From Methanocaldococcus indicus (GTDB taxonomy: Archaea > AGJL01 > Methanococci > Methanococcales > Methanocaldococcaceae), in NCBI RefSeq assembly GCF_049554935.1, contig NZ_CP186926.1:224001-288000 (forward strand): 64,000 nucleotides of DNA, written 5' to 3'. The position numbers and the translations under genes were made by a program. Under the pieces are notes generated by a model. The model saw only the letters and a program-made list of their open reading frames with translations. It did no database searches and was not told the origin of the DNA. Below are positions 1 to 64,000 of the stretch, piece by piece. The first letter of the stretch is position 1, and every line of letters begins with the position of its first letter.

Positions 1-483
1 AATATCTATTGACTCTCTAACTAATCTATTTCCATATATTCTATAAACTGCAAATTCTCTCTCTTTTATAGGATTTTTAAGAGTTATATAATAATCATTT
101 AACTCAGTTCCAAATATTATTTTGAATATTATAGTTTTATAAAAATTAAAAGACTTTGGAAAGAAAAATTTCATTTTATTTATTTTATCTTCTTCTAAGT
201 TAATATTGCCTATATCACTATCTAATATAAACTTATCCAATAGTTTAAGATTATAAATTGATACATTTATATCATTTAAATCTTGGATAATATCTTTTTT
301 ATAGTCATCTAAAAAATAATTTAATATTTTAGATTTTTCATAATATACAATAGAAGGTAGTTGTTTTTTTATAGTAGAGTAATCTAAGTTGTTAATTATA
401 TGCTCTGACAAATCTCTACCAACAATATATATATTCTCTTTAATATTTAGTTTAGTTTTTTCAATTAATTTTTTTAGTTTCAT
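1..483 (-). CDS. Hypothetical protein, 3' end runs off the window
   Basis: ATG at 483 just after the cfbE stop; frame open to position 1 (MKLKKLIEKTKLNIKENIYIVGRDLSEH...). Absent from the ORF track because it is truncated. Confidence 0.7.
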   Translation of the reverse strand, partial: MKLKKLIEKTKLNIKENIYIVGRDLSEHIINNLDYSTIKKQLPSIVYYEKSKILNYFLDDYKKDIIQDLNDINVSIYNLKLLDKFILDSDIGNINLEEDKINKMKFFFPKSFNFYKTIIFKIIFGTELNDYYITLKNPIKEREFAVYRIYGNRLVRESIDI

Positions 484-488
484 AAATA

Positions 489-1664
489 TCAATTTCTTTT
501 TAGAATAATTAGTGTATTATTTCTAATCTCAATATTATTTTTATATACTCCTTTTATAAATTTTAATAACTCCTTTCCAATATCTCCAATAAAGTAGTAT
601 TTTGTATTATATTTTTTCAATATTTTTGTTAATTTAAATATGTCTATTTCTTCACAAGTGACATTAAAATCCCCTCCAACATAAATATCCCCATCTTTAA
701 ACATCTCTAAAAAATCTCTAATTGCAAAATCTATGGCTTTTACATCTAATCCTGGATTTATGTTTTTAACAACATAGTAGTTATTTATTTTTTCTATATT
801 CATTCTATTGTTTATTTTGAAGGTTTCAATTTTTTTAAGAATGGTTTCAGTATCAACAAAATTTTTACATATTTCATAGGCAAAGATTGAGTTCTCCACA
901 TAGTGTAATCCAAAAACTGAATTATTAAATTTGAAGATATTATTATCATATAAGAATCTTAATGGATACTTATTAAGTATTTTAGTTTTAGTATCTAATA
1001 CATGTAGATTACTATGCTCAATAGCTACTTTATATTCTTCTACATCTCTTTTATTTATATATGCTTTTTTAGCAAAATTTAATGTTGAAAATTTAGCTGT
1101 TAAGGCATCTCTTCTATTTTTAGCTATTTTATAGTTCTCAAAAATATTAGTTATAGCCCCAAATTCACAACTAACTAATCCCAATGAACATTCAAAAATA
1201 AAATATTCATAACTATCTTCATTATCTAAAACATTTAAAAGAGCTGTTGGTGTTATTGAACCTTTATTTGAGTTATGCAAAAAGATATTATAATCCTCTT
1301 TAAGAATGTGATAAATTAGCTCTGTTGTTGTGGTTTTTCCTTTAACACCTGTTATACAAATAATTTTTTTGTCTTTATACTCTTTATTAATTATTTCAGA
1401 GACAACTTCATGAAAATTCTTAAAATTAACATCAATAGGGCAATGTATTGGGGCTATAACTTCAAAATCTTCAAAATTTGGCTCTTCCAAAAAAAGAGTA
1501 ATATTATTATATTTCTCTTTTAACTTTAAATATTCTTTTTTAGCATTTTCATCTTTTAATGTTTTTTTATATATATCATAGATAGCTACTTTTTCTCCTT
1601 CTCTTTCTAAAAAATATTTAGCTAAGGATAAAGCTCCATGATTTACATCAACTAACAACAACAT
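489..1664 (-). CDS. cfbE: Coenzyme F430 synthase (Mur-ligase-like)
   Basis: N-terminal VDVNHGA, APIHCP, Mur-ligase P-loop ITGVKGKTTT, ECSLG, NINPGLD and TCEEID motifs. Confidence 0.85.
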   Translation of the reverse strand: MLLLVDVNHGALSLAKYFLEREGEKVAIYDIYKKTLKDENAKKEYLKLKEKYNNITLFLEEPNFEDFEVIAPIHCPIDVNFKNFHEVVSEIINKEYKDKKIICITGVKGKTTTTELIYHILKEDYNIFLHNSNKGSITPTALLNVLDNEDSYEYFIFECSLGLVSCEFGAITNIFENYKIAKNRRDALTAKFSTLNFAKKAYINKRDVEEYKVAIEHSNLHVLDTKTKILNKYPLRFLYDNNIFKFNNSVFGLHYVENSIFAYEICKNFVDTETILKKIETFKINNRMNIEKINNYYVVKNINPGLDVKAIDFAIRDFLEMFKDGDIYVGGDFNVTCEEIDIFKLTKILKKYNTKYYFIGDIGKELLKFIKGVYKNNIEIRNNTLIILKRN

Positions 1665-2274
1665 TGTTTATATCCCCTACTAAAATATCAATTATAAACC
1701 TACTTTCTGCCTTGTCTAACTCCTTAGTTGAATTCCCCATAATAATAAATTTGTTTCCTTCTTTTACAATCATTGCAGGATAATCTCTTTTATAAATCTC
1801 TATAGCCATAGTTTTATTGTTATGTGTTAGTAAATAAACTTCCATTGGTGTGAAGTAGGTTATTTTTTTAGTCCCATTAGCAAATATTACCTTAGCAGTT
1901 ATATTTCTATCTTTTTTAAGCTCAATAATTATATTATGAGGATAGAAACTATTTAACCAGGCTAATTTAGTAATTAAATCAATTATTGAAACTCCTCCTT
2001 CCTCAGGAGTTATATTTAATGAACCTCTTATATAAATTAATTTTGTGTTATGATAATAATTATATATTTCTTTATCATTTGTATTTATTAGCTTAACTTC
2101 TTTTGCTTCTCCTATTGTAGCTCTTAAAGGAACTTCTATTGGTGTATTATTATAATAAAATATAAATTTATTACTATAATCTTTTAGGTTAAAGTTACTA
2201 TTGTTATTTAAACATAAACTAAATGCACTAAAAATTAAAGTTGTTATCAGAAGATATACAACATATTTCTTCAT
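1648..2274 (-). CDS. Conserved exported/lipoprotein-like hypothetical protein
   Basis: N-terminal hydrophobic segment ending in SLC; translationally coupled to both neighbours. Confidence 0.6.
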   Translation of the reverse strand: MKKYVVYLLITTLIFSAFSLCLNNNSNFNLKDYSNKFIFYYNNTPIEVPLRATIGEAKEVKLINTNDKEIYNYYHNTKLIYIRGSLNITPEEGGVSIIDLITKLAWLNSFYPHNIIIELKKDRNITAKVIFANGTKKITYFTPMEVYLLTHNNKTMAIEIYKRDYPAMIVKEGNKFIIMGNSTKELDKAESRFIIDILVGDINNVVVS

Positions 2275-2903
2275 CAGTTATCCCTCTTAATGTAATTGTA
2301 TAAATAATACATTACAAACATTAATAATACAATATACCAATACTCCTTTAAATATATGGATATATATCCTACATAAGGAATAACCAAAGGTTTTCCATCA
2401 ATTGTTACAACTCTCTGATAAACTTGGTTAATACTAACTAATTCTGGGTCATGTATAGGATTATTATCACCTTTTATTAAAAGATATTCTTTATTATTAA
2501 AGTGTATAATTTTTATAACTCTATGAACAACAGGTTTTGTGGATGCATATCCTTTATATTCATATATATTATAGTCATCAGCATTTCCTAAATACCTTAT
2601 ATCAATTGTTTTAGAATTTGTAACATTAAATAAAAACAAAGTCTTTTCTGGGTTTAAATGATATTTTATCATTATTTCATCTAATATATATTGAACTGAT
2701 GGCCAATGAGCTTTATATACAACAATATCTCCAACTTTTATATCTTTTGGATTAAACTCAAAATTAGCATTTTCCACAACAATTAAGTCACCTCTTTTAA
2801 AAAGAGGATACATACTGTTTGAAACAACTACATTAACATGGCTCCAAATTATAAACAATATAGCTAAAAAAATTATCCACTCTAAGATATCTTTTTTATT
2901 AAT
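2274..2903 (-). CDS. Archaeal signal peptidase I (S26/Sec11 type); probable ATT start at 2903 (ORF track start 2945)
   Basis: Catalytic motifs VVSNSMYP, GDIVVY, VVHRV, KGDNN; terminal TM helices; GGTGA RBS 4 nt before ATT. Confidence 0.85.
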   Translation of the reverse strand: MNKKDILEWIIFLAILFIIWSHVNVVVSNSMYPLFKRGDLIVVENANFEFNPKDIKVGDIVVYKAHWPSVQYILDEIMIKYHLNPEKTLFLFNVTNSKTIDIRYLGNADDYNIYEYKGYASTKPVVHRVIKIIHFNNKEYLLIKGDNNPIHDPELVSINQVYQRVVTIDGKPLVIPYVGYISIYLKEYWYIVLLMFVMYYLYNYIKRDN

Positions 2904-3023
2904 GTTATCACCAATAACATTCAATAAATTAGAATTTAAAAACAAAAATAGGACTTTATATAACTTAACCTTTTTGGTTTTAAATTTTAAAAATAAAAAA
3001 TAATTATATAGAAAAATAATTAT

Positions 3024-3317
3024 TTATCTGGAATAGCAACAACAATGATGATATGCATAGCATTTACAATGACAACAACAGTGATTTAACCCTTCATAAG
3101 TACAGTTATCACATGGATAAGTATTGTTTATATATATACAATGGCAATATCCGTGGTTTAATCCTCCACAATTACAGTTATCACATGGGCATGTATTGTT
3201 CATACATAAGCAACATATATTATTCAAATTTGTCTCATTGAAATTTGCAGAAACTCCAACTATACAGAAAAATATTACTCCCAAAAGTCCCAAACCCACA
3301 AATAGCTTTTTCATCAT
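3024..3317 (-). CDS. Small exported Cys/His-rich protein with an internal duplication
   Basis: GGTGAT RBS then ATGATG (3317/3314); signal peptide MKKLFVGLGLLGVIFFCIVGVSA; 19 Cys and 6 His in about 73 mature residues; 72-bp internal repeat. Confidence 0.7.
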   Translation of the reverse strand: MMKKLFVGLGLLGVIFFCIVGVSANFNETNLNNICCLCMNNTCPCDNCNCGGLNHGYCHCIYINNTYPCDNCTYEGLNHCCCHCKCYAYHHCCCYSR

Positions 3318-3410
3318 ATCACCTATATATGTAGTATATTTGCTACACAAGTAATATAATGCATACACCAAATATATAAATTTAACTAATATCCAACATT
3401 ATAAATATTT

Positions 3411-3442
3411 TAGTATTACAAATATCTCTTAAAATATTACTA
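3411..3442. promoter_or_regulatory. Candidate NikR-like operator TAGTATTA-N16-TATTACTA
   Basis: Imperfect inverted repeat with the 6-16-6 geometry of the E. coli NikR site (GTATGA-N16-TCATAC), between divergent TATA boxes at about 3372-3380 and 3449-3458. Confidence 0.35.
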
Positions 3443-3494
3443 TAACAAAATATATATATGAGATTATTGTTCATAAGAATTATAATGATTAATC

Positions 3495-5810
3495 ATGACA
3501 AATTTAGGGATAGTTATGTCAAACAATAAGGTTTTTGGAGATATTATAAAGCTAAAAAATGCTCAGATATCTATGAGTATTAAATTTTTAAGTGAAGAGG
3601 AAGAGGAAACAAAATCAAAAGGTCCTACACCAAAACCTCAAACAACAACTCTAAGAAAATGGGATTTTAAACTATTAAATAGATATAAACCATTCTATAT
3701 GCCAATTTGTGATATGTGTTGTCTTTGTACTTATGGAAAGTGTGATTTAACAAAAGGAAAAAAAGGAGCTTGTGGGATTAATTTAGCTACTCAACAGGCA
3801 AGGATGGTAACAATAGCTTGTTGTATCGGAACAGCTTGTCATATTGCACATGCAAGACATCTAATTGAGTTAGCAATAGAAAAATTGGGAGAGAACTACA
3901 AAATAGATTTAGGAAGTGAGATTCAGGTTGAAGCACCAATAACAAGGTTAGTTATGGGTTTTGCTCCAAAAAAATTAAAGGACTTAATGAAAGTTGTTGA
4001 ATATTGTGAAGAACAGCTTTCCCATATACTATCTTCAACACACACAGGACAAGAAGGGAGTTATTTAGATTATGAGAGTAAATCTTTACATATTGGAATG
4101 ATTGATGATTTGGCAAGAGAAGTTGGAGATATTGCCCAAATGCTTCTATACAATATGCCTATTGGTGAGGATGACACTGATATTATAGATTTTGGATTAG
4201 GTTGTGTAGATATTAATAAACCTGTTATTTTATGTATTGGGCATAATGTTGTTCCAGGTGGATATATTTTAGAGTATTTAGAAGACAACAATTTAGAAGA
4301 TGAGTTAGAGGTATGTGGTATTTGTTGTACAGCCATTGATATTTCAAGAGTTTCAAAGAGAGCCAAGATAGTTGGACCACTATCAAGACAACTAATGTTT
4401 TTAAGGATGGGAGTAGCTGATGTTGTTGTTATAGATGAGCAATGTATAAGATTAGACATATTGGAAGAAGTTAAGAAAACTAATGCTATTTTAATAGCTA
4501 CTAATGAAAAGATGTGTTTAGGATTAGAAGATATTTCAGATTTATCTGAGGAGGAGATGATATCTTACTTATTAAGAAATAGAGCAGCTCTAATAATGGA
4601 TATGGAAAAATTAGGAAAAGTAGCTGTTGAAGTTGCTAAAATTGTTGCAAAAGAAAGAAAAAAAGATTATCTTCCAAATATAGATGAGATAAAAAGAATT
4701 TTAGAGAAATGTACTGAATGTGGATGGTGTGATAGAGCTTGTCCTAATGGATTTAACATAACTGAATCTCTAAAAGAAGCAAAAAGAGGAAACTTTGATA
4801 AATTAGCTGAATTGTTTAAAAAATGTTATGGATGTGGAAGATGTGAGCAAATATGTCCAAGAGAAATTCCAATTGTTAATTTAACAACAAAGGCAGGTGT
4901 TCTATACTACAATGGATTTAACTTTAAAATTAGAAGAGCAAGAGGTCCAGTAAGGGATGTAGAGATTAGAAAAGTTGGAGCACCAATTGTTTTTGGAGAC
5001 ATTCCAGGAGTTGTAGCTTTTGTAGGATGCACTAACTTACCAAATGGAGAGGAAGAAGTTGCTTTAATGGCAAAAGAACTGTTAGAGAGGAATTATATTG
5101 TTGTTGGAGCTGGATGTGGTGCAATGTCATTGGCTATGTGGAAAGATAATGATGGTAAAACACTTTATGAGAAATATGCTGGAAGATTTGAAGGAAAAGG
5201 TTTGTTAAATTTAGGACCATGTTTAGCAAACTCTCATGTGTCAGGAGCTTTGGTTAAGATAGCCAATATTTTTGCTAAAAAACCATTAGAAGGTAATTAT
5301 GAAGAGATAGCAGACTTTATCTTAAATAGAGTTGGAGCTGTTGGTGTAGCTTGGGGTGCTATGAGTCAAAAAGCTGCTGCTATAGCTACTGGATTTAATA
5401 GATTAGGAGTTCCAGTAATTTTAGGCCCTCATGGTTCAAAGTATAGAAGATTATACATATCAAATGAAGATAAATTCAAAGTTAAAGATATAAATACAGG
5501 AGAAATTTTTGAGACAGACCCAGTTCCAGAGCATTTAAAAATAACTGCTGAAAACTACAAGGAATGTTTAGCTATGATTCCAAAGATGTGTATGAGATTA
5601 TCAGATACTCCAAAAGGTAGAAGTATGAAGTTATATCATTATATAAGTATATATGAAAAATATTTTGGGAAAATGCCTCCTGATTTGGAAAAGTTTGTTA
5701 GAACTGAGGCAGATATTCCATTTATGTTAAAAGAGAAAGTAATAGAATACTTAAAAGAGAAAGACTGGAAACCACTTGAAAAATATCCAGCAAATCCAAC
5801 AATTAGGTGA
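3495..5810 (+). CDS. cdhA: CO dehydrogenase/acetyl-CoA synthase alpha subunit
   Basis: CDMCCLCTYGKC, GACG, CIGHN, GICCTA, two ferredoxin motifs (CTECGWC, CYGCGRC), AWGAMSQKAAAIA. Confidence 0.95.
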   Translation: MTNLGIVMSNNKVFGDIIKLKNAQISMSIKFLSEEEEETKSKGPTPKPQTTTLRKWDFKLLNRYKPFYMPICDMCCLCTYGKCDLTKGKKGACGINLATQQARMVTIACCIGTACHIAHARHLIELAIEKLGENYKIDLGSEIQVEAPITRLVMGFAPKKLKDLMKVVEYCEEQLSHILSSTHTGQEGSYLDYESKSLHIGMIDDLAREVGDIAQMLLYNMPIGEDDTDIIDFGLGCVDINKPVILCIGHNVVPGGYILEYLEDNNLEDELEVCGICCTAIDISRVSKRAKIVGPLSRQLMFLRMGVADVVVIDEQCIRLDILEEVKKTNAILIATNEKMCLGLEDISDLSEEEMISYLLRNRAALIMDMEKLGKVAVEVAKIVAKERKKDYLPNIDEIKRILEKCTECGWCDRACPNGFNITESLKEAKRGNFDKLAELFKKCYGCGRCEQICPREIPIVNLTTKAGVLYYNGFNFKIRRARGPVRDVEIRKVGAPIVFGDIPGVVAFVGCTNLPNGEEEVALMAKELLERNYIVVGAGCGAMSLAMWKDNDGKTLYEKYAGRFEGKGLLNLGPCLANSHVSGALVKIANIFAKKPLEGNYEEIADFILNRVGAVGVAWGAMSQKAAAIATGFNRLGVPVILGPHGSKYRRLYISNEDKFKVKDINTGEIFETDPVPEHLKITAENYKECLAMIPKMCMRLSDTPKGRSMKLYHYISIYEKYFGKMPPDLEKFVRTEADIPFMLKEKVIEYLKEKDWKPLEKYPANPTIR

Positions 5811-5815
5811 AGAGT

Positions 5816-6250
5816 ATGGAAGAAAAATTTACTCCTTTTATACCTACTGCTGGAACTAATCTAAATCATGCTGAGATAACATCTCCTTCAATTGTTAGAA
5901 TGATGATTAATAGGGCTAAAAACCCAGTTATTGTTGTAGGGGAAAACTTAGATGAAGATGAAAAAGAAATAGTAAATGAAATTATTGAGACATTTAAGTT
6001 AAAATGTATAAGAACTCCTGAGGATATGAATTTAATAATAGCCTATAATAAGATAGTCAAAGATAAGCATGATTTAGTTTTATTTATTGGCATAACTTAC
6101 TACTACTTAGCTCAAACTGTTTCTTACTTAAAAAACTTTTCTAATACAACAACTGTCTCAATAGACAGATACTATCATCCAAATGTCCATTATTCATTTC
6201 CTAACTTAGAAAAAGAGGAACTAATTGAATACTTGAAAAAAATATTATAA
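5816..6250 (+). CDS. cdhB: CODH/ACS epsilon subunit
   Basis: MINRAKNP, HDLVLFIGITYY, IDRYYHPN..YSFPN; directly follows cdhA. Confidence 0.9.
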   Translation: MEEKFTPFIPTAGTNLNHAEITSPSIVRMMINRAKNPVIVVGENLDEDEKEIVNEIIETFKLKCIRTPEDMNLIIAYNKIVKDKHDLVLFIGITYYYLAQTVSYLKNFSNTTTVSIDRYYHPNVHYSFPNLEKEELIEYLKKIL

Positions 6251-6265
6251 ATTGAGAGGGAAAAA

Positions 6266-6742
6266 ATGAATCCAAAAATAATTGTAATCAACACAGAAAA
6301 ATGCTCTAAATGTTATGACTGTATAAACATATGCAGAGAAATTCATGGAGTAGAGAGAATTAGAAAATTTGAAGGAATTCCTATATTTTGTATGCAATGT
6401 GAAAAAGCACCATGTAGAGATATTTGCCCAGTTGATGCTATCTATCTAAAAGACAATATCCCAATAGTTGATAGAGAGATATGTATTGGTTGTGGAATGT
6501 GTGTAATTGCCTGTCCTATTGGAGCTATATTTATAAAAGATGGAGTAGCTCACAAATGCACACTTTGTTATGACACAGAAAGATTAACTCCTGCATGTAT
6601 TGAAGCATGTAAAGATAAGGCATTAGTATTAGTGACTGAGGAAATTCTAAATCTAACTAAAGATGAAAAAATTAAAAAGATTATAAATTACCTAAAAGAA
6701 ACAGAAAAAAAGGATAAAAGGAAATTAAAGGTGAATAAATAA
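6266..6742 (+). CDS. 4Fe-4S dicluster (CooF/DmsB-like) ferredoxin of the cdh operon
   Basis: CSKCYDC, CMQCEKAPC..ICP, CIGCGMC..ACP, KCTLC...PAC..AC. Confidence 0.85.
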   Translation: MNPKIIVINTEKCSKCYDCINICREIHGVERIRKFEGIPIFCMQCEKAPCRDICPVDAIYLKDNIPIVDREICIGCGMCVIACPIGAIFIKDGVAHKCTLCYDTERLTPACIEACKDKALVLVTEEILNLTKDEKIKKIINYLKETEKKDKRKLKVNK

Positions 6743-8142
6743 TGTTTGAAAATATTCCAGTATCAGTAGGACCGATGAATGAAGGGGAGAGGATAAGGAA
6801 GCCCGATATGTATGTAGAATTAGCTGGACCAAAGAGTTATGGATTTGAGTTAGTGAGAGTAGATAACAACGTAGAGGATAAAGTTGAAATTATAGGAAAA
6901 GATTTAGATGAATTAGAGGAAGGGAAAGCTCATCCTTTCGCTATTATTGTTAAAGTTAAGGGTAAGGATTTGGAAGAAGATTTAGAAGGAGTTTTAGAGA
7001 GAAGAGTCCATGAATTTTTTAACTATATAGAAGGAGTTATGCATTTAAATCAAAGAGACCAAGTTTGGATTAGAGTATCAAAAGATGCTTTTAAAAAAGG
7101 TTTAAGATTAAAACATATTGGTGAAGTTATTAAAGATTTGTTTAAAGCAGAGTTTCCATTTATTGAAAATTGCGAAGTAACTATAATAACTAACCCTGAA
7201 AAAGTTAAAAAAGAATTAGAAAAGGCCAAAGAGATATATAAAAAGAGAGACGAAAAAACTAAATCAATTAGAGAAGAGGATGTAGATGTATTTTATGGTT
7301 GTATAATGTGTCAAAGTTTTGCTCCAACACACGTATGTGTTATAACTCCCGATAGACCTGCTTTATGTGGAGGAATAAATTATTTAGATGCGAGAGCAGC
7401 GGCAAAAATAGACCCTAATGGACCAATATTTGTAATTGAAAAAGGAGAATGTTTAGACGAAAAATTAGGTATATATTCAGGGGTTAATGAGGTTGTTAAA
7501 GAAAAATCTCAAGGAGCATTTGAACAGTTTGCTTTACATTCAGGTTTAGAAAGTCCATGTACATCATGTGGATGTTTTGAGGCGGTAGCGTTTTATATTC
7601 CAGAAGTAGATGGATTTGGGATAGTGCATAGGAACTTTAAAGGAGAGACACCATTAGGAATACCGTTTTCAACATTAGCGGGACAGTGTAGCGGAGGAAA
7701 CCAAGTTCCTGGATTCGTTGGAATATCAATTAGTTATATGCAATCTCCTAAATTCTTACAAGGAGATGGTGGATGGAACAGAGTAGTATGGCTACCGAGG
7801 GAATTAAAAGAGAGAGTTAAAGAAGCGATACCAAAAGAGATATATGATAAGATAGCAACAGAGGAAGATGTAAAAAATACTGATGAACTTAGAAATTTCT
7901 TAAAAGAGAAAGGACATCCAGTAATTAATCTATGGGAAAAAGAAGAAACAAAAGAAGAAGTTGAAGAAAAAGAAGAACCTAAAAAAGAAACTAAAACTAT
8001 GGAAAAAGCTCCAGAGCTTGGAGTATCTACTTTATCTCTTCCTGGGGAAGCTTTTGGATTGCCAACAGGAATTAGAATTGAAATGTACAATGTAATTATA
8101 AAAGCAGAAAAAATTGTAATTAAAAAGGAGAAGAAACAATAA
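6742..8142 (+). CDS. cdhC: Acetyl-CoA synthase beta subunit
   Basis: EGERIR, EGVMHLNQR, FYGCIMCQSFAPTHVC, CTSCGCFE, GQCSGG. Confidence 0.95.
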   Translation: MFENIPVSVGPMNEGERIRKPDMYVELAGPKSYGFELVRVDNNVEDKVEIIGKDLDELEEGKAHPFAIIVKVKGKDLEEDLEGVLERRVHEFFNYIEGVMHLNQRDQVWIRVSKDAFKKGLRLKHIGEVIKDLFKAEFPFIENCEVTIITNPEKVKKELEKAKEIYKKRDEKTKSIREEDVDVFYGCIMCQSFAPTHVCVITPDRPALCGGINYLDARAAAKIDPNGPIFVIEKGECLDEKLGIYSGVNEVVKEKSQGAFEQFALHSGLESPCTSCGCFEAVAFYIPEVDGFGIVHRNFKGETPLGIPFSTLAGQCSGGNQVPGFVGISISYMQSPKFLQGDGGWNRVVWLPRELKERVKEAIPKEIYDKIATEEDVKNTDELRNFLKEKGHPVINLWEKEETKEEVEEKEEPKKETKTMEKAPELGVSTLSLPGEAFGLPTGIRIEMYNVIIKAEKIVIKKEKKQ

Positions 8143-8148
8143 CAATTT

Positions 8149-8481
8149 TTACATAACAATTATTCTTACTTTATGCTTTTTAGCTAATTTTAAGGCCTTT
8201 TCAGTTAATTTAACATTTTTTCCAATAACAAACATAGGCTTGGCTTTAATCTTGTTAGCTTTTTTTATATGATTTTCAATAACTGATGTACATAGTATCT
8301 GTTTTCCACTTTTTACTTCTATAGCATATTTACAATTTCTATACTTAGCTATGATATCATACTCTGCCTTTTTATGTTGATTAAGTTTTTTTATAACATT
8401 CCTTTCTTCTATTATATATCCTCTCTTTTTTAACTTATTTGCTACAATACTCTCTTTTTTACTACCTTTCCTTTTTCCCAT
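8149..8481 (-). CDS. Small PD-(D/E)xK nuclease-fold protein (YraN/Mrr-cat-like)
   Basis: G..KE..VA..LKKRGY.I, EYDIIA...IEVKS motif; very basic. Confidence 0.6.
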   Translation of the reverse strand: MGKRKGSKKESIVANKLKKRGYIIEERNVIKKLNQHKKAEYDIIAKYRNCKYAIEVKSGKQILCTSVIENHIKKANKIKAKPMFVIGKNVKLTEKALKLAKKHKVRIIVM

Positions 8482-8542
8482 ATTATGAACCATTAATTTA
8501 TATATTTGAATAATTTGAGATTAATAAAAAAAGTTTTTAAAA

Positions 8543-8827
8543 TTATTTAACTCTCTCTAATTCACTTACAATATTCCATATTTGTGTTCTTGTGTGTAGT
8601 GGCATATTTGGGTCGTTGCTGATTTCATCTAAAATGTGAATTGCAGTAGCACTTCTTACTATTGGTTCTTCTCCTTCTTTTAAAACAACTTCTTTGGCTT
8701 TTTCAGCTGCTGCTCTTATGTTTCTTGGTACTGTTGTATCATTAATAATCTCATCTAACATCAAAGCAACTCCCTTTAATATTTCCTCTGGAGTTTTTTC
8801 ACTCTCTGCCTTAGCTCCAAATACCAT
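8543..8827 (-). CDS. UPF0147 family protein
   Basis: DTTVPRNIR..A and DEISNDPNMP.HTRT.IW signature; GGAGGTGA RBS. Confidence 0.9.
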   Translation of the reverse strand: MVFGAKAESEKTPEEILKGVALMLDEIINDTTVPRNIRAAAEKAKEVVLKEGEEPIVRSATAIHILDEISNDPNMPLHTRTQIWNIVSELERVK

Positions 8828-8907
8828 AACTATTCTCACCTCCTAAAAAATAATTTATTATGTTATAAATTGTAAAACTAATATTTTAAGATTTATTATG
8901 AAATATC

Positions 8908-10197
8908 TTAATTAAGTAATATATCTTTTAGCTTTTCAATAACCTTTATTATGTCCTCTTCTTTAACACCAATAGCTGAATTAACAACTAAATAATTGTA
9001 AGGATATCCTTTTAAACAACTTGTTCCAAATTTATCATTTCCTAAAACTCCTCTTGGACCTGTTACTCTCAAATTATATAATTTTTTAGCAACATCTAAT
9101 GAATTTTTTAAAGTAATAGCTGTTGAAATAGGGTTTTTAACTTTTAAAACTCTTTCATCTATTTTTTTACAAAGTTCTTCTAACTGTTCATCTAACAATT
9201 TTTTACATCTTTTTTGCTCTTTCATAAGTTCTTTGTATTTATCAACTCCTAAATATAGAAGAGAAATTAATGTATTGGCTATTGGATTTGCTGATGCCCT
9301 TCCTGGATATGTAAAAGATATCTCTTTTAAAAATTTTTTATTTTTTGTGTATATAAAAGCTCCTCCTATTGGAGTGAATAGATTTTTATCTGTTGAACTA
9401 ACAACTGCATCAACTCTATATTTAAATGCCTTATTTAATTTGTCTATATAAAATGTGTTTTGGATTGCATAAGCCCCATTTATTATGTGGGGAACATCAT
9501 ATTCTTCACAAAGTTTAGCAATATCAACAATATCCTCCTCTCTTGGAGGGAAAAATGTTAAAGTTGATAAAACAACAGGATTCTCTTCTTTTTTTATAGC
9601 TTTTTCTATATTATCTACTGGAACTTTTAAAGCATCTCCAAAAAGTTCAGTATCAACAATCCTCATTCTAAATCCTACAAATGATGTAGCTTTTATAGGA
9701 CTTTTATGAGCTGCATAGGGGTAGATAACAACATCTGATTTATATATTTTCCTTACAGTTGATAGAACTAAGCCAATACTCATCCCAGTAGCTACTGGTG
9801 TTGCTATTGCATTTACATTTAATCCTAACTCTTTTAAAAAGCTCTCTAATATTTTGTTAGTTAGTTTATACATTATACTTGCTCCAGGAGCTTTTGGTTG
9901 AGGGTCTGTTAAATTTCCACTTCTACCTACACCATGACAAAAATCAAAGACACTCTCCCTTTGTAAGTTTGTTAAAACTCTACCCTCTCTTTCTCCAATT
10001 TGAATAACCTTAGGGTCTTTGTCAGTATCCATAAATGAGAGTATTCTCAATAAAAGTTTTATATGTTCTTCTTTTAATCCTTTTTTTGGCACTTTTCTCT
10101 GCTCAATTATATTGTTGATTATGTCAATATTCTCTTTTAAGGACAATAAACCCCTATCTTCCATATGTTTTGGTAAAAAGTTTTTTATATTTAGCAT
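8908..10197 (-). CDS. spcS: O-phosphoseryl-tRNA(Sec) selenium transferase (SepSecS)
   Basis: GEREGR, HGVGRSGNL.DPQPKAPG, ATGM, HKS, NGAY, SSTDKN, YPGRAS. Confidence 0.95.
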   Translation of the reverse strand: MLNIKNFLPKHMEDRGLLSLKENIDIINNIIEQRKVPKKGLKEEHIKLLLRILSFMDTDKDPKVIQIGEREGRVLTNLQRESVFDFCHGVGRSGNLTDPQPKAPGASIMYKLTNKILESFLKELGLNVNAIATPVATGMSIGLVLSTVRKIYKSDVVIYPYAAHKSPIKATSFVGFRMRIVDTELFGDALKVPVDNIEKAIKKEENPVVLSTLTFFPPREEDIVDIAKLCEEYDVPHIINGAYAIQNTFYIDKLNKAFKYRVDAVVSSTDKNLFTPIGGAFIYTKNKKFLKEISFTYPGRASANPIANTLISLLYLGVDKYKELMKEQKRCKKLLDEQLEELCKKIDERVLKVKNPISTAITLKNSLDVAKKLYNLRVTGPRGVLGNDKFGTSCLKGYPYNYLVVNSAIGVKEEDIIKVIEKLKDILLN

Positions 10198-10236
10198 GAA
10201 TATACACCTACAACTAAAATTTTTGGTGTTGTATAA

Positions 10237-10902
10237 ATGATAAAGGAAATCTATGAAAATGTATATATGATTGATGATAAATTAGCAACTAAGTCAATTG
10301 ATAAGGGTAAGAGAGTCTATGATGAAAAAATTATTAAAGTTGATGGTGAAGAGTATAGAGTTTGGAATCCATATAAAAGTAAATTAGCAGCAGCAATATT
10401 AAAAGGTTTAAAAACACTTCCAATAAAGAGAGATAGTAAGATTTTATATTTGGGAGCTTCTGCTGGAACAACTCCATCCCATGTCTCTGATATAGCTGAT
10501 AAAGGAGTTATTTATGCTGTTGAATACTCCCCAAGAATTTTAAGAGAGATGTTATCCTCATGTAAGAATAGAAAAAATCTCATTCCTATATTGGGAGATG
10601 CAAACAAACCTCAAGAATATTCCTATATTGAGAGAGTAGATATCCTTTATGAAGATGTTGCTCAACCAAACCAAGCTGAAATTTTAATAAAAAATGCAAA
10701 ATTCTTTCTAAAAAAAGATGGATATGCAATGATTGCTATAAAGGCAAGAAGTATAGATGTCACCAAAGAACCAAAAGAAATATTTAAAGAACAAAAAGAA
10801 ATTTTAGAAAAATATGGATTTAAAGTTTTGGAAGAGATAGATATTGAACCTTATGAAAAAGACCATATTTTATTTTTATGTAGATACAAAGGTGAAAAAT
10901 AA
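10237..10902 (+). CDS. flpA: Fibrillarin rRNA/tRNA 2'-O-methyltransferase
   Basis: [43 protein letters not shown]. Confidence 0.95.
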
Positions 10903-11483
10903 TGTTTGAGTTTTTCTACAATTTTTTAGATGGTATTTTTCTACCTCTTATAAAAAGTTTTCATCCAGCAATAGCAATATTGATTATTGCTTTAATTGTT
11001 TCTTTAATTACAAATGTTGCCACAAAACTTTTAGTTAATCAGGAGAGAGTAGCAGAAATAAAAGAGGAATTAAAGAACTATCAAAAGAAGTTAAAATTAG
11101 CTCAAAAAAATCCTGATTTAATGCAAGAACTTCAAAAAGAGCAAGAAAAATATTTAAAGTTAAATACTGAATTAATGAAGATGAGCTTTAAACCAATGAT
11201 ATATACATGGATTCCAATAATTCTAATATTTATATACCTAAAACATGTATATGGATTTAATGGTTTGTATCATCAACTATATCCTAATTGGAATGGTGTA
11301 GTTGTTTATCTTCCAACAATCATAGCTAAGATAATGTTATTAGATTTCTGGCATTGGCTTGGTTCAATATTTTATAAAGGTGGCTTTCCAATTGTAAAAA
11401 ATGCTCTTGGATGGTTGGGTTGGTATATATTAAATTCAATTGCATTTTCAACAGTATTAAGGAAAATTTTAGGAATTAAGTGA
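10902..11483 (+). CDS. DUF106/EMC3-TMCO1 (Oxa1 superfamily) membrane insertase
   Basis: TM, coiled coil, MKMSFKPM, C-terminal GWLGWYIL.S...RK.LG. Confidence 0.85.
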
Positions 11484-11488
11484 GGAAA

Positions 11489-12103
11489 ATGGACATAAAC
11501 TATTTCTTATACAGTTTTGTATCTATTTTTATAACTGTTGACCCAATAGGTCTATTACCAATGATACACTCTCTACTTATAAACTATTCTGAGGATGATA
11601 GAAAAAAAATAATTAAAAAAGCTATTTTTATATCTACTATTGTTCTATTAACTTTTGCTATTTTTGGAAAATATATATTTGCATATTTTGGAATTACTAT
11701 GGATTCTTTTAAAGTTGCTGGAGGTTTGTTATTATTAAAGATATCTTGGGATATGTTACAAGCAGAAATACCAAAAACAAAACATAAACCAGATGAAAAG
11801 ATTGAGGGGGATATTGATAGTATTGCCTATGTTCCTTTAGCTATTCCTCTAATCTCTGGACCAGGAGCTATAACAACAACCATGATTTTAGTAGGAAAAT
11901 CTACATCACTTACTAAAAAGTTGGAGGTAATATTGGCTATTATTTTAGTTATGCTTATATCATATATTTTAATGTATTTCTCAGATAAAATTTTAAGTAA
12001 ATTGAATATTTATGGGATTAATGCATTTGTAAGAATTATGGGATTATTGTTAATGGCTATATCAGTCCAAATAATATTTTCAGGAGTTTCTCAACTAATT
12101 TAA
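11489..12103 (+). CDS. MarC/NAAT family membrane protein
   Basis: DPIG, FKVAGGLLL, VPLAIPLISGPGAI, RIMGLLL. Confidence 0.9.
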   Translation: MDINYFLYSFVSIFITVDPIGLLPMIHSLLINYSEDDRKKIIKKAIFISTIVLLTFAIFGKYIFAYFGITMDSFKVAGGLLLLKISWDMLQAEIPKTKHKPDEKIEGDIDSIAYVPLAIPLISGPGAITTTMILVGKSTSLTKKLEVILAIILVMLISYILMYFSDKILSKLNIYGINAFVRIMGLLLMAISVQIIFSGVSQLI

Positions 12104-12108
12104 ATTAT

Positions 12109-13209
12109 TTATTTTCTAACAATAGTTATTGCTCTTTCTGCACATGCAACACAGGGGTCTAAACTTATAAAAGTAGCAACTGCATCAGCAACTGTTGGGC
12201 AAGTTTTTAGCATATATTTATATGCTTCAAAGTTCATAATAGAAGGTGTTCTTATCATAATTCTTTTTATTATTCCATTATCTGATAACTCCATTTTATA
12301 GACAACCTCTCCTCTTGGGGCTTCATTTCTTTTTTCTCCATCTCCTCCTTTTATATGACATTTTTCTCTTACATTACCTCCACATTCCTCATAAAGTTCT
12401 AAACATTCTCTAATTATGTCAACACTTACTTTAATTTCATCAAATCTGACCATACATCTTGCAAAATTATCCCCTTCCTCTCTCCAAACAGGTTTAAAAC
12501 TTTTCAATTCTTTATATGTTGAATGCCTCAATCTCCAATCACTTTCAGGAAGTGCAGAAGCTCTTGCCATTGGTCCAGTTACTCTTGTCCTCATAATCTC
12601 TTTATAATCTAAAACCCCTATTCCCTTACTTCTTAAACCTACTAATGGAGCTGTTTCAAAAGCATTTATTAGATTTTTAATTTCTTCTTCAAAAATATCT
12701 AATGTCTTATAAATTTTGTCCATATATTCTTTATTTATATCTCTCCTAACTCCTCCAACAACATTGTAACTCATATTTATTCTATTCCCAGTTATCATTT
12801 CCATTAAATCCATAATTTTCTCTCTAACATTCAATAACCACAATCCCAAAGTTTCATGTTCAATAGATAGGCAATAAACAGAATTTATTAAAAGATGACT
12901 ATGAATTCTTTCCAATTCAGATGAAATAACTCTTAAATATTTAGCTTTTTCTGGAATCTCAATTTTAGATATTTTTTCAACACATTCAACAAATGTCATA
13001 GTATGTATAAATGAACAGATTCCACATACTCTCTCAGCTAAATGCACACATTTATGAACATGCTTACCTTCCATAATTTTCTCTATTCCTCTATGAACAT
13101 ATCCCATTTCTATTTCAGCATCTACTGGTTTTTCTCCTTCTAATACTAATTTTAATCTAATTGGCTCTTTTAAAATTGGATGTATAGGACCAATAGGAAC
13201 AGTAGTCAT
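12109..13209 (-). CDS. ehaO: Energy-converting [NiFe] hydrogenase A large subunit
   Basis: [39 protein letters not shown]. Confidence 0.92.
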
Positions 13210-13640
13210 TTTTTCATCCTTTTTTCTTTTTCAGCCAATAATTTAGCTGCTTTTAAAATTCCTTCTATTATTTCAGAAGGTCTTGGAGGACATCCTGGGA
13301 CTTTTGCATCAACTGGGATAATCTTCTCTATTCCACCTAAAACATGTCCTTCTTTAAATATTCCACCACTCAATGCACATGCTCCAACAGCTACAACAAC
13401 CTTTGGCTCTGGAACTTTTTCATAAAGTTCTTTAACTCTCTCAATCCATGGAAGTGTTGTAGGTCCAGTAATAACTAAAATATCTGCTTCTCTTGGATTA
13501 TTATGAACATAAATTCCATACTGTTCAATATCATACCTTGGAGATAGACAGGAAAGTATTTCAACATCACAACCATTACATCCTCCTGTATTGACAATAC
13601 ATAAATGAATACTCCTTTTTCTAACAAACTCCTTAATCAT
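13206..13640 (-). CDS. ehaN: Eha small subunit
   Basis: [28 protein letters not shown]. Confidence 0.92.
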
Positions 13641-14059
13641 TTTCTATCCTCATATATCTTTTTTAGTAAAATTTCTTTTCCTTTTTTAAGAGCTTCTTTA
13701 TAAGGCATATTTCTTAAAACTACAAGTTCAACAACATACTTCCTTATCTCATCTGCATCTCTCTTACTTATTAATCTAAAAAAATCAGTTAGCCAACATA
13801 ACCCTAAATCAATATCTACCTTTCTACCTAAACATGCCATCCTTGCCTGTTCTGCATAAGCATCTAATTCATATACTGTTGCAAAGTCATGCTTATTTAA
13901 AAATAAACTTATAACTTCATCTACATCCAAATCTAACTTTTTTGCTATTGGAATAAATACAGTGTCCATAAGAAATCTGTTATCTCTAACTATGTTTATT
14001 TTTTGTTTAAAACTGTCTTCTAAATATTTTTTATCTATATCTTTAATATCCATATACAA
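13637..14059 (-). CDS. ehaM: Eha subunit M (DUF1959)
   Basis: [19 protein letters not shown] motif; operon position. Confidence 0.8.
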
Positions 14060-14336
14060 CCACCCTAATTATCAAAAATAAAATTATTCCAACTAAAAAC
14101 TCAATTCTACCGTATCCTGACCTCATTCCTAATGGAAATCCAATAAAAAAAGCTCCAATGTAAAATAAAGGAGTATTTAATAATATAGCTCCTAAGATTG
14201 AGGATAATAGAGCATATTTATCAATATTTTTTATGTTGTATGGTGGAAATTTATAGCTATACTCTAATCCAAAAAAATTACCTAAAACAAATAAAATTAA
14301 TGTAATATTTGCAATAAGTAAGTCCATACTAACCAC
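14043..14336 (-). CDS. ehaL: Eha membrane subunit L
   Basis: GLEYSY, GMR.GYGR.E; operon position. Confidence 0.8.
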
Positions 14337-14338
14337 CT

Positions 14339-14584
14339 TTAACTTGGAATAAATAACCTATATAAAGAATAGGAAAATATCAACATAACAATAAACATAC
14401 AAACTGCTTCTAATTTTTTGTATTTACTTGCAAAAGTTTTATAATTTAGTAGATAAGCTAAAATAAACAAAATTATCATTGATAATAATGCTGGAATAAC
14501 TGATAATTGAAAAATATTTACTAAGATTGTATAGAGTATGGCTAAAATGCAAATAATCAATAAATAGTTAATATATTCTTTCAT
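14339..14584 (-). CDS. ehaK: Eha membrane subunit K (true start ATG 14584)
   Basis: GGTGA RBS, three TM segments, lies between ehaJ and ehaL. Confidence 0.7.
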   Translation of the reverse strand: MKEYINYLLIICILAILYTILVNIFQLSVIPALLSMIILFILAYLLNYKTFASKYKKLEAVCMFIVMLIFSYSLYRLFIPS

Positions 14585-15447
14585 TAAATCACCCTGTATA
14601 GTAAATCTAATAGGACTATTAAAGCAATGGTTATTTGCAACATAACTGAATGATGAGGAGCCAATAAAGGAGTTAATCCATTGATTATAGCAATAATTAT
14701 AGTTAATACTACCATTATTGGAAGAGCTAAAAATATATTTCCTATTCCCAAAAATACTGCTATAAATATCCATAACAATACAAAATAAGCAATTGCATCA
14801 GCTATGTAAATTAAACTTGCCAATAAACCAAAATGTTCAGTCATATATCCTGAAACAATATCTTTTCCTTTAACTATTCTAAATGGACTATTTGGTGCTT
14901 TTGACACTAACAAAATAAAGAATGCAAATGCAGCTATTGGTAGTTTTAATATTAAAGGTCCATAAATTTGTTGGTAATTTATAATATCTGATATTATAAC
15001 CGAATTTGTTAGGATATAAACAATAGCTACAACTGAGAATAAAGGAATCTCTGCTGCTGCTGAGAAAACACTTCTAACTCCTCCTAATTTTCCATAAGGT
15101 GAGCCAGATGATAAACCACAACCATGCTCAACAATCTTTTGTAAGACATATAAACCTATCAAAATCAGTAGAGAAGATTTTAACTCAACAGCTAATATTA
15201 AAGCAGATAACCAAACCATTACATCCAAAAATACAACAAATAAATAGAGCAAAGTAGCAGCTGTTATGGGAATAGTTATCTCTTTAAAGTAAAATTTTAG
15301 TGTATGGATTAAATACTGTATTATTGGTGGTCCTGGTCTAAGCTGAATCTTAGCCAAAATCTTTCTATGCAACCCTAACAATAAAGAACCTACAAGAAAT
15401 GCATAAATTGTTAAATTTATTGTATAAAGAATATCCATAATCAACAC
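14584..15447 (-). CDS. ehaJ: Eha subunit J (NuoH-like)
   Basis: RK..A.IQ.RPGPP, SGSPY..LGG.R, AEIP, GY.TEH.G. Confidence 0.9.
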   Translation of the reverse strand: MLIMDILYTINLTIYAFLVGSLLLGLHRKILAKIQLRPGPPIIQYLIHTLKFYFKEITIPITAATLLYLFVVFLDVMVWLSALILAVELKSSLLILIGLYVLQKIVEHGCGLSSGSPYGKLGGVRSVFSAAAEIPLFSVVAIVYILTNSVIISDIINYQQIYGPLILKLPIAAFAFFILLVSKAPNSPFRIVKGKDIVSGYMTEHFGLLASLIYIADAIAYFVLLWIFIAVFLGIGNIFLALPIMVVLTIIIAIINGLTPLLAPHHSVMLQITIALIVLLDLLYRVI

Positions 15448-15648
15448 CTAAAATCCTCTAAATGGTAATTTTCCAACATCTTTTCTTCTTGTTTTAGGAA
15501 TTAAAAAACTACCTATTCCATACAGTAGATTTGGCACACCAACAACATAAAATATATATCCCATCAACCCATCTACTACAAAAATTAAAATAAAACATAA
15601 AATTCCAATAATTAAACAACTTAATCCTATCTTTCTCTCTAAATCCAT
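15448..15648 (-). CDS. ehaI: Eha membrane subunit I
   Basis: Two TMs and C-terminal GKLPFRGF; operon position. Confidence 0.75.
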   Translation of the reverse strand: MDLERKIGLSCLIIGILCFILIFVVDGLMGYIFYVVGVPNLLYGIGSFLIPKTRRKDVGKLPFRGF

Positions 15649-15658
15649 AACTATCCCT

Positions 15659-16312
15659 TTAAATTTTTAATAAAATTTCAACTGTCTTAACTATAATTAA
15701 TAGGGAGGATAGATGTATCATTAATATATATGGAGAACCTGGAGCCCTAAACATCTCTGCCTTAGCAGCATAGTAAGGAGCTACTCCTGTCTCTCCTGCC
15801 ATTCCTAATCCATAAAGTATTTTTTCAAAAAATATATTTGACTTCATTTTTTCCAATTCTAAAATTGATAGTGTTCCTGTCTTAGCTAATATTAATGCTG
15901 CTGCTCCAAATAATGGAAGAGTGGCTATTATAGAAGTTAAACCATACTGAAAAGCTGCATTTAAGACATGCTCCCTCTTAACAGCTGAAACTATCCCTAT
16001 ATTTGCAATTCCTACCAAAGTTAAAAATAATGCAAAGTCAAATAAATCATAAGTGAGCATAGCTCCAGCAGTAGCTAATCCACAAACAATAGCCATAAAT
16101 CTTCTATTTCTTAGTTCATTAATATCAATGTCTATTAAAACATCTCCACTGAACTTTTTTGCTTCCAACTGTTTTTCTGGTTTTGTTAAATAAACCAATA
16201 GAGTGAATATTAAAGCTATAATAAATCCAATGGTTGAGAATTCAGAAAATTTAAATATTATATCTCCAAATGGCACAATTCCATAAATATAGCCTGATAT
16301 TGTATCTATCAT
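15659..16312 (-). CDS. ehaH: Eha subunit H (antiporter-like); start ATG 16312
   Basis: [35 protein letters not shown]. Confidence 0.85.
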
Positions 16313-16917
16313 TCTGCCATCCCCAATAAACCAAGTTTTGAGCAAACTTTAATAACCAATCCTAATCCAGAAAATAGCAAAAATACTAACCAATATTTTG
16401 GAAAGAGAAAGAAACCTAAAAATCCAACAATCCACAAACACCAAGCTATCCCAGAATATCCACAAATTCCAACCCATCTGACTCTTTCAATGATATTCTC
16501 TCCCAATACTCTTTTAGCAAAGAAGTAATACAATAATCCAGTAGAAATAACTGCCCCACCAGTGAATCCTGTTAATATTGCTCCATAAACTACCAAAATT
16601 ATAGCTATAAATGTTGGAGATGTTTTTAAAATCTCTAATTCAAAATTTATTTTAAAATCTTCTAATTTTTTTCCTCTAACTTTTTCTCTAACTATTAAAA
16701 CCTCTGAAATAGCTAAAAGTTCTGCCATACTAACAACTAATCCTGGCAAAATTAAAGCTTCTGCTAAATCTGTTCCTAATGCAGCTATAATAACTAAGAG
16801 AGAGCACTCTACTAAATCAGTTAATATCAATGCATGTAAATTATTTTTTTGGAATCCTATTGCCAATAAAGATAAAATTCCAACAATAAAGCCAACTGCA
16901 ACAACTAAGCTATACAT
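16309..16917 (-). CDS. ehaG: Eha membrane subunit G
   Basis: [22 protein letters not shown]. Confidence 0.85.
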
Positions 16918-16919
16918 CT

Positions 16920-17381
16920 TTAATCCCTCTCTCTATTCCAGAATAACCAAGTAAATATAACAAATGAAACCAACAGTATTGAACTCTCTAAAACTGTATC
17001 CATTCCTCTTGTATAATAGAGAATTTCATCAATAATTCCTCCAGGAGTTGAGACAATAGTTGTTCCAAAGTATAGAGTTTTATCTTTAATAAATTCTGCC
17101 ACTGGTGTCAAATAGGCAGTTATTAATCCCAAATCTGGAAGATATTGAGGATATTGTGCCTTTACATTTGCTCTCTCTTTAAATGGAATTCCTCCTCTAT
17201 CATAAGGAGCTAATGGAGTTTTTAATGTTTGTGAGTGATATGCAGGTTTAGGATAAAGCTGATTTTCAATTTTATAGTGAGGAATAAACAAACCAAAAAT
17301 AAATATAATTGCCAATGTTAAGGCAAACAATCTTGGAACAATTTCAGGTTTTGATAAAAGATTCCAAATCTTACCTATCAT
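16920..17381 (-). CDS. ehaF: Eha membrane subunit F
   Basis: [27 protein letters not shown]. Confidence 0.85.
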
Positions 17382-17625
17382 ACTTACCCTCTAACTTTAT
17401 TATTGTTCTAACTAAAACTAATGTTAAAGCAGCAGTAACTCCAATATATGTCATTAGAGCTATTGTCTCATCATAAGATAGAAAGATAAGCATAACTCCA
17501 AAAGCTGCAACCTCTATATTCAACAATCTAATAACTGGATTCTCTACTTTAGGTCCAAATATCCCTCCAAAAGTTCCAATAATCAATAAGAACAATCCTA
17601 AATAAACAGTATAAATATAGTCCAT
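17371..17625 (-). CDS. ehaE: Eha membrane subunit E
   Basis: GP...P..RLLNIEV; operon order. Confidence 0.8.
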
Positions 17626-17907
17626 CTAACCACCCAAAATTGGGAACTCTTTCTTTTTTACTTTCTTTTTTTCTTTGTTTATCTCCAAATATTTAACATA
17701 TCCAACAAGGATTATTATGTTGGTTATTGGAGAGACAATAGTTAATAATATTGCTACATCCAAATAATAAAAATATGCAATAAATCCAATAATTCCAGTT
17801 TCCATCAAAGATAACATAATTAATTTGTTTATAGGATTTGTATGAAGTATAGTTCCAATACCTCCAAAAATACAGCATAAAGCTGAAACTATAAACAAAA
17901 TATCCAA
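17626..17907 (-). CDS. ehaD: Eha membrane subunit D
   Basis: P.NKLIM, YLDVA; operon order. Confidence 0.8.
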   Translation of the reverse strand: MDILFIVSALCCIFGGIGTILHTNPINKLIMLSLMETGIIGFIAYFYYLDVAILLTIVSPITNIIILVGYVKYLEINKEKKKVKKKEFPILGG

Positions 17908-17915
17908 AATTCCAC

Positions 17916-18155
17916 CTATTCTAAATCTTTAATTTTCTCCAATGTGCTTGCTATTGCATTAGATGAGAGTGTTGAGAATACAAAGTATGATATTGAGAGA
18001 ATTCCACCCATTGGACTATTTATATATAAAGCAATTAAAGCAGCAAAAGCAAAATTTAGGCAACATAGATAAACTAATTTTCTGGCTCTACTTCTTTGTA
18101 AAAATATTCTAAGAATCATTAACAATACAACAAAACCTAAAATTTCTGTAATCAT
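17916..18155 (-). CDS. ehaC: Eha membrane subunit C
   Basis: [20 protein letters not shown]. Confidence 0.8.
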
Positions 18156-18637
18156 GCTCTCTCCTTATATAATCTATAAATTTTTCCTAACAATTTTGAG
18201 GCAAATCTATGCTCTAATCCTTGTATGGTTAATATAGCCAAAACCATTCCAACAATAAAATATTTTGGATTTATAAAAGGAGAAAGTAGATAAATTATAA
18301 GTGTTATTGATAAAGCTCCAATAGTTCCTGCATATCCACTATCAGCACATAACCTATTCCCTATCCATACGAAAAAACTTGCTAATAATCCTCCATCTAC
18401 TCCCATAAGATAGTACATTATGGAAGATAGCAAAGTTCCAGCTGAGGCATCAGGAGAGCATACAATATTTCCCATGAAATATCCTCCATTTAAATCTCCA
18501 CCTATGAATTTAATTTTTTCACCAATATGTTTAGCTCCCAACACACCTGGTTTTTCAGGTAAGCCAAAAATTGTATCTATAATAACAAAGTTTAACCAAC
18601 ACAATACAAAACATATAAGAATGTAAAAGATTTCCAT
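18152..18637 (-). CDS. ehaB: Eha membrane subunit B
   Basis: [33 protein letters not shown]. Confidence 0.85.
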
Positions 18638-18886
18638 TTATGGCTCACCAAATATTTTATCAGCATAGAAAGAAAATAAAAATCCTAAGATTCCAGATAT
18701 AACAGATATATAGATATTATCAAAAAAAAGATGCTTTAAAATGACATAAAATCCTAATGCCAAAATTGGAGTAGGAAATACAACTGTTGTTTTAAAACTA
18801 AATTTATCCTTAGGTAGGATAGGCATTCTAAATATAAGAGCTAATACAACAGAGATAACAACAGATATTATATAGTTAATCATCAA
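18638..18886 (-). CDS. ehaA: Eha membrane subunit A
   Basis: FPTP..ALG motif, three TMs, first eha gene. Confidence 0.8.
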   Translation of the reverse strand: MMINYIISVVISVVLALIFRMPILPKDKFSFKTTVVFPTPILALGFYVILKHLFFDNIYISVISGILGFLFSFYADKIFGEP

Positions 18887-18887
18887 C

Positions 18888-19529
18888 TCACCAGCAATGA
18901 ACTATTATACAGTTATCTTCAATGTTGTAGATAGGTGGAACTTCTCCTTTTGGGAATACTTGAATAATTATTTTTTTATTGTATTTTTCATAGAACTTTT
19001 TTTCTAACCTTCTAATATCTGAGCAATCTAATTCAATAATAACATCTTTGTTATCTTCTATATACTTTCCATAAGCTACAATCTTTCCTCTTGATAATAC
19101 AATATCAATAATCTCAATAACTTTCAATTTATTTCTCATCTCTCTTAGTAAATTATTCTTATCTAATATTATATAAGAATGCCCATTTATATATCTCAAA
19201 AATGTTCTATTTTCCTCTAATATAATATTGTTTATTAGTTCTATAAGGTTATCCTCAAATTTCAGTAATGATAATGTATCTAACAACTCATACACAGGAT
19301 TTTTTATATTTCTTTCTGAAAAACATTTCAATAGTCCATAGGTTATAGCTGCTGCTATTAACTTAGTGGGCTTTCTTTTACCTTTTTCTAACATACTTAA
19401 ATGAGATTGGCTTATCCCACTCTCCTTAGCCAACTTTGATTGAGTTATCTTTAATCTCTCTCTAAATATTTGGATATACATTGGATTTAACAATATAGCT
19501 CTCTCAATTATCTCCAACTTATCATACAT
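18888..19529 (-). CDS. XRE-family HTH regulator heading the eha operon
   Basis: [32 protein letters not shown] helix-turn-helix; 1 bp from ehaA. Confidence 0.85.
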
Positions 19530-19548
19530 AAATTATCACAATAGAATA

Positions 19549-19571
19549 ATATTATAACTGTGTTATAATAT
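19549..19571. promoter_or_regulatory. Perfect inverted repeat ATATTATAAC-TGT-GTTATAATAT, candidate operator of the regulator-eha operon
   Basis: 10-bp perfect arms between the minus-strand TATA (about 19583-19590) and the regulator start. Confidence 0.5.
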
Positions 19572-19730
19572 AAATAAGTAAGTTATAAAATTTTTTGAAT
19601 GTTGGTATTAATAAATTAGATAACCACGAAATCTTAATTATTTAAATATTTGAATAAATAAAAAATATTATTTTCTATTATTTTTTATTACAATTTTTGA
19701 ATTAAACATGTCTTTAATATTAATTAAGTT

Positions 19731-20880
19731 ACTGACAGTGTGATTACAATAATCCATTCTTTATTAGTTCTTTACTACACTCTTTAATGACTTTATAGAA
19801 CGATATTCCATTTTTGTAGCTTAAATATTCGATACAATTAAATAACATTCCCATTAATCTAACGAATCCTATATTACTCTTTTCTGAGGACAAATAATTT
19901 TCTTCAACCTCCAAAATCGACTTATCTCTTCTATGCTTCTCTTCTATTTTACATCTTTTTAAATATTCGTTTATAATATTCTCAGCTTTCTTTTTATAGT
20001 TTGTCGAGACTAAATACTTAATCTTTTTCTTTTCTTCCATTAACACTGCAACGATTTTAACTTTTCCAACATTGGGAATATTAACTACTTTCTCGGATAT
20101 TCTGAACTTTTTTCCGTTAATAGTCCTTAATTTAGTTTTATTTTTGTTGAAGTCCATTTTAAACATATTTTCTATTTTAACTTCTTTACCAAAAACCTCA
20201 ATTTTTATGTTTTTTCTGATTCTACCAATATAATCGACTCCCAATTCTTTACATCTCCTTAAAATTTTCTTTATTGTTACAGAACCATCACCAACGACTG
20301 TCCCCTTAATAATTTTAGATATTGATTCGATAATTCTTAAATATATATCAGTTGATTTAATATTTTTTGGTTTTATTTAAACAATCCTTTTTTTATTAAA
20401 AATACTGCAGTTTATTTGTTCTTGATATAATTTTTTATGATTTTCTACGTAGTTATATTTAATAGAACTACCAAATACGTTTTTACCATATCTTCTCAAT
20501 AAGGTTGAGTCAATTATTATTGAAAATTTAAATTTACAATAGTTTAAAATGTCAGGAATGTCCAATAGCTGAGTATAAAAGCAATTTTCGATTTTTGATA
20601 ACTTTTGAAGTTTTTTGATTATGGTTGTTCGATGAATTTCTAAAATCTCTTCAGATATTGCTTTAATTGTCTTTATCTCGGTTAAAGTTCTAACCAAGCA
20701 GTAATCTACCAAGTCATCCGAATTGGCTATACCTAAAGTATTTAAACCATTAACGAATAATTCTTTAAGTGTGGTTAGCATGGGGTTTATCACCGTTTTT
20801 TGATGAAGTATTTAAAACTATACTATTTTATTTTTTTGGTTTTAAAATCTATAATGAGAATGAGAATTCATACTATCAGT
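19731..20880 (-). mobile_element. Defective DDE insertion sequence (IS4/IS701-like)
   Basis: Imperfect 13-bp TIRs ACTGACAGTGTGA (19731-19743) and TCATACTATCAGT (20868-20880); elevated CpG; no clear target duplication. Confidence 0.7.
19744..20793 (-). pseudogene. DDE transposase interrupted by an in-frame TAA at 20377-20379
   Basis: Both ORF-track pieces are in one frame; IIIDST (D1), VVGDG (D2), Y..R..IEE..R..K (E) motifs. Confidence 0.8.
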
Positions 20881-21053
20881 TTTAAAAATTCGTTAAGTAC
20901 TATAACACTATCACCAATATTCAAAATTTTCTTTCTTAATTCGGTATTTCTAACTATTATTATTTCTTTATCTAATTTATCTAAGACCTTTTCAACATTC
21001 AATAACATTAATTATGGTTTATGCAATACTTGAAATTAACTTTTCAATCGTCA

Positions 21054-21762
21054 GAGAGTGGAGAGTGTCAAGTTAAGCTTTTATTAATAATTGATAAAAA
21101 ATAATAAAATATGAAGCTCACGATAGAAGTCTTAAAGGAGAGAATCGAAGAGGAGAAGATTTTTAAAAGGAATAAGAAGTCGATAGAAGTTAAAATCTTA
21201 GCTGGGATTTTGTATTATCTTGGACTATCGTTGAGGAAGGTAAGTTTGTTTCTTTCCCAATTCGAAAGTATAAGCCATGAGTCGGTTAGGACTTATTATC
21301 ACAAGGTTAAAGAGGTTTTAAACGAACCTGAAAGAAAGGAAAGATACGCAATTGCAATCGATGAGACCAAACTAAAGATTGGAAATGAAAATATTTACGT
21401 ATGGTCTGCTATTGATGTTGAATCGAAAGAGTGCTTGGGAGTTTATGTTTCTGAAACAAGAAACTACCTCGATACTATATTATTCGTTAAGAGTATATTA
21501 AAATTTTGCTCTAATAAGCCGAAGATTTTGGTCGATGGTGGAAGATGGTATCCGTGGGCATTGCAAAGATTGGGTTTAGAATTTGAAAGAGTCCGATTCG
21601 GACTGAGAAATTGTGTAGAAAGCTTTTTCTCACTACTCAAACGAAGAACTAAAGCATTTTATAATAGGTTTCCTAATAACAGCAAATTCGATACAGTTGT
21701 TAGCTGGATTAAAAGTTTCATGATGTTTTACAATTGGTTGAAGTCGTTAACTTGACAGTGTC
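21054..21762 (+). mobile_element. IS6-family insertion sequence
   Basis: TIRs GAGAGTGTCAAGTTAA (21061-21076) and TTAACTTGACAGTGTC (21747-21762); ATCGTCA direct repeat at 21047-21053 and 21763-21769. Confidence 0.88.
21111..21755 (+). CDS. IS6-family transposase (intact)
   Basis: GLSLR, SHESV, AIDET, YVWSAID, LVDGG.WY, RN.VE.FF..LK.R; stop lies inside the right TIR. Confidence 0.92.
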
Positions 21763-21793
21763 ATCGTCATTTTTTAAACCTCTTTTAACCTTT

Positions 21794-22774
21794 TTAAACA
21801 ATATTCTTAAAATACCCTATAGTTCTTTTCAACCCCTCCTCCAACTTAATTTTAGGCTTCCAACCTAAAACTTCCTTAGCCATTGTTATATCCGGTCTTC
21901 TTCTAACGGGGTCATCTTTTGGTAATGGTTTAAATATAATTTTACTTTTACTTTCTGGAATTAACTCTAAAACTTTATGAGCTAATTCTAAAATAGTAAA
22001 TTCTTCTGGATTACCCATATTTAGCACTGGAACAGTATCCCAATTAAATTTATATTTTAATTTATTTTCTAATTCTTCTTCGTCTATTTCCATAAACTTT
22101 AACATCCCTTCAATTAAATCATCAATGTATTGAAAACTTCTTGTTTGTTTTCCGTCTCCATAGACAGTTAATGGTTCATTTTTTAACGCTTGGATTATAA
22201 AATTACTAACAACTCTTCCATCGTTTGGATCCATATAAGGCCCATAAGTATTAAAAATTCTAACTATCCTAATATCTAACCCAAAATTTTTCCAGTATTC
22301 ATAACAGTATGTTTCGGCAACTCTTTTTCCTTCATCATAACATGCTCTCGGACCAATAGGATTAACATTTCCCCAGTAATTCTCTTTCTGTGGATGCTCT
22401 AAGGGATTTCCATAAACTTCTGAAGTTGAAGCATGTAAAACTCTTGCATTATGTTTTTTTGCTAATTCTAAAATGTTAATTATCCCAAAGATGGAAGTAT
22501 TTAACGTGAAAATTGGATTTTTTTGATAATGTGGTGGAGAAGCTGGACAAGCTAAGTTGTAAATTTCATCTATTTCTTCATTAATTGTAATTGGCTTTGT
22601 TATATCATGCTTAATAAACCTAAAATTTGGATTGTCTAAAAATTGTTTTATATTTTCTAATCTCCCAGTATAGTTGTTATCTATACAAATAATTCTATTG
22701 TTATTTTCTAATAATCTTTTTATTAAATTGGTTCCAATAAATCCTGCTCCTCCAGTTACCAATATGGTTTTCAT
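21794..22774 (-). CDS. UDP-glucuronate decarboxylase (UDP-xylose synthase family SDR)
   Basis: [61 protein letters not shown]. Confidence 0.92.
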
Positions 22775-24096
22775 CTACCCACCCCATAATATTTGAATCC
22801 TAATTTTTTAATCTTTTTAACATCCAAAACATTTCTTCCATCAAATACAACTTTTTCTTTAACTAAATTTGCAATTTTTTCCCAATCTTCTTTATTAAAA
22901 TCATACTCAACAGTTATTATTATTCCATCGACATCTTTAACTGTCTCATACAAGTCATCCAACACATACAAATTATAGCCGTAAAATGCCTTTGACTTAT
23001 TCAATTTATACATATTAGTTGTATTTTCTCTTGCTTTTTCCACATAATCAAACCCTTTAACAATTGCTCCACTATCTAAAACCATATCTATCAATTTTAT
23101 AGCCCTACTTTCTCTCAAATCATCAGTATTTGGTTTAAAAGCCAAACCTAAGATAGCAAAGGTCTTTCCATTTAAATTTCCATAGTAATTTTTAATTTTC
23201 TCAAAGAACCATTTTATTTGTTCTTCATTAACTCTATCCGTAGCTTTAATTAATATCGGCTCTATATTATTGTTTTCAAATTGTTTTATTAATGCTTTGA
23301 CATCCTTGGGGAAACAGCTTCCACCATAACCAATTCCAGCATTTAAGAACTTATTACCGATTCTTGGGTCTAATCCCATAGCATAGCTTATGTTTTTTAT
23401 ATCAGCTCCTACTTTATCTGCTAATTTTGCTATCTCATTTATGAATGATATTTTTGTTGCTAAGAATGCATTTGATGCATATTTTATTAACTCTGCTGTT
23501 TCCCAATTTGTTATTACAAATGGAACATTTTTCCCTTCAAAATAATTATAAACTTTTTTCATAATCTCAATTGGCTTTTTCTTATCTAAACTTTCAAATC
23601 CTAAAATTATTCTCTCTGGATTGAAAAAGTCATAAACAGCAATTCCTTCCCTTAAAAATTCAGGATTTGAAACAACATCAACATTATAACCTCTTAAGAG
23701 TTCTTTCACTTTCCTATTTGTTCCTACTGGAACAGTAGATTTTATAACAATAACTTTATAATCTTCTTTATCTATTGTTTCTTTTATTTTTTCAACTGCT
23801 GAAAATAAAAATCTTAAATCAGCATTACCATCTTTATCTTGTGGAGTCCCAACACATAAAAATATAACTTCAGAGTCTTTTATTGGCTCATAAGATGTTG
23901 TAAAAGTTAAATTTTTATTTACATGTTTTTTTAATAGCTCTTCTAATCCTTCTTCATACAAAGGACATTCTCCACTATTTAATGCTTTAACTTTTGATTC
24001 ATCAATATCTATTCCTACAACTTCAAAACCAAACTCTGCTAAACCAACTGCTTGTATTATACCAACATATCCAGTTCCAATAACTGAAATTTTCAT
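22771..24096 (-). CDS. ugd: UDP-glucose 6-dehydrogenase (no intein)
   Basis: [59 protein letters not shown]. Confidence 0.92.
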
Positions 24097-25625
24097 TTAA
24101 ATCCCCTAAGTTTGTTTATTGTATCATAAATTTCTTTTATATCTACAACTTTCAACCCTAAAATTCCAATTATATAGACTCCAAAATAAACAACTCCACC
24201 AACAATTAACTGTAAAATAACATTATTTATAGTTTTTGTTATCAACACCAAAGGAATTAAACTAAAAATTCCTACTAAAACAGCTAAAACCCATTTTTTA
24301 ATCAAAAATGAATAGTTCAAGAATTTACTTAAATACCATGTTTGCAAAATCCACATTAAAAAGTAACTTGTGACTGTAGTTAAAGAAGCTCCAACAATTC
24401 CTAATTTAGGAATCAATAAAATATTAAAAATCAAATTAAAAATAGCTCCAAAATATATAATCTTAGTTGATAATTGTGGTTTTCCTATGCCATTTAAAAC
24501 CGTAAATCCAATTCTATTTAGTGTCATAAAAATCGTCCCTAAACTCAAAATTCTTATAGCTGGAACAGCAGATAAATATTGGGGATTAAAGAATAAATTT
24601 ATTATTACTGAGGGAAAGTAAGCCATCAATATAGCCATAGGTAAAACTAAAACAAAAGAATATAAACAAATTCTCTCAACTCCATAACCTAATGCTTCTT
24701 TATAACCCTTTTCCCATAACTCAGAACTCATTGGGAATAAAACTGCTCCAACAGCTGAGGCAAAATAACCCAATATAGAGACAGTTGGCATAGCAACATT
24801 CCTATAATCAGCAACTGCATTTAAACCTGTGAAGTAAGTTAAGCAAATTCCATCAACATATCCTAAAACTAAACTTCCAGCACTACCTAACATAACAGGT
24901 AGTCCATAAGAAAATAAATCTTTAATTAATTTTTTTGAAAATAAAAATCTCTCTTTAAAGAAATCTGGAAATATCTTTCTAATAAATATATATCCATAAA
25001 TAAGAATCATTAAAATTGGAGCTAAGGTGTAGGCATAAGTTGGAACTAAAGCATTATGCAGTCCAAATATATAAATAAATATTACTGATAAAATCAATAT
25101 TAAGGAAATCCTAACAAAATTTATAGTTCCAAAATACTTCTGATTTTGAAAGCCCAATATGCTGTTTGATATAACATCCATAATGCTCTGAAACCAATAT
25201 CCAATACTCAAAATAATTAAAACATCAATAACTAAATCTAAATGCCCTGTAAATTGCCCTTGATTATTTATATAAAACTCTGCAATAAATGGAGCCAACA
25301 AAATTATTAAAATTGTTATAATTAAAGAAACAGAACTTTGCAAAACTCCAACACTAATTATGGCTGATTTAACTAAATCTTTCCTTTTCTCATGTAGAAA
25401 TTTTGGAATAAACCTAACTAATGCAGCACTTAAACCCAAATCCTTAAAAATAGCAACCATACAACAAAAGTCCAAAACAGCATAAAATAAACCTACATCT
25501 AACTTAGGAATTTCATTTGCATATAAAACTCTAACTAAATATCCAATTGGTGCAGCTAAAATTAATAGCAAAAAATTCCAGCTAATACCTTTTATAGCTC
25601 TCTCTTTATAACTCAACTTATTCAC
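24093..25625 (-). CDS. Wzx-type oligosaccharide flippase
   Basis: About 12-14 TMs, DLGL..AL.RFI, LN..LIPK.G..GA; MOP/PST family pattern. Confidence 0.88.
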   Translation of the reverse strand: MNKLSYKERAIKGISWNFLLLILAAPIGYLVRVLYANEIPKLDVGLFYAVLDFCCMVAIFKDLGLSAALVRFIPKFLHEKRKDLVKSAIISVGVLQSSVSLIITILIILLAPFIAEFYINNQGQFTGHLDLVIDVLIILSIGYWFQSIMDVISNSILGFQNQKYFGTINFVRISLILILSVIFIYIFGLHNALVPTYAYTLAPILMILIYGYIFIRKIFPDFFKERFLFSKKLIKDLFSYGLPVMLGSAGSLVLGYVDGICLTYFTGLNAVADYRNVAMPTVSILGYFASAVGAVLFPMSSELWEKGYKEALGYGVERICLYSFVLVLPMAILMAYFPSVIINLFFNPQYLSAVPAIRILSLGTIFMTLNRIGFTVLNGIGKPQLSTKIIYFGAIFNLIFNILLIPKLGIVGASLTTVTSYFLMWILQTWYLSKFLNYSFLIKKWVLAVLVGIFSLIPLVLITKTINNVILQLIVGGVVYFGVYIIGILGLKVVDIKEIYDTINKLRGFK

Positions 25626-25807
25626 CTTATTTTTATAAAATCTTTTTTATAGCATCTAAAACTTAAAAAGATGTATCTAAAAATAAAATTTCTTTCAAAA
25701 TGTTTTAAAAAACATAAACTCTATAAGTCAGTTTTAATAACTTTGTGACTTTAAAGAAAACTTTTAGTAAAATTTTCATCAGAACTTGTCTGTTAAGTTT
25801 AGGGCTT

Positions 25808-26929
25808 TCAACCCATTTGGTATTCATTCAGTAATCTCTTTATGGCGCTCCAAATTAAAAATGATTGTGGTTTTAATGTTCCCTCAATAGGATTTAAAAA
25901 CAGTATGTTCCTTTTAACTAAAAACTCCTTTGTATCTTCATCTATCAAATATTCATCAATTTCATATTTATCCATAAATAATTTTAATGCATCTATAACA
26001 TTTTCATATTCAATTCCTTCAAATTTTTTATTTTTTACATTAATCAACAATTTTTTTAACTTAGATAATGTATCTTTTAACATAAACTCTAAGATAACAT
26101 CTAACCTTTCATATTTTAGCTTATCAATAACCTTTATTATTAAAATTGGCTTTCCACCTACATAAGAATAAATAAGTTCTTTCTCATCATTAGAAAGTTT
26201 TTTATTTAAAATTTCATCAGATAAAAAATCCATAAATTTTAAAGCAGTTTCTTTATTAAAATCATCAACTAAAATATAATCAATCCTATCATTTAACATA
26301 GCTTCATTATAAACTTTCTCAATAAATAAGCTATCAGAAGATAAGCAAAAAACATGGCATAAATGTAATTCTTTAGTTAAATCAATAAAGTAGTTAAATA
26401 GTTCATAAATCATAAATCCATTTATTTTCATATCACCAATTTTTTGGAGCTCATCAATTATTAAAACTGGTTGCTTTCCATTCTTTTTAATTTCCATTAG
26501 AATATTGGTTATATATCTAAATACATTTTTAACTTCATTGTTTTTTAATATCTCCCTTAATGTGTTTTTAGGTATTGGAATACTATCTAAAACCCCACCA
26601 GATATTTTAGTTATTAAAAAACTCTTAATAACCTCTGGAGAGTCCTTAATTAGAGACAAAAATAATCTTTTAACCTTATCAATAAATGATTCTTCATACT
26701 CTTCAAATAAAACCTCAATAAAGTCCTCATATTTTGATATAAAAATTCCTCTTAAATTTATATAAAAAACAACATACCTATCTTTATCTAACCTATTGTT
26801 AATTATTTCATTTATTAAAGCTGTCTTTCCAGAGTTTATTGGTCCATATATAAAATATATAAAATTTGGCTCACTCTCTATTATGGATACTATCTCTCTT
26901 ATCTCTTCCTCCCTATTAAAAAATTTCAT
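25808..26929 (-). CDS. Archaeal (MJ-type) AAA ATPase
   Basis: [15 protein letters not shown] Walker A, IIDELQ Walker B, SSDS, VGGKP. Confidence 0.9.
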
Positions 26930-26940
26930 AATTTCACTAA

Positions 26941-27426
26941 TTATTTAGAGAGTTTAACTATAATTAATCCAATAATTAATAAGGAAAAAATCATTAATTC
27001 AAAATTTATTGGTGTTTTTATAGGTTCATTTATATTTATATCTTTTACTACATAGTAAGGATGATAGCTATCATTACCTATCAAATTCATTCCTTCAACT
27101 CTTAAAGTATTCTTACCATTTTTTAAGTAGTTTGTTATATCAATTGTGACATTTTTTTTATAGTTTCCAGAACCATCATTTGAATCATCAATAACATAAA
27201 TTAAATTTCCATTTAGATAAATATTTACTTTCATATTTTTATTTATATTTCCATAATGAACAAAACTCATCTTATAGGAGTAGATCTCAACTTTGTTAAT
27301 GGTAAATGTAATTGATTTGTTTGGTGATTCTTCATTTACCTTTATATAATTTATGTAATAACTCATACATACATTTAATATTAAGATTAGAATCAGAACT
27401 ATAATATATTTTTTCATTAACAACAC
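26941..27426 (-). CDS. Exported beta-rich protein with a C-terminal membrane anchor (PIP-CTERM-like)
   Basis: Signal peptide; [16 protein letters not shown] beta-sandwich-type motif; C-terminal KTPIN + TM + basic tail. Confidence 0.6.
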
Positions 27427-27429
27427 TAC

Positions 27430-28461
27430 TTAATTATCTTTCTCTAAATAGATGGAATATGTTGGAAATGCCATTTCTATATTTTCTTTCTCAAATTCTT
27501 CTTTTATTTTTAGGTTTATATCTTCTAATGCATTTAGATAGTAATCAAAACCAATATTCCTAATGAAGTATTCAACTCTCAAATTTAAAGACCAATCTCC
27601 ATATTTAACAAAATGCACTCTATATGGTGGTAAAGTAGCTTCATGCTCTTCAATAATTTTTAAAATTATTTCCTTAGCTTTCCTAATTTTTTCTGGTGGT
27701 GTTGAATATACTAAACCAATAGTCATTAACACTCTTCTTCTATCCCTTACATCAAAGTTCTCAATTTCACTATCTAAGATTTTATAATTTGGCATAATAA
27801 CTAAGGATTTATCAAAAGTCCTAATTTTTGTTGTTCTCATACCAATTTCTTCAACTATTCCCTCAAAATCTCCAACTTTAATCCAATGTCCTATTAAAAA
27901 TGGTTTATCTATTAAAATTAAAACTCCTGCAATGAAGTTTTTTATAACATCTTGCATAGCTAATGCAACAGCTAAACCTCCTATCCCCAATCCGGCTAAA
28001 AGAGCAGTTATATCATAACCAATAGAGCTTAAAGCTGTTAAAATAGAAAATATTATAATTAAAATTTTAGTTAGTTTTTTTAAAGGTTTAACTATGTGGT
28101 CATCTAACTGAATATCTGTCTTTTCAGTATATGGAATTATATAGTAGTCAAAAATCTTATCTGCTAATCTATATATTGCATATCCTGCTAAAAGAATTAC
28201 AAAAGCTTTAAATCCATTTGTTACTAAATCAGTGTAAATATTCAGATAAACTAAAGAAAGATATATGGAAAAAGCAACAATCCCAACAACAATAACATTA
28301 TCAATAGAATCTAAAATTATGTCATCTAATTTAGTTTTTGTTTTTTTAAATAGCTTTCTAATATAGTTTTTTATAATTTTGTTTATTAATAAACTTCCTA
28401 ATATACCCAAAACAACAATTATAATAGATACTATTATTTTATATATGTCAATATCCATCAT
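27430..28461 (-). CDS. MscS mechanosensitive channel
   Basis: ALLAGLGIGGLAVALA.QD..KN..AG, DKPF.IG.WI, G.VEEIG.R.T, AFPT. Confidence 0.92.
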   Translation of the reverse strand: MMDIDIYKIIVSIIIVVLGILGSLLINKIIKNYIRKLFKKTKTKLDDIILDSIDNVIVVGIVAFSIYLSLVYLNIYTDLVTNGFKAFVILLAGYAIYRLADKIFDYYIIPYTEKTDIQLDDHIVKPLKKLTKILIIIFSILTALSSIGYDITALLAGLGIGGLAVALAMQDVIKNFIAGVLILIDKPFLIGHWIKVGDFEGIVEEIGMRTTKIRTFDKSLVIMPNYKILDSEIENFDVRDRRRVLMTIGLVYSTPPEKIRKAKEIILKIIEEHEATLPPYRVHFVKYGDWSLNLRVEYFIRNIGFDYYLNALEDINLKIKEEFEKENIEMAFPTYSIYLEKDN

Positions 28462-29210
28462 GCTATATCCCCAAACAATATCCTTGTTCCAACATTTTTT
28501 CCACTAAGAGCTTTATAAATATATCTTTTTTTATTTCCATTAAATACTTGTGCATCAACTTTGTAGTTGTAGAGTGTTTTTATTTTATATGCCATTCCAC
28601 CAGTTATATCAATTCCTTCACTACCTTTAAGATGATTTAATATTTCATTATAATTGGATGAATTAATCTCATCAATAACCTCTCCATTAACATATATTCC
28701 ATCTACATCAGTAGCATATAATATTTTAAACTTAAAATCTTTTGCTAATATTGGAGCTATATCATCCCCAGAAATTATTTTATAGTTATCTTCAGAAACA
28801 ATAATATCTCCATGAACAACTGGAATTAATCCTTTTTTTAGCATCAATCTTATTGTATAAGTATCAAAGAATATCTTATTTTCTTTATAATAAGCAAATG
28901 AAGATGGTTGTATTGAAACTGCTGGAATGTCATAACTTTGCAAGATGTCAATAATAATATTGTTAAATCTTCTCATAGCCCTTTGAATCTCCCAAAAACC
29001 TTCATTCATATTTATAAATTTATTATCTTTTAAATATTTTTTTGCAACAGGATGACCAAAAGAGCCACCACCATGAATTATAATTAGATTATCTAAATTG
29101 TTTAAACTTTCTTTTATCTCTAATCCAATTCTTTCCAAATTATCCCATTTTATAGAAAATGGAACTTTCTTATCTGTTAAAATACTCCCTCCAAGCTTTA
29201 AAATTGTCAT
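28458..29210 (-). CDS. ipk: Isopentenyl phosphate kinase
   Basis: ILKLGGS.LTDK, HGGGSFGHP, HGD, ISGD, D.TGGM..K. Confidence 0.88.
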   Translation of the reverse strand: MTILKLGGSILTDKKVPFSIKWDNLERIGLEIKESLNNLDNLIIIHGGGSFGHPVAKKYLKDNKFINMNEGFWEIQRAMRRFNNIIIDILQSYDIPAVSIQPSSFAYYKENKIFFDTYTIRLMLKKGLIPVVHGDIIVSEDNYKIISGDDIAPILAKDFKFKILYATDVDGIYVNGEVIDEINSSNYNEILNHLKGSEGIDITGGMAYKIKTLYNYKVDAQVFNGNKKRYIYKALSGKNVGTRILFGDIA

Positions 29211-29393
29211 TTTATCCTCCTTTAATAATTAAATTCTAAATATTAATATCAAATTAATTAGATACCACAATTAAATTTTAGCAAACAATATTTTTACGTA
29301 GCATTTTTGAATCTTGCTTCACTCATTATTTTTTATGTTTTTTCAATAACATCTACTTATATCAAATATTTCCATTTTACATTTATAAAATAT

Positions 29394-29796
29394 CATTTTT
29401 CATAAGGTTTAAGTTTAAAAACTATTATATTTCTTAGGTTTCCTTCCATATCGTATTTTTCTTTGAATTCATAACCAATACATCATACAAAACGGCCAAT
29501 ATACTTTACTTTTCCATTTACCATATTTTCAAATAAATGAAGTTCATAACCTTCTTTCAAGTGATTTTTAATTGCCTTATTTCCTCTTTTAAACACCATA
29601 TTACCAATTTGTCCCTCACCACAATAATAAAAAATTCCATCTTTCCATTTATCTTCATAACCATATTTTTTTCCTGCAGTTCCATAAAATAGCATTATTA
29701 TATTATATTTTTTAAATTTACTTATACCACTTCTTCTATTTCCACCATATTTATCATGTAATTCTTTTCTTATGTAAATTTTATTTTTTTAAACAT
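29394..29796 (-). pseudogene. Decayed SRA-like (ScoMcrA-type) modified-DNA recognition domain of a type IV restriction enzyme
   Basis: Reconstructed IRKELHDKYGGNRRSGIS...YGYEDKW...F.YCGEGQIGNMVFKRGNKAI...LHLF...RNIIVFKLKP; frameshift in an A7 run near 29785-29790, in-frame TGA at 29483-29485, no recognisable HNH domain left. Confidence 0.7.
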
Positions 29797-29987
29797 AAAT
29801 ACCACATTTATTAGATTTTAAGATAATATTATACTCATCCTCTAAATAAACCTTTCTTGTTCTAGGTTGTCGAAAAATTATAGGAGGGAAAAAATTTAGT
29901 AATACTGGTAAATTAGAATATATAAGTAAGTATTTAAGCATTTATATCTACTATAACAAATTTTAAAATAATATAAAAAGGGAAAAC

Positions 29988-30649
29988 ATGCAAATTCCTA
30001 TGCTAATATGCCGTTTAAAAACAAATAAACCACTAAAAAAGTCACAAACACCATTATTAAGAGGATATATCTTAAACAAGTTTGGAAAAAAGGATTATGT
30101 TGAACTACATAACCATAGTGGAGAAGGTTTTGTCTATATATATCCAAAAATACAGTATAAAATTATTGGTGGAGATGCTGTTTTAATTGGTATAAAAGAG
30201 GGAATAAATGTTTTAGGAGACATTATTTTAGATATAAAAGAGCTAGATTTAAAAGGAGAAATTTATAAAGTTGTTAATGGATATGTAAGAGTAAAATTAG
30301 AAGAGTTTGGAGTTGCAGATGACATGATTAAATATAAATTTATCTCACCATGGATTGCTTTGAATGAAAAAAATTATTTAAAATTTAAAAATTTAGATAA
30401 AGAAGGAAGAAAAAAATTATTAGAGAGGATTTTAATTGGAAATGTTTTGTCAATGAGAAGTATTTAGATTATACAGTTGATAAAAAGATAGAAGTAGAGA
30501 TTTTAGAATTTAAAGATTTTATAGTTAAATATAAAGGAGTTGAATTTATTGGTTTTAAAGGAGAGTTTTTAATTAATTTTAACATTCCTAACTATTTAGG
30601 AATTGGAAGAAAAGTATCCAAAGGTTTTGGAAGTGTTATAAAAGTTTAA
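29988..30649 (+). pseudogene. cas6: Cas6b CRISPR endoribonuclease with a 1-nt frameshift at about 30457
   Basis: LRGY, LHNH, YPKIQYK, SPWIALN, LIGNVLSM; alternative frame continues KYLDYTV...F..NFNIPNYLGIGRKVSKGFG (Cas6 G-rich loop) to TAA 30647-30649. Confidence 0.88.
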
Positions 30650-30730
30650 TTGTATATAATACTGCTTTTTAAAATATACAAATTTTTTCATGTCAGTAAT
30701 ATTTATATACTACAAATTATTATAATCTTA

Positions 30731-30754
30731 ATGTGTAGTAAAAATACTACATAT
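30731..30754. promoter_or_regulatory. Inverted repeat ATGTGTAGTA-AAAA-TACTACATAT downstream of the TATA box
   Basis: Near-perfect palindrome at the expected start site after TTTATATA (30702-30709); a third TACTACA half-site at 30708-30714. Confidence 0.45.
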
Positions 30755-30765
30755 TGGTGATACAT

Positions 30766-32313
30766 ATGATAAAGAAGTTATTAATAGCTATGTTGTTGGC
30801 TTTCTTTACAGTAAGTGTAGGGGCCAATACAGTTATATTAGTAAGTGATAATTCAGCAGATTATGCAACAGCCTTACAATTAGCAGAAGCTTTAAATGCA
30901 ACTGTCATAACAACTGAGTGGGGAATATATAATGAAAGTGTTGTATCTGAAATTTTAAATTTAAGTCCTGATAAAGTTATTGTTGTAGGAGGTCCATTAG
31001 CTGTTGTCAATAACTATACAACTGAATTAGAAAACAACAACATTGAGGTTATAAGAGTTGGAGGACAAGATAGATATCAAACTAATGGCTTGGTTTTAGA
31101 GCAATTCAAAAATCAAATAAGAGAAAGATTTAACAATACTGCTTGTGTATGTCATGGCTTTGATGAAGTTGCTTTAAATGAATCAGTTTCCTTTATAAAA
31201 AATGGTAGTTTAGTTGTATTAACAAATGGTATCAACTTATCAGTAAATCCAACTGAGTTAAATATAACAAAAGTTGTAGTTGTAGATAATCCTGTCTGTC
31301 CATTCTGCAACTACACAAAATTAGCTAAAAGATTACAAGAAAGATTTAGAATACAAGTTCAAGTAAAAGAAATAAATCAAAATAGAATAAAGATTATGCT
31401 TCAAAATAGATTAAGAGTATTAGAGAGAAAAATGATAATGTTAAAAAGAAGAGGTATAGATGTTAGTGACTTAGAACAAAAAATTAATGAAGTTAAACAA
31501 TTAATTGAACAAAATAAATTAGAAGAAGCTTATAAAATTATGGTTCAGTTAGAAGAGCAATCTATGGTTAAAGTTAGATTACATCTTCATCCTATGCCAG
31601 GTAGAATGATGAACAATACAAATAGAGGAGGACCACATCATATTATGAATCATACAGTTGCAAGAGGAAAAATGTTTGTAAATTCAAATGGGACAATTGA
31701 TGTAAGAGGTTTAAGAAATGATATAAATACAATGCCTTACCAAACTATAAATGAAGAGGAAAAAGAAGGACTTTTACATATGTATGAAGAGGAAAAATTA
31801 GCAAGAGATGTTTATTTAACATTATACAACAAATGGAAACTGCCAATATTTGAAAATATTGCAAATGCTGAAAAAACACATATGGCAGCAGTTGAAAGCA
31901 TATTAATAAAGTATAATATAAGTTATCCAAAAGATGAAGGAGTAGGTAAATTTAACAACTCTGAACTACAAGAACTATACTACAAATTAGTAAGTGAAGG
32001 TAATAAATCAGTTGTTGATGCTTTAAAAGTTGGATGTACTATTGAAGATTTAGATATTTATGACCTTCAACAATGGATAAACAAGACAGATAATGCGGAT
32101 ATAAAAACTGTATATGAAAACCTAATGAAAGGCTCAAGAAATCACATGAGAGCTTTCTATAAATTATTAGTTCAATATGGAGGTAATTATACACCTCAAT
32201 ATATAAGCCAAGAAGAGTTTAATGAAATTGTAAATTCTGAAATTGAAAGAGGTCCTGCAAGTGGAAATGTAGGAATAGGTGGCCAGAGAGGTTTTAGTAA
32301 AGCTATGCAATAA
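30766..32313 (+). CDS. Secreted protein: cell-wall-binding-2 repeat + coiled coil + DUF2202 ferritin-like domain
   Basis: Signal peptide; IVVGGPLAV...RVGGQDRYQT; EEEKLARDVY, AEKTH, IEDLDI.DL, GSRNH.RAF, Y.PQYIS. Confidence 0.8.
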   Translation: MIKKLLIAMLLAFFTVSVGANTVILVSDNSADYATALQLAEALNATVITTEWGIYNESVVSEILNLSPDKVIVVGGPLAVVNNYTTELENNNIEVIRVGGQDRYQTNGLVLEQFKNQIRERFNNTACVCHGFDEVALNESVSFIKNGSLVVLTNGINLSVNPTELNITKVVVVDNPVCPFCNYTKLAKRLQERFRIQVQVKEINQNRIKIMLQNRLRVLERKMIMLKRRGIDVSDLEQKINEVKQLIEQNKLEEAYKIMVQLEEQSMVKVRLHLHPMPGRMMNNTNRGGPHHIMNHTVARGKMFVNSNGTIDVRGLRNDINTMPYQTINEEEKEGLLHMYEEEKLARDVYLTLYNKWKLPIFENIANAEKTHMAAVESILIKYNISYPKDEGVGKFNNSELQELYYKLVSEGNKSVVDALKVGCTIEDLDIYDLQQWINKTDNADIKTVYENLMKGSRNHMRAFYKLLVQYGGNYTPQYISQEEFNEIVNSEIERGPASGNVGIGGQRGFSKAMQ

Positions 32314-32347
32314 ACTTTTTATATCTCTTTTTACTTTCTTAAACTCT

Positions 32348-33520
32348 ATGTTTAAAGATAAAAATATCCTTGTTCTCTGGCTCACTACATTTATTACTAT
32401 GTTGGGTATTGGTATTATAGCTCCTATTTTATCAATATATTCAAAAATATTAGGAGCAAGTAATTTAGAGATTGGTTTAATTTTTGGTAGTTTTGCATTA
32501 GCAAGAACATTAGCACAAATTCCAATAGGTTATTTATCAGACATCTATGGAAAAAAGATATTTATTGTTATAGGGACTTTTTTTTGTAGTGTTTTTACAA
32601 CTGCTTATGCATTTGTCCATACTGTATATGAGTTAATTGTTGTTAGAATGTTAAATGGTGCTTTTTCTTCATTTATAACTCCTGTTGCAGGAGCATATAT
32701 CTCTACAATAGCTCCAAAAGATAAACATGGAGAATATATGGGTATTTTTGGTAGTTCTTTGGCATTGGGATTTGCATTAGGTCCATTGTTTGGAGGATTT
32801 TTAGCTCAAATAAATATAACATTACCCTTCTATTTTTGTGGTGCTATTACATTCATAGCTTTTTTATTATGTCTATTTAAGTTAAAAAATATTGAAGTTG
32901 TAGATGGTAAAGTAAGATTTACCAATAAATTAATATTGTATAACAAAAAACTGAAATCAAATAAAGTTATTCCAACAGATTTTTTTAAAAATAGAAGATT
33001 TTCATTAGCATATATTTTAAATTTATTATATATTTCTGCAATGTCTGGAATTATGGTATATCTCTCCTTATATGCTTATTCTTTAAAGTTATCATTAGCA
33101 AGTATAGGATTTTTAATATCCTACACAAACATCTTATCTGGAATGACACAGAGAAAATTTGGAGGTTTTTATGATAAATATGGAAAGAAAGTTGCATATT
33201 ATGGAATTGTATTAATTACTCTTGGACTAATTTTATTAACAATCTCTAAGAATTTTACAGATTTATTGTTAGACTTAACATTTTTCTCTATTGGAGGAGC
33301 AATATTTTCTCCTGCTGTTAATAGTATTGCTATGGAAAAAATAGATATAGAAAAAAAAGGTTCTGCAATGGGATTATTTACAACAAGTTTAAATATTGGA
33401 ATGTTAGTAGGAGCAATTATCTTAGGATTTATAGCTGATTTATTTGGAATTAAAACAATGTATTTGCTGGTAGGAATAGTATTTTTTATTTTTTCAACAG
33501 TAATTTTAAGGACTATTTAG
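32348..33520 (+). CDS. MFS transporter (DHA1-like)
   Basis: GYLSDIYGKK motif A, R.L.G, LGPLFGG; 12 TMs. Confidence 0.9.
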   Translation: MFKDKNILVLWLTTFITMLGIGIIAPILSIYSKILGASNLEIGLIFGSFALARTLAQIPIGYLSDIYGKKIFIVIGTFFCSVFTTAYAFVHTVYELIVVRMLNGAFSSFITPVAGAYISTIAPKDKHGEYMGIFGSSLALGFALGPLFGGFLAQINITLPFYFCGAITFIAFLLCLFKLKNIEVVDGKVRFTNKLILYNKKLKSNKVIPTDFFKNRRFSLAYILNLLYISAMSGIMVYLSLYAYSLKLSLASIGFLISYTNILSGMTQRKFGGFYDKYGKKVAYYGIVLITLGLILLTISKNFTDLLLDLTFFSIGGAIFSPAVNSIAMEKIDIEKKGSAMGLFTTSLNIGMLVGAIILGFIADLFGIKTMYLLVGIVFFIFSTVILRTI

Positions 33521-33776
33521 ATAGAGTTATTGATATATAGGATATATTTATATCTCTTCCATCCTTATCTTTTACTTTATCTGTTCCAATTTCTATATTT
33601 TCTATTTTAATATTTCTAAGGACTCTATTTCTTACTATTTCAGCAACATCAACAGCTTTTGCTATTGCTTTACCTCTTGCTTTTATAGTAACTTTATTGT
33701 TGTTAGTTAGTTGAGCAAGAACAGCAACCACATAGTTTTTAACTGGCTTTTTGCCAATATATACAATTCCTTCCAA
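33513..33776 (-). CDS. albA: DNA/RNA-binding protein Alba
   Basis: IGKKP..NYV.A, KARG.AI.KAVDVAE. Confidence 0.95.
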   Translation of the reverse strand: MEGIVYIGKKPVKNYVVAVLAQLTNNNKVTIKARGKAIAKAVDVAEIVRNRVLRNIKIENIEIGTDKVKDKDGRDINISYISITLSK

Positions 33777-33788
33777 AAATTTCCACCT

Positions 33789-35354
33789 TTATTTTTCTAT
33801 AATTTTCTTTTTAGATTTTTTAGACAATATTTTATTAATCCCATCAATAACTGCCTCAACAGATGCTCTAACTATATCTTCTCTTGCTGATTTTGATGTT
33901 ACCTCTTCTCCATAACCTTCCAATGTAACAACTACCTCAGCTAATGCATCAGTTCCTCCTGTTATAGCATCTATATGATACTCCTTAATCTTTATCTTTT
34001 CTCCTAATGCTTTTTGTATAGCTTTTACTGCTGCATCTACTGGACCCACACCAATAGATGACTCTTTAACAACTTCATCATCAACTTTTAAAGATACTGA
34101 TGCAGTAGGGATTACTTTATTTCCAGTCATTACTGCTATTTGCTCTAAATCTACAACTCTATCCTTTTTAGCAACTCTACCAACAACATCCTCAACTATT
34201 GCCTCAATATCTCTATCAGTAACTCTCTTACCTTTATCTCCTAATTTTTTGATTCTCTTAACTATCTCCTCAAACTGCTCCTTAGTTAAATTAGTTATAC
34301 CTAATTCTTTTAGCTTAGCTTCAATTGCATGAGTTCCTGTATGTTTTCCTAAGATTATTTTTCTTTTCTGTCCTACTAATTCGGGTGGAATAGGTTCATA
34401 AGTTAATGCATGGGCTAAAACACCATGTGCATGTATTCCACTCTCATGAGCAAATGCATTCTCTCCAACAACTGCTTTATTTGGTTGTGGTTTTATCTCT
34501 GTGTATTTAGCAACTAATTGGGATATATTATAGAGAAGTTCTGTTTTAATATTAGTTTTTATATTGTATAAAGCAAATAATGACATAACAACCTCTTCTA
34601 ATGCAGCATTTCCTCCTCTTTCTCCTAAACCATTAATTGTGCAATGAACTTGTTCAGCCCCTGCTTCAATAGCTGCTAATGAGTTTGCAACAGCTAAACC
34701 AAAATCATTATGACAATGGATAGATATTGGAATATTAATTTCTTTTTTTAGTTTATCTATTAAATAAAACATAGCCCTTGGAATCATAACTCCAACAGTA
34801 TCTGGGACATTTATAATATCTGCCTTAGCTTCCTCTGCTTTTTTATATACTTCTATTAAATAATCTAATTCTGTTCTTGTAGCATCTTCTGCAGAGAACT
34901 CCACTTTTAAACCATGTTCTTTAATATAATCAATTGCTTCAACAGCTATATCAATAATCTCTTCCTTAGATTTTTTTAATTTATATTTTCTATGTAGTGG
35001 AGAAGTTGCTATAAATGTGTGAATTCTATCAACTCCACAATCAATAGCAACATCTATATCTTTCTTTACAGCTCTTGCCAATCCACAAATTTCAGCATCT
35101 AAATTTAGGGAACATATCTTTTTTATAGCCTCTTTTTCTCCTGCTGATGAAACAGGAAAACCAGCTTCAATAACATCCACACCTAACTTATCTAAGTTAA
35201 TAGCAATCTCAACCTTTTCCTCAGGTGTTAGAGATACTCCAGGTGTTTGTTCTCCATCTCTTAATGTTGTATCAAATATATACACTCTCTCTGGAAGATT
35301 TAGATTTTTTAGAGCTTCTTTAATATAGGTATTCTCCTCTCTATAATTTATCAT
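33789..35354 (-). CDS. leuA: 2-isopropylmalate synthase
   Basis: [32 protein letters not shown], regulatory domain GVGPVDA; N-terminal extension typical of the methanococcal LeuA paralog. Confidence 0.82.
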
Positions 35355-35392
35355 AGTTATCTCCTCCCTTAGATTCCAACATAAATTAATGA

Positions 35393-36268
35393 TTATATAA
35401 CACTATATATAACCCTAATTATTGCTCCTAAAATAAAGGCCAATATTGGGGCTGTTATCCACCAAATTAGGAATTTTTTTAATACACTAAATTTTATAGT
35501 TTTTATTCCTCTTGTTAATCCAACTCCAACAGTTGCTCCAACAATACCATAAGTTGTAGATACAGGAATTCCAAAATATGTAAAAAGTAGAATAGCCAAA
35601 CCACCAGAAAATTGAGCAATAAATGCTGATATAATATCCAAATTTATTATCTTACCTAATTCCTTAGATATATTCTTTCCAAATAATGCTCCTAATGATA
35701 GAAATACAGCTCCAATTAAATGATACTTTAAAGATGTTGTAAATACTCCTAAGATTGTTGGTAAGTCATTACTACCTAAATTAAATGCAACAATGCCAGA
35801 GGATAGTATAAGAAGAATTTTAATTATTCTAATTTTTTTCAATATTGGAATTTTTATTTTATTATATAAATTATATAGGATATAAGCTAAAAACATAGCT
35901 AATAAAGGAGATATAATCCAGCTTAAAACTATTTTAAAAAATAAATCAAAGTTTTTTAAAGACAAACCTACTAATGAAGATATAATTAAAGTATGTAAAG
36001 AAACTGGGACTCTAAAATAGTTAGAAATAACAAATAAGATAGCTGTTATAATTAGGGCTAAAAATGGTTTGTATGAGAGATAATGAACAGTTGAGCTAAC
36101 TTTAAAGGAAAATAGTGCTCCTAAAAATACAAATACTGTAAATGTTAATATAAGAATTCTATAATCTATTTTTGCAGAATATGCTAATCCAATAGCATTG
36201 GCTGAATTGTTAATTCCTAATAAAAATACTAAAATATATGCAAACAATAGCTCTATATTATCACACAT
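35393..36268 (-). CDS. PiT-family phosphate transporter
   Basis: GINN.ANA, PVS..H, GSND, GIPVSTT...VGA..GVG. Confidence 0.85.
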
Positions 36269-36875
36269 TCAAATAAATTATTTGAAGTTCATCAGCAATA
36301 TCTTCAATATAATCACTTATCTTAACTATAAACTCTAAAAAATCACTTAAAAGCTTTCCTTCCCAAAAATTAGCCACATCAATATTAATTAACTTTCTAT
36401 AAATGTTGTTGTAATAAATTAAATCAATATCCTTCTCATATTTTTTTATCTTTTTTAAATGATAATCAAAATCTCCACCATGTTCAAATACACAAATAAG
36501 GTGTTTTAGTTCAACATACATCTCTTTTGTTATATTTAATATCTCTAAAACTTCATCTAAGAAATAAATATTATCAAAAAGATTATAAATTAAAGCTGAA
36601 TGCTTAATATTATCTAATGTCTCATCTAACAACTCTGTGGCTTTTGATAACTCTCTTCTAATGTTTGGTAAGAAAGCTGAGGATAAATTTATTCTTATAT
36701 ATCTTGTTATTGTGTCTCCTTTCTCTTCTAATTCAATTATTTTATTAACTAATTTTTTATCTTTATTTATAAGTAATGTTTTTATTAATTCTATTCCTTC
36801 AATACCATAATCAACCAGTTCAATAAATTTATTTAGAATTTCTGACTCTTTATCCTTTTTAAAAATAAATAGCAT
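36261..36875 (-). CDS. DUF47/TIGR00153 PiT-associated regulator
   Basis: E..GD, AFLP..R, E..ID, ISD..ED.AD; coupled to the PiT gene. Confidence 0.85.
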   Translation of the reverse strand: MLFIFKKDKESEILNKFIELVDYGIEGIELIKTLLINKDKKLVNKIIELEEKGDTITRYIRINLSSAFLPNIRRELSKATELLDETLDNIKHSALIYNLFDNIYFLDEVLEILNITKEMYVELKHLICVFEHGGDFDYHLKKIKKYEKDIDLIYYNNIYRKLINIDVANFWEGKLLSDFLEFIVKISDYIEDIADELQIIYLNV

Positions 36876-36955
36876 ATAGAATCATCCTAAAATTTTTATA
36901 TAAATCTCTATATTAAAAATAATAATATATTAATTTTGAGTTTTGAGGTGATAGT

Positions 36956-37576
36956 ATAAAAAAATTGGTTATTGTTACTTTATCAATCATGATATTAACA
37001 TCTTTAAGTATGTGCATAAATACAAATGAAAAGATAAAGGAGGAGAAGCAAATGAAAGGAAAAATTTTAATGGTTATAGCTCCAAAAGATTTTAGAGATG
37101 AGGAATTATTTGAACCAATGAATATATTTGAAAATCATGGTTATAAGGTTGATGTTGCTTCAACAAGAAAGGGAGAATGTGTTGGAATGCTTGGACATAA
37201 AATATATGTTAATTTAACAATTGATGAAGTAAATCCTAATGATTATGTAGCTCTTGTTATTCCAGGAGGAATAGGCTCAAAAGAATATTTATGGAATAAT
37301 AAAAAACTCTTAGAATTAGTCAGAGAATTTTATGAAGAAAATAAAACAGTTGCAGCTATATGTTTATCACCTGTGGTATTGGCAGAAGCTGGAATATTAA
37401 AAGGAAAGAAAGCTACAGTTTTTCCAGATAAAGAAGCAATTGAAGAGCTAAAAAAATATGGAGCAATATATGTAGATAAAGGAGTTGTAAGAGATGGTAA
37501 AATAGTTACTGCCAAATCTCCTGAGTATGCCAGACTATTTGGATTAGAAGTATTAAAAACTATTGAGCAGCAATAG
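36956..37576 (+). CDS. DJ-1/PfpI family protein with a lipoprotein-like leader; probable ATA start at 36956 (TTG alternative at 36965)
   Basis: FRDEE, IPGG.G, AAICLSP..LA.AG.L.G, VV.DG.IVTA. Confidence 0.85.
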   Translation: MKKLVIVTLSIMILTSLSMCINTNEKIKEEKQMKGKILMVIAPKDFRDEELFEPMNIFENHGYKVDVASTRKGECVGMLGHKIYVNLTIDEVNPNDYVALVIPGGIGSKEYLWNNKKLLELVREFYEENKTVAAICLSPVVLAEAGILKGKKATVFPDKEAIEELKKYGAIYVDKGVVRDGKIVTAKSPEYARLFGLEVLKTIEQQ

Positions 37577-37671
37577 AAAATAAGATATAATTTTATTATA
37601 CCATATATAACTTAGAATAACATACATATTAAATTGCTAATTTTTTCCGTAAAATATTTATATTGGTATTA

Positions 37672-37685
37672 GGAAACTTATTTCC
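37672..37685. promoter_or_regulatory. NrpR nitrogen operator GGAA-N6-TTCC upstream of glnA
   Basis: GGAAACTTATTTCC matches the methanococcal NrpR consensus exactly, just downstream of TTTATAT (37657-37663). Confidence 0.85.
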
Positions 37686-37714
37686 AGAAAAATTTTGGAA
37701 CCAGGGTGAAATAG

Positions 37715-39055
37715 ATGAACATAGAAGAAGCAATAAAATATGTAAAAGAGAACAATGTTAAATTTATAAGATTCCAATTTGTAGATATCTTAGGATTCCC
37801 AAAAAATGTAGCATATCCAGTTAAAACTGGAGAAAAAGGAGAAGAAGAATTAAGAGAAATATTTGAGACAGGAGTTTGGTTTGATGGTTCTTCTATAACT
37901 GGTTTTGTTGGAATTGAAGAATCAGATATGTTATTAAAGCCAGATTTATCAACACTATCTGTTTTACCATGGAGACCTGAAGAGAAGAGTGTTGCAAGAG
38001 TTATATGTTATGTCTATAAAGATGAAAAGACACCATTTGAAGGAGACCCAAGAAGTAGATTAAAAGCTCTTCTAGATGAATTAAAAGAAGAAATGAACGG
38101 AGAGTTCTTTGTTGGTCCTGAACCAGAGTTCTTTTTATTAAAGCAAGATGAATGTGGAAATTGGATTCCTGCAGATGATGGAGGATACTTTGATGTTGAG
38201 CCATTAGATGATGCTCCAGATATCAGAAGAGATATTGTTTTAGCATTAGAAAACTTAGGATTCCATGTAGAAGCTTCTCACCACGAAGTAGCTCCAGGAC
38301 AACATGAAGTTGATTTCAAATTTGACAATGCTTTAAAAACAGCTGACAGTGTTGTAACATTCAAAATGACAATTAAAAATATAGCTAAGAAACATGGATT
38401 AAAAGCTACATTTATGCCAAAACCATTCTTTGGAATGAATGGTAATGGAATGCACTGCCACCAAAGTGTTTGGTTCAATGGAAAACCATCATTCTATGAT
38501 GAAAATGGACCTTATGGAGGATTAAGTGAAATATGTTTAAGCTACATAGCTGGAATTTTAGAACATGCTAAGGCATTAGTTGCTATAACAAACCCATTAG
38601 TTAATTCATACAAGAGATTAGTTCCAGGATATGAAGCTCCTGTAAATATTGCTTGGGCAAACAAAAACAGAAGTGCTATTATTAGAGTTCCAGCTGCAAG
38701 AGGAAAAGCTACAAGAATTGAATTCAGAGCTCCAGATCCATCATGTAACCCATATTTAGCATTTGCATGTATGTTAGCAGCTGGTTTGGATGGAATTAAA
38801 AGAAAATTAACACCACCAGAACCAGTAGAAAGAAACATCTTCAAAATGAGTGAAGCTGAGAAAAAAGAGTTAGGAATAGAATCAGTTCCTGCAAACTTAA
38901 AAGAAGCATTAGATAAATTAGAATGTGATGAAGTATTACAAAAAGCATTAGGAAAACACATATATGAAAACTGGATAGAAATTAAAAGAGCTGAATGGGA
39001 TGAATTTAGAACATCAGTTACTGATTGGGAGTGGAACAAATACTTAATCTACTAA
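37715..39055 (+). CDS. glnA: Glutamine synthetase type I
   Basis: FDGSS, ESDM, GPEPEFF, HHEVAPGQHE, TFMPKP, GNGMH, NSYKRLVPGYEAP, RIEFR.PD. Confidence 0.97.
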   Translation: MNIEEAIKYVKENNVKFIRFQFVDILGFPKNVAYPVKTGEKGEEELREIFETGVWFDGSSITGFVGIEESDMLLKPDLSTLSVLPWRPEEKSVARVICYVYKDEKTPFEGDPRSRLKALLDELKEEMNGEFFVGPEPEFFLLKQDECGNWIPADDGGYFDVEPLDDAPDIRRDIVLALENLGFHVEASHHEVAPGQHEVDFKFDNALKTADSVVTFKMTIKNIAKKHGLKATFMPKPFFGMNGNGMHCHQSVWFNGKPSFYDENGPYGGLSEICLSYIAGILEHAKALVAITNPLVNSYKRLVPGYEAPVNIAWANKNRSAIIRVPAARGKATRIEFRAPDPSCNPYLAFACMLAAGLDGIKRKLTPPEPVERNIFKMSEAEKKELGIESVPANLKEALDKLECDEVLQKALGKHIYENWIEIKRAEWDEFRTSVTDWEWNKYLIY

Positions 39056-39059
39056 ATTA

Positions 39060-39118
39060 AAAAATTCTTTTTTATTTTTTTATCAATTAAAAATTTTAAA
39101 AATAAAAAATAATAAATA
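39060..39118. terminator. Bidirectional oligo-T terminator region between convergent glnA and ppsA
   Basis: T-tracts on + (about 39068-39081) and A-tracts (about 39098-39117). Confidence 0.5.
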
Positions 39119-39119
39119 G

Positions 39120-41414
39120 TTATTCTTCTAAGGATTTTCTTCTAATAAAGTTCAATATAACTTTTTGCTCTGTTCTTGCTACTACTCTTCTTATTGTATC
39201 TACTGCATCTATATTTGCTGAAACTGCATCAATTCCCCACTCTACTAATTTCTCTACTATATGAGGCCTACTTCCTGCCTGGCCACATATTGATACTTTG
39301 ACATTATGTTTTTTACATGTTTTAATAACATTTTCTACTAATTTTAAAACAGCAGGATGGTCTTCTTTATAATATTTTGAAACTAATTCATTGTTTCTGT
39401 CTATAGCAATAGTGTATTGTGTCAAATCATTAGTCCCTAAACTAACAAAGTCTATTCCTTCTTTTATAAAGTCTTCAATTATTAAAGCAGCTGCAGGAGT
39501 TTCTACCATTATTCCAAAAGGAACATCTTTTCTTAATTCTAAGCCCACTTCTCTTGCTATTTCTTTAACTCTTTTTACTTCATCAGGATGAGTTACAAGA
39601 GGTATCATTATTTCTATATTTTTGTATCCCTCTTCTCTTAATCTTTTTATTGCTTCCAATTCACATTTTAATATCTCTACCTCATCTAACCCTCTTCTAA
39701 TTCCTCTCCAACCTAACATTGGATTATGTTCTATTGGTTCTCTTTCCCCTCCTTCTAATCCTCTAAATTCATCAGTTGGAGCATCTAATGTCCTATAAGT
39801 TACAGGTCTTGGATAGAATGCATCAGCTACTTTTCTAATTCCTTCCATTAATGCATTTATTAGTGCTTCTTTTCCTTCCTCTTCTAATATTTTTTTAGGA
39901 TGCTTACCCAGCCCTAAAATCATATGTTCAGCTCTCAATAATCCTACTCCATCAGCTCCTGTCTTAGCAGCTCTTTCAGCCACTTCTGGCATAGAAACAT
40001 TAACTTTAACCTCAGTAGCTGTAATAATTGGAGGAGCTAATATTACTTCTTTAACTTCCTCAACTTTTTTCTCTTCTTCTTTTTTCTTTATAATTCCTTC
40101 ATAGACTAAACCTTTTTCTCCATCTACTGTAACTATCTGTCCTTCTCTTAAAACTTTTGTAGCTTTCTTAGTTCCAACAACACAAGGAATTCCTAACTCT
40201 CTTGAAACTATTGCTGCGTGACAGGTAAGTCCACCCTCATCTGTTACAATAGCAGATGCTTTTTTCATTGCTGGAACCATATCAGGAGTAGTCATAGGTG
40301 CTACTAAAACATCTCCATCTTCAACTTTATCAATATCCTTAATATCCATAACAATTTTAACCTTTCCAGAGGCGATTCCTGGAGAAGCTCCAATACCTTT
40401 TAGTATAATTTTTCCTTCATCTACTTCTTCACTTTTTTCTTCTTTTTTACCTTTTTTCAATGTAGTTATGGGTCTTGCTTGAAGCATATATAACTTATCT
40501 TTTTCATAAGCCCATTCTACATCCATTGGTCTTTTGTAATGCTCTTCTATTTTAATTCCTACTTTTGCAACCTCTTTTATTTGTTCATCTGTTAAAACTT
40601 GTTTCTCTTTTAAATCTTCTGGGACATCTACTAACTTAGTTTCTCCTTTTTCATCTTTTATAAACATCTTTTCCTTTCTTGCTATATGCTTATCTTTAAT
40701 TTCCAAAGTTTTTTTATCTACAATGTATGTATCAGGAGATACTGTTCCACTAACTACACCTTCTCCTAATCCCCATGCAGCTTCAATAACTAACTCATCA
40801 TAATTCTGATTTATTGGATTAACTGTGAACATAACTCCAGCTTTATCAGCATTAACAAGTTTTTGAACAACAACAGCAATAGCTACATCAAAATGGTCAA
40901 AACCTTTCTCTTCTCTATAAAAAATAGCTCTTGGAGTAAATAATGAAGAAAAACATTTCTGGACATATTTAACAACATTATCTGCTCCTTTTACATTTAA
41001 ATAAGTATCTTGTTGTCCTGCAAAACTTGCATCTGGCAAATCTTCTGCTGTTGCAGAACTTCTTACAGCTACTGGAACCTCTTCCCCAAATTTTTCACAT
41101 AATTTATTGTAAGATTCTACTATTGCAAGTTTTAAATCATAAGGCATTTCTACACTTTCCATTAATTCTCTAATCTTTTTAGATGTCTCTTCTAAGGCTT
41201 TTGTGTCTCTAATATCTAAATTTTTTAATAACTCCTTAATCTTCTCTTTTATACCTGTCTCAGTTATAAAGTATCTGTATGCATCAGCAGTAACAATAAA
41301 AGCATCTGGAACTGGTAAGCCAGCATTCCACATTTCTCCTAATGATGCTCCTTTACCTCCTGCTATATGAACATCCTTATTAGTTATTTCATCCAACCAA
41401 ACAACAAATTTCAT
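39120..41414 (-). CDS. ppsA: Phosphoenolpyruvate synthase (no intein)
   Basis: GGKGASLGE, AVRSSATAED...SFAGQQ, QARP.T, GGLTCHAAIVSRE, E.NPMLGWRG, GTNDLTQ, SICGQ. Confidence 0.96.
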   Translation of the reverse strand: MKFVVWLDEITNKDVHIAGGKGASLGEMWNAGLPVPDAFIVTADAYRYFITETGIKEKIKELLKNLDIRDTKALEETSKKIRELMESVEMPYDLKLAIVESYNKLCEKFGEEVPVAVRSSATAEDLPDASFAGQQDTYLNVKGADNVVKYVQKCFSSLFTPRAIFYREEKGFDHFDVAIAVVVQKLVNADKAGVMFTVNPINQNYDELVIEAAWGLGEGVVSGTVSPDTYIVDKKTLEIKDKHIARKEKMFIKDEKGETKLVDVPEDLKEKQVLTDEQIKEVAKVGIKIEEHYKRPMDVEWAYEKDKLYMLQARPITTLKKGKKEEKSEEVDEGKIILKGIGASPGIASGKVKIVMDIKDIDKVEDGDVLVAPMTTPDMVPAMKKASAIVTDEGGLTCHAAIVSRELGIPCVVGTKKATKVLREGQIVTVDGEKGLVYEGIIKKKEEEKKVEEVKEVILAPPIITATEVKVNVSMPEVAERAAKTGADGVGLLRAEHMILGLGKHPKKILEEEGKEALINALMEGIRKVADAFYPRPVTYRTLDAPTDEFRGLEGGEREPIEHNPMLGWRGIRRGLDEVEILKCELEAIKRLREEGYKNIEIMIPLVTHPDEVKRVKEIAREVGLELRKDVPFGIMVETPAAALIIEDFIKEGIDFVSLGTNDLTQYTIAIDRNNELVSKYYKEDHPAVLKLVENVIKTCKKHNVKVSICGQAGSRPHIVEKLVEWGIDAVSANIDAVDTIRRVVARTEQKVILNFIRRKSLEE

Positions 41415-41591
41415 AGATATCCACCAAATAATGATTATAATATTAACTCTATTCTAATACTATATAAAAAATTTTGTTACTTAAAACTACCATACAGGAT
41501 GTCTGATATTAAACAAATCAAACAATAAAATTTTTATAAAAATTTAAATTATAGTTAAGATTTTGTCCAAAAATTTAATATGGTGAGAAGA

Positions 41592-42827
41592 ATGAGAAAG
41601 TGGCTAATACTTTTGTTAGTTCCAATCTTAATAGGAAGTTTTTTAGCAGGATGTACTCAACAAAGTAATGAAAATAATGAGATAAAAATTGGATTATTAG
41701 TTGATTTATCAGGGGGTTTATCATCTTATGGACAAAATGAAAAAGATATCTGCCAATTAGCTCAAGAGAAAATAAACAACTACTTTAAAGACCATAACAT
41801 TCCTTACACTGTAAAAATATATGTTGAAGATACAAAAGCAGACCCAAAAGTTTGTTTAGATAAAGTTCAAGCTCTCCATGCTATGGGAATAAATGCTTTT
41901 TTAGGACCAATGGCAAGTGGAGAAGTTAAAAATATAAAAGATTATGTAAATTCAAATAAATTAGTTATAATATCTCCATCATCTACAGCAGCTCCACAAA
42001 TATTAGGATTTGAAACTCCTGAACAGAAAAAATATATATTTAGATTTGTTCCAAATGATAACTTCCAAGGTAATGGTATTGCAGATATTGCAAAAAGTTT
42101 AGGAGTTAAAAATGCTGTTATAATATACAGAGGAGATGCTTGGGGAGATGGATTAAAAGAAGCAACAGTTAAAAAATTAAAAGAATATGGAATTAATGTA
42201 GTTGATGAAATAAGATATCCTCCAGATATTGGAGACTGGAGTCCTATAATACAAACAGCTACAAATGATATAAAAGGAAAAAAAGATGCAGCTGTTTTAT
42301 TTATTGGATATGAAGAAGTAGCTACTCTACTTTCACAGTTAAATGATAACTCACCTTTATTAAATTGTATATGGATAGGTTGTGATGGAACTGCTAAGAG
42401 TGAAAAAGTTATAAATGAAGTTAAAGATAAAGCAGCAAAAGTTAAATTGTATTCAACAATGTTCTACTCTGAAAGTGATGATGCAAAGATTTTAAAAGAA
42501 GAATTTAAAAAGAAATTTGGTAGAGAACCAGACCAATATGCTCTAAATGTTTATGATGCAGCATGGGTATTATCATTGTCATATGCAGAGATGTTAAATG
42601 AGACAAAAGGAAAATATGACGCTGATTTATTAGCAAAATTAATAAAAGAGAATACTGAAAAGTACTCAAAAGGAGAGTTTGGTGTTAAACCAGTAACAGG
42701 ATATATAAAATTAAATATATGGAATGATAGAGCTTCTGGTAATTATGGAATATTTGCTGTTACAAAAGATGGTTGGAAGTTAGTTGGTATCTGGAACTCT
42801 GAAACTAATAAAATAGAATGGTTATAA
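41592..42827 (+). CDS. ABC substrate-binding lipoprotein, branched-chain amino acid (LivK-like) family
   Basis: Lipobox LAGC, IKIG.L.DLSG, EDT..DP, GP..S, ISPSSTA, FRF.P.D..QG, YDA. Confidence 0.85.
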   Translation: MRKWLILLLVPILIGSFLAGCTQQSNENNEIKIGLLVDLSGGLSSYGQNEKDICQLAQEKINNYFKDHNIPYTVKIYVEDTKADPKVCLDKVQALHAMGINAFLGPMASGEVKNIKDYVNSNKLVIISPSSTAAPQILGFETPEQKKYIFRFVPNDNFQGNGIADIAKSLGVKNAVIIYRGDAWGDGLKEATVKKLKEYGINVVDEIRYPPDIGDWSPIIQTATNDIKGKKDAAVLFIGYEEVATLLSQLNDNSPLLNCIWIGCDGTAKSEKVINEVKDKAAKVKLYSTMFYSESDDAKILKEEFKKKFGREPDQYALNVYDAAWVLSLSYAEMLNETKGKYDADLLAKLIKENTEKYSKGEFGVKPVTGYIKLNIWNDRASGNYGIFAVTKDGWKLVGIWNSETNKIEWL

Positions 42828-43574
42828 TTTAACCATATACTTTTTTGATAATTTTGCACTATAATATCCAAAAGAACTACCAGATTTTAAAAATTTAAGA
42901 ACTTTTTCTATGTCATATATCTTTGTTGATGCTATATAATCAACATTGTACTCTTTTAAAAATTCTGGATACAATTGAGCTGTTGCTCCAACTAACACAT
43001 TTATTGAATTTTTTGCTCTATCTAAAATCATATCTATTGTATTGTTCAACAATGATGTTCCAGAGATAAAAACAACATCCATATTGGGAAGTAAGGAATA
43101 TTCATAACTGTCAGAATATACATTTTCATTTATATTCTTTGGATTTCTTTCAAAGATATATATTTCTAAGTTATTATAATTGTTTTTTAAGTATTTAACA
43201 ATAGGTGTCATATTTCCAATTAAAGCAACTTTTTTATTGTTATCTACAACATCTAACAGAGTTCTTTTAAAATCTTCTTCATCTAACTTTATATAGTATT
43301 GTGAGACTGCATTTATAAAAGCTAATGTTAAAGTTCTATCTACAATATCATAACTCTCAACTAAAAAATCATCAATATCTTTTTTTATTTCAAATCTCAT
43401 TTTTGGATGTATCTCCTCTAATAGCATCATTGCTACTCCTAAGGATTTGTTTCCTTCATCATCCTCAATTAATACATAACTATATGGATAAGAAAAAGAA
43501 AAATCAACTATTTGGAAGTCTGAATTTTTTATTAATTTTTTAGTTTTTTTAATAATATTGGAAAATATGGTCAT
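42822..43574 (-). CDS. DUF4213/DUF364 Rossmann-like protein
   Basis: A.INAVSQ, VALIG...P, ERNP, ISGTSL.N.T. Confidence 0.75.
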   Translation of the reverse strand: MTIFSNIIKKTKKLIKNSDFQIVDFSFSYPYSYVLIEDDEGNKSLGVAMMLLEEIHPKMRFEIKKDIDDFLVESYDIVDRTLTLAFINAVSQYYIKLDEEDFKRTLLDVVDNNKKVALIGNMTPIVKYLKNNYNNLEIYIFERNPKNINENVYSDSYEYSLLPNMDVVFISGTSLLNNTIDMILDRAKNSINVLVGATAQLYPEFLKEYNVDYIASTKIYDIEKVLKFLKSGSSFGYYSAKLSKKYMVKL

Positions 43575-44113
43575 AGTTCCAACCTCTTTAAAATCTCATT
43601 AAAAACATTATCTATACTTTTATTTGATGTATCAATAACAATAAAATTATATTCCTTAGCTAATTCTAAATACTTCTTTTGAACTTTCTCTAAAAAAGAT
43701 TTTTTTTCAAATAAGTCAGAAGTTTTTAATCTTTTTATAGCTTCATCAACATCAACAACTAACAGAAATACAACATCTGGCATTATTATATCTTTATTTA
43801 TATACTTAATAAATTCATCTTCAACTCCTAAAACAGATTGATATGCCAAAGTAGAAAAAAAGTATCTATCACAAATAACTCCTTTTTTTATATTTTCTTT
43901 AATAATTTTCTGATGTTCATATCTATCAGCAGTAAATAGTAGAGTTATTGCTTTACTATCTATATTTTTATTCTTTGTTAATATCTCTCTAATAAATTTT
44001 CCAATCTCTCCATCTGTTGGCTCTGCTGTCCAAAAATAACCTAAATGATTAGCCAACATCTTTGATATTGTTGTTTTTCCACTACCATCAATTCCTTCAA
44101 AAACTATAAACAC
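43571..44113 (-). CDS. tmk: Thymidylate kinase
   Basis: FEGIDGSGKTT, EP, LF.ADR, CDRY..S..AYQ. Confidence 0.95.
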   Translation of the reverse strand: MFIVFEGIDGSGKTTISKMLANHLGYFWTAEPTDGEIGKFIREILTKNKNIDSKAITLLFTADRYEHQKIIKENIKKGVICDRYFFSTLAYQSVLGVEDEFIKYINKDIIMPDVVFLLVVDVDEAIKRLKTSDLFEKKSFLEKVQKKYLELAKEYNFIVIDTSNKSIDNVFNEILKRLEL

Positions 44114-44114
44114 T

Positions 44115-44822
44115 TTACAAAACCCCCAAAATTTTGTGTATTTGGATAGAAAACATTACATTATCTCCTAAATGTTCTCCACAAGCTTCCATAATTTTAA
44201 ATAGTTTTTCTTTTGGGATATTATAACCACTAACTGGTTGGATACATAATAATATATCTCCTATATTTGATAAATCCTTAGCTATATTTTTAATATCCTC
44301 TATCTTTGTATTTTCCATAATAACAACTTTTGCATATACATCTGTTTCTAAGTTGTAGAATTTTTCAATAGTTTTTAGTTCATTTTTATATATACTTGAA
44401 TAATTAACTATATTATTAAAATGTTCTTTAAGCTTAATATCTATTGAAGCAATATCAACATAAAAAACTCTTTCAGGATATATTCCATTACTCTCTAAAA
44501 AAGTTCTATACCCATTCTCTTTTAACATTTTATTTAATTCTTTACAAAACTTATAGTAGTATAGTGGCTCACCACCAGTAAAAGAGACAGCAAATAAGTC
44601 AGGAGTTTTTAATTTTTCAATAGAACTAAAAATATCATTTAAATTATAATTAATTTTTTTAAAAACTTCTGTTCCAGGTTTTACTTCTGCTCCTCTATAT
44701 GGTTTTTTATCTTCATCACAATAAATACATTTTAAAGGGCACTTATCAAATCTAACAAAAATAAATCTCCTACCTATATATTTCCCTTCTCCCATTATAG
44801 AGCTAAAAATTTCTTTAATCAT
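44115..44822 (-). CDS. queE: 7-carboxy-7-deazaguanine synthase (radical SAM)
   Basis: EIFSSI.GEG...G...FVRF..CPLKCIYCD, TGGEP, ESNG, Q.HK. Confidence 0.88.
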   Translation of the reverse strand: MIKEIFSSIMGEGKYIGRRFIFVRFDKCPLKCIYCDEDKKPYRGAEVKPGTEVFKKINYNLNDIFSSIEKLKTPDLFAVSFTGGEPLYYYKFCKELNKMLKENGYRTFLESNGIYPERVFYVDIASIDIKLKEHFNNIVNYSSIYKNELKTIEKFYNLETDVYAKVVIMENTKIEDIKNIAKDLSNIGDILLCIQPVSGYNIPKEKLFKIMEACGEHLGDNVMFSIQIHKILGVL

Positions 44823-44895
44823 ATTTTCATTTTTAAAAAAGTTTTATAATAATAACAACAAAAAAATTAATAATTAATAATAATATAAAAAATAA

Positions 44896-45099
44896 TTATT
44901 TTTTTAAAGCCAATTTTATATCTTCAACTTTAACAGTTTTTCTCTTAGCATGTTTAGCTAACTCTACAGCTTCTTTTGCTATTTCTAATGCTATTTCTTC
45001 AATTGCTTCTGCTAAATATTCTGCTGCTGCTCTACTAACTCTCTCTGCTCCTGCCTTTTTTAAGATTCTTTCAAATGGTGCAACTGGAAGCTCTGCCAT
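44896..45099 (-). CDS. Archaeal histone (HMf family)
   Basis: [20 protein letters not shown]...[11 protein letters not shown]. Confidence 0.97.
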
Positions 45100-45200
45100 C
45101 TTATCACCTCAAAACCTTTCTATTATCTTTTTAATTAAAGATTTATTATAAATACTTTTCGGTTTTTTGGTTCTAATTGTGCTCAATATCTTTGTTAAAA

Positions 45201-46208
45201 TTATGGATGGAGAGATATATCCATCAACCCTAATTTTTCATCATATCCAAATAAGATATTCATATTTTGTATTGCTTGCCCACTTGCTCCTTTAACAAGG
45301 TTATCTATTGCTGATATAACAACTAACCTATCTCCTCCAACCTCTATACCCATATCACAAAAGTTACTACCTCTCACATAACTTAATTTTGGAGTATCAA
45401 CTAACCTAACAAAAAATTCATCTTTATAGAATTTTTCATATATATTAATTATTTCATCTTTTGATATACTATCTCTTAAAAATGTATGAGCTGTTGTTAA
45501 AATACCTCTTGTTATTGGAACTAAGTGTGGAGTAAAATAAATTTTAGCTTTTCCTAATTTATTTAACTTCTCTTCTATTTCTGGCTGATGTCTATGATTA
45601 ACTATTTTGTATGGATTTACATTTTCATTTACATTTGGAAAGTGTGTAGTTTCACTTGGATTTATTCCAGCCCCACTAACTCCTGTTTTTGAGTCAATAA
45701 TAATCCTTTCTTCAATTATATCATTTTTTACTGCTGGAGCTAAGGCTAATATTGCTCCAGTTGGGAAACATCCTGGATTTGCAACTAAATCAGCTTTTTT
45801 AATATCTTCTCTAAAAATTTCTGGTAATCCATATGCAATATTTACATCTGGCAAGCCTTTATGCTTAATTTTATAATATTTTTCATATAAATCTAAATTC
45901 TCAAATCTATAATCTCCACTTAAATCAATAACCTTTATTCCTCTCTCTATATACTTTGGAACTATTTCCATAGATGTTCCATGAGGAGTAGCTGTAAAAA
46001 CTAAATCAACATCCCCAACATCTTCTGTGAAGTATAAGTTTTCATATTTTTTAACACCTTTTAAAAATGGATAAACTTTAAAAAGATGTTTTCCTTTCTC
46101 TTTTCTTGATGTTATATATTTAACCTCTACCTCTGGATGTTTTGCTAAAAATCTTAACAATTCACTTCCTGTATATCCAGTAGCTCCTACAATTCCAACA
46201 GTAATCAT
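45201..46208 (-). CDS. argC: N-acetyl-gamma-glutamyl-phosphate reductase
   Basis: [50 protein letters not shown]. Confidence 0.96.
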
Positions 46209-46583
46209 CTACTCACCTAAATTTTTTCTTAGTTTATAGTAGTGGTACTCAACAGTTTTTAAATTTAACCCAGTTTTTTCAGCTATCTCTTTTGGTTTTA
46301 GATGAATATACTTCTTAATTATTTTATCTATATTTGTAGGTCTTCCTGTTTTAGGTTTTATTTTTATAATCTCTATCCCTACACCTTCCAAAGCCTTTAA
46401 TATCTTTTTTGAAGTTCTTTTATATTTTGATTCTGGTAAATATATCTTCTTTGGTTCAACATACTCTAAAAGAGCTATTGCAATATCTCTATCTATTTCT
46501 CTATTTATGTATATTTCATCAACATGTCCTATTTCTTCAATTTTTTTTAGAATATCTTCTTTTTTTCCATACAACTTAATCAT
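46209..46583 (-). CDS. DUF1699-like protein with a C-terminal HTH
   Basis: LP.S.Y...S, GRP, KEIAEKTGLNLKTVEYH. Confidence 0.6.
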   Translation of the reverse strand: MIKLYGKKEDILKKIEEIGHVDEIYINREIDRDIAIALLEYVEPKKIYLPESKYKRTSKKILKALEGVGIEIIKIKPKTGRPTNIDKIIKKYIHLKPKEIAEKTGLNLKTVEYHYYKLRKNLGE

Positions 46584-47092
46584 TCTCTTTTCACTTTAAT
46601 GGCTTTTCTCACTATTTTTGAGCCACAAATTTCACATTCTCCTTCATAATCAATAGGATAAATCTTCTTACAACCTTTACAAACCTTTTTCCAAACAAAT
46701 GATTTATTAGTTTTATAAAAAATTCCTTCACAATCTAAATTTAGTTTTTTAGCAACATTTTGAATTCCAAAATCATCAGTTAAAATAGTTGCATTTAGTT
46801 GTAGAGAAAGAGCAACACATAAAATATCTTGATAAGAGAGATTATCTCCTGTCTCTTTCATAACTTCTTTAACTTTTTTAATATACTCTTCTTTTGGTTG
46901 GATTATTTTAACTTTTCCTAACTGTATAGCTTGATTTATAATAACTTTGTTCTCTTCTATCTCTTCCAAAGTTTCAGGAGTAATATAATATTCATAATCA
47001 TAATAATTTGGATTATATCCATGTATTATTGCAGAGGCATCTAAAACATACTTTTTATTCTTCTTTTCTTCTCTGTGAGATGAGATAAACAA
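46580..47092 (-). CDS. nob1: Nob1-family PIN/Zn-ribbon endonuclease (TTG start inside the 3' end of the chemoreceptor gene)
   Basis: [26 protein letters not shown]...CEICG; GGTGA 5 nt before TTG 47092. Confidence 0.88.
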
Positions 47093-47792
47093 GCAAGTCA
47101 CCTAAATCTTTATTAAATTTTACTTGTAGTTTATGTAATTCTTCTAATGTCATAGCTAATCCAGATAATCCCTTTATATCATGAACAATTCCCTCTTGTT
47201 CTTTAGCTATATTATCTAATAATTTACTTATCTCAATTATTTTGTTTATATCCTCTCCTAACAAAGAAGTTCCAGCCTTAATCTTGTCAATAACCTCAAT
47301 AGCCTCCCTTAGTTTATTTAAATCTTCCATTATTTCTTCATTAAACTTTCTTATTCTTTTTGTTAATTGCATTGTTTGGTTTGCCATTCTTCTAATTTCA
47401 TCAGCTACAACAGCAAAACCTCTTCCATATTCTTTAGCTCTCTCAGCCTCAATAGATGCATTTAAAGCTACTAAATTAGTATGTTTAGCTACCTTACTGA
47501 TTTCTTCACTTATTTCAGAAATATATTTTAGATTCTCCACTAATTTATTGAATTCTTTAGAAAATATTTCTAATTTTTCAAAAAATGGTAAAAAGTCATT
47601 TCTAAACTTCTCTAATTCATCAACAATTTCAGAAAGTTTTTCTATATTATTTAAAATAATGTAGTTATTTTCTAAAAATTTTCCAGAGATTTCCTTAGCT
47701 AATGAGTCAATAATTTTTGAAGTCTCTTTACTTCCTGCTTCTAATCTTACTGCATCAGATAATATTTCACATGTTTTTTCAACTTCTTTCAT
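47055..47792 (-). CDS. Soluble methyl-accepting chemotaxis transducer
   Basis: [30 protein letters not shown] signalling hairpin; no TM. Confidence 0.92.
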
Positions 47793-47804
47793 AAATCATC
47801 CCCC

Positions 47805-48566
47805 TTACAATAAATCAACCCCACATTTTAGATTTTCTAAAAAGCTAAAGAATCTGTTTATATATTTTTTTGGAATTATAGAACCATGTTGTGGTAATAT
47901 AGCCTCTATATCATACTGTCTAACATTACTTAGCCACCATCTTAGTGCATGATTACTTGCCATTAACTTTTGATGTAGTGGTTTCATAGCTTCAATATGC
48001 TTATCTATATCCTCAACTACCAACTTTGGCTCATCTAATATAGCTATTCCAATATCTCCTGTAAATAGAAACTTACTTTTTCTATCATAAATAGAGTAAT
48101 GTCCTGGACTATGTAAATAATGGGCTGGAATAAACTCTAATGTTGTAGAACCAAACTTAATTCTATCTCCTTCATCTGGTAGAGGATATGCAACACTATC
48201 AACATCTTCAAAACCAAAGTGAGGTAAAAATCTAATCCACAACCAACTTGTAACTATCTTTGCATCTGTCAATGCTCTCCATAAAGGAATACTTCCAGCA
48301 ACATCTGGGTCTTGGTGACACATATAAATATATTTTATATTTTTAGGGTTTATATATTTTGATATATTAGATATAACTTTTGGAAATATTTTGTATCCTC
48401 CAGGGTCTAATAAAAATCCTTCTCTTCTACTAACAATTAAGTAACTATTAACATCAACATCTCCCTCTCCAATGTAAGTTCCTAAATACACTACTTTATA
48501 ATCTCCATCTTCAAAAAGCACATGGTCTTTCCTTGCATCCAATCCTTCCTTGATATAGTAGTTCAA
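47805..48566 (-). CDS. ODP-type oxygen-binding di-iron MBL-fold protein
   Basis: [31 protein letters not shown]; coupled to a soluble MCP; TTG start after GGTGA. Confidence 0.82.
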
Positions 48567-48735
48567 AGTATCACCCCAATACATCTAAAAACTTAATTAT
48601 ATAGCAATAATTAAACAATTATCATCTGTAATAATTAAAATCTTAAAAGTCAATTTATATAGTTCAAATCTTAATATTTGTTGTTTTATTTTTTTTATAC
48701 CCATACAAATATAAAAATACTATGTTTATTTAAGG

Positions 48736-49236
48736 ATGATTGCTATGCATAGAGTATTAAAAAATATTAATTATGGGATTATAACAGTTAGTACAAGTAG
48801 GTATAAAAATCTTATAGAAAATAAGAGCTTTACTGATGAATCTGGGAAGTTTTTAAAAGATGAGTTTAATGCAAAAGTACATCTATTGGTTCCTGACAAT
48901 GAGGAGATGATAATTGGAGCTATTAAGTTTATAGTTGAAGAATATGAAGATATAGATTGCATTATCTTAACAGGAGGAACTGGATTAGCTAAGAAAGATA
49001 TAACAGTTGAAGCATTAAAAAGGCTTGTTGAGAAGGAAATAGAAGGATTTAAAATTTTATTTTGCATGCTAAGTTTTGAAGATGTAGGGACAAGAGCTAT
49101 GTTATCAAGAGCTTTTGCAGGAATTTATAAAGATAAAGTTATATTTTCACTTCCTGGCTCTGTAAATGCTTGTAAGTTGGGAGCTAAATTAATTAAAAAA
49201 GAGATAGGACATATATTAGGACATGTAAGGGAATAG
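48736..49236 (+). CDS. moaB: Molybdopterin adenylyltransferase MoaB/Mog
   Basis: ITVSTS, D.SG, TGGTG...D.T.EA, LSRA.AG, LPGS..A. Confidence 0.92.
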   Translation: MIAMHRVLKNINYGIITVSTSRYKNLIENKSFTDESGKFLKDEFNAKVHLLVPDNEEMIIGAIKFIVEEYEDIDCIILTGGTGLAKKDITVEALKRLVEKEIEGFKILFCMLSFEDVGTRAMLSRAFAGIYKDKVIFSLPGSVNACKLGAKLIKKEIGHILGHVRE

Positions 49237-49238
49237 AG

Positions 49239-49610
49239 ATGTTAGAGAAAGTTATTAAAGGAATATTTAAAGAGTTTAATGTGAATGTAAAAAGAAAAAC
49301 TTTAGATGAACTCTTAAAGGAAGAGAGGCCTCATGTTATTATAAATGGTAAAAGACATAGGATTAAAAGAAGAGAATTGGATTTATTAAAAGAGATTGGA
49401 GATAAAGATTTAAAATTACCTATTGTTTTAGAGGTTCATGAGAATTTTATTGTAGTTAAAGGCAAAAAAGAGGTTAAAGTTATAGCTAAAATTTTAGATA
49501 AGGAAATTAATCCTTTTGAGGAGCCAGATATCCTCTATATATATAAACCAGAACTTAAAATTATTAGAAGAGAACTTCCAACTGCTACTCAATTAATCTT
49601 TAAATGGTAA
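49239..49610 (+). CDS. UPF0216/DUF61 protein
   Basis: RKTL.ELL.E..P, H.I...EL, LPI.LE, RR.LPT.TQ. Confidence 0.8.
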   Translation: MLEKVIKGIFKEFNVNVKRKTLDELLKEERPHVIINGKRHRIKRRELDLLKEIGDKDLKLPIVLEVHENFIVVKGKKEVKVIAKILDKEINPFEEPDILYIYKPELKIIRRELPTATQLIFKW

Positions 49611-49688
49611 TATATAAATTTTTTATAGAAAGGTTTTTATAGAACTTCATAAACATTTTATTAAAAAATTTTAAGATGAGGTGAAAAA

Positions 49689-51389
49689 GTGTTTTTAAAG
49701 AAGAGACACTTAGAAATTATAAAGAAGATGAAAGAGACAGAAGAGCAAAAAGTTATTGAAAGTTCTCTACCAGAAGAGTTTAAAGTTAGAGCTTTAGAGT
49801 TGTTTATTTTAGGATTTGTTGAGTTAGAAGATGATAAAATAAAATTTACAAAAGCTGGAGAAAGACTTTTAAAATTAGTTGAAAAATTAGATTTAGAGAA
49901 AATTCCTGATGTATTTGTTGATTCTGAAATTATAAAAATCTTAGAGTTATTAGAAGAAACTGGAAATGTTCCAGAGGATTGGCTAACACTATTAAAAGAA
50001 AGATTTTTAGCTGATGATGAAGGTTTAAGTGAGATTGGAAAAGAAGTTTTAGAAATATATAGAGAGACACATCCAGTTTTATATTTAAATCCTGCAATAA
50101 TTGCATTTATAAGAGATATGCCAAAGATTGGAACTTATGATGAGTTGATAGTATATAAAGAAACAAAACCAAATGCAGACAACATAATAAATGCTTTACA
50201 AGCTATGAGATTATTATTAATTTCTCCAAAGACAGAAGGAGGAAAGGCATTTGCTACAACATCAGCAGTTAAGGAAATTTTAAAATTAATTAATTTAGTT
50301 CCTAATTTGAGCAGAACATTAATTTTAAGACAAGAAGATTTAGAGATGTTAGAAAGTGGTAAATCATCAAAAGAATTAGAAGAAAGTGGATTCTATAAGG
50401 ATGGAATAACTGAATTAGGACAACAAATGATTGACACATATAAAGAGATGGGAAAATCATTAGAGAAAGCACTACCTATTTATGTATTAGAGGATGAAAT
50501 TAAAGTTTTAAAGGCAATTGAAGAAATAGAAGAGAAGTATAAAACAAATCCAGAAATAATCCCAACATATAAAGAAATTGAAAAAAGAACACAAATAGAA
50601 GATTTAGGGGCAATCTTACATAGTTTAGAAGCTAAGGAACTAATTAAAAGAGAGGTTATAAAAGAGAAAGATTGTTATTGGTACACTGATTATGGAAAGA
50701 AAGCTAAGGACTTTGGATATGTAACAACTGATGGAATGAAAGCAGTAACATATCCAGAAGGTAATGATGTTCCAATAGCTGAATGGGTTATGAAAGGTAA
50801 AGAAGAAGGGACAGTTAAGAGAGGAATAACAGAAAAAGGAAAATTCTATATGAAGTTATCAAGAACTATTAAAAGAAAACCATACTTAACAAAGTATGAT
50901 ATATCATTGTTAGTTAAAACTCCAAAGAAAAAATATATTCACAGAGATGAATTAGTTAAATTAATTCAAGACCATGTTGGTGGAGCAGAAAAAGAAATTA
51001 TAAAAGCAATTGGAGAAGCTGAGTCTAAGGGATTTGTTGTTGAACTTCAAAATAAAATGGTTAAATTAACAGAATTAGGAGAAAAAGTTAAAGAAGCAAT
51101 AGAAAAAGCAAAAGTTCAAGAACTATTAAAAGTTAAATTTGCTATTACACCAACTACATACAACATATTAAAGGCTATATATGACAACAGAAAAGAGTTT
51201 GATAGAGTATATAAGGAGATGTTAGAAGGAAAAGCTCATAAAGAAAATGATATAATCTTATTAGCTAAGTTGTTACCACTAACTATTGATGAAATTAAGA
51301 AAAACATTGTTATATTGAGAGATACTGGATTTTTAGGTAAAAGAGGTTTAACTGATGCAGCAATTACATTAATTGAAGCTTATGAATAA
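49689..51389 (+). CDS. DUF505-like protein with repeated winged-helix modules
   Basis: Recurring (F/L/I)T..G wing motifs (FTKAG, ITELG, ITEKG, LTELG); LQAMRLL.IS. Confidence 0.65.
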   Translation: MFLKKRHLEIIKKMKETEEQKVIESSLPEEFKVRALELFILGFVELEDDKIKFTKAGERLLKLVEKLDLEKIPDVFVDSEIIKILELLEETGNVPEDWLTLLKERFLADDEGLSEIGKEVLEIYRETHPVLYLNPAIIAFIRDMPKIGTYDELIVYKETKPNADNIINALQAMRLLLISPKTEGGKAFATTSAVKEILKLINLVPNLSRTLILRQEDLEMLESGKSSKELEESGFYKDGITELGQQMIDTYKEMGKSLEKALPIYVLEDEIKVLKAIEEIEEKYKTNPEIIPTYKEIEKRTQIEDLGAILHSLEAKELIKREVIKEKDCYWYTDYGKKAKDFGYVTTDGMKAVTYPEGNDVPIAEWVMKGKEEGTVKRGITEKGKFYMKLSRTIKRKPYLTKYDISLLVKTPKKKYIHRDELVKLIQDHVGGAEKEIIKAIGEAESKGFVVELQNKMVKLTELGEKVKEAIEKAKVQELLKVKFAITPTTYNILKAIYDNRKEFDRVYKEMLEGKAHKENDIILLAKLLPLTIDEIKKNIVILRDTGFLGKRGLTDAAITLIEAYE

Positions 51390-51525
51390 ATTATACTTTA
51401 ACTACTTAACTACAATTAACTATTTTTTTTTTTAGTTTTATTTTTTAAATTTTAGATATAGAATAAAATTTTTAAAGTAGGTATTATTATTTTCCCATTA
51501 AACTATAAAAAGTCAATTTTAAAAT

Positions 51526-52233
51526 GTGAAAATTATGATAGAAAGATTAATAAAATTAGCTGAAAAGATAGAAGACAAAGATTTAAGAGAAAAAGTTATA
51601 GATTTTATAAAAAATCCAAAAGCTACACATCCAGAGATAAAAGATACTGGTATAAGCTTAGAAGAATCTCCTGCAAGTATAAACTGGCACCATAGATATA
51701 AAGGAGGATTGATAGAGCACACTGAATCTGTGACAAAATTAGCTCTAAAAATGGCAGAAGTTTTTGAAGATGTCTATAATGTTAAAATAAATAAGGATTA
51801 TTTAATAGCTGGAGCTCTTTTGCATGATATTATGAAACCTTACAATTACATAAAAACAGAGGACGGTTTTGACCACATTGATTTGTTTAATTTAGACCAT
51901 CTCACATTAGCTGTTGCTGAACTATATAAAAGAAACTTTCCATTAGAAGTAATTAAAATAGTTGCTTCTCATCATGGAGAACATTCACCAACAAAGCCAA
52001 ACTCATTAGAGGCATTAATAGTCCATTATGCAGATGAAGCTGATTCTAAAATAAATGATGTTGCTGTAAGAGTTTGTTCTGCAAGAAGTAGAGATTTAGG
52101 GGTAGATGAACAAGATATATATGAAAAAATAACACCTCTAAAAGTTTATGAAGTTAGAAGTAGAGAAGGTAGAGAGAAAACTATAGAATTCTTAAAAAAG
52201 CTTTTAGATTTAATAGAAGAAAAAATAGATTAA
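51526..52233 (+). CDS. mptB: HD-domain phosphodiesterase, probably methanopterin-pathway MptB
   Basis: PAS..WHH.Y.GGL.EHT, LLHD..K, DH, SHHG, EA.IVH.AD..D. Confidence 0.65.
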   Translation: MKIMIERLIKLAEKIEDKDLREKVIDFIKNPKATHPEIKDTGISLEESPASINWHHRYKGGLIEHTESVTKLALKMAEVFEDVYNVKINKDYLIAGALLHDIMKPYNYIKTEDGFDHIDLFNLDHLTLAVAELYKRNFPLEVIKIVASHHGEHSPTKPNSLEALIVHYADEADSKINDVAVRVCSARSRDLGVDEQDIYEKITPLKVYEVRSREGREKTIEFLKKLLDLIEEKID

Positions 52234-52244
52234 AAACTAAAAAA

Positions 52245-52321
52245 TGGAGCCTCGGGCGGGGTTTGAACCCGCGACCTCCTGCTTACCAAGCAGGCGCTCT
52301 ACCAGGCTGAGCCACCGAGGC
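52245..52321 (-). tRNA. tRNA-Thr(GGT), CCA encoded
   Basis: GCCTCGG acceptor stem; anticodon arm CCTGC-TTGGTAA-GCAGG; T-loop TTCAAAC; 3' TCCA. Confidence 0.96.
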
Positions 52322-52413
52322 GCATTATTACAATAATTCAGAACTCATATATATATTTTTCTGCGTAAAGTATATATATTAGTTCAACATTTAATAATAA
52401 ATCGCTTTTAAGT

Positions 52414-52489
52414 AGCCCGGTGGTGTAGCGGCCTATCATCCGGGGCTTTGGACCCCGGGACCGCGGTTCGAATCCGCGCCGGGCTGCCA
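52414..52489 (+). tRNA. tRNA-Gln(TTG), CCA encoded
   Basis: AGCCCGG/CCGGGCT acceptor stem (A1-U72); anticodon arm CGGGG-CTTTGGA-CCCCG; GGTTCGAATCC. Confidence 0.96.
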
Positions 52490-52565
52490 ATTTTTTAGAA
52501 ATTATTATTTTTTGCTTAATTTTATACACTTCTTCATTAATTAATTTAAATAAATTGGTGAGAAT

Positions 52566-53444
52566 ATTATTACAAAACTTTTAAAGAATTTAAAAGAAGC
52601 AAAAGATGAAGATTTTAAAATTTTAAAAATAATTGAGTTAGAGATGAGAAGGCATGAATGGGTTCCTTTGGATGTTATAGTTAGAAGAGCTAATATGCCT
52701 GAGAAGGATGTTCTATATAGATTAAAAAGATTAAATAAATTTGAGTTTGTTGTTAGGAGTACTTATGGATATGCAGTTTCTGGGATGGGATATGATGCAT
52801 TAGCTTTGAATGCTCTCTATAAGAAAGGAATTTTAAAAGCTATTGGAAATAAATTGGGAGTTGGAAAAGAAGGAGATGTATATCTTGTTTTATTAAATGA
52901 TGATAGAGAAGCTGTATTAAAATTCCATAAGCATGGAAAGACATGTTTTACAAGAAGTAAGAGATATAGAGACTATTTAGCAGATAAACATCATATTAGC
53001 TGGCTGTATGTTTCAAGATTATCAGCAGAGAGAGAGTATAATATCTTAAATGAGTTGTTTCCATTAGTTAAAGTCCCAGAACCAATAGCTTGGAATAGAC
53101 ATGCAATAATTTTAGGAAAAGTAGAAGGAGAAGAATTAAAAAGAATTGATTTGGAAAAATTTTTAACAAAAGATGAAATAAAAAAACTGTTTTATGATGT
53201 TGTTGAAGAGATTAAAAAGGCTTATGATATTGGATACATTCATGGAGATTTAAGTGAATTCAATATTTTATACAATGGGGAGGATTTTGTAATAATTGAT
53301 TGGCCACAGGCAATAGAAAAGTATCATCCAGAGGCAGATTTTTATTTGAAGAGAGATATACACAATGTATGTAGATATTTTAAAAAGTATAAAATAGACA
53401 TTGATGAAAATAAAATATTTAAATATGTTAAAGGGATAGAATGA
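52566..53444 (+). CDS. rio2: RIO2 kinase; probable ATT start at 52566 (first ATG at 52644)
   Basis: Rio2 winged helix [47 protein letters not shown]. Confidence 0.9.
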
Positions 53445-53743
53445 GAATTCTTGGAGTTATTGGCTATTTATTAGTTTTTTTAAAGGCAATAACTGAGGCA
53501 TGGATAGATACAGTTAGAATAAGCATTAATGGAGACATAAAACCTGAGATAGTAGAAATAAAATCTATAATTGATAGTCCAGCTGGATTAGTTTTATTAG
53601 GTTGGAGTATAACAGCCACACCAGGAACATTGGTTATTGATATAGATGAAAAAAATAAAATATTAAAAGTAGCTTCTATATATCCAAGAAAAAGAGAGGA
53701 TATAGTGCCATTTGAACCATATATTAAAAAGATTTTTGATTAA
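53441..53743 (+). CDS. MnhE-like protein, probably energy-converting hydrogenase B subunit A
   Basis: [23 protein letters not shown]. Confidence 0.7.
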
Positions 53744-53763
53744 AAACATATGGAGGATGAAAA

Positions 53764-54225
53764 ATGAACATATCTTTTGAAGATATATTTAATGAAGTTT
53801 TTAAGCATATGAAATATTTTACTCCAGAGGAGAGTGATTATTCTAAGTTAGTTGAGTATAAAGACAAAGTTAAAGATGTTATTAATGAAGTTGTAGATGA
53901 AGTCTTTGAGGATATATTTAGATATGAAGAAACAAAAAATATTTTTGATATAAATAAAAAAGATGAATTAAAAGAAGACTTTGAAAAATGGATTATAAGT
54001 TTTTTTGATATTCATAATGCAAATGAATTAAATGAATTTTATAAAAATGTTGTCAAAAGAGGAATAAAATTTGTTGAGTATGAATTTCTTCCAGAATATC
54101 TTACAGCTATTTTAATGAAAATTGATGATATGAACTTTGAAAGGAAGGTTTTAGATTATATTGGGATTAATAAAAATCTTAAACATAATACTATCAAATT
54201 ATCAATAAAAAAGATGAATCTATAA
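53764..54225 (+). CDS. Stand-alone sensor-globin/protoglobin-like domain, atypical
   Basis: Globin-sensor pattern: F...D...L, VVD.VFE.IF...ET..IF, L...F..WI..FF, FY..V.K.G..FV....PEY; proximal His position holds Phe. Confidence 0.55.
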   Translation: MNISFEDIFNEVFKHMKYFTPEESDYSKLVEYKDKVKDVINEVVDEVFEDIFRYEETKNIFDINKKDELKEDFEKWIISFFDIHNANELNEFYKNVVKRGIKFVEYEFLPEYLTAILMKIDDMNFERKVLDYIGINKNLKHNTIKLSIKKMNL

Positions 54226-54247
54226 ATATTTTTAAAGAGGATAAGCT

Positions 54248-54718
54248 ATGTTAATTGGAATATTATCAGATACACATATTCCAGATAGAGCCTATTCTCT
54301 ACCAAAAACTATATTTGATATATTTTCAACAGTTGATTTAATAATACATTGTGGAGATATAACTGATAGAGAGGTTTTAGATAGTTTAGAAGATTTAACT
54401 AATGTTGTTGCAGTTAAAGGGAATATGGATTATCTTGATTTACCAAAAAAAGAAATATTAAATATTGATAACTTAAAGATAGGAGTAATACATGGAGACA
54501 TTATTTATCCAAGAGGAGATTTATTGAAATTGAAATTGTTGGCTAAGGAGATGGGGGTTGATGTTTTGATATCTGGGCACACACATATCCCATTTATTGA
54601 AAAGAGAGATATACTATTACTAAATCCTGGCTCTCCAACTGTTCCAAGATGTCCATTAAAAAGTGTCATGACTTTTGACACTGAAAATAAAGAAGCAAAA
54701 TTAATAATTATTGAGTGA
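54248..54718 (+). CDS. YfcE/Vps29-like metallophosphoesterase
   Basis: SDTH, HCGD, V.GNMD, HG, SGHTH, NPGS. Confidence 0.92.
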   Translation: MLIGILSDTHIPDRAYSLPKTIFDIFSTVDLIIHCGDITDREVLDSLEDLTNVVAVKGNMDYLDLPKKEILNIDNLKIGVIHGDIIYPRGDLLKLKLLAKEMGVDVLISGHTHIPFIEKRDILLLNPGSPTVPRCPLKSVMTFDTENKEAKLIIIE

Positions 54719-54724
54719 AGTAAT

Positions 54725-54895
54725 ATGGAAATCAAAATTTTAGATAATTGTGTAGGTTGTGGAACCTGTGTATTCTCCTGTCAAAAGAGAGCAATAAGAA
54801 CTTATGGAAGAGCATATATAGACAAAGAAAAATGTGTATTATGTAAGATTTGTATAAAATACTGTCCAATAAAAGCAATTAAATTAGAAAATTGA
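54725..54895 (+). CDS. 2[4Fe-4S] ferredoxin, 56 aa (below the ORF-track cutoff)
   Basis: MEIKILDNCVGCGTCVFSCQKRAIRTYGRAYIDKEKCVLCKICIKYCPIKAIKLEN; two CxxCxxCxxxC motifs. Confidence 0.9.
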   Translation: MEIKILDNCVGCGTCVFSCQKRAIRTYGRAYIDKEKCVLCKICIKYCPIKAIKLEN

Positions 54896-54915
54896 AAATT
54901 AAGAGGGATTGGGTT

Positions 54916-55527
54916 ATGTATATTGGAAGATTCTTGGTAGTAGGTAAAACAAAAGAAGGAAATAACTTTTTAGCTTATAGAGTATCAAGTAGAAGTTTTC
55001 CCAATAGAATTGCTAAAATTTTTGGAAATTCAATATCAATAATTCCAAAAAATTTGGATGAAATATTCAAAAATCCATATATTTGTTATAATTGCATAAA
55101 AGTTGTAGATAATGTTGTTGTTGGTAGTAATGGGTCTCATACTGATTTTATAGCTGAAAAGCTACATTATGGATATAGAGATGCATTAGCATCAGTTTTG
55201 TTGTCTATGGATTATGAAAAGGATGAATATGGAACTCCAAGAATTGCAGGAATAGTTGATAAAGACAGATGTTTTTTAGGATATGTTAAGGAGGACAGTA
55301 TAAGAGTTGCAAAATTTAATTTAAAAGAGAGTGGTATTGGATACTACTTAGGAGTATATAACTCTTGTAAGATAACAAAAAAGCAAAAAATAGAAGTTCC
55401 ATATAATTCTGCTGAGGAAATAGCAGAGTATATATTAAATTATAAGGATTTTGAGCACCCAGTTGCCTGTGGGGTAGCTCTTATAAAAGATAATGATGTA
55501 GAATTAGCAGTTAAAAACAAAAATTAA
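54916..55527 (+). CDS. purO: Archaeal IMP cyclohydrolase
   Basis: MYIGRF, YRVSSRSFPNR, NPYI.YNC, SNGSHTD, DYEKD.Y.TPRI. Confidence 0.95.
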   Translation: MYIGRFLVVGKTKEGNNFLAYRVSSRSFPNRIAKIFGNSISIIPKNLDEIFKNPYICYNCIKVVDNVVVGSNGSHTDFIAEKLHYGYRDALASVLLSMDYEKDEYGTPRIAGIVDKDRCFLGYVKEDSIRVAKFNLKESGIGYYLGVYNSCKITKKQKIEVPYNSAEEIAEYILNYKDFEHPVACGVALIKDNDVELAVKNKN

Positions 55528-55542
55528 TTTATAGATTTAAAC

Positions 55543-56418
55543 TTATTTTGTTATCATTGTTCCTATACCTTCTTCTGTAAATATTTCTAATAGGAGAGCA
55601 TGCTGTTTTTTTCCATTTATTATATGGACAGATTTAACTCCCTTTTTAAGAGCATTTATTGCTGCTTCTGCCTTAGGTATCATACCTCCTTTAATTACTC
55701 CTTTTTCATTTAAATTTTCTAATTCATCCAATGTTAATCTTCTATAAAGAGTATTTGGGTCTTTTGGATTCTCCATTATTCCATCTACATCAGTAATTAA
55801 AATTAATTTTTCAGCTTTTAATGCTCCAGCAATGTCTCCTGCAACTGTATCAGCATTTAAATTGTATGCTTCTCCTTTTGTATCTATTCCTATTGGAGAT
55901 ATAACAGGAATGTAGTTGTTATTTATTAAAATCTCTAAAAGTTCTGTATTAACTTCAACTGTCTCTCCTACTTTTCCTAAATCAACTTCAACATGCTCTC
56001 CTTTGTCATTTTTAATATACTTCTTCTTTTTCTTAGCTAAAATTATTCTTCCAGATTTTCCTGATAATCCAACAGCTTTTCCACCATATTTGGAAATCTT
56101 AGAGACAATATCCCCATTTATTTTTCCAACCAACACCATCTCAACAATATCCAAAGTTTCCTCATCAGTCACTCTCAATCCATGAACAAACTCTGGCTTT
56201 TTTCCCATTTTTTCCATAGCCTTATTTATCTCTGGGCCACCACCATGGACAACAATAGGTTTAATACCAACATATTTTAATAGAACAATATCCTGGGCTG
56301 TTAGATTTTTAGCAGTTTTATCAATCATTGCATGTCCTCCATACTTAATAACAAAAACTTTATCATGAAATTTTTGTATAAATGGCAATGCCTCCAATAA
56401 AATCTTAGCTTTTTGCAA
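55543..56418 (-). CDS. argB: Acetylglutamate kinase
   Basis: EALPFI, KYGGHAM, VHGGGP, GLRVTD, NLNAD, GGMIPK, GIGT. Confidence 0.96.
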   Translation of the reverse strand: MQKAKILLEALPFIQKFHDKVFVIKYGGHAMIDKTAKNLTAQDIVLLKYVGIKPIVVHGGGPEINKAMEKMGKKPEFVHGLRVTDEETLDIVEMVLVGKINGDIVSKISKYGGKAVGLSGKSGRIILAKKKKKYIKNDKGEHVEVDLGKVGETVEVNTELLEILINNNYIPVISPIGIDTKGEAYNLNADTVAGDIAGALKAEKLILITDVDGIMENPKDPNTLYRRLTLDELENLNEKGVIKGGMIPKAEAAINALKKGVKSVHIINGKKQHALLLEIFTEEGIGTMITK

Positions 56419-56430
56419 ATTCTCACCAAA

Positions 56431-57678
56431 TTATAGTTTATTTGTTATGTATCCTTTAATAGCAGATATTGCAGCAACTTTTGGAGATGAAAGATAGACA
56501 TAACTCTCAGGATGACCCATTCTTCCCTTAAAGTTTCTGTTTGATGTTGATAGACAAACTTCTCCTTCTGCTAAAACACCTTGATGAGCTCCTAAGCAAG
56601 GACCACATCCTGGATTACAAACATAAGCTCCACTTTCTAAGAAAATCTTTATCAATCCTTCTTCCAAAGCTTTTAAATAAACTTTTTTAGATGCTGGAAT
56701 AACAACTAATCTAACATCTTTATGAATTTTTCTACCTTTTAAATATCTTGCTGCTATCCTTAAATCTTTCAATCTTCCATTTGTGCAACTACCAATAAAA
56801 ACCTGATTTATTTCAATTCCTTCAACATCTGATATATTTTTAGAATTAGCAGGAGAGTAAGGGACAGAAACTTGCTCCTCTATATCAGAAATATCAACAA
56901 CTACCTCTTTATAATAACTTTCATCTTCATCAACAGTTATTCTTTCTTTTTTTAATTTTAAAATTTCTTTATCTGATAAGTTCCTCTCATTTTTTAGATA
57001 GTTGTAAGTTATTTCATCAGCCTCAATAATTCCTGTTTTTGCCCCCATCTCAATAGCCATATTACATATTGTTAATCTATCATCCATATCCATTTCTTTA
57101 ACTAATCCATGGAATTCCAAAGCTTTATATATATTTCTTGTTCCTAAAATTTTGCAAGTATAAAGAATTATATCCTTAGCAGATAGCTCTTTATTTTCTC
57201 CAACTATCTCAACCTTAATAGTTTCAGGAATCTTTATCCAAGTTTTTCCTGTAGCATAAATATAAGCCATATCAGTAGCTCCAAATCCAGTAGAGAAAGC
57301 TCCAAAAGCTCCATGAGTGCAAGTGTGAGAATCACCACCAGCAACAAACATATTTGGTAAGATATAGCTTTCAGCTAAAACTTGATGACAAATTCCATCA
57401 TTCTTGTGGAAATTTTTTATATTATATTTTTTGACAAATTCCAAAGCCAACTTTTGTGTTTCAGCAGCTTTAACTGTATTAGGAGGAACATTGTGGTCAA
57501 ATACTATTACTATTTTATTACTATCCCAAACTTTATCACTCATCTCTCTCAAAGCTTTATAAGCTAATGGTGTAGAACCATCATGAGTCATAGCTAAATC
57601 AACATCAACCTCTATACTCTCTCCTTCTTCTACTCTTCTACCTAACTTTTTTGATAAAATCCTTTCAACTAAACTCAA
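56431..57678 (-). CDS. hacA: Methanogen homoaconitase large subunit
   Basis: HDG.TP, DHNVP, GICHQ, DSHTCT.GA, GSCTNGR, PGCGPC.G.H.G, NRNF.GR; resembles the AksD paralog rather than LeuC. Confidence 0.8.
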   Translation of the reverse strand: MSLVERILSKKLGRRVEEGESIEVDVDLAMTHDGSTPLAYKALREMSDKVWDSNKIVIVFDHNVPPNTVKAAETQKLALEFVKKYNIKNFHKNDGICHQVLAESYILPNMFVAGGDSHTCTHGAFGAFSTGFGATDMAYIYATGKTWIKIPETIKVEIVGENKELSAKDIILYTCKILGTRNIYKALEFHGLVKEMDMDDRLTICNMAIEMGAKTGIIEADEITYNYLKNERNLSDKEILKLKKERITVDEDESYYKEVVVDISDIEEQVSVPYSPANSKNISDVEGIEINQVFIGSCTNGRLKDLRIAARYLKGRKIHKDVRLVVIPASKKVYLKALEEGLIKIFLESGAYVCNPGCGPCLGAHQGVLAEGEVCLSTSNRNFKGRMGHPESYVYLSSPKVAAISAIKGYITNKL

Positions 57679-57861
57679 TATTTCACCAAAGGAATATTTT
57701 TAAAATTAAGAATATACTGAATAATTAAAACTATAATTTCTTTAAAATTTAAAAAAATAAAATAGTGCCTTATATACTTTTTTAAATCTTTAATTTAGAA
57801 CTTTAAAAAGAGAATTTTAATAATTTTAGTATTTCTACTCCTTATTTTAACCAAAAATAGT

Positions 57862-58430
57862 AATTCAATTACAAGATGGTCTTATTTTAACAACTCCTGA
57901 TGAGCATCTTTTATTTGCCAACTTAATTTCCATCCTCCAAGAGGCACGATTTTAACATATAAAAGCTTTAAATTTAAGTTGTGTTAAGACTTACTTTCCA
58001 TCCTCCAAGAGGCTCGATTTTAACCAAATCCAAAGTAAAGAACTTAAAACCACTATCAAATTCAGAGTTTCCATCCTCCAAGAGGGTCGATTTTAACTTA
58101 CAATATTGAGAGCAGTTCCTAAAAAAGAAAGTTCCATCCTCCAAGAGGCTCGATTTTAACGAAACTAATGAATTGATTTTAGAACATGAAGTTGTGTTCC
58201 ATCCTCCAAGAGGCTCGATTTTAACGGAGAATTACATAACTTCTGAGGATATAGAAATTCCAGGTTCCATCCTCCAAGAGGCTCGATTTTAACAACACTC
58301 ATATTGCTGTTAGTAACAATAATTGTAGGAGGTATGTTCCATCCTCCAAGAGGCTCGATTTTAACGTAGTTCCACATATAAATTATGGGAGTGATAAAAA
58401 GTTCCATCCTCCAAGAGGCTCGATTTTAAC
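57862..58430 (-). CRISPR. Orphan CRISPR array: 30-bp repeat GTTAAAATCGAGCCTCTTGGAGGATGGAA(C/A), 8 near-consensus repeats plus 1 degenerate trailer repeat, 8 spacers of 33-43 bp
   Basis: Repeats start at 57927, 57995, 58068, 58131, 58196, 58264, 58336 and 58401; degenerate copy at 57862-57891; CCTC-TTG-GAGG hairpin; decay increases leftwards, so the leader is on the right. Confidence 0.97.
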
Positions 58431-58800
58431 AGGAGGCACATTTTAGACATAATAACATTAACGACCTTCTCATATATAAGCTTTTCTACACAAAAATTTT
58501 TGAAGGGTAGGTTTCCCTATTTATTTATATACCTTCGAACTTTTATAAAAATCTTTCTATTTAATATTATTCCGTTAAAAACCGTCTATTCTCAAAAACT
58601 AAACCAATTTATCAAGGATTTTCAAATATTAAAATGAACAACAAAAAACTTTAAAAAATCTCAGTAAATTACATAATCAAAATATATAAAATATTCAAAA
58701 TACAGACCCCTTCGAATTTTTCTAAAAATCCTCTAAATTAAAAATATCCTTCTAAAATCAAATAAAATCAAAAAATAAAGATTTTTAGCGTGATAATTGT
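58431..58800 (-). promoter_or_regulatory. CRISPR leader
   Basis: Non-coding AT-rich stretch next to the conserved end of the array; minus-strand BRE/TATA GAAAAGCTTATATA at about 58473-58486; recurring CCTTCGAA/TTGAAGGG motifs; right boundary approximate. Confidence 0.7.
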
Positions 58801-58885
58801 CATCTGAATATTTAAATTAACGAAATAGTTAAGTTTTTATTAAGATTCTTTAAATTTTAAGATAAGACATCTATTAGGTGAAATA

Positions 58886-59539
58886 ATGAAGTTTTTCTTA
58901 GATACTGCAAATGTTGAAGAGATAAAAAAATATGCTGAGCTTGGTTTGGTTGATGGAGTTACAACAAATCCAACATTAGTAGCAAAGGAAGGAAGAGATT
59001 TTTATGAAGTTATTAAAGAGATTTGTGAAATTGTTGATGGTCCTGTAAGTGCAGAAGTAATTTCCTTAGAAGCAGATAAGATGGTTGAAGAGGCAAGAGA
59101 ACTATCTAAAATAGCTGATAATGTTGTTATAAAAATCCCTATGACAAGAGACGGAATGAAAGCTGTTAAGATTCTTTCAAAAGAAGGTATAAAAACAAAT
59201 GTTACACTTGTTTTCTCTCCTCTACAAGCTTTATTAGCTGCTAAGGCAGGAGCTACTTATGTCTCTCCATTTGTTGGAAGATTAGATGATATTGGCCATA
59301 CTGGAATGGAATTAATTGCTGATGTTGTTAATATATATAGAAACTATGATATTGAGACAGAGGTTATTGTTGCTTCTGTAAGACATCCAACACATGTATT
59401 AGAGGCAGCAAGATTAGGAGCAGATATTGCTACAATTCCTCCTGCAGTTATGGATAAGTTGTTTAACCATCCTTTAACTGATATAGGAATTGAGAGATTT
59501 TTAAAAGATTGGGAAAACTACTTAAAAAGTAGGAAATAA
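58886..59539 (+). CDS. tal: Transaldolase/fructose-6-phosphate aldolase
   Basis: [37 protein letters not shown]. Confidence 0.95.
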
Positions 59540-59566
59540 AATAATAATATTTATTTTGGTGAAAAA

Positions 59567-60706
59567 ATGGATAAATTATTAATGCTTCCAGGTCCTACAA
59601 TTGTTCCATCAGAGGTTTTATTAGCAATGGCTAAGCCCACAATTGGACATAGAAGTAAAGAGTTTGGAGAAATATTTTATGATACAATAGAAAAGTTAAA
59701 AAAAGTGTTTATAACTGAGAATGATACATTTATTGTAACTGGTTCAGGAACTGCTACAATGGATATGGCTATATCCAACATTATAAAAAAAGGAGATAAA
59801 GTTCTAACTATAATTACTGGAAACTTTGGGGAAAGATTTGCTAATATAGTAGAGAGTTATAAAGGAAAAGCTATTAAGTTAGAGTATGAATGGGGAGACT
59901 TAGCTAAACCAGAGGATGTTAAAGAGATTTTAGATAAAGAAGAAGATATAAAAGCTGTTACAATTGTCCATAATGAAACATCAACAGGAGCAAGAAACTA
60001 TATAGATAAGATTGGTAAGGTTGTTAAAGATTATGATGCCCTCTATATTGTAGATACTATTTCCTCATTAGGAGGAGATTATGTAAATGTTGATAAATTC
60101 CACATTGACATTTGTGTAACTGGCTCACAAAAATGTTTAGCAGCTCCTCCTGGATTGGCTGGAATAACTGTCAGTGAAAAAGCTTGGGAAGTTATAAATA
60201 AAAATGAAAATGAAAAAGTAGGATTTTATTTAGATTTAAAAGCTTATAAAAAATATTTAGAAAAGAAACAAAATCCTTACACACCAGCTGTGAATTTAAT
60301 TTATGCATTAAACAAAGCTCTTGAATTAGTTTTAGAGGAAGGTATAGAGAACAGAGTAAAAAGACATGAAAGATTAGCAAAAGCTACAAGAGCTGGATTA
60401 GAAGAGATGGGAATTGAGTTATTTGCTAAGGAAGAGGCAAGAAGTATAACAGTTACCTCTGCTAAATATCCTAATGGAATTGATGATAAGCTAAGAGAAA
60501 TTATGAACAAAAAATACAATATAGTTATAGCAGGAGGACAGAAACATCTTTCTGGAAAAATATTTAGAATAGGTCATATGGGAATTTGTGGAGAAAAAGA
60601 AATATTAGCTACTCTATCATGCTTAGAGTTAGCCTTAAAAGAATTAGGTTTTAATATAGAAGGTAGTGGAGTAGAAAAAGCAAAAGAGATTTTATCTAAA
60701 TTATAA
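59567..60706 (+). CDS. Class V PLP aminotransferase
   Basis: LM.PGPT, HRS..F, GSGT, HNETSTG, VD.ISS.GG, GSQKC...PPG, FRIGHMG. Confidence 0.9.
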   Translation: MDKLLMLPGPTIVPSEVLLAMAKPTIGHRSKEFGEIFYDTIEKLKKVFITENDTFIVTGSGTATMDMAISNIIKKGDKVLTIITGNFGERFANIVESYKGKAIKLEYEWGDLAKPEDVKEILDKEEDIKAVTIVHNETSTGARNYIDKIGKVVKDYDALYIVDTISSLGGDYVNVDKFHIDICVTGSQKCLAAPPGLAGITVSEKAWEVINKNENEKVGFYLDLKAYKKYLEKKQNPYTPAVNLIYALNKALELVLEEGIENRVKRHERLAKATRAGLEEMGIELFAKEEARSITVTSAKYPNGIDDKLREIMNKKYNIVIAGGQKHLSGKIFRIGHMGICGEKEILATLSCLELALKELGFNIEGSGVEKAKEILSKL

Positions 60707-60710
60707 CTTT

Positions 60711-61292
60711 TTATTTTTTCATTAATTTAAGTAATTCAGCTATTTTTTTACCTAAGTTTTTAGATGTTTCTATTCCAATTTTATCATTTTTACATTCTTC
60801 TGGAGCTTTTCCTACTCCTGTTCCTCCATAATGAGCTGTTGGTTCTCCATCTCCAACAACTATCATAGAGTGAATTAAGAAGAAGTTATGTATTTGTTGT
60901 ATTGTTGTCTCTTGTCCTCCATTTCTACTTGCTCCAACTGCAATAGCTCCTCCAATTTTGTTTTTTAGCTGAAATCCAACTCTTAAAGGTCTTGACCTAT
61001 CCATCAACATCTTCAATTGTGCTGAAACTCCTCCAAAATAAACAGGTGAGCCAAGTATTATAGCATCTGCTTCTTTCATTTTTTCTAATATATCATTTAT
61101 ATCATCAGATATTTCACATTTTCCTGTCTCTTTACATAAATCACAAGCTAAACATGGATTCATATCTTTATCAGATAAAGAGATAAATTCAACATCAATA
61201 CCTTCTTTTTTTATAACTTCTAATGCTTCTTTAACTAAAAATGAAGTATTCCCATGTGGTCTTGGACTTCCACTAATTCCTAACACTTTCAT
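60711..61292 (-). CDS. Iron-sulfur flavoprotein (Isf)
   Basis: SGSPR..GNT, CLACDLC.....C, SPVYFG, RNGGQE. Confidence 0.9.
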
Positions 61293-61957
61293 TTTTCTCC
61301 CTCCAATTCTTCCTCTTTGATTCTTTCTCCAGTTATCATATATACAATTCTATCTCCAATAGATGAAACTATATTACCACTTCTCTCTAAATACTTTCCA
61401 GCAAATATAATCTCTGTTGCAACAGTTAAGTTCTTTGAAGGATTTTCTAATATTTTACTTATCATACTTCTATATAACTCTTCATATAGCTCATCTAATT
61501 TTTTGTCCATATTATATACTTCTCTTGCTAAATCTTCATCCCTATTTTTAAATGCAATCATAGCATTTTTTATCATTAATATTAAGTAATCTTTCATAAC
61601 TAAGAGGAGTTGATTTTCTCTCTTTCCTTCATATTCAGATTTTAAAATAATTCTACATATCTTAGCTGCATTATCTCCAACCTTTTCTAACTTAGAAGAT
61701 ATTTTTATAGAGGTAAAAAGTTCTCTTAAATCTGATGAAACTGGATGATACAAAGCAAGAGCTTTTATACATTTTTCTTCTATTTTCATCTCTAATAAAT
61801 CTATTGCAGTATCTCTTTTTCTAATTTTTTTAGCTTCTTCTTTATCTCCATTTATAAAAGCCAATACTGCCTTTTCTGTTTGATCAATACATAAATCTGC
61901 CATTTCTAAAATGTCATTTTCAATCTCTTTTAAAATTTCTTCAAACTTCTTAGGCAT
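61289..61957 (-). CDS. phoU: Phosphate uptake regulator PhoU
   Basis: D..ID.LE..IE..C, PV.SDLR, LEKVGD.A, LER.G. Confidence 0.9.
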
Positions 61958-62603
61958 CTAAACTCACCTTCTGTCCAGTTGTGAAAAAATAAATATCATT
62001 TCTAAAATCAGTTATATAATTTTCAATCCTTTCAAGATACTTTCCAACTGTTGTTAATTCATTTACAAATGCAATATTAAAAACATCTTTAAATACTAAC
62101 TTCATCATTTCTCTATGTAGTTCCTTATAATATATCTTTTCAATCTTTTTGTGTATTTTATATATTTCATCAACAACTTCAATGTTATTATTTGTTATTC
62201 CAAGATATGAAAGTTTTAGCATTTTTTTAATAAGTTCTCTCATATTTCTTAAATAATTGTTGTTTCTATCAAAATTATAATCTGATTTTATTGTGATTCT
62301 ACAAATTTTCATTAAATTAATAATAATATGTTCAATAACTCTTATATATATAAATATAACAATAATAAACCTTAAATCTTTTGATACAGGTCTATATAAA
62401 CATAAAACTTTAACTGTCTTAGATTCTAAGGTATGCACTCTTTTGTAGAGATTATTTAATTTAATTATGCTGGATTTTGCCATTTCTTTATCAAAATTAA
62501 AATAAGAATCAGTAACTGACTCTAATAAATTTATTATATTCTCTGTCAAATTCTCAATATCTTCAACTATTTCATTACACACTTCATTAAATTTTATTGG
62601 CAT
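61950..62603 (-). CDS. Divergent PhoU paralog
   Basis: PVSKDLR, KYLERI; acidic metal-binding residues partly lost. Confidence 0.75.
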
Positions 62604-62652
62604 ATTTACCACACAATTTCATATTTTGTGAATAAAAATAAAAAAATATAGT

Positions 62653-63411
62653 TTAACCAAATCTACCACTAATGTAGTCATCAGTTTCTTTCTTCTTAGG
62701 ATTTAAGAAGAGTTCATCTGTCTTATCAAATTCAATTAGTTTTCCCATTAAAAAGAAAGCTGTATAATCTGAAACTCTACTTGCCTGTTGCATATTGTGG
62801 GTAACAACAACAATTGTATAATCCTTGGCTAACTCAATCATTAACTCCTCTATCTTTTGAGTTGATATTGGGTCTAATGCAGATGTGGGCTCATCCATTA
62901 ATAAAACCTCTGGTTTAACAGCTATTGCCCTTGCAATACACAACCTTTGCTGTTGTCCTCCTGATAATGCAAAAGCATTTTTATCTAACTCATCCTTAAC
63001 CTCATCCCATAAAGCAGCTTTTTTTAATGCCCATTCAACTATCTTATCAAGCTCTTTCTTATCTCTAACTCCATGAATCCTTGGACCAAATGCAACATTG
63101 TCATAGATACTCATAGCAAAAGGATTAGGTTTTTGAAAAACCATTCCAACTCTTTTCCTTAAATCATAGACATCAACATCCTCATCATAGATATTTTTAT
63201 TATCTAATAGAACTTTTCCCTCAATTCTGACATTTGGAATTAAATCATTCAACCTATTCAAACATCTTAAAAATGTTGATTTTCCACAACCACTTGGTCC
63301 TATAAGTGCTGTTATCTTTTTTTCATAAATAGGCATTGTTATGTCATAAAGAGCTTGCTTATCTCCATACCATAAATTTAAATTAATTGTTTCCATCTTT
63401 TTCTTTTCCAT
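62653..63411 (-). CDS. pstB: Phosphate ABC transporter ATPase
   Basis: [49 protein letters not shown]. Confidence 0.97.
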
Positions 63412-63423
63412 ATTTTCACATCT

Positions 63424-64000
63424 TTAAATCTTTATATCATCTTTTAAAACATATCTTATTGGAATAAATATAGATAGGAAGATAATTAACATTATTAGAG
63501 CTGCTCCCCAAGCAATTTTATGGTCTTCTGGTGAAGGACTTTGAACTAATGTATATATTAAGAGAGGAATAGCTCCAACTGGCTGTAAGGGATTGGTAGG
63601 ATAGACCTCATACAATCCACCAGCAGTAAATAATAGAGGAGCTGTTTCTCCTGCAACTTTTGCCATACCAATTAAGACTCCTGTTAAAATTCCTTTTTTT
63701 GCCATTTTTGTAATAACTTTGAATATAACTTGTGCTCTTGTGCAACCTAATGCATAACCTCCTTCTTTATATATTTTAGGTATTTCAGCCATTGCTTCCT
63801 CTGTATAAACAGCAACATAAGGAATTAAGATTAAAGCTAATGCTATAGCCCCAGCTAATGCTGAATATGTTCCCATAGGAATAACTAATACAGTCATTAC
63901 AAAAGTCCCAACTAATATAGTCGGAAACTCTAACATAATTTGTAGAAGAACTTTTGTAGCTCTTCCAATTAAACTCTCTGGAAACTCATAAGCATAAGCT
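63424..64000 (-). CDS. pstA: Phosphate ABC permease PstA, 5' part outside the window
   Basis: PTI..G, EEA...IP....E...ALG, GETAPLLFT, AWGAAL. Confidence 0.92.
   Translation of the reverse strand, partial: AYAYEFPESLIGRATKVLLQIMLEFPTILVGTFVMTVLVIPMGTYSALAGAIALALILIPYVAVYTEEAMAEIPKIYKEGGYALGCTRAQVIFKVITKMAKKGILTGVLIGMAKVAGETAPLLFTAGGLYEVYPTNPLQPVGAIPLLIYTLVQSPSPEDHKIAWGAALIMLIIFLSIFIPIRYVLKDDIKI

Follow-up and report, generated by a model that had tools for sequence, protein, structure and literature searches.

The ORF designated P0001 is located on the minus strand at positions 3024–3317 of the window, which is the whole 64,000-nucleotide stretch of the Methanocaldococcus indicus genome (G000) that was analysed. 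It is evidently a real and probably functional gene, and its product appears to surpass all other members in Cys content and divergence within a fast-changing family of Methanococcales proteins that was previously unnamed and has no Pfam or NCBIfam model. Our favoured interpretation, which we hold with about even confidence, is that P0001 may be an exported, glycosylated, metallothionein-like metal-binding protein belonging to a cell-surface metal/redox regulon. An extracellular metal role appears most likely because the P0001 gene shares its promoter with genes for a surface iron-protein and for electron transfer.

Gene anatomy and genomic surroundings

Two ATG codons are available for initiation. 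The first (3317–3315, minus strand) yields 97 aa, and the second yields a coding sequence of 96 aa (3024–3314, minus strand) that ends with a TAA stop codon at 3024–3026. Initiation at the second ATG (3314) is more probable because the Shine-Dalgarno (SD) core GGTGA (3319–3323, minus strand) is located 4 nt 5ˊ of this codon, as in the family, and because the database record begins there and an environmental variant carries ATA in place of the first ATG. Translation and the GGTGA element thus confirm a preliminary description of this DNA, which reported a 97-aa ORF with an RBS and a signal peptide, with 96 aa as the likelier length. Residues 1–24 (MMKKLFVGLGLLGVIFFCIVGVSA; 3246–3317, minus strand) have the features of a Sec-type signal peptide. 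As judged by eye, these include a basic MMKK n-region, a hydrophobic LFVGLGLLGVIFFCIVG h-region and a V-S-A cut site, with small residues at −3 and −1, after which cleavage is predicted.

The mature region of 73 aa (residues 25–97; 3027–3245, minus strand) contains 19 Cys (26%), 6 His (8%), 14 Asn, 7 Tyr and 1 Phe residues, with the Cys residues grouped as CC, CxC, CPCDNC and CCCHC. There are four N-x-S/T sequons, at N27, N40, N64 and N71. Translation therefore bears out the Cys and His counts and the N-x-T sequons reported at the outset. The same is true of the 72-bp (24-codon) in-frame tandem duplication at 3056–3208 (minus strand), for which Tandem Repeats Finder gives 2.1 copies of a 72-bp unit with 77% matches. 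Between the two 24-codon copies there are 13 codon differences, four synonymous and nine non-synonymous, numbers too small for showing selection. Four of the nine non-synonymous differences are the Cys/Tyr swaps (TGT/TGC versus TAT) that had been noted previously.

Candidate expression signals flank the ORF. The promoter (3373–3389, minus strand) includes the TATA box TTTATATA (3380–3373) and the upstream context TTAGTTAAA, which is common to the promoters of the family. The TATA box and the SD flank a 24-bp palindrome, TTGTGTAGCA-AATA-TACTACATAT (3327–3350, minus strand). Oligo-T tracts lie 3ˊ of the stop codon within 2989–3016 (minus strand; T5 at 3016–3012, T6 at 3000–2995 and T5 at 2993–2989), and these likely constitute an archaeal terminator that isolates the P0001 gene from the signal peptidase gene. 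We regard P0001 as a real gene because of these signals (TATA box, SD and oligo-T tracts) and its signal peptide, and because chance seldom produces an ORF of this length: when the 549-nt intergenic region was shuffled 2000 times with its dinucleotide composition preserved, an ATG-initiated ORF of at least 96 codons arose five times. By codon log-odds, the annotated frame ranks first among the six frames. Its value is low (−0.06 per codon versus a gene mean of 0.56), a consequence of the unusual composition of the protein. The synonymous-codon score is 0.30, slightly under the 5th percentile of long genes (0.33).

The P0001 gene lies between cdhA (3495–5810, plus strand) and the gene for an archaeal signal peptidase I (2274–2945, minus strand). 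Beyond the latter are a gene for a 208-aa protein with a signal peptide (1648–2274, minus strand) and cfbE (489–1664, minus strand). These coordinates agree with the neighbourhood originally described, which had been taken to suggest a link between P0001 and nickel, CODH/ACS and cofactor F430. However, at the signal peptidase locus none of 16 same-genus genomes has a P0001-like gene or cdhA adjoining, and none of 12 has a P0001-like gene in the region upstream of cdhA. The position of P0001 is therefore a rearrangement specific to G000. Because no other genome places the gene beside cdhA and cfbE, the nickel link is not supported.

A Methanococcales family and its shared promoter

Searches with the protein sequence returned almost nothing. 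No Pfam or NCBIfam family, metallothionein models included, matched P0001 at E≤0.1, the best match in a PDB sequence search was at E 0.13, and the ESM Atlas gave no usable match. A word-indexed search of 5.8 billion proteins matched P0001 only to itself, and the exact CPCDNC-coding pattern matched only G000. A HMMER search of 1.84 billion representatives recovered P0001 and P0003, a 262-aa repeat precursor. The latter has only a C-x-C...CPCD motif in common with P0001 (22–25% identity), and this resemblance was judged coincidental. A scan of metagenome contigs gave two matches, both to signal peptides on human-gut contigs, which were judged spurious. The six-frame search of 40 Methanococcales genomes yielded only matches at E 0.07–1.9 that contained stops or fell inside large ORFs. 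This last search overlooked a true relative in the same-genus genome G008.

The family was reached through a DNA search, followed by synteny and a profile search. The promoter, 5ˊ UTR and signal-peptide DNA of G008 and G000 share 70% identity over 147 nt (E 4e-8), which revealed the diverged homologue P0004. This protein of 89 aa has the same architecture as P0001, with 15 Cys and 5 His residues in a mature part of 69 aa, and a BLASTP comparison of the two proteins gives E 0.017, reflecting weak similarity of the mature parts. The profile search returned solely Methanococcales proteins, all annotated as hypothetical, and P0001 scored E 2.5e-12 against this profile, of which it is itself a part. 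An HMM built without P0001 recovers it at E 1.6e-8 only when composition correction is off; with the correction on, P0001 is unmatched at E≤100.

Family members are mainly 83–98 aa in length. In an alignment of 10 members, A24 (position −1), N27, T29 and C43 are invariant, and C36, C38 and C60 are nearly so. Residue −3 is V, I or A, and every member carries a sequon at most eight residues past the cut site. P0001 fits this pattern of a signal peptide ending in [AVI]-x-A, an N-x-T sequon and a CxC-rich region. The number of Cys residues ranges from 8 to 19, and their positions vary. Together with the Cys/Tyr swaps, this variability suggests a constraint at the level of composition, as in metallothioneins, and no fixed disulfide framework. 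In the proteins P0010 and P0011, the Cys-rich module is fused to the coiled coil of a DUF2202-type protein (E 4e-7). The preliminary description recognised no family for P0001. That statement holds for curated models, none of which covers the protein, but relatives exist in the Methanococcales. Homologues of the kind that it proposed to look for were found, with a synteny of their own among relatives, whereas the Cys residues are conserved in neither number nor position.

Relatives of P0001 have a usual genomic context. A small secreted Cys-bearing ORF is found directly upstream of a CWB2/DUF2202 gene at 13 of the 29 loci examined in relatives. In G008, the P0004 gene heads a row of five genes, followed by a DUF2202 gene, a 256-aa gene, a Fer4_5 gene encoding a NapH/CcoG-like polyferredoxin, and a 192-aa gene. 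The polyferredoxin matches the NapH and CcoG models with scores below the model cut-offs. The orthologues in G000 are scattered, each behind a palindrome, and comprise a DUF2202 gene on the one hand and a 197-aa gene with a NapH-like gene on the other. The third palindrome-bearing unit of this genome lies near 935055 of contig C1. The 197-aa protein matches the 256-aa protein of G008 at E 2e-57. An ArsR-family gene that adjoins the G008 cluster was considered as the regulator and rejected, given that its G000 orthologue occurs in an unrelated purine-gene context and lacks a CxxC motif.

The DUF2202 gene of G000 (30766–32313, plus strand) is about 27 kb from P0001, which is not directly upstream of it in this genome. 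It encodes a secreted protein of 515 aa with a CWB2 domain, a coiled coil, a His-rich segment and a C-terminal ferritin-like DUF2202 domain of the MJ0754 type. The C-terminal domain matches MJ0754 (PDB 3Q4N) at E 2e-75, and the protein has a weak rubrerythrin match (E 0.006–0.007). The partner proteins in G025 and G037 carry His/Glu/Asp-rich repeats. The literature search on DUF2202 returned one preprint, the accessible portion of which terms the domain ferritin-like and places it in iron-storage (ferrosome) gene clusters (bioRxiv 10.1101/2020.01.10.902569). A co-complex prediction for mature P0001 and residues 200–515 of the DUF2202 protein gave a score of 0.00 against a mark of 0.32, a result that bears neither way on binding. 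A redox or oxidative-stress function would suit the partner genes as much as a metal-related one.

A common promoter joins these genes. It consists of a TATA box, about 22 nt, the palindrome ATATGTAGTA-N4-TACTACATAT and then GGTGA-ATG, and it is found in 17 promoters from 15 genomes, an alignment that includes the P0001 promoter. The TATA columns are invariant in all 17, and the layout GGTGA-N3-6-ATG recurs. The P0001 palindrome agrees with the consensus at 10 of 10 positions in the right arm and at 7 of 10 in the left. A paralogous copy of the promoter precedes the DUF2202 gene (30702–30761, plus strand), with a TATA box at 30702–30709, the palindrome ATGTGTAGTA-AAAA-TACTACATAT at 30731–30754 (plus strand) and the SD GGTGAT at 30756–30761. 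The strict palindrome occurs zero to two times per genome and is absent from controls. Neither the loose pattern TGTAG-N6-9-CTACA (9 versus 8 in the control) nor the half-site TACTACATAT (8 versus 8) is enriched in G000, and thus the significance of the palindrome rests on its conservation across genomes. The element could act as a repressor operator, located where transcription begins, or it could form a hairpin in the 5ˊ UTR. The three palindrome-bearing units of G000 may still be co-regulated as one regulon, because each retains a copy of the promoter and palindrome.

Proposed function and competing explanations

Considered together, these features suggest the following arrangement. P0001 would leave the cell by the Sec pathway, with its signal peptide cleaved after V-S-A, and would probably be N-glycosylated at the conserved N-x-T sequon just past the cut site. 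The flexible Cys/His clusters of the mature protein would most likely then bind thiophilic metal ions or metal-sulfide clusters as a metallothionein does, but outside the cell. Normally, the family gene would head an operon that also encodes an S-layer-associated CWB2/coiled-coil/ferritin-like DUF2202 protein, a NapH/CcoG-like membrane polyferredoxin and a secreted protein bearing the motif CPFG..C..C..C, with one promoter and its 24-bp palindrome controlling the whole operon. In G000 these genes occupy three separate units, each keeping the promoter and palindrome, and rearrangement has left the Cys-rich gene between the signal peptidase gene and cdhA. Of the original proposal that P0001 handles metals outside the cell, the general part is indirectly strengthened by the DUF2202 protein and polyferredoxin that share its palindrome and by the His-rich partners in relatives; the part that named nickel is not.

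Methanogens have a heavy need for Fe, Ni, Co, Zn and Mo/W in habitats where sulfide locks metals away, and to our knowledge little has been established about metal acquisition or defence at their cell surface. A bolder reading, which we offer only tentatively and think unlikely to be correct in full, is that this might be the first archaeal family of exported, N-glycosylated, metallothionein-like proteins. The family would act as the capture module of an unrecognised cell-surface machine of vent methanogens, operating with the S-layer-anchored DUF2202 protein and the NapH/CcoG-like transmembrane electron conduit under one palindromic operator and being hypervariable between strains. Such a machine could use reductive dissolution to take thiophilic metals or Fe-S units out of sulfidic fluids or minerals, or it could serve in detoxification. 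What seemed an orphan has become a testable system. It combines a family of small exported Cys/His-rich proteins with conserved partners, namely a ferritin-like surface protein whose structure is known, a membrane polyferredoxin and a secreted protein with a Cys motif, and with a sharply defined 24-bp regulatory palindrome that could be used as bait for the regulator and its signal. The locus also provides an example of an operon split into three units that each retain a promoter copy. Moreover, it illustrates that composition-biased proteins can evade searches of billions of protein sequences, yet be recovered through promoter DNA and synteny.

The alternative that fares best, although we consider it improbable, is that P0001 is an extracellular thiol or redox component with no function as a metal store. 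It might be kept reduced through the NapH-like polyferredoxin and, together with the DUF2202 protein, scavenge O2 or H2O2 at the cell surface or relay electrons to extracellular acceptors. This chemistry would take place in a strict anaerobe whose habitat is the mixing zone of vent fluid and sea water. A promoter held in common with a NapH/NosR/CcoG-like membrane Fe-S protein and with a DUF2202 protein that weakly matches rubrerythrin is consistent with this explanation, as is the odd and variable number of Cys residues, which would suit a sacrificial or buffering role. However, the His-rich and His/Glu/Asp-rich segments of the partners point towards metal binding, the cluster contains no thioredoxin- or peroxiredoxin-like gene, and a redox-sensing regulator was not identified.

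There is a smaller chance still that P0001 is a disulfide-stabilised secreted peptide directed at other cells, such as an archaeocin-like antimicrobial or a signal, under diversifying selection. The protein is small and exported, and in the family a conserved signal peptide precedes a mature part that diverges strongly between strains and species. In known disulfide-rich toxin and defensin families, however, the Cys framework is the conserved part, whereas here it is not conserved and the Cys count ranges from 8 to 19, with Cys/Tyr swaps between repeats and an odd total of 19 in P0001. Furthermore, no immunity or transporter gene accompanies the ORF, and the habitat is strongly reducing.

It is less probable again that the ORF is a non-functional or decaying relic, a piece of the ancestral operon that moved elsewhere and has lost its expression or its use. 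Its separation from the usual partners, the low synonymous-codon score, the degenerate left arm of its palindrome and the failure of the internal repeats to demonstrate selection would all fit decay. Against this, the promoter, SD, start codon, signal peptide and reading frame are intact, although the sequence contains many stop-prone TGT and TAT codons. Natural variation points in the same direction. Environmental variants were taken from two metagenome runs, X2 and X3, and codon effects were worked out by hand. Those in the signal peptide are mostly synonymous, comprising five synonymous third-position changes, one conservative Phe-to-Leu replacement and the loss of the first ATG (ATG to ATA). 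The commonest variant (3342 G>A, plus strand) restores the consensus left arm GTAGTA of the palindrome. One variant contig stays in frame beyond codon 29 with a related Cys-containing sequence, and a near-identical copy that differs at 2 of 300 nt occurs in a metagenome run whose study is not that of the run flagged as the possible source of this DNA. Coverage of the mature region is nil in X3, and its summed depth is lower in X2, neither of which can show replacement or absence. A joint that skips 249 positions (3008 to 3258) has a shorter side of just 21 letters with 85% likeness, and it likewise cannot show replacement or absence.

Very improbable is the suggestion, made in the preliminary description, that P0001 is processed into a thioether-crosslinked (ranthipeptide/sactipeptide-like) product of the kind made from CrpA with CrpC in Methanococcus voltae: the Cys-rich repeats, one C-x-x-D motif (C43-P-C-D46) and the SPASM radical-SAM enzyme that, in the accessible text of PMC13692751, modifies a Cys-rich protein in Methanococcales are its attractions, but the 99%-complete G000 has no SPASM (PF13186) or TIGR04463 match at E≤0.001, no radical-SAM gene occurs among the annotated ORFs of at least 90 aa nearby (12 upstream, about 8 kb; 20 downstream, about 16 kb) or, near a homologue, in the G008 cluster, and in place of a RiPP leader the protein begins with a Sec signal peptide that has an SPase I site and is conserved across the family.

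Comparison with known systems

The preferred reading of P0001 as an exported metal-binding protein draws on its likeness to metallothioneins such as the bacterial SmtA/BmtA and PmtA, which are also small and very Cys-rich, with CC, CxC and CxxC clusters and added His residues. They similarly have low-complexity sequences, evolve by internal duplication and lack a confident apo fold. For P0001, AlphaFold2 modelled only the signal-peptide helix, with a pLDDT of 47.7 when given the single sequence and of 44.8 when given a 10-row alignment. The differences are nonetheless substantial. There is no sequence relationship (Pfam at E≤0.1; best PDB match at E 0.13), and P0001 has a Sec signal peptide, conserved N-glycosylation sequons, a Tyr/Asn-rich composition and a place in a regulon of surface proteins. 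Classical metallothioneins are poor in aromatic residues, whereas P0001 has 7 Tyr and 1 Phe. They are also cytosolic, according to the accessible part of PMC8790569, whereas P0001 carries a signal peptide.

Other Cys- or His/Cys-rich proteins buffer copper or nickel, namely Csp1 of methanotrophs and Hpn of Helicobacter. Csp1 is a Tat-exported, folded four-helix bundle, and Hpn is cytosolic. No similarity to either emerged from any of the searches with P0001, and Csp1 resembles P0001 in being exported. MJ0754 (PDB 3Q4N, 3Q4O, 3Q4Q and 3Q4R), whose entries are titled "uncharacterized protein", resembles the C-terminal domain of the promoter-sharing partner and not P0001 itself. In the partner, unlike MJ0754, this domain is the last part of a fusion that opens with a signal peptide and continues through a CWB2 cell-wall-binding domain and a coiled coil to a His-rich linker.

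Searches of the literature on archaeal exported metallothioneins, secreted Cys-rich proteins of Methanocaldococcus, MJ0754 and MJ0750–MJ0756 found nothing on the family. Among the closest described systems are CrpA and CrpB of M. voltae, which like P0001 are Cys-rich repeat proteins of Methanococcales. In the sections of PMC13692751 that were available, these proteins are up-regulated on pyrite and proposed to act in Fe/S acquisition. They differ from P0001, as described there, in having at least 100 aa, a leader-like N-terminus, an adjoining SPASM radical-SAM gene (CrpC) and thioether links. Because that survey, by the same account, excluded proteins of fewer than 100 aa, it would miss most members of the P0001 family. 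The M. voltae pyrite proteome, in the part of PMC9431491 at hand, mentions other Cys-rich proteins.

The cysteine-rich gene and its neighbourhood

The ORF at window positions 3024-3317 (− strand) of Methanocaldococcus indicus (genome G000, 28.2% G+C) translates into 97 amino acids starting with MMKKLFVGLGLLGVIFFCIVGVSA and continuing with NFNETNLNN. The protein, P0001, has a signal peptide predicted to be cut behind V-S-A, which leaves a mature part of 73 residues with 19 Cys, 6 His, 14 Asn and 7 Tyr. There are N-x-S/T sequons at N27, N40, N64 and N71. Tandem Repeats Finder identifies a duplication at 3056-3208 (72-bp unit, 2.1 copies, 77% matches), and this result and the translation confirm the ORF, the Cys and His counts, the sequons and the duplication reported in the preliminary description. 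Between the repeat copies 13 of 24 codons differ, four synonymously and nine non-synonymously, with Cys/Tyr swaps accounting for four of the latter.

Sequence reading places a TATA box, TTTATATA, at 3380-3373, a Shine-Dalgarno core, GGTGA, at 3323-3319 and paired neighbouring ATGs at 3317 and 3314 (all − strand), and oligo-T tracts lie beyond the TAA stop codon on the same strand. The second ATG is the likelier start because its 4-nt spacing to the Shine-Dalgarno core matches that in related genes, because the database copy has 96 amino acids, and because an environmental variant changes the first ATG to ATA. The 97 amino acids claimed initially therefore describe the ORF, whereas the protein more likely has 96. 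Dinucleotide-preserving shuffling of the 549-nt intergenic region produced an ATG-initiated ORF of this length in 5 of 2000 trials, and P0001 is the most Cys-rich ORF of the genome when ferredoxins and antisense artefacts are set aside.

The neighbours had been named correctly, as model matches identify cfbE (NF033197, E 6.5e-114), an archaeal signal peptidase I (TIGR02228) and, divergent on the other side, cdhA (TIGR00314). The signal peptidase gene was detected in each of 17 genomes from the genus, and neither a Cys-rich ORF nor cdhA lies ahead of it in any of the 16 relatives. Likewise, no Cys-rich ORF lies upstream of cdhA in the 12 relatives where its N-terminus was found. Given this lack of positional conservation, the gene sits at a rearrangement point specific to this M. 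indicus genome. The proposed link to the nickel enzymes CODH/ACS and CfbE is thus one of closeness without comparative support. A 208-aa protein encoded at 1648-2274 (− strand) has a signal peptide ending in a conserved Cys (..SLC/LNN; ..SMSMC/LNN in relatives) that looks like a lipobox. It matches no Pfam family, has a counterpart 3ˊ of the signal peptidase I gene in 16 of 16 same-genus loci, and is followed by cfbE in some genomes only.

Sequence searches initially made P0001 appear to be an orphan. No Pfam or NCBIfam model matched at E≤0.1, in agreement with the statement that no family was recognised. A word-indexed search of 5.8 billion proteins returned only P0001 itself, a six-frame HMMER search (E≤10) of 40 Methanococcales genomes gave no credible match and missed the homologue P0004 described below, and a metagenome-contig scan found only signal-peptide look-alikes. 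ESM Atlas and PDB searches returned nothing, and two structure predictions were unconfident (pLDDT 47.7 and 44.8). The sole non-self match in a HMMER search of 1.84 billion representatives (E 3.6e-6) was P0003, a secreted 262-aa repeat precursor with three copies of GIGCECITSPCPCDKQH; it was rejected as a relative, as the common part is only a short C-x-C...CPCD motif that probably reflects convergence.

A family located upstream of CWB2 genes

A blastn search of the order with the 549-nt intergenic region yielded one match above the AT-rich background, in the genome G008 (E 4.4e-8, 70% identity over 3246-3392, spanning promoter, 5ˊ UTR and signal peptide). The 89-aa ORF at this site, P0004, has a signal peptide ending in V-F-A, N-x-T sequons and a mature part of 69 residues with 15 Cys and 5 His, and so is built in the same way as P0001. 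Similarity between the mature regions is weak (BLASTP E 0.017 for the two proteins). P0004 begins a tight, same-strand cluster that continues, after a gap of 70 nt, with genes for a 520-aa CWB2/DUF2202 protein, a 256-aa protein, a NapH-like membrane polyferredoxin (Fer4_5) and a 192-aa protein.

The order was then searched with the CWB2 N-terminal domain and the best 29 loci from relatives were inspected. In 13 of these, the gene directly upstream of the CWB2 gene codes for a small protein that has a signal peptide and a Cys-rich part. Four proteins (group A: G008, G010, G036, G038) resemble P0001 over their whole length, two (group B: G005, G009) are rich in Tyr, Pro and His with the tail CPCCGYCRCGCC, and seven (group C: G004, G006, G013, G014, G001, G016, G007) carry a roughly 100-residue domain that ends in tails such as GCHCHCGCCCWQQ. 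At least five of the seven group-C genomes (loci L054, L055, L061, L057 and L062; not listed for G013 and G014) carry a 45-83-aa ORF between the small gene and the CWB2 gene. This ORF starts MPxC(C/H)Y, continues with one transmembrane helix, has no Pfam family and is absent from M. indicus.

A profile built from five group-A sequences and run against the 5.8-billion-protein set recovered further members. Their sources are metagenomes and Methanothermococcus, Methanotorris formicicus, Methanococcus aeolicus and Methanocaldococcus sp. A precomputed Pfam domain is lacking in every one, and those named by their source are called "hypothetical protein", while others are nameless. Across ten aligned sequences the −1 Ala, the N27-x-T29 sequon and C43 never vary, and C36, C38 and C60 are nearly invariant; a sequon lies within eight residues of the cut site in every member. 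Cys residues make up 7% to 26% of the mature part (8-19 per protein). The preliminary description had proposed looking for homologues with conserved Cys spacing and synteny; the homologues and their association with CWB2 genes exist, whereas Cys number and positions drift.

An HMM built without P0001 and used without composition correction ranked P0001 first of 4339 G000 ORFs (33 bits, E 1.6e-8; next ORF 20.6 bits). With the correction on, P0001 was not recovered. Composition correction hides these Cys-rich proteins, and the whole family was overlooked by both billion-sequence protein searches; it was revealed by promoter DNA and synteny. In two metagenome proteins, P0010 and P0011, the Cys-rich module is joined directly to the coiled coil of a DUF2202-type protein (E 4e-7 over a 34-residue stretch; contigs of 544-574 nt, probably cut short), which argues for a joint function.

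A shared promoter with a palindrome

The 100 nt upstream of family genes were aligned for 17 promoters from 15 genomes. The consensus consists of TTTATATA, about 22 nt, ATATGTAGTA-AAAA-TACTACATAT, GGTGA and ATG, with no variation in the TATA columns or in the palindrome core T.TGTAG...TACA.AT. With up to two mismatches allowed, 10 of the 40 genomes contain the 20-nt core, at 11 sites in total, compared with none for the reversed-pattern control. The nine sites checked, which were all but the two-mismatch ones in G017 and G026, are at the family locus. Loose half-site patterns showed no enrichment within G000, and the case for the palindrome rests on cross-genome conservation. Its position is where archaeal transcription should start, and therefore it could be a repressor operator or a 5ˊ-terminal RNA hairpin.

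In M. indicus the palindrome heads three separate units. The first is the P0001 gene (3350-3327, − strand; right arm perfect, left arm 7/10). Promoter comparison places the second at 30731-30754 (+ strand), ahead of the DUF2202 gene (30766-32313), whose product is 63% identical to that of G008. The third lies beyond the window near 935080 of contig C1, where a 197-aa secreted protein with a CPFG..C..PGxCG..NGxCD motif, the orthologue of the 256-aa G008 protein (E 2e-57), is encoded before a 233-aa NapH/NosR/CcoG-like polyferredoxin. Because orthologues of the G008 cluster are found in these units, the ancestral operon has split into three pieces in this M. indicus genome, each of which has kept a promoter copy.

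Many family promoters (L054-L065) also have an inverted repeat, GTTGTG-N10-12-CACAAC, immediately ahead of the TATA box. This repeat, of which the three G000 promoters hold no clear copy, may serve a second regulator. At L068 (98-1201, G025) and L066 (G037), palindrome-headed CWB2/coiled-coil proteins end in long His/Glu/Asp-rich, HEMHKETHNE-like repeats (18 His in 367 residues). Ahead of the next CWB2 gene there is a stretch similar to the 3ˊ end of group-A genes; it has no intact ORF and may be a decayed family member.

Near-identical DNA is present in two metagenome runs from one study, which differs from that of the run flagged as a possible source. A 300-nt contig spans 2958-3257 with two differences, so the gene is present at the same place in an environmental population. 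Hand codon arithmetic over codons 1-20 gave seven variants, five of them synonymous third-position changes (L9, L12, V14, F17/L17, I19), the others being Phe17 to Leu and a change that abolishes the first ATG. Upstream of the gene, the most frequent variant (3342 G>A, + strand) turns GTAGCA into GTAGTA and restores the consensus left arm of the palindrome. In run X3, a 601-nt contig agrees with the window down from 3719 as far as 3230 and ends in 30 divergent letters that translate by hand into an in-frame, related Cys-containing sequence. The missing cover of the mature region in X3 and a short-sided joint carry no evidential weight under the tool's caveats. Close relatives elsewhere show the same pattern, as P0005 and P0011 (the latter read from its internal Met) share their first 35 residues exactly and diverge beyond them.

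Possible functions and partner genes

Searches of the available literature turned up no account of the family, the operon or the palindrome. P0001 is predicted to be exported. Archaeal N-glycosylation takes place outside the cell and a sequon is conserved, and thus the protein is probably glycosylated. Cys number and positions vary freely in the family while composition is kept, a pattern typical of metal-thiolate binders. In the best-supported reading, held with about even confidence, P0001 would be an extracellular metallothionein-like protein that binds metal or metal sulfide as part of a surface metal/redox regulon. This reading draws on the drifting Cys residues and on the partners that share the promoter, namely a His-rich, ferritin-like surface protein and an electron-transfer protein of the membrane. 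The extracellular metal binding proposed initially is thereby retained, but not its nickel connection. Metallothioneins would be nearest in mode of working, although P0001 differs from them in having no sequence family, in its predicted export and in its richness in aromatic residues.

The surface partner is the 515-aa DUF2202 protein. Its C-terminal domain matches M. jannaschii MJ0754 (E 2e-75; PDB 3Q4N and three other entries; titled "uncharacterized"), and ahead of this domain come a signal peptide, a CWB2 domain for cell-wall binding, a coiled coil and a His-rich linker of a conserved HLHPMGHG type. Pfam assigns DUF2202 and a weak rubrerythrin match to the C-terminal domain. A preprint on ferrosomes (bioRxiv 10.1101/2020.01.10.902569) calls DUF2202 ferritin-like and links it with iron-storage clusters. 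For the polyferredoxin, the matches to the NapH, NosR and CcoG models fall below their cut-offs.

The same partners would also fit a surface thiol/redox buffer, which we consider unlikely but the strongest competitor of metal binding. A disulfide-rich antimicrobial or signal peptide is clearly less probable, since disulfide-knotted toxins and defensins hold their Cys framework constant, whereas it varies in this family. Slightly more doubtful still is a decaying ORF, given that the gene signals are intact and the population variants mostly synonymous. The thioether-crosslinked (RiPP) precursor offered as an alternative in the preliminary description is very improbable, as G000 has no SPASM or TIGR04463 match, although one report (PMC13692751) describes such a system in Methanococcus voltae.

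Two other genes adjoin the DUF2202 gene. An MFS transporter gene (32279-33520, + strand; PF07690, E 1e-69), when read from its GTG start, overlaps its 3ˊ end by about 35 nt, and it may be co-transcribed with the DUF2202 gene; the G008 cluster has no counterpart. On the other side, cas6b (29988-30649, + strand) is split over two reading frames near 30465-30470, with a 159-aa first piece covering Cas6b_N and positions 2-50 of Cas6b_C, and 59 residues in the next frame covering Cas6b_C 56-114. The split is a frameshift, a pseudogene or a sequencing error, and its location directly upstream of the DUF2202 promoter is another sign of rearrangement there.
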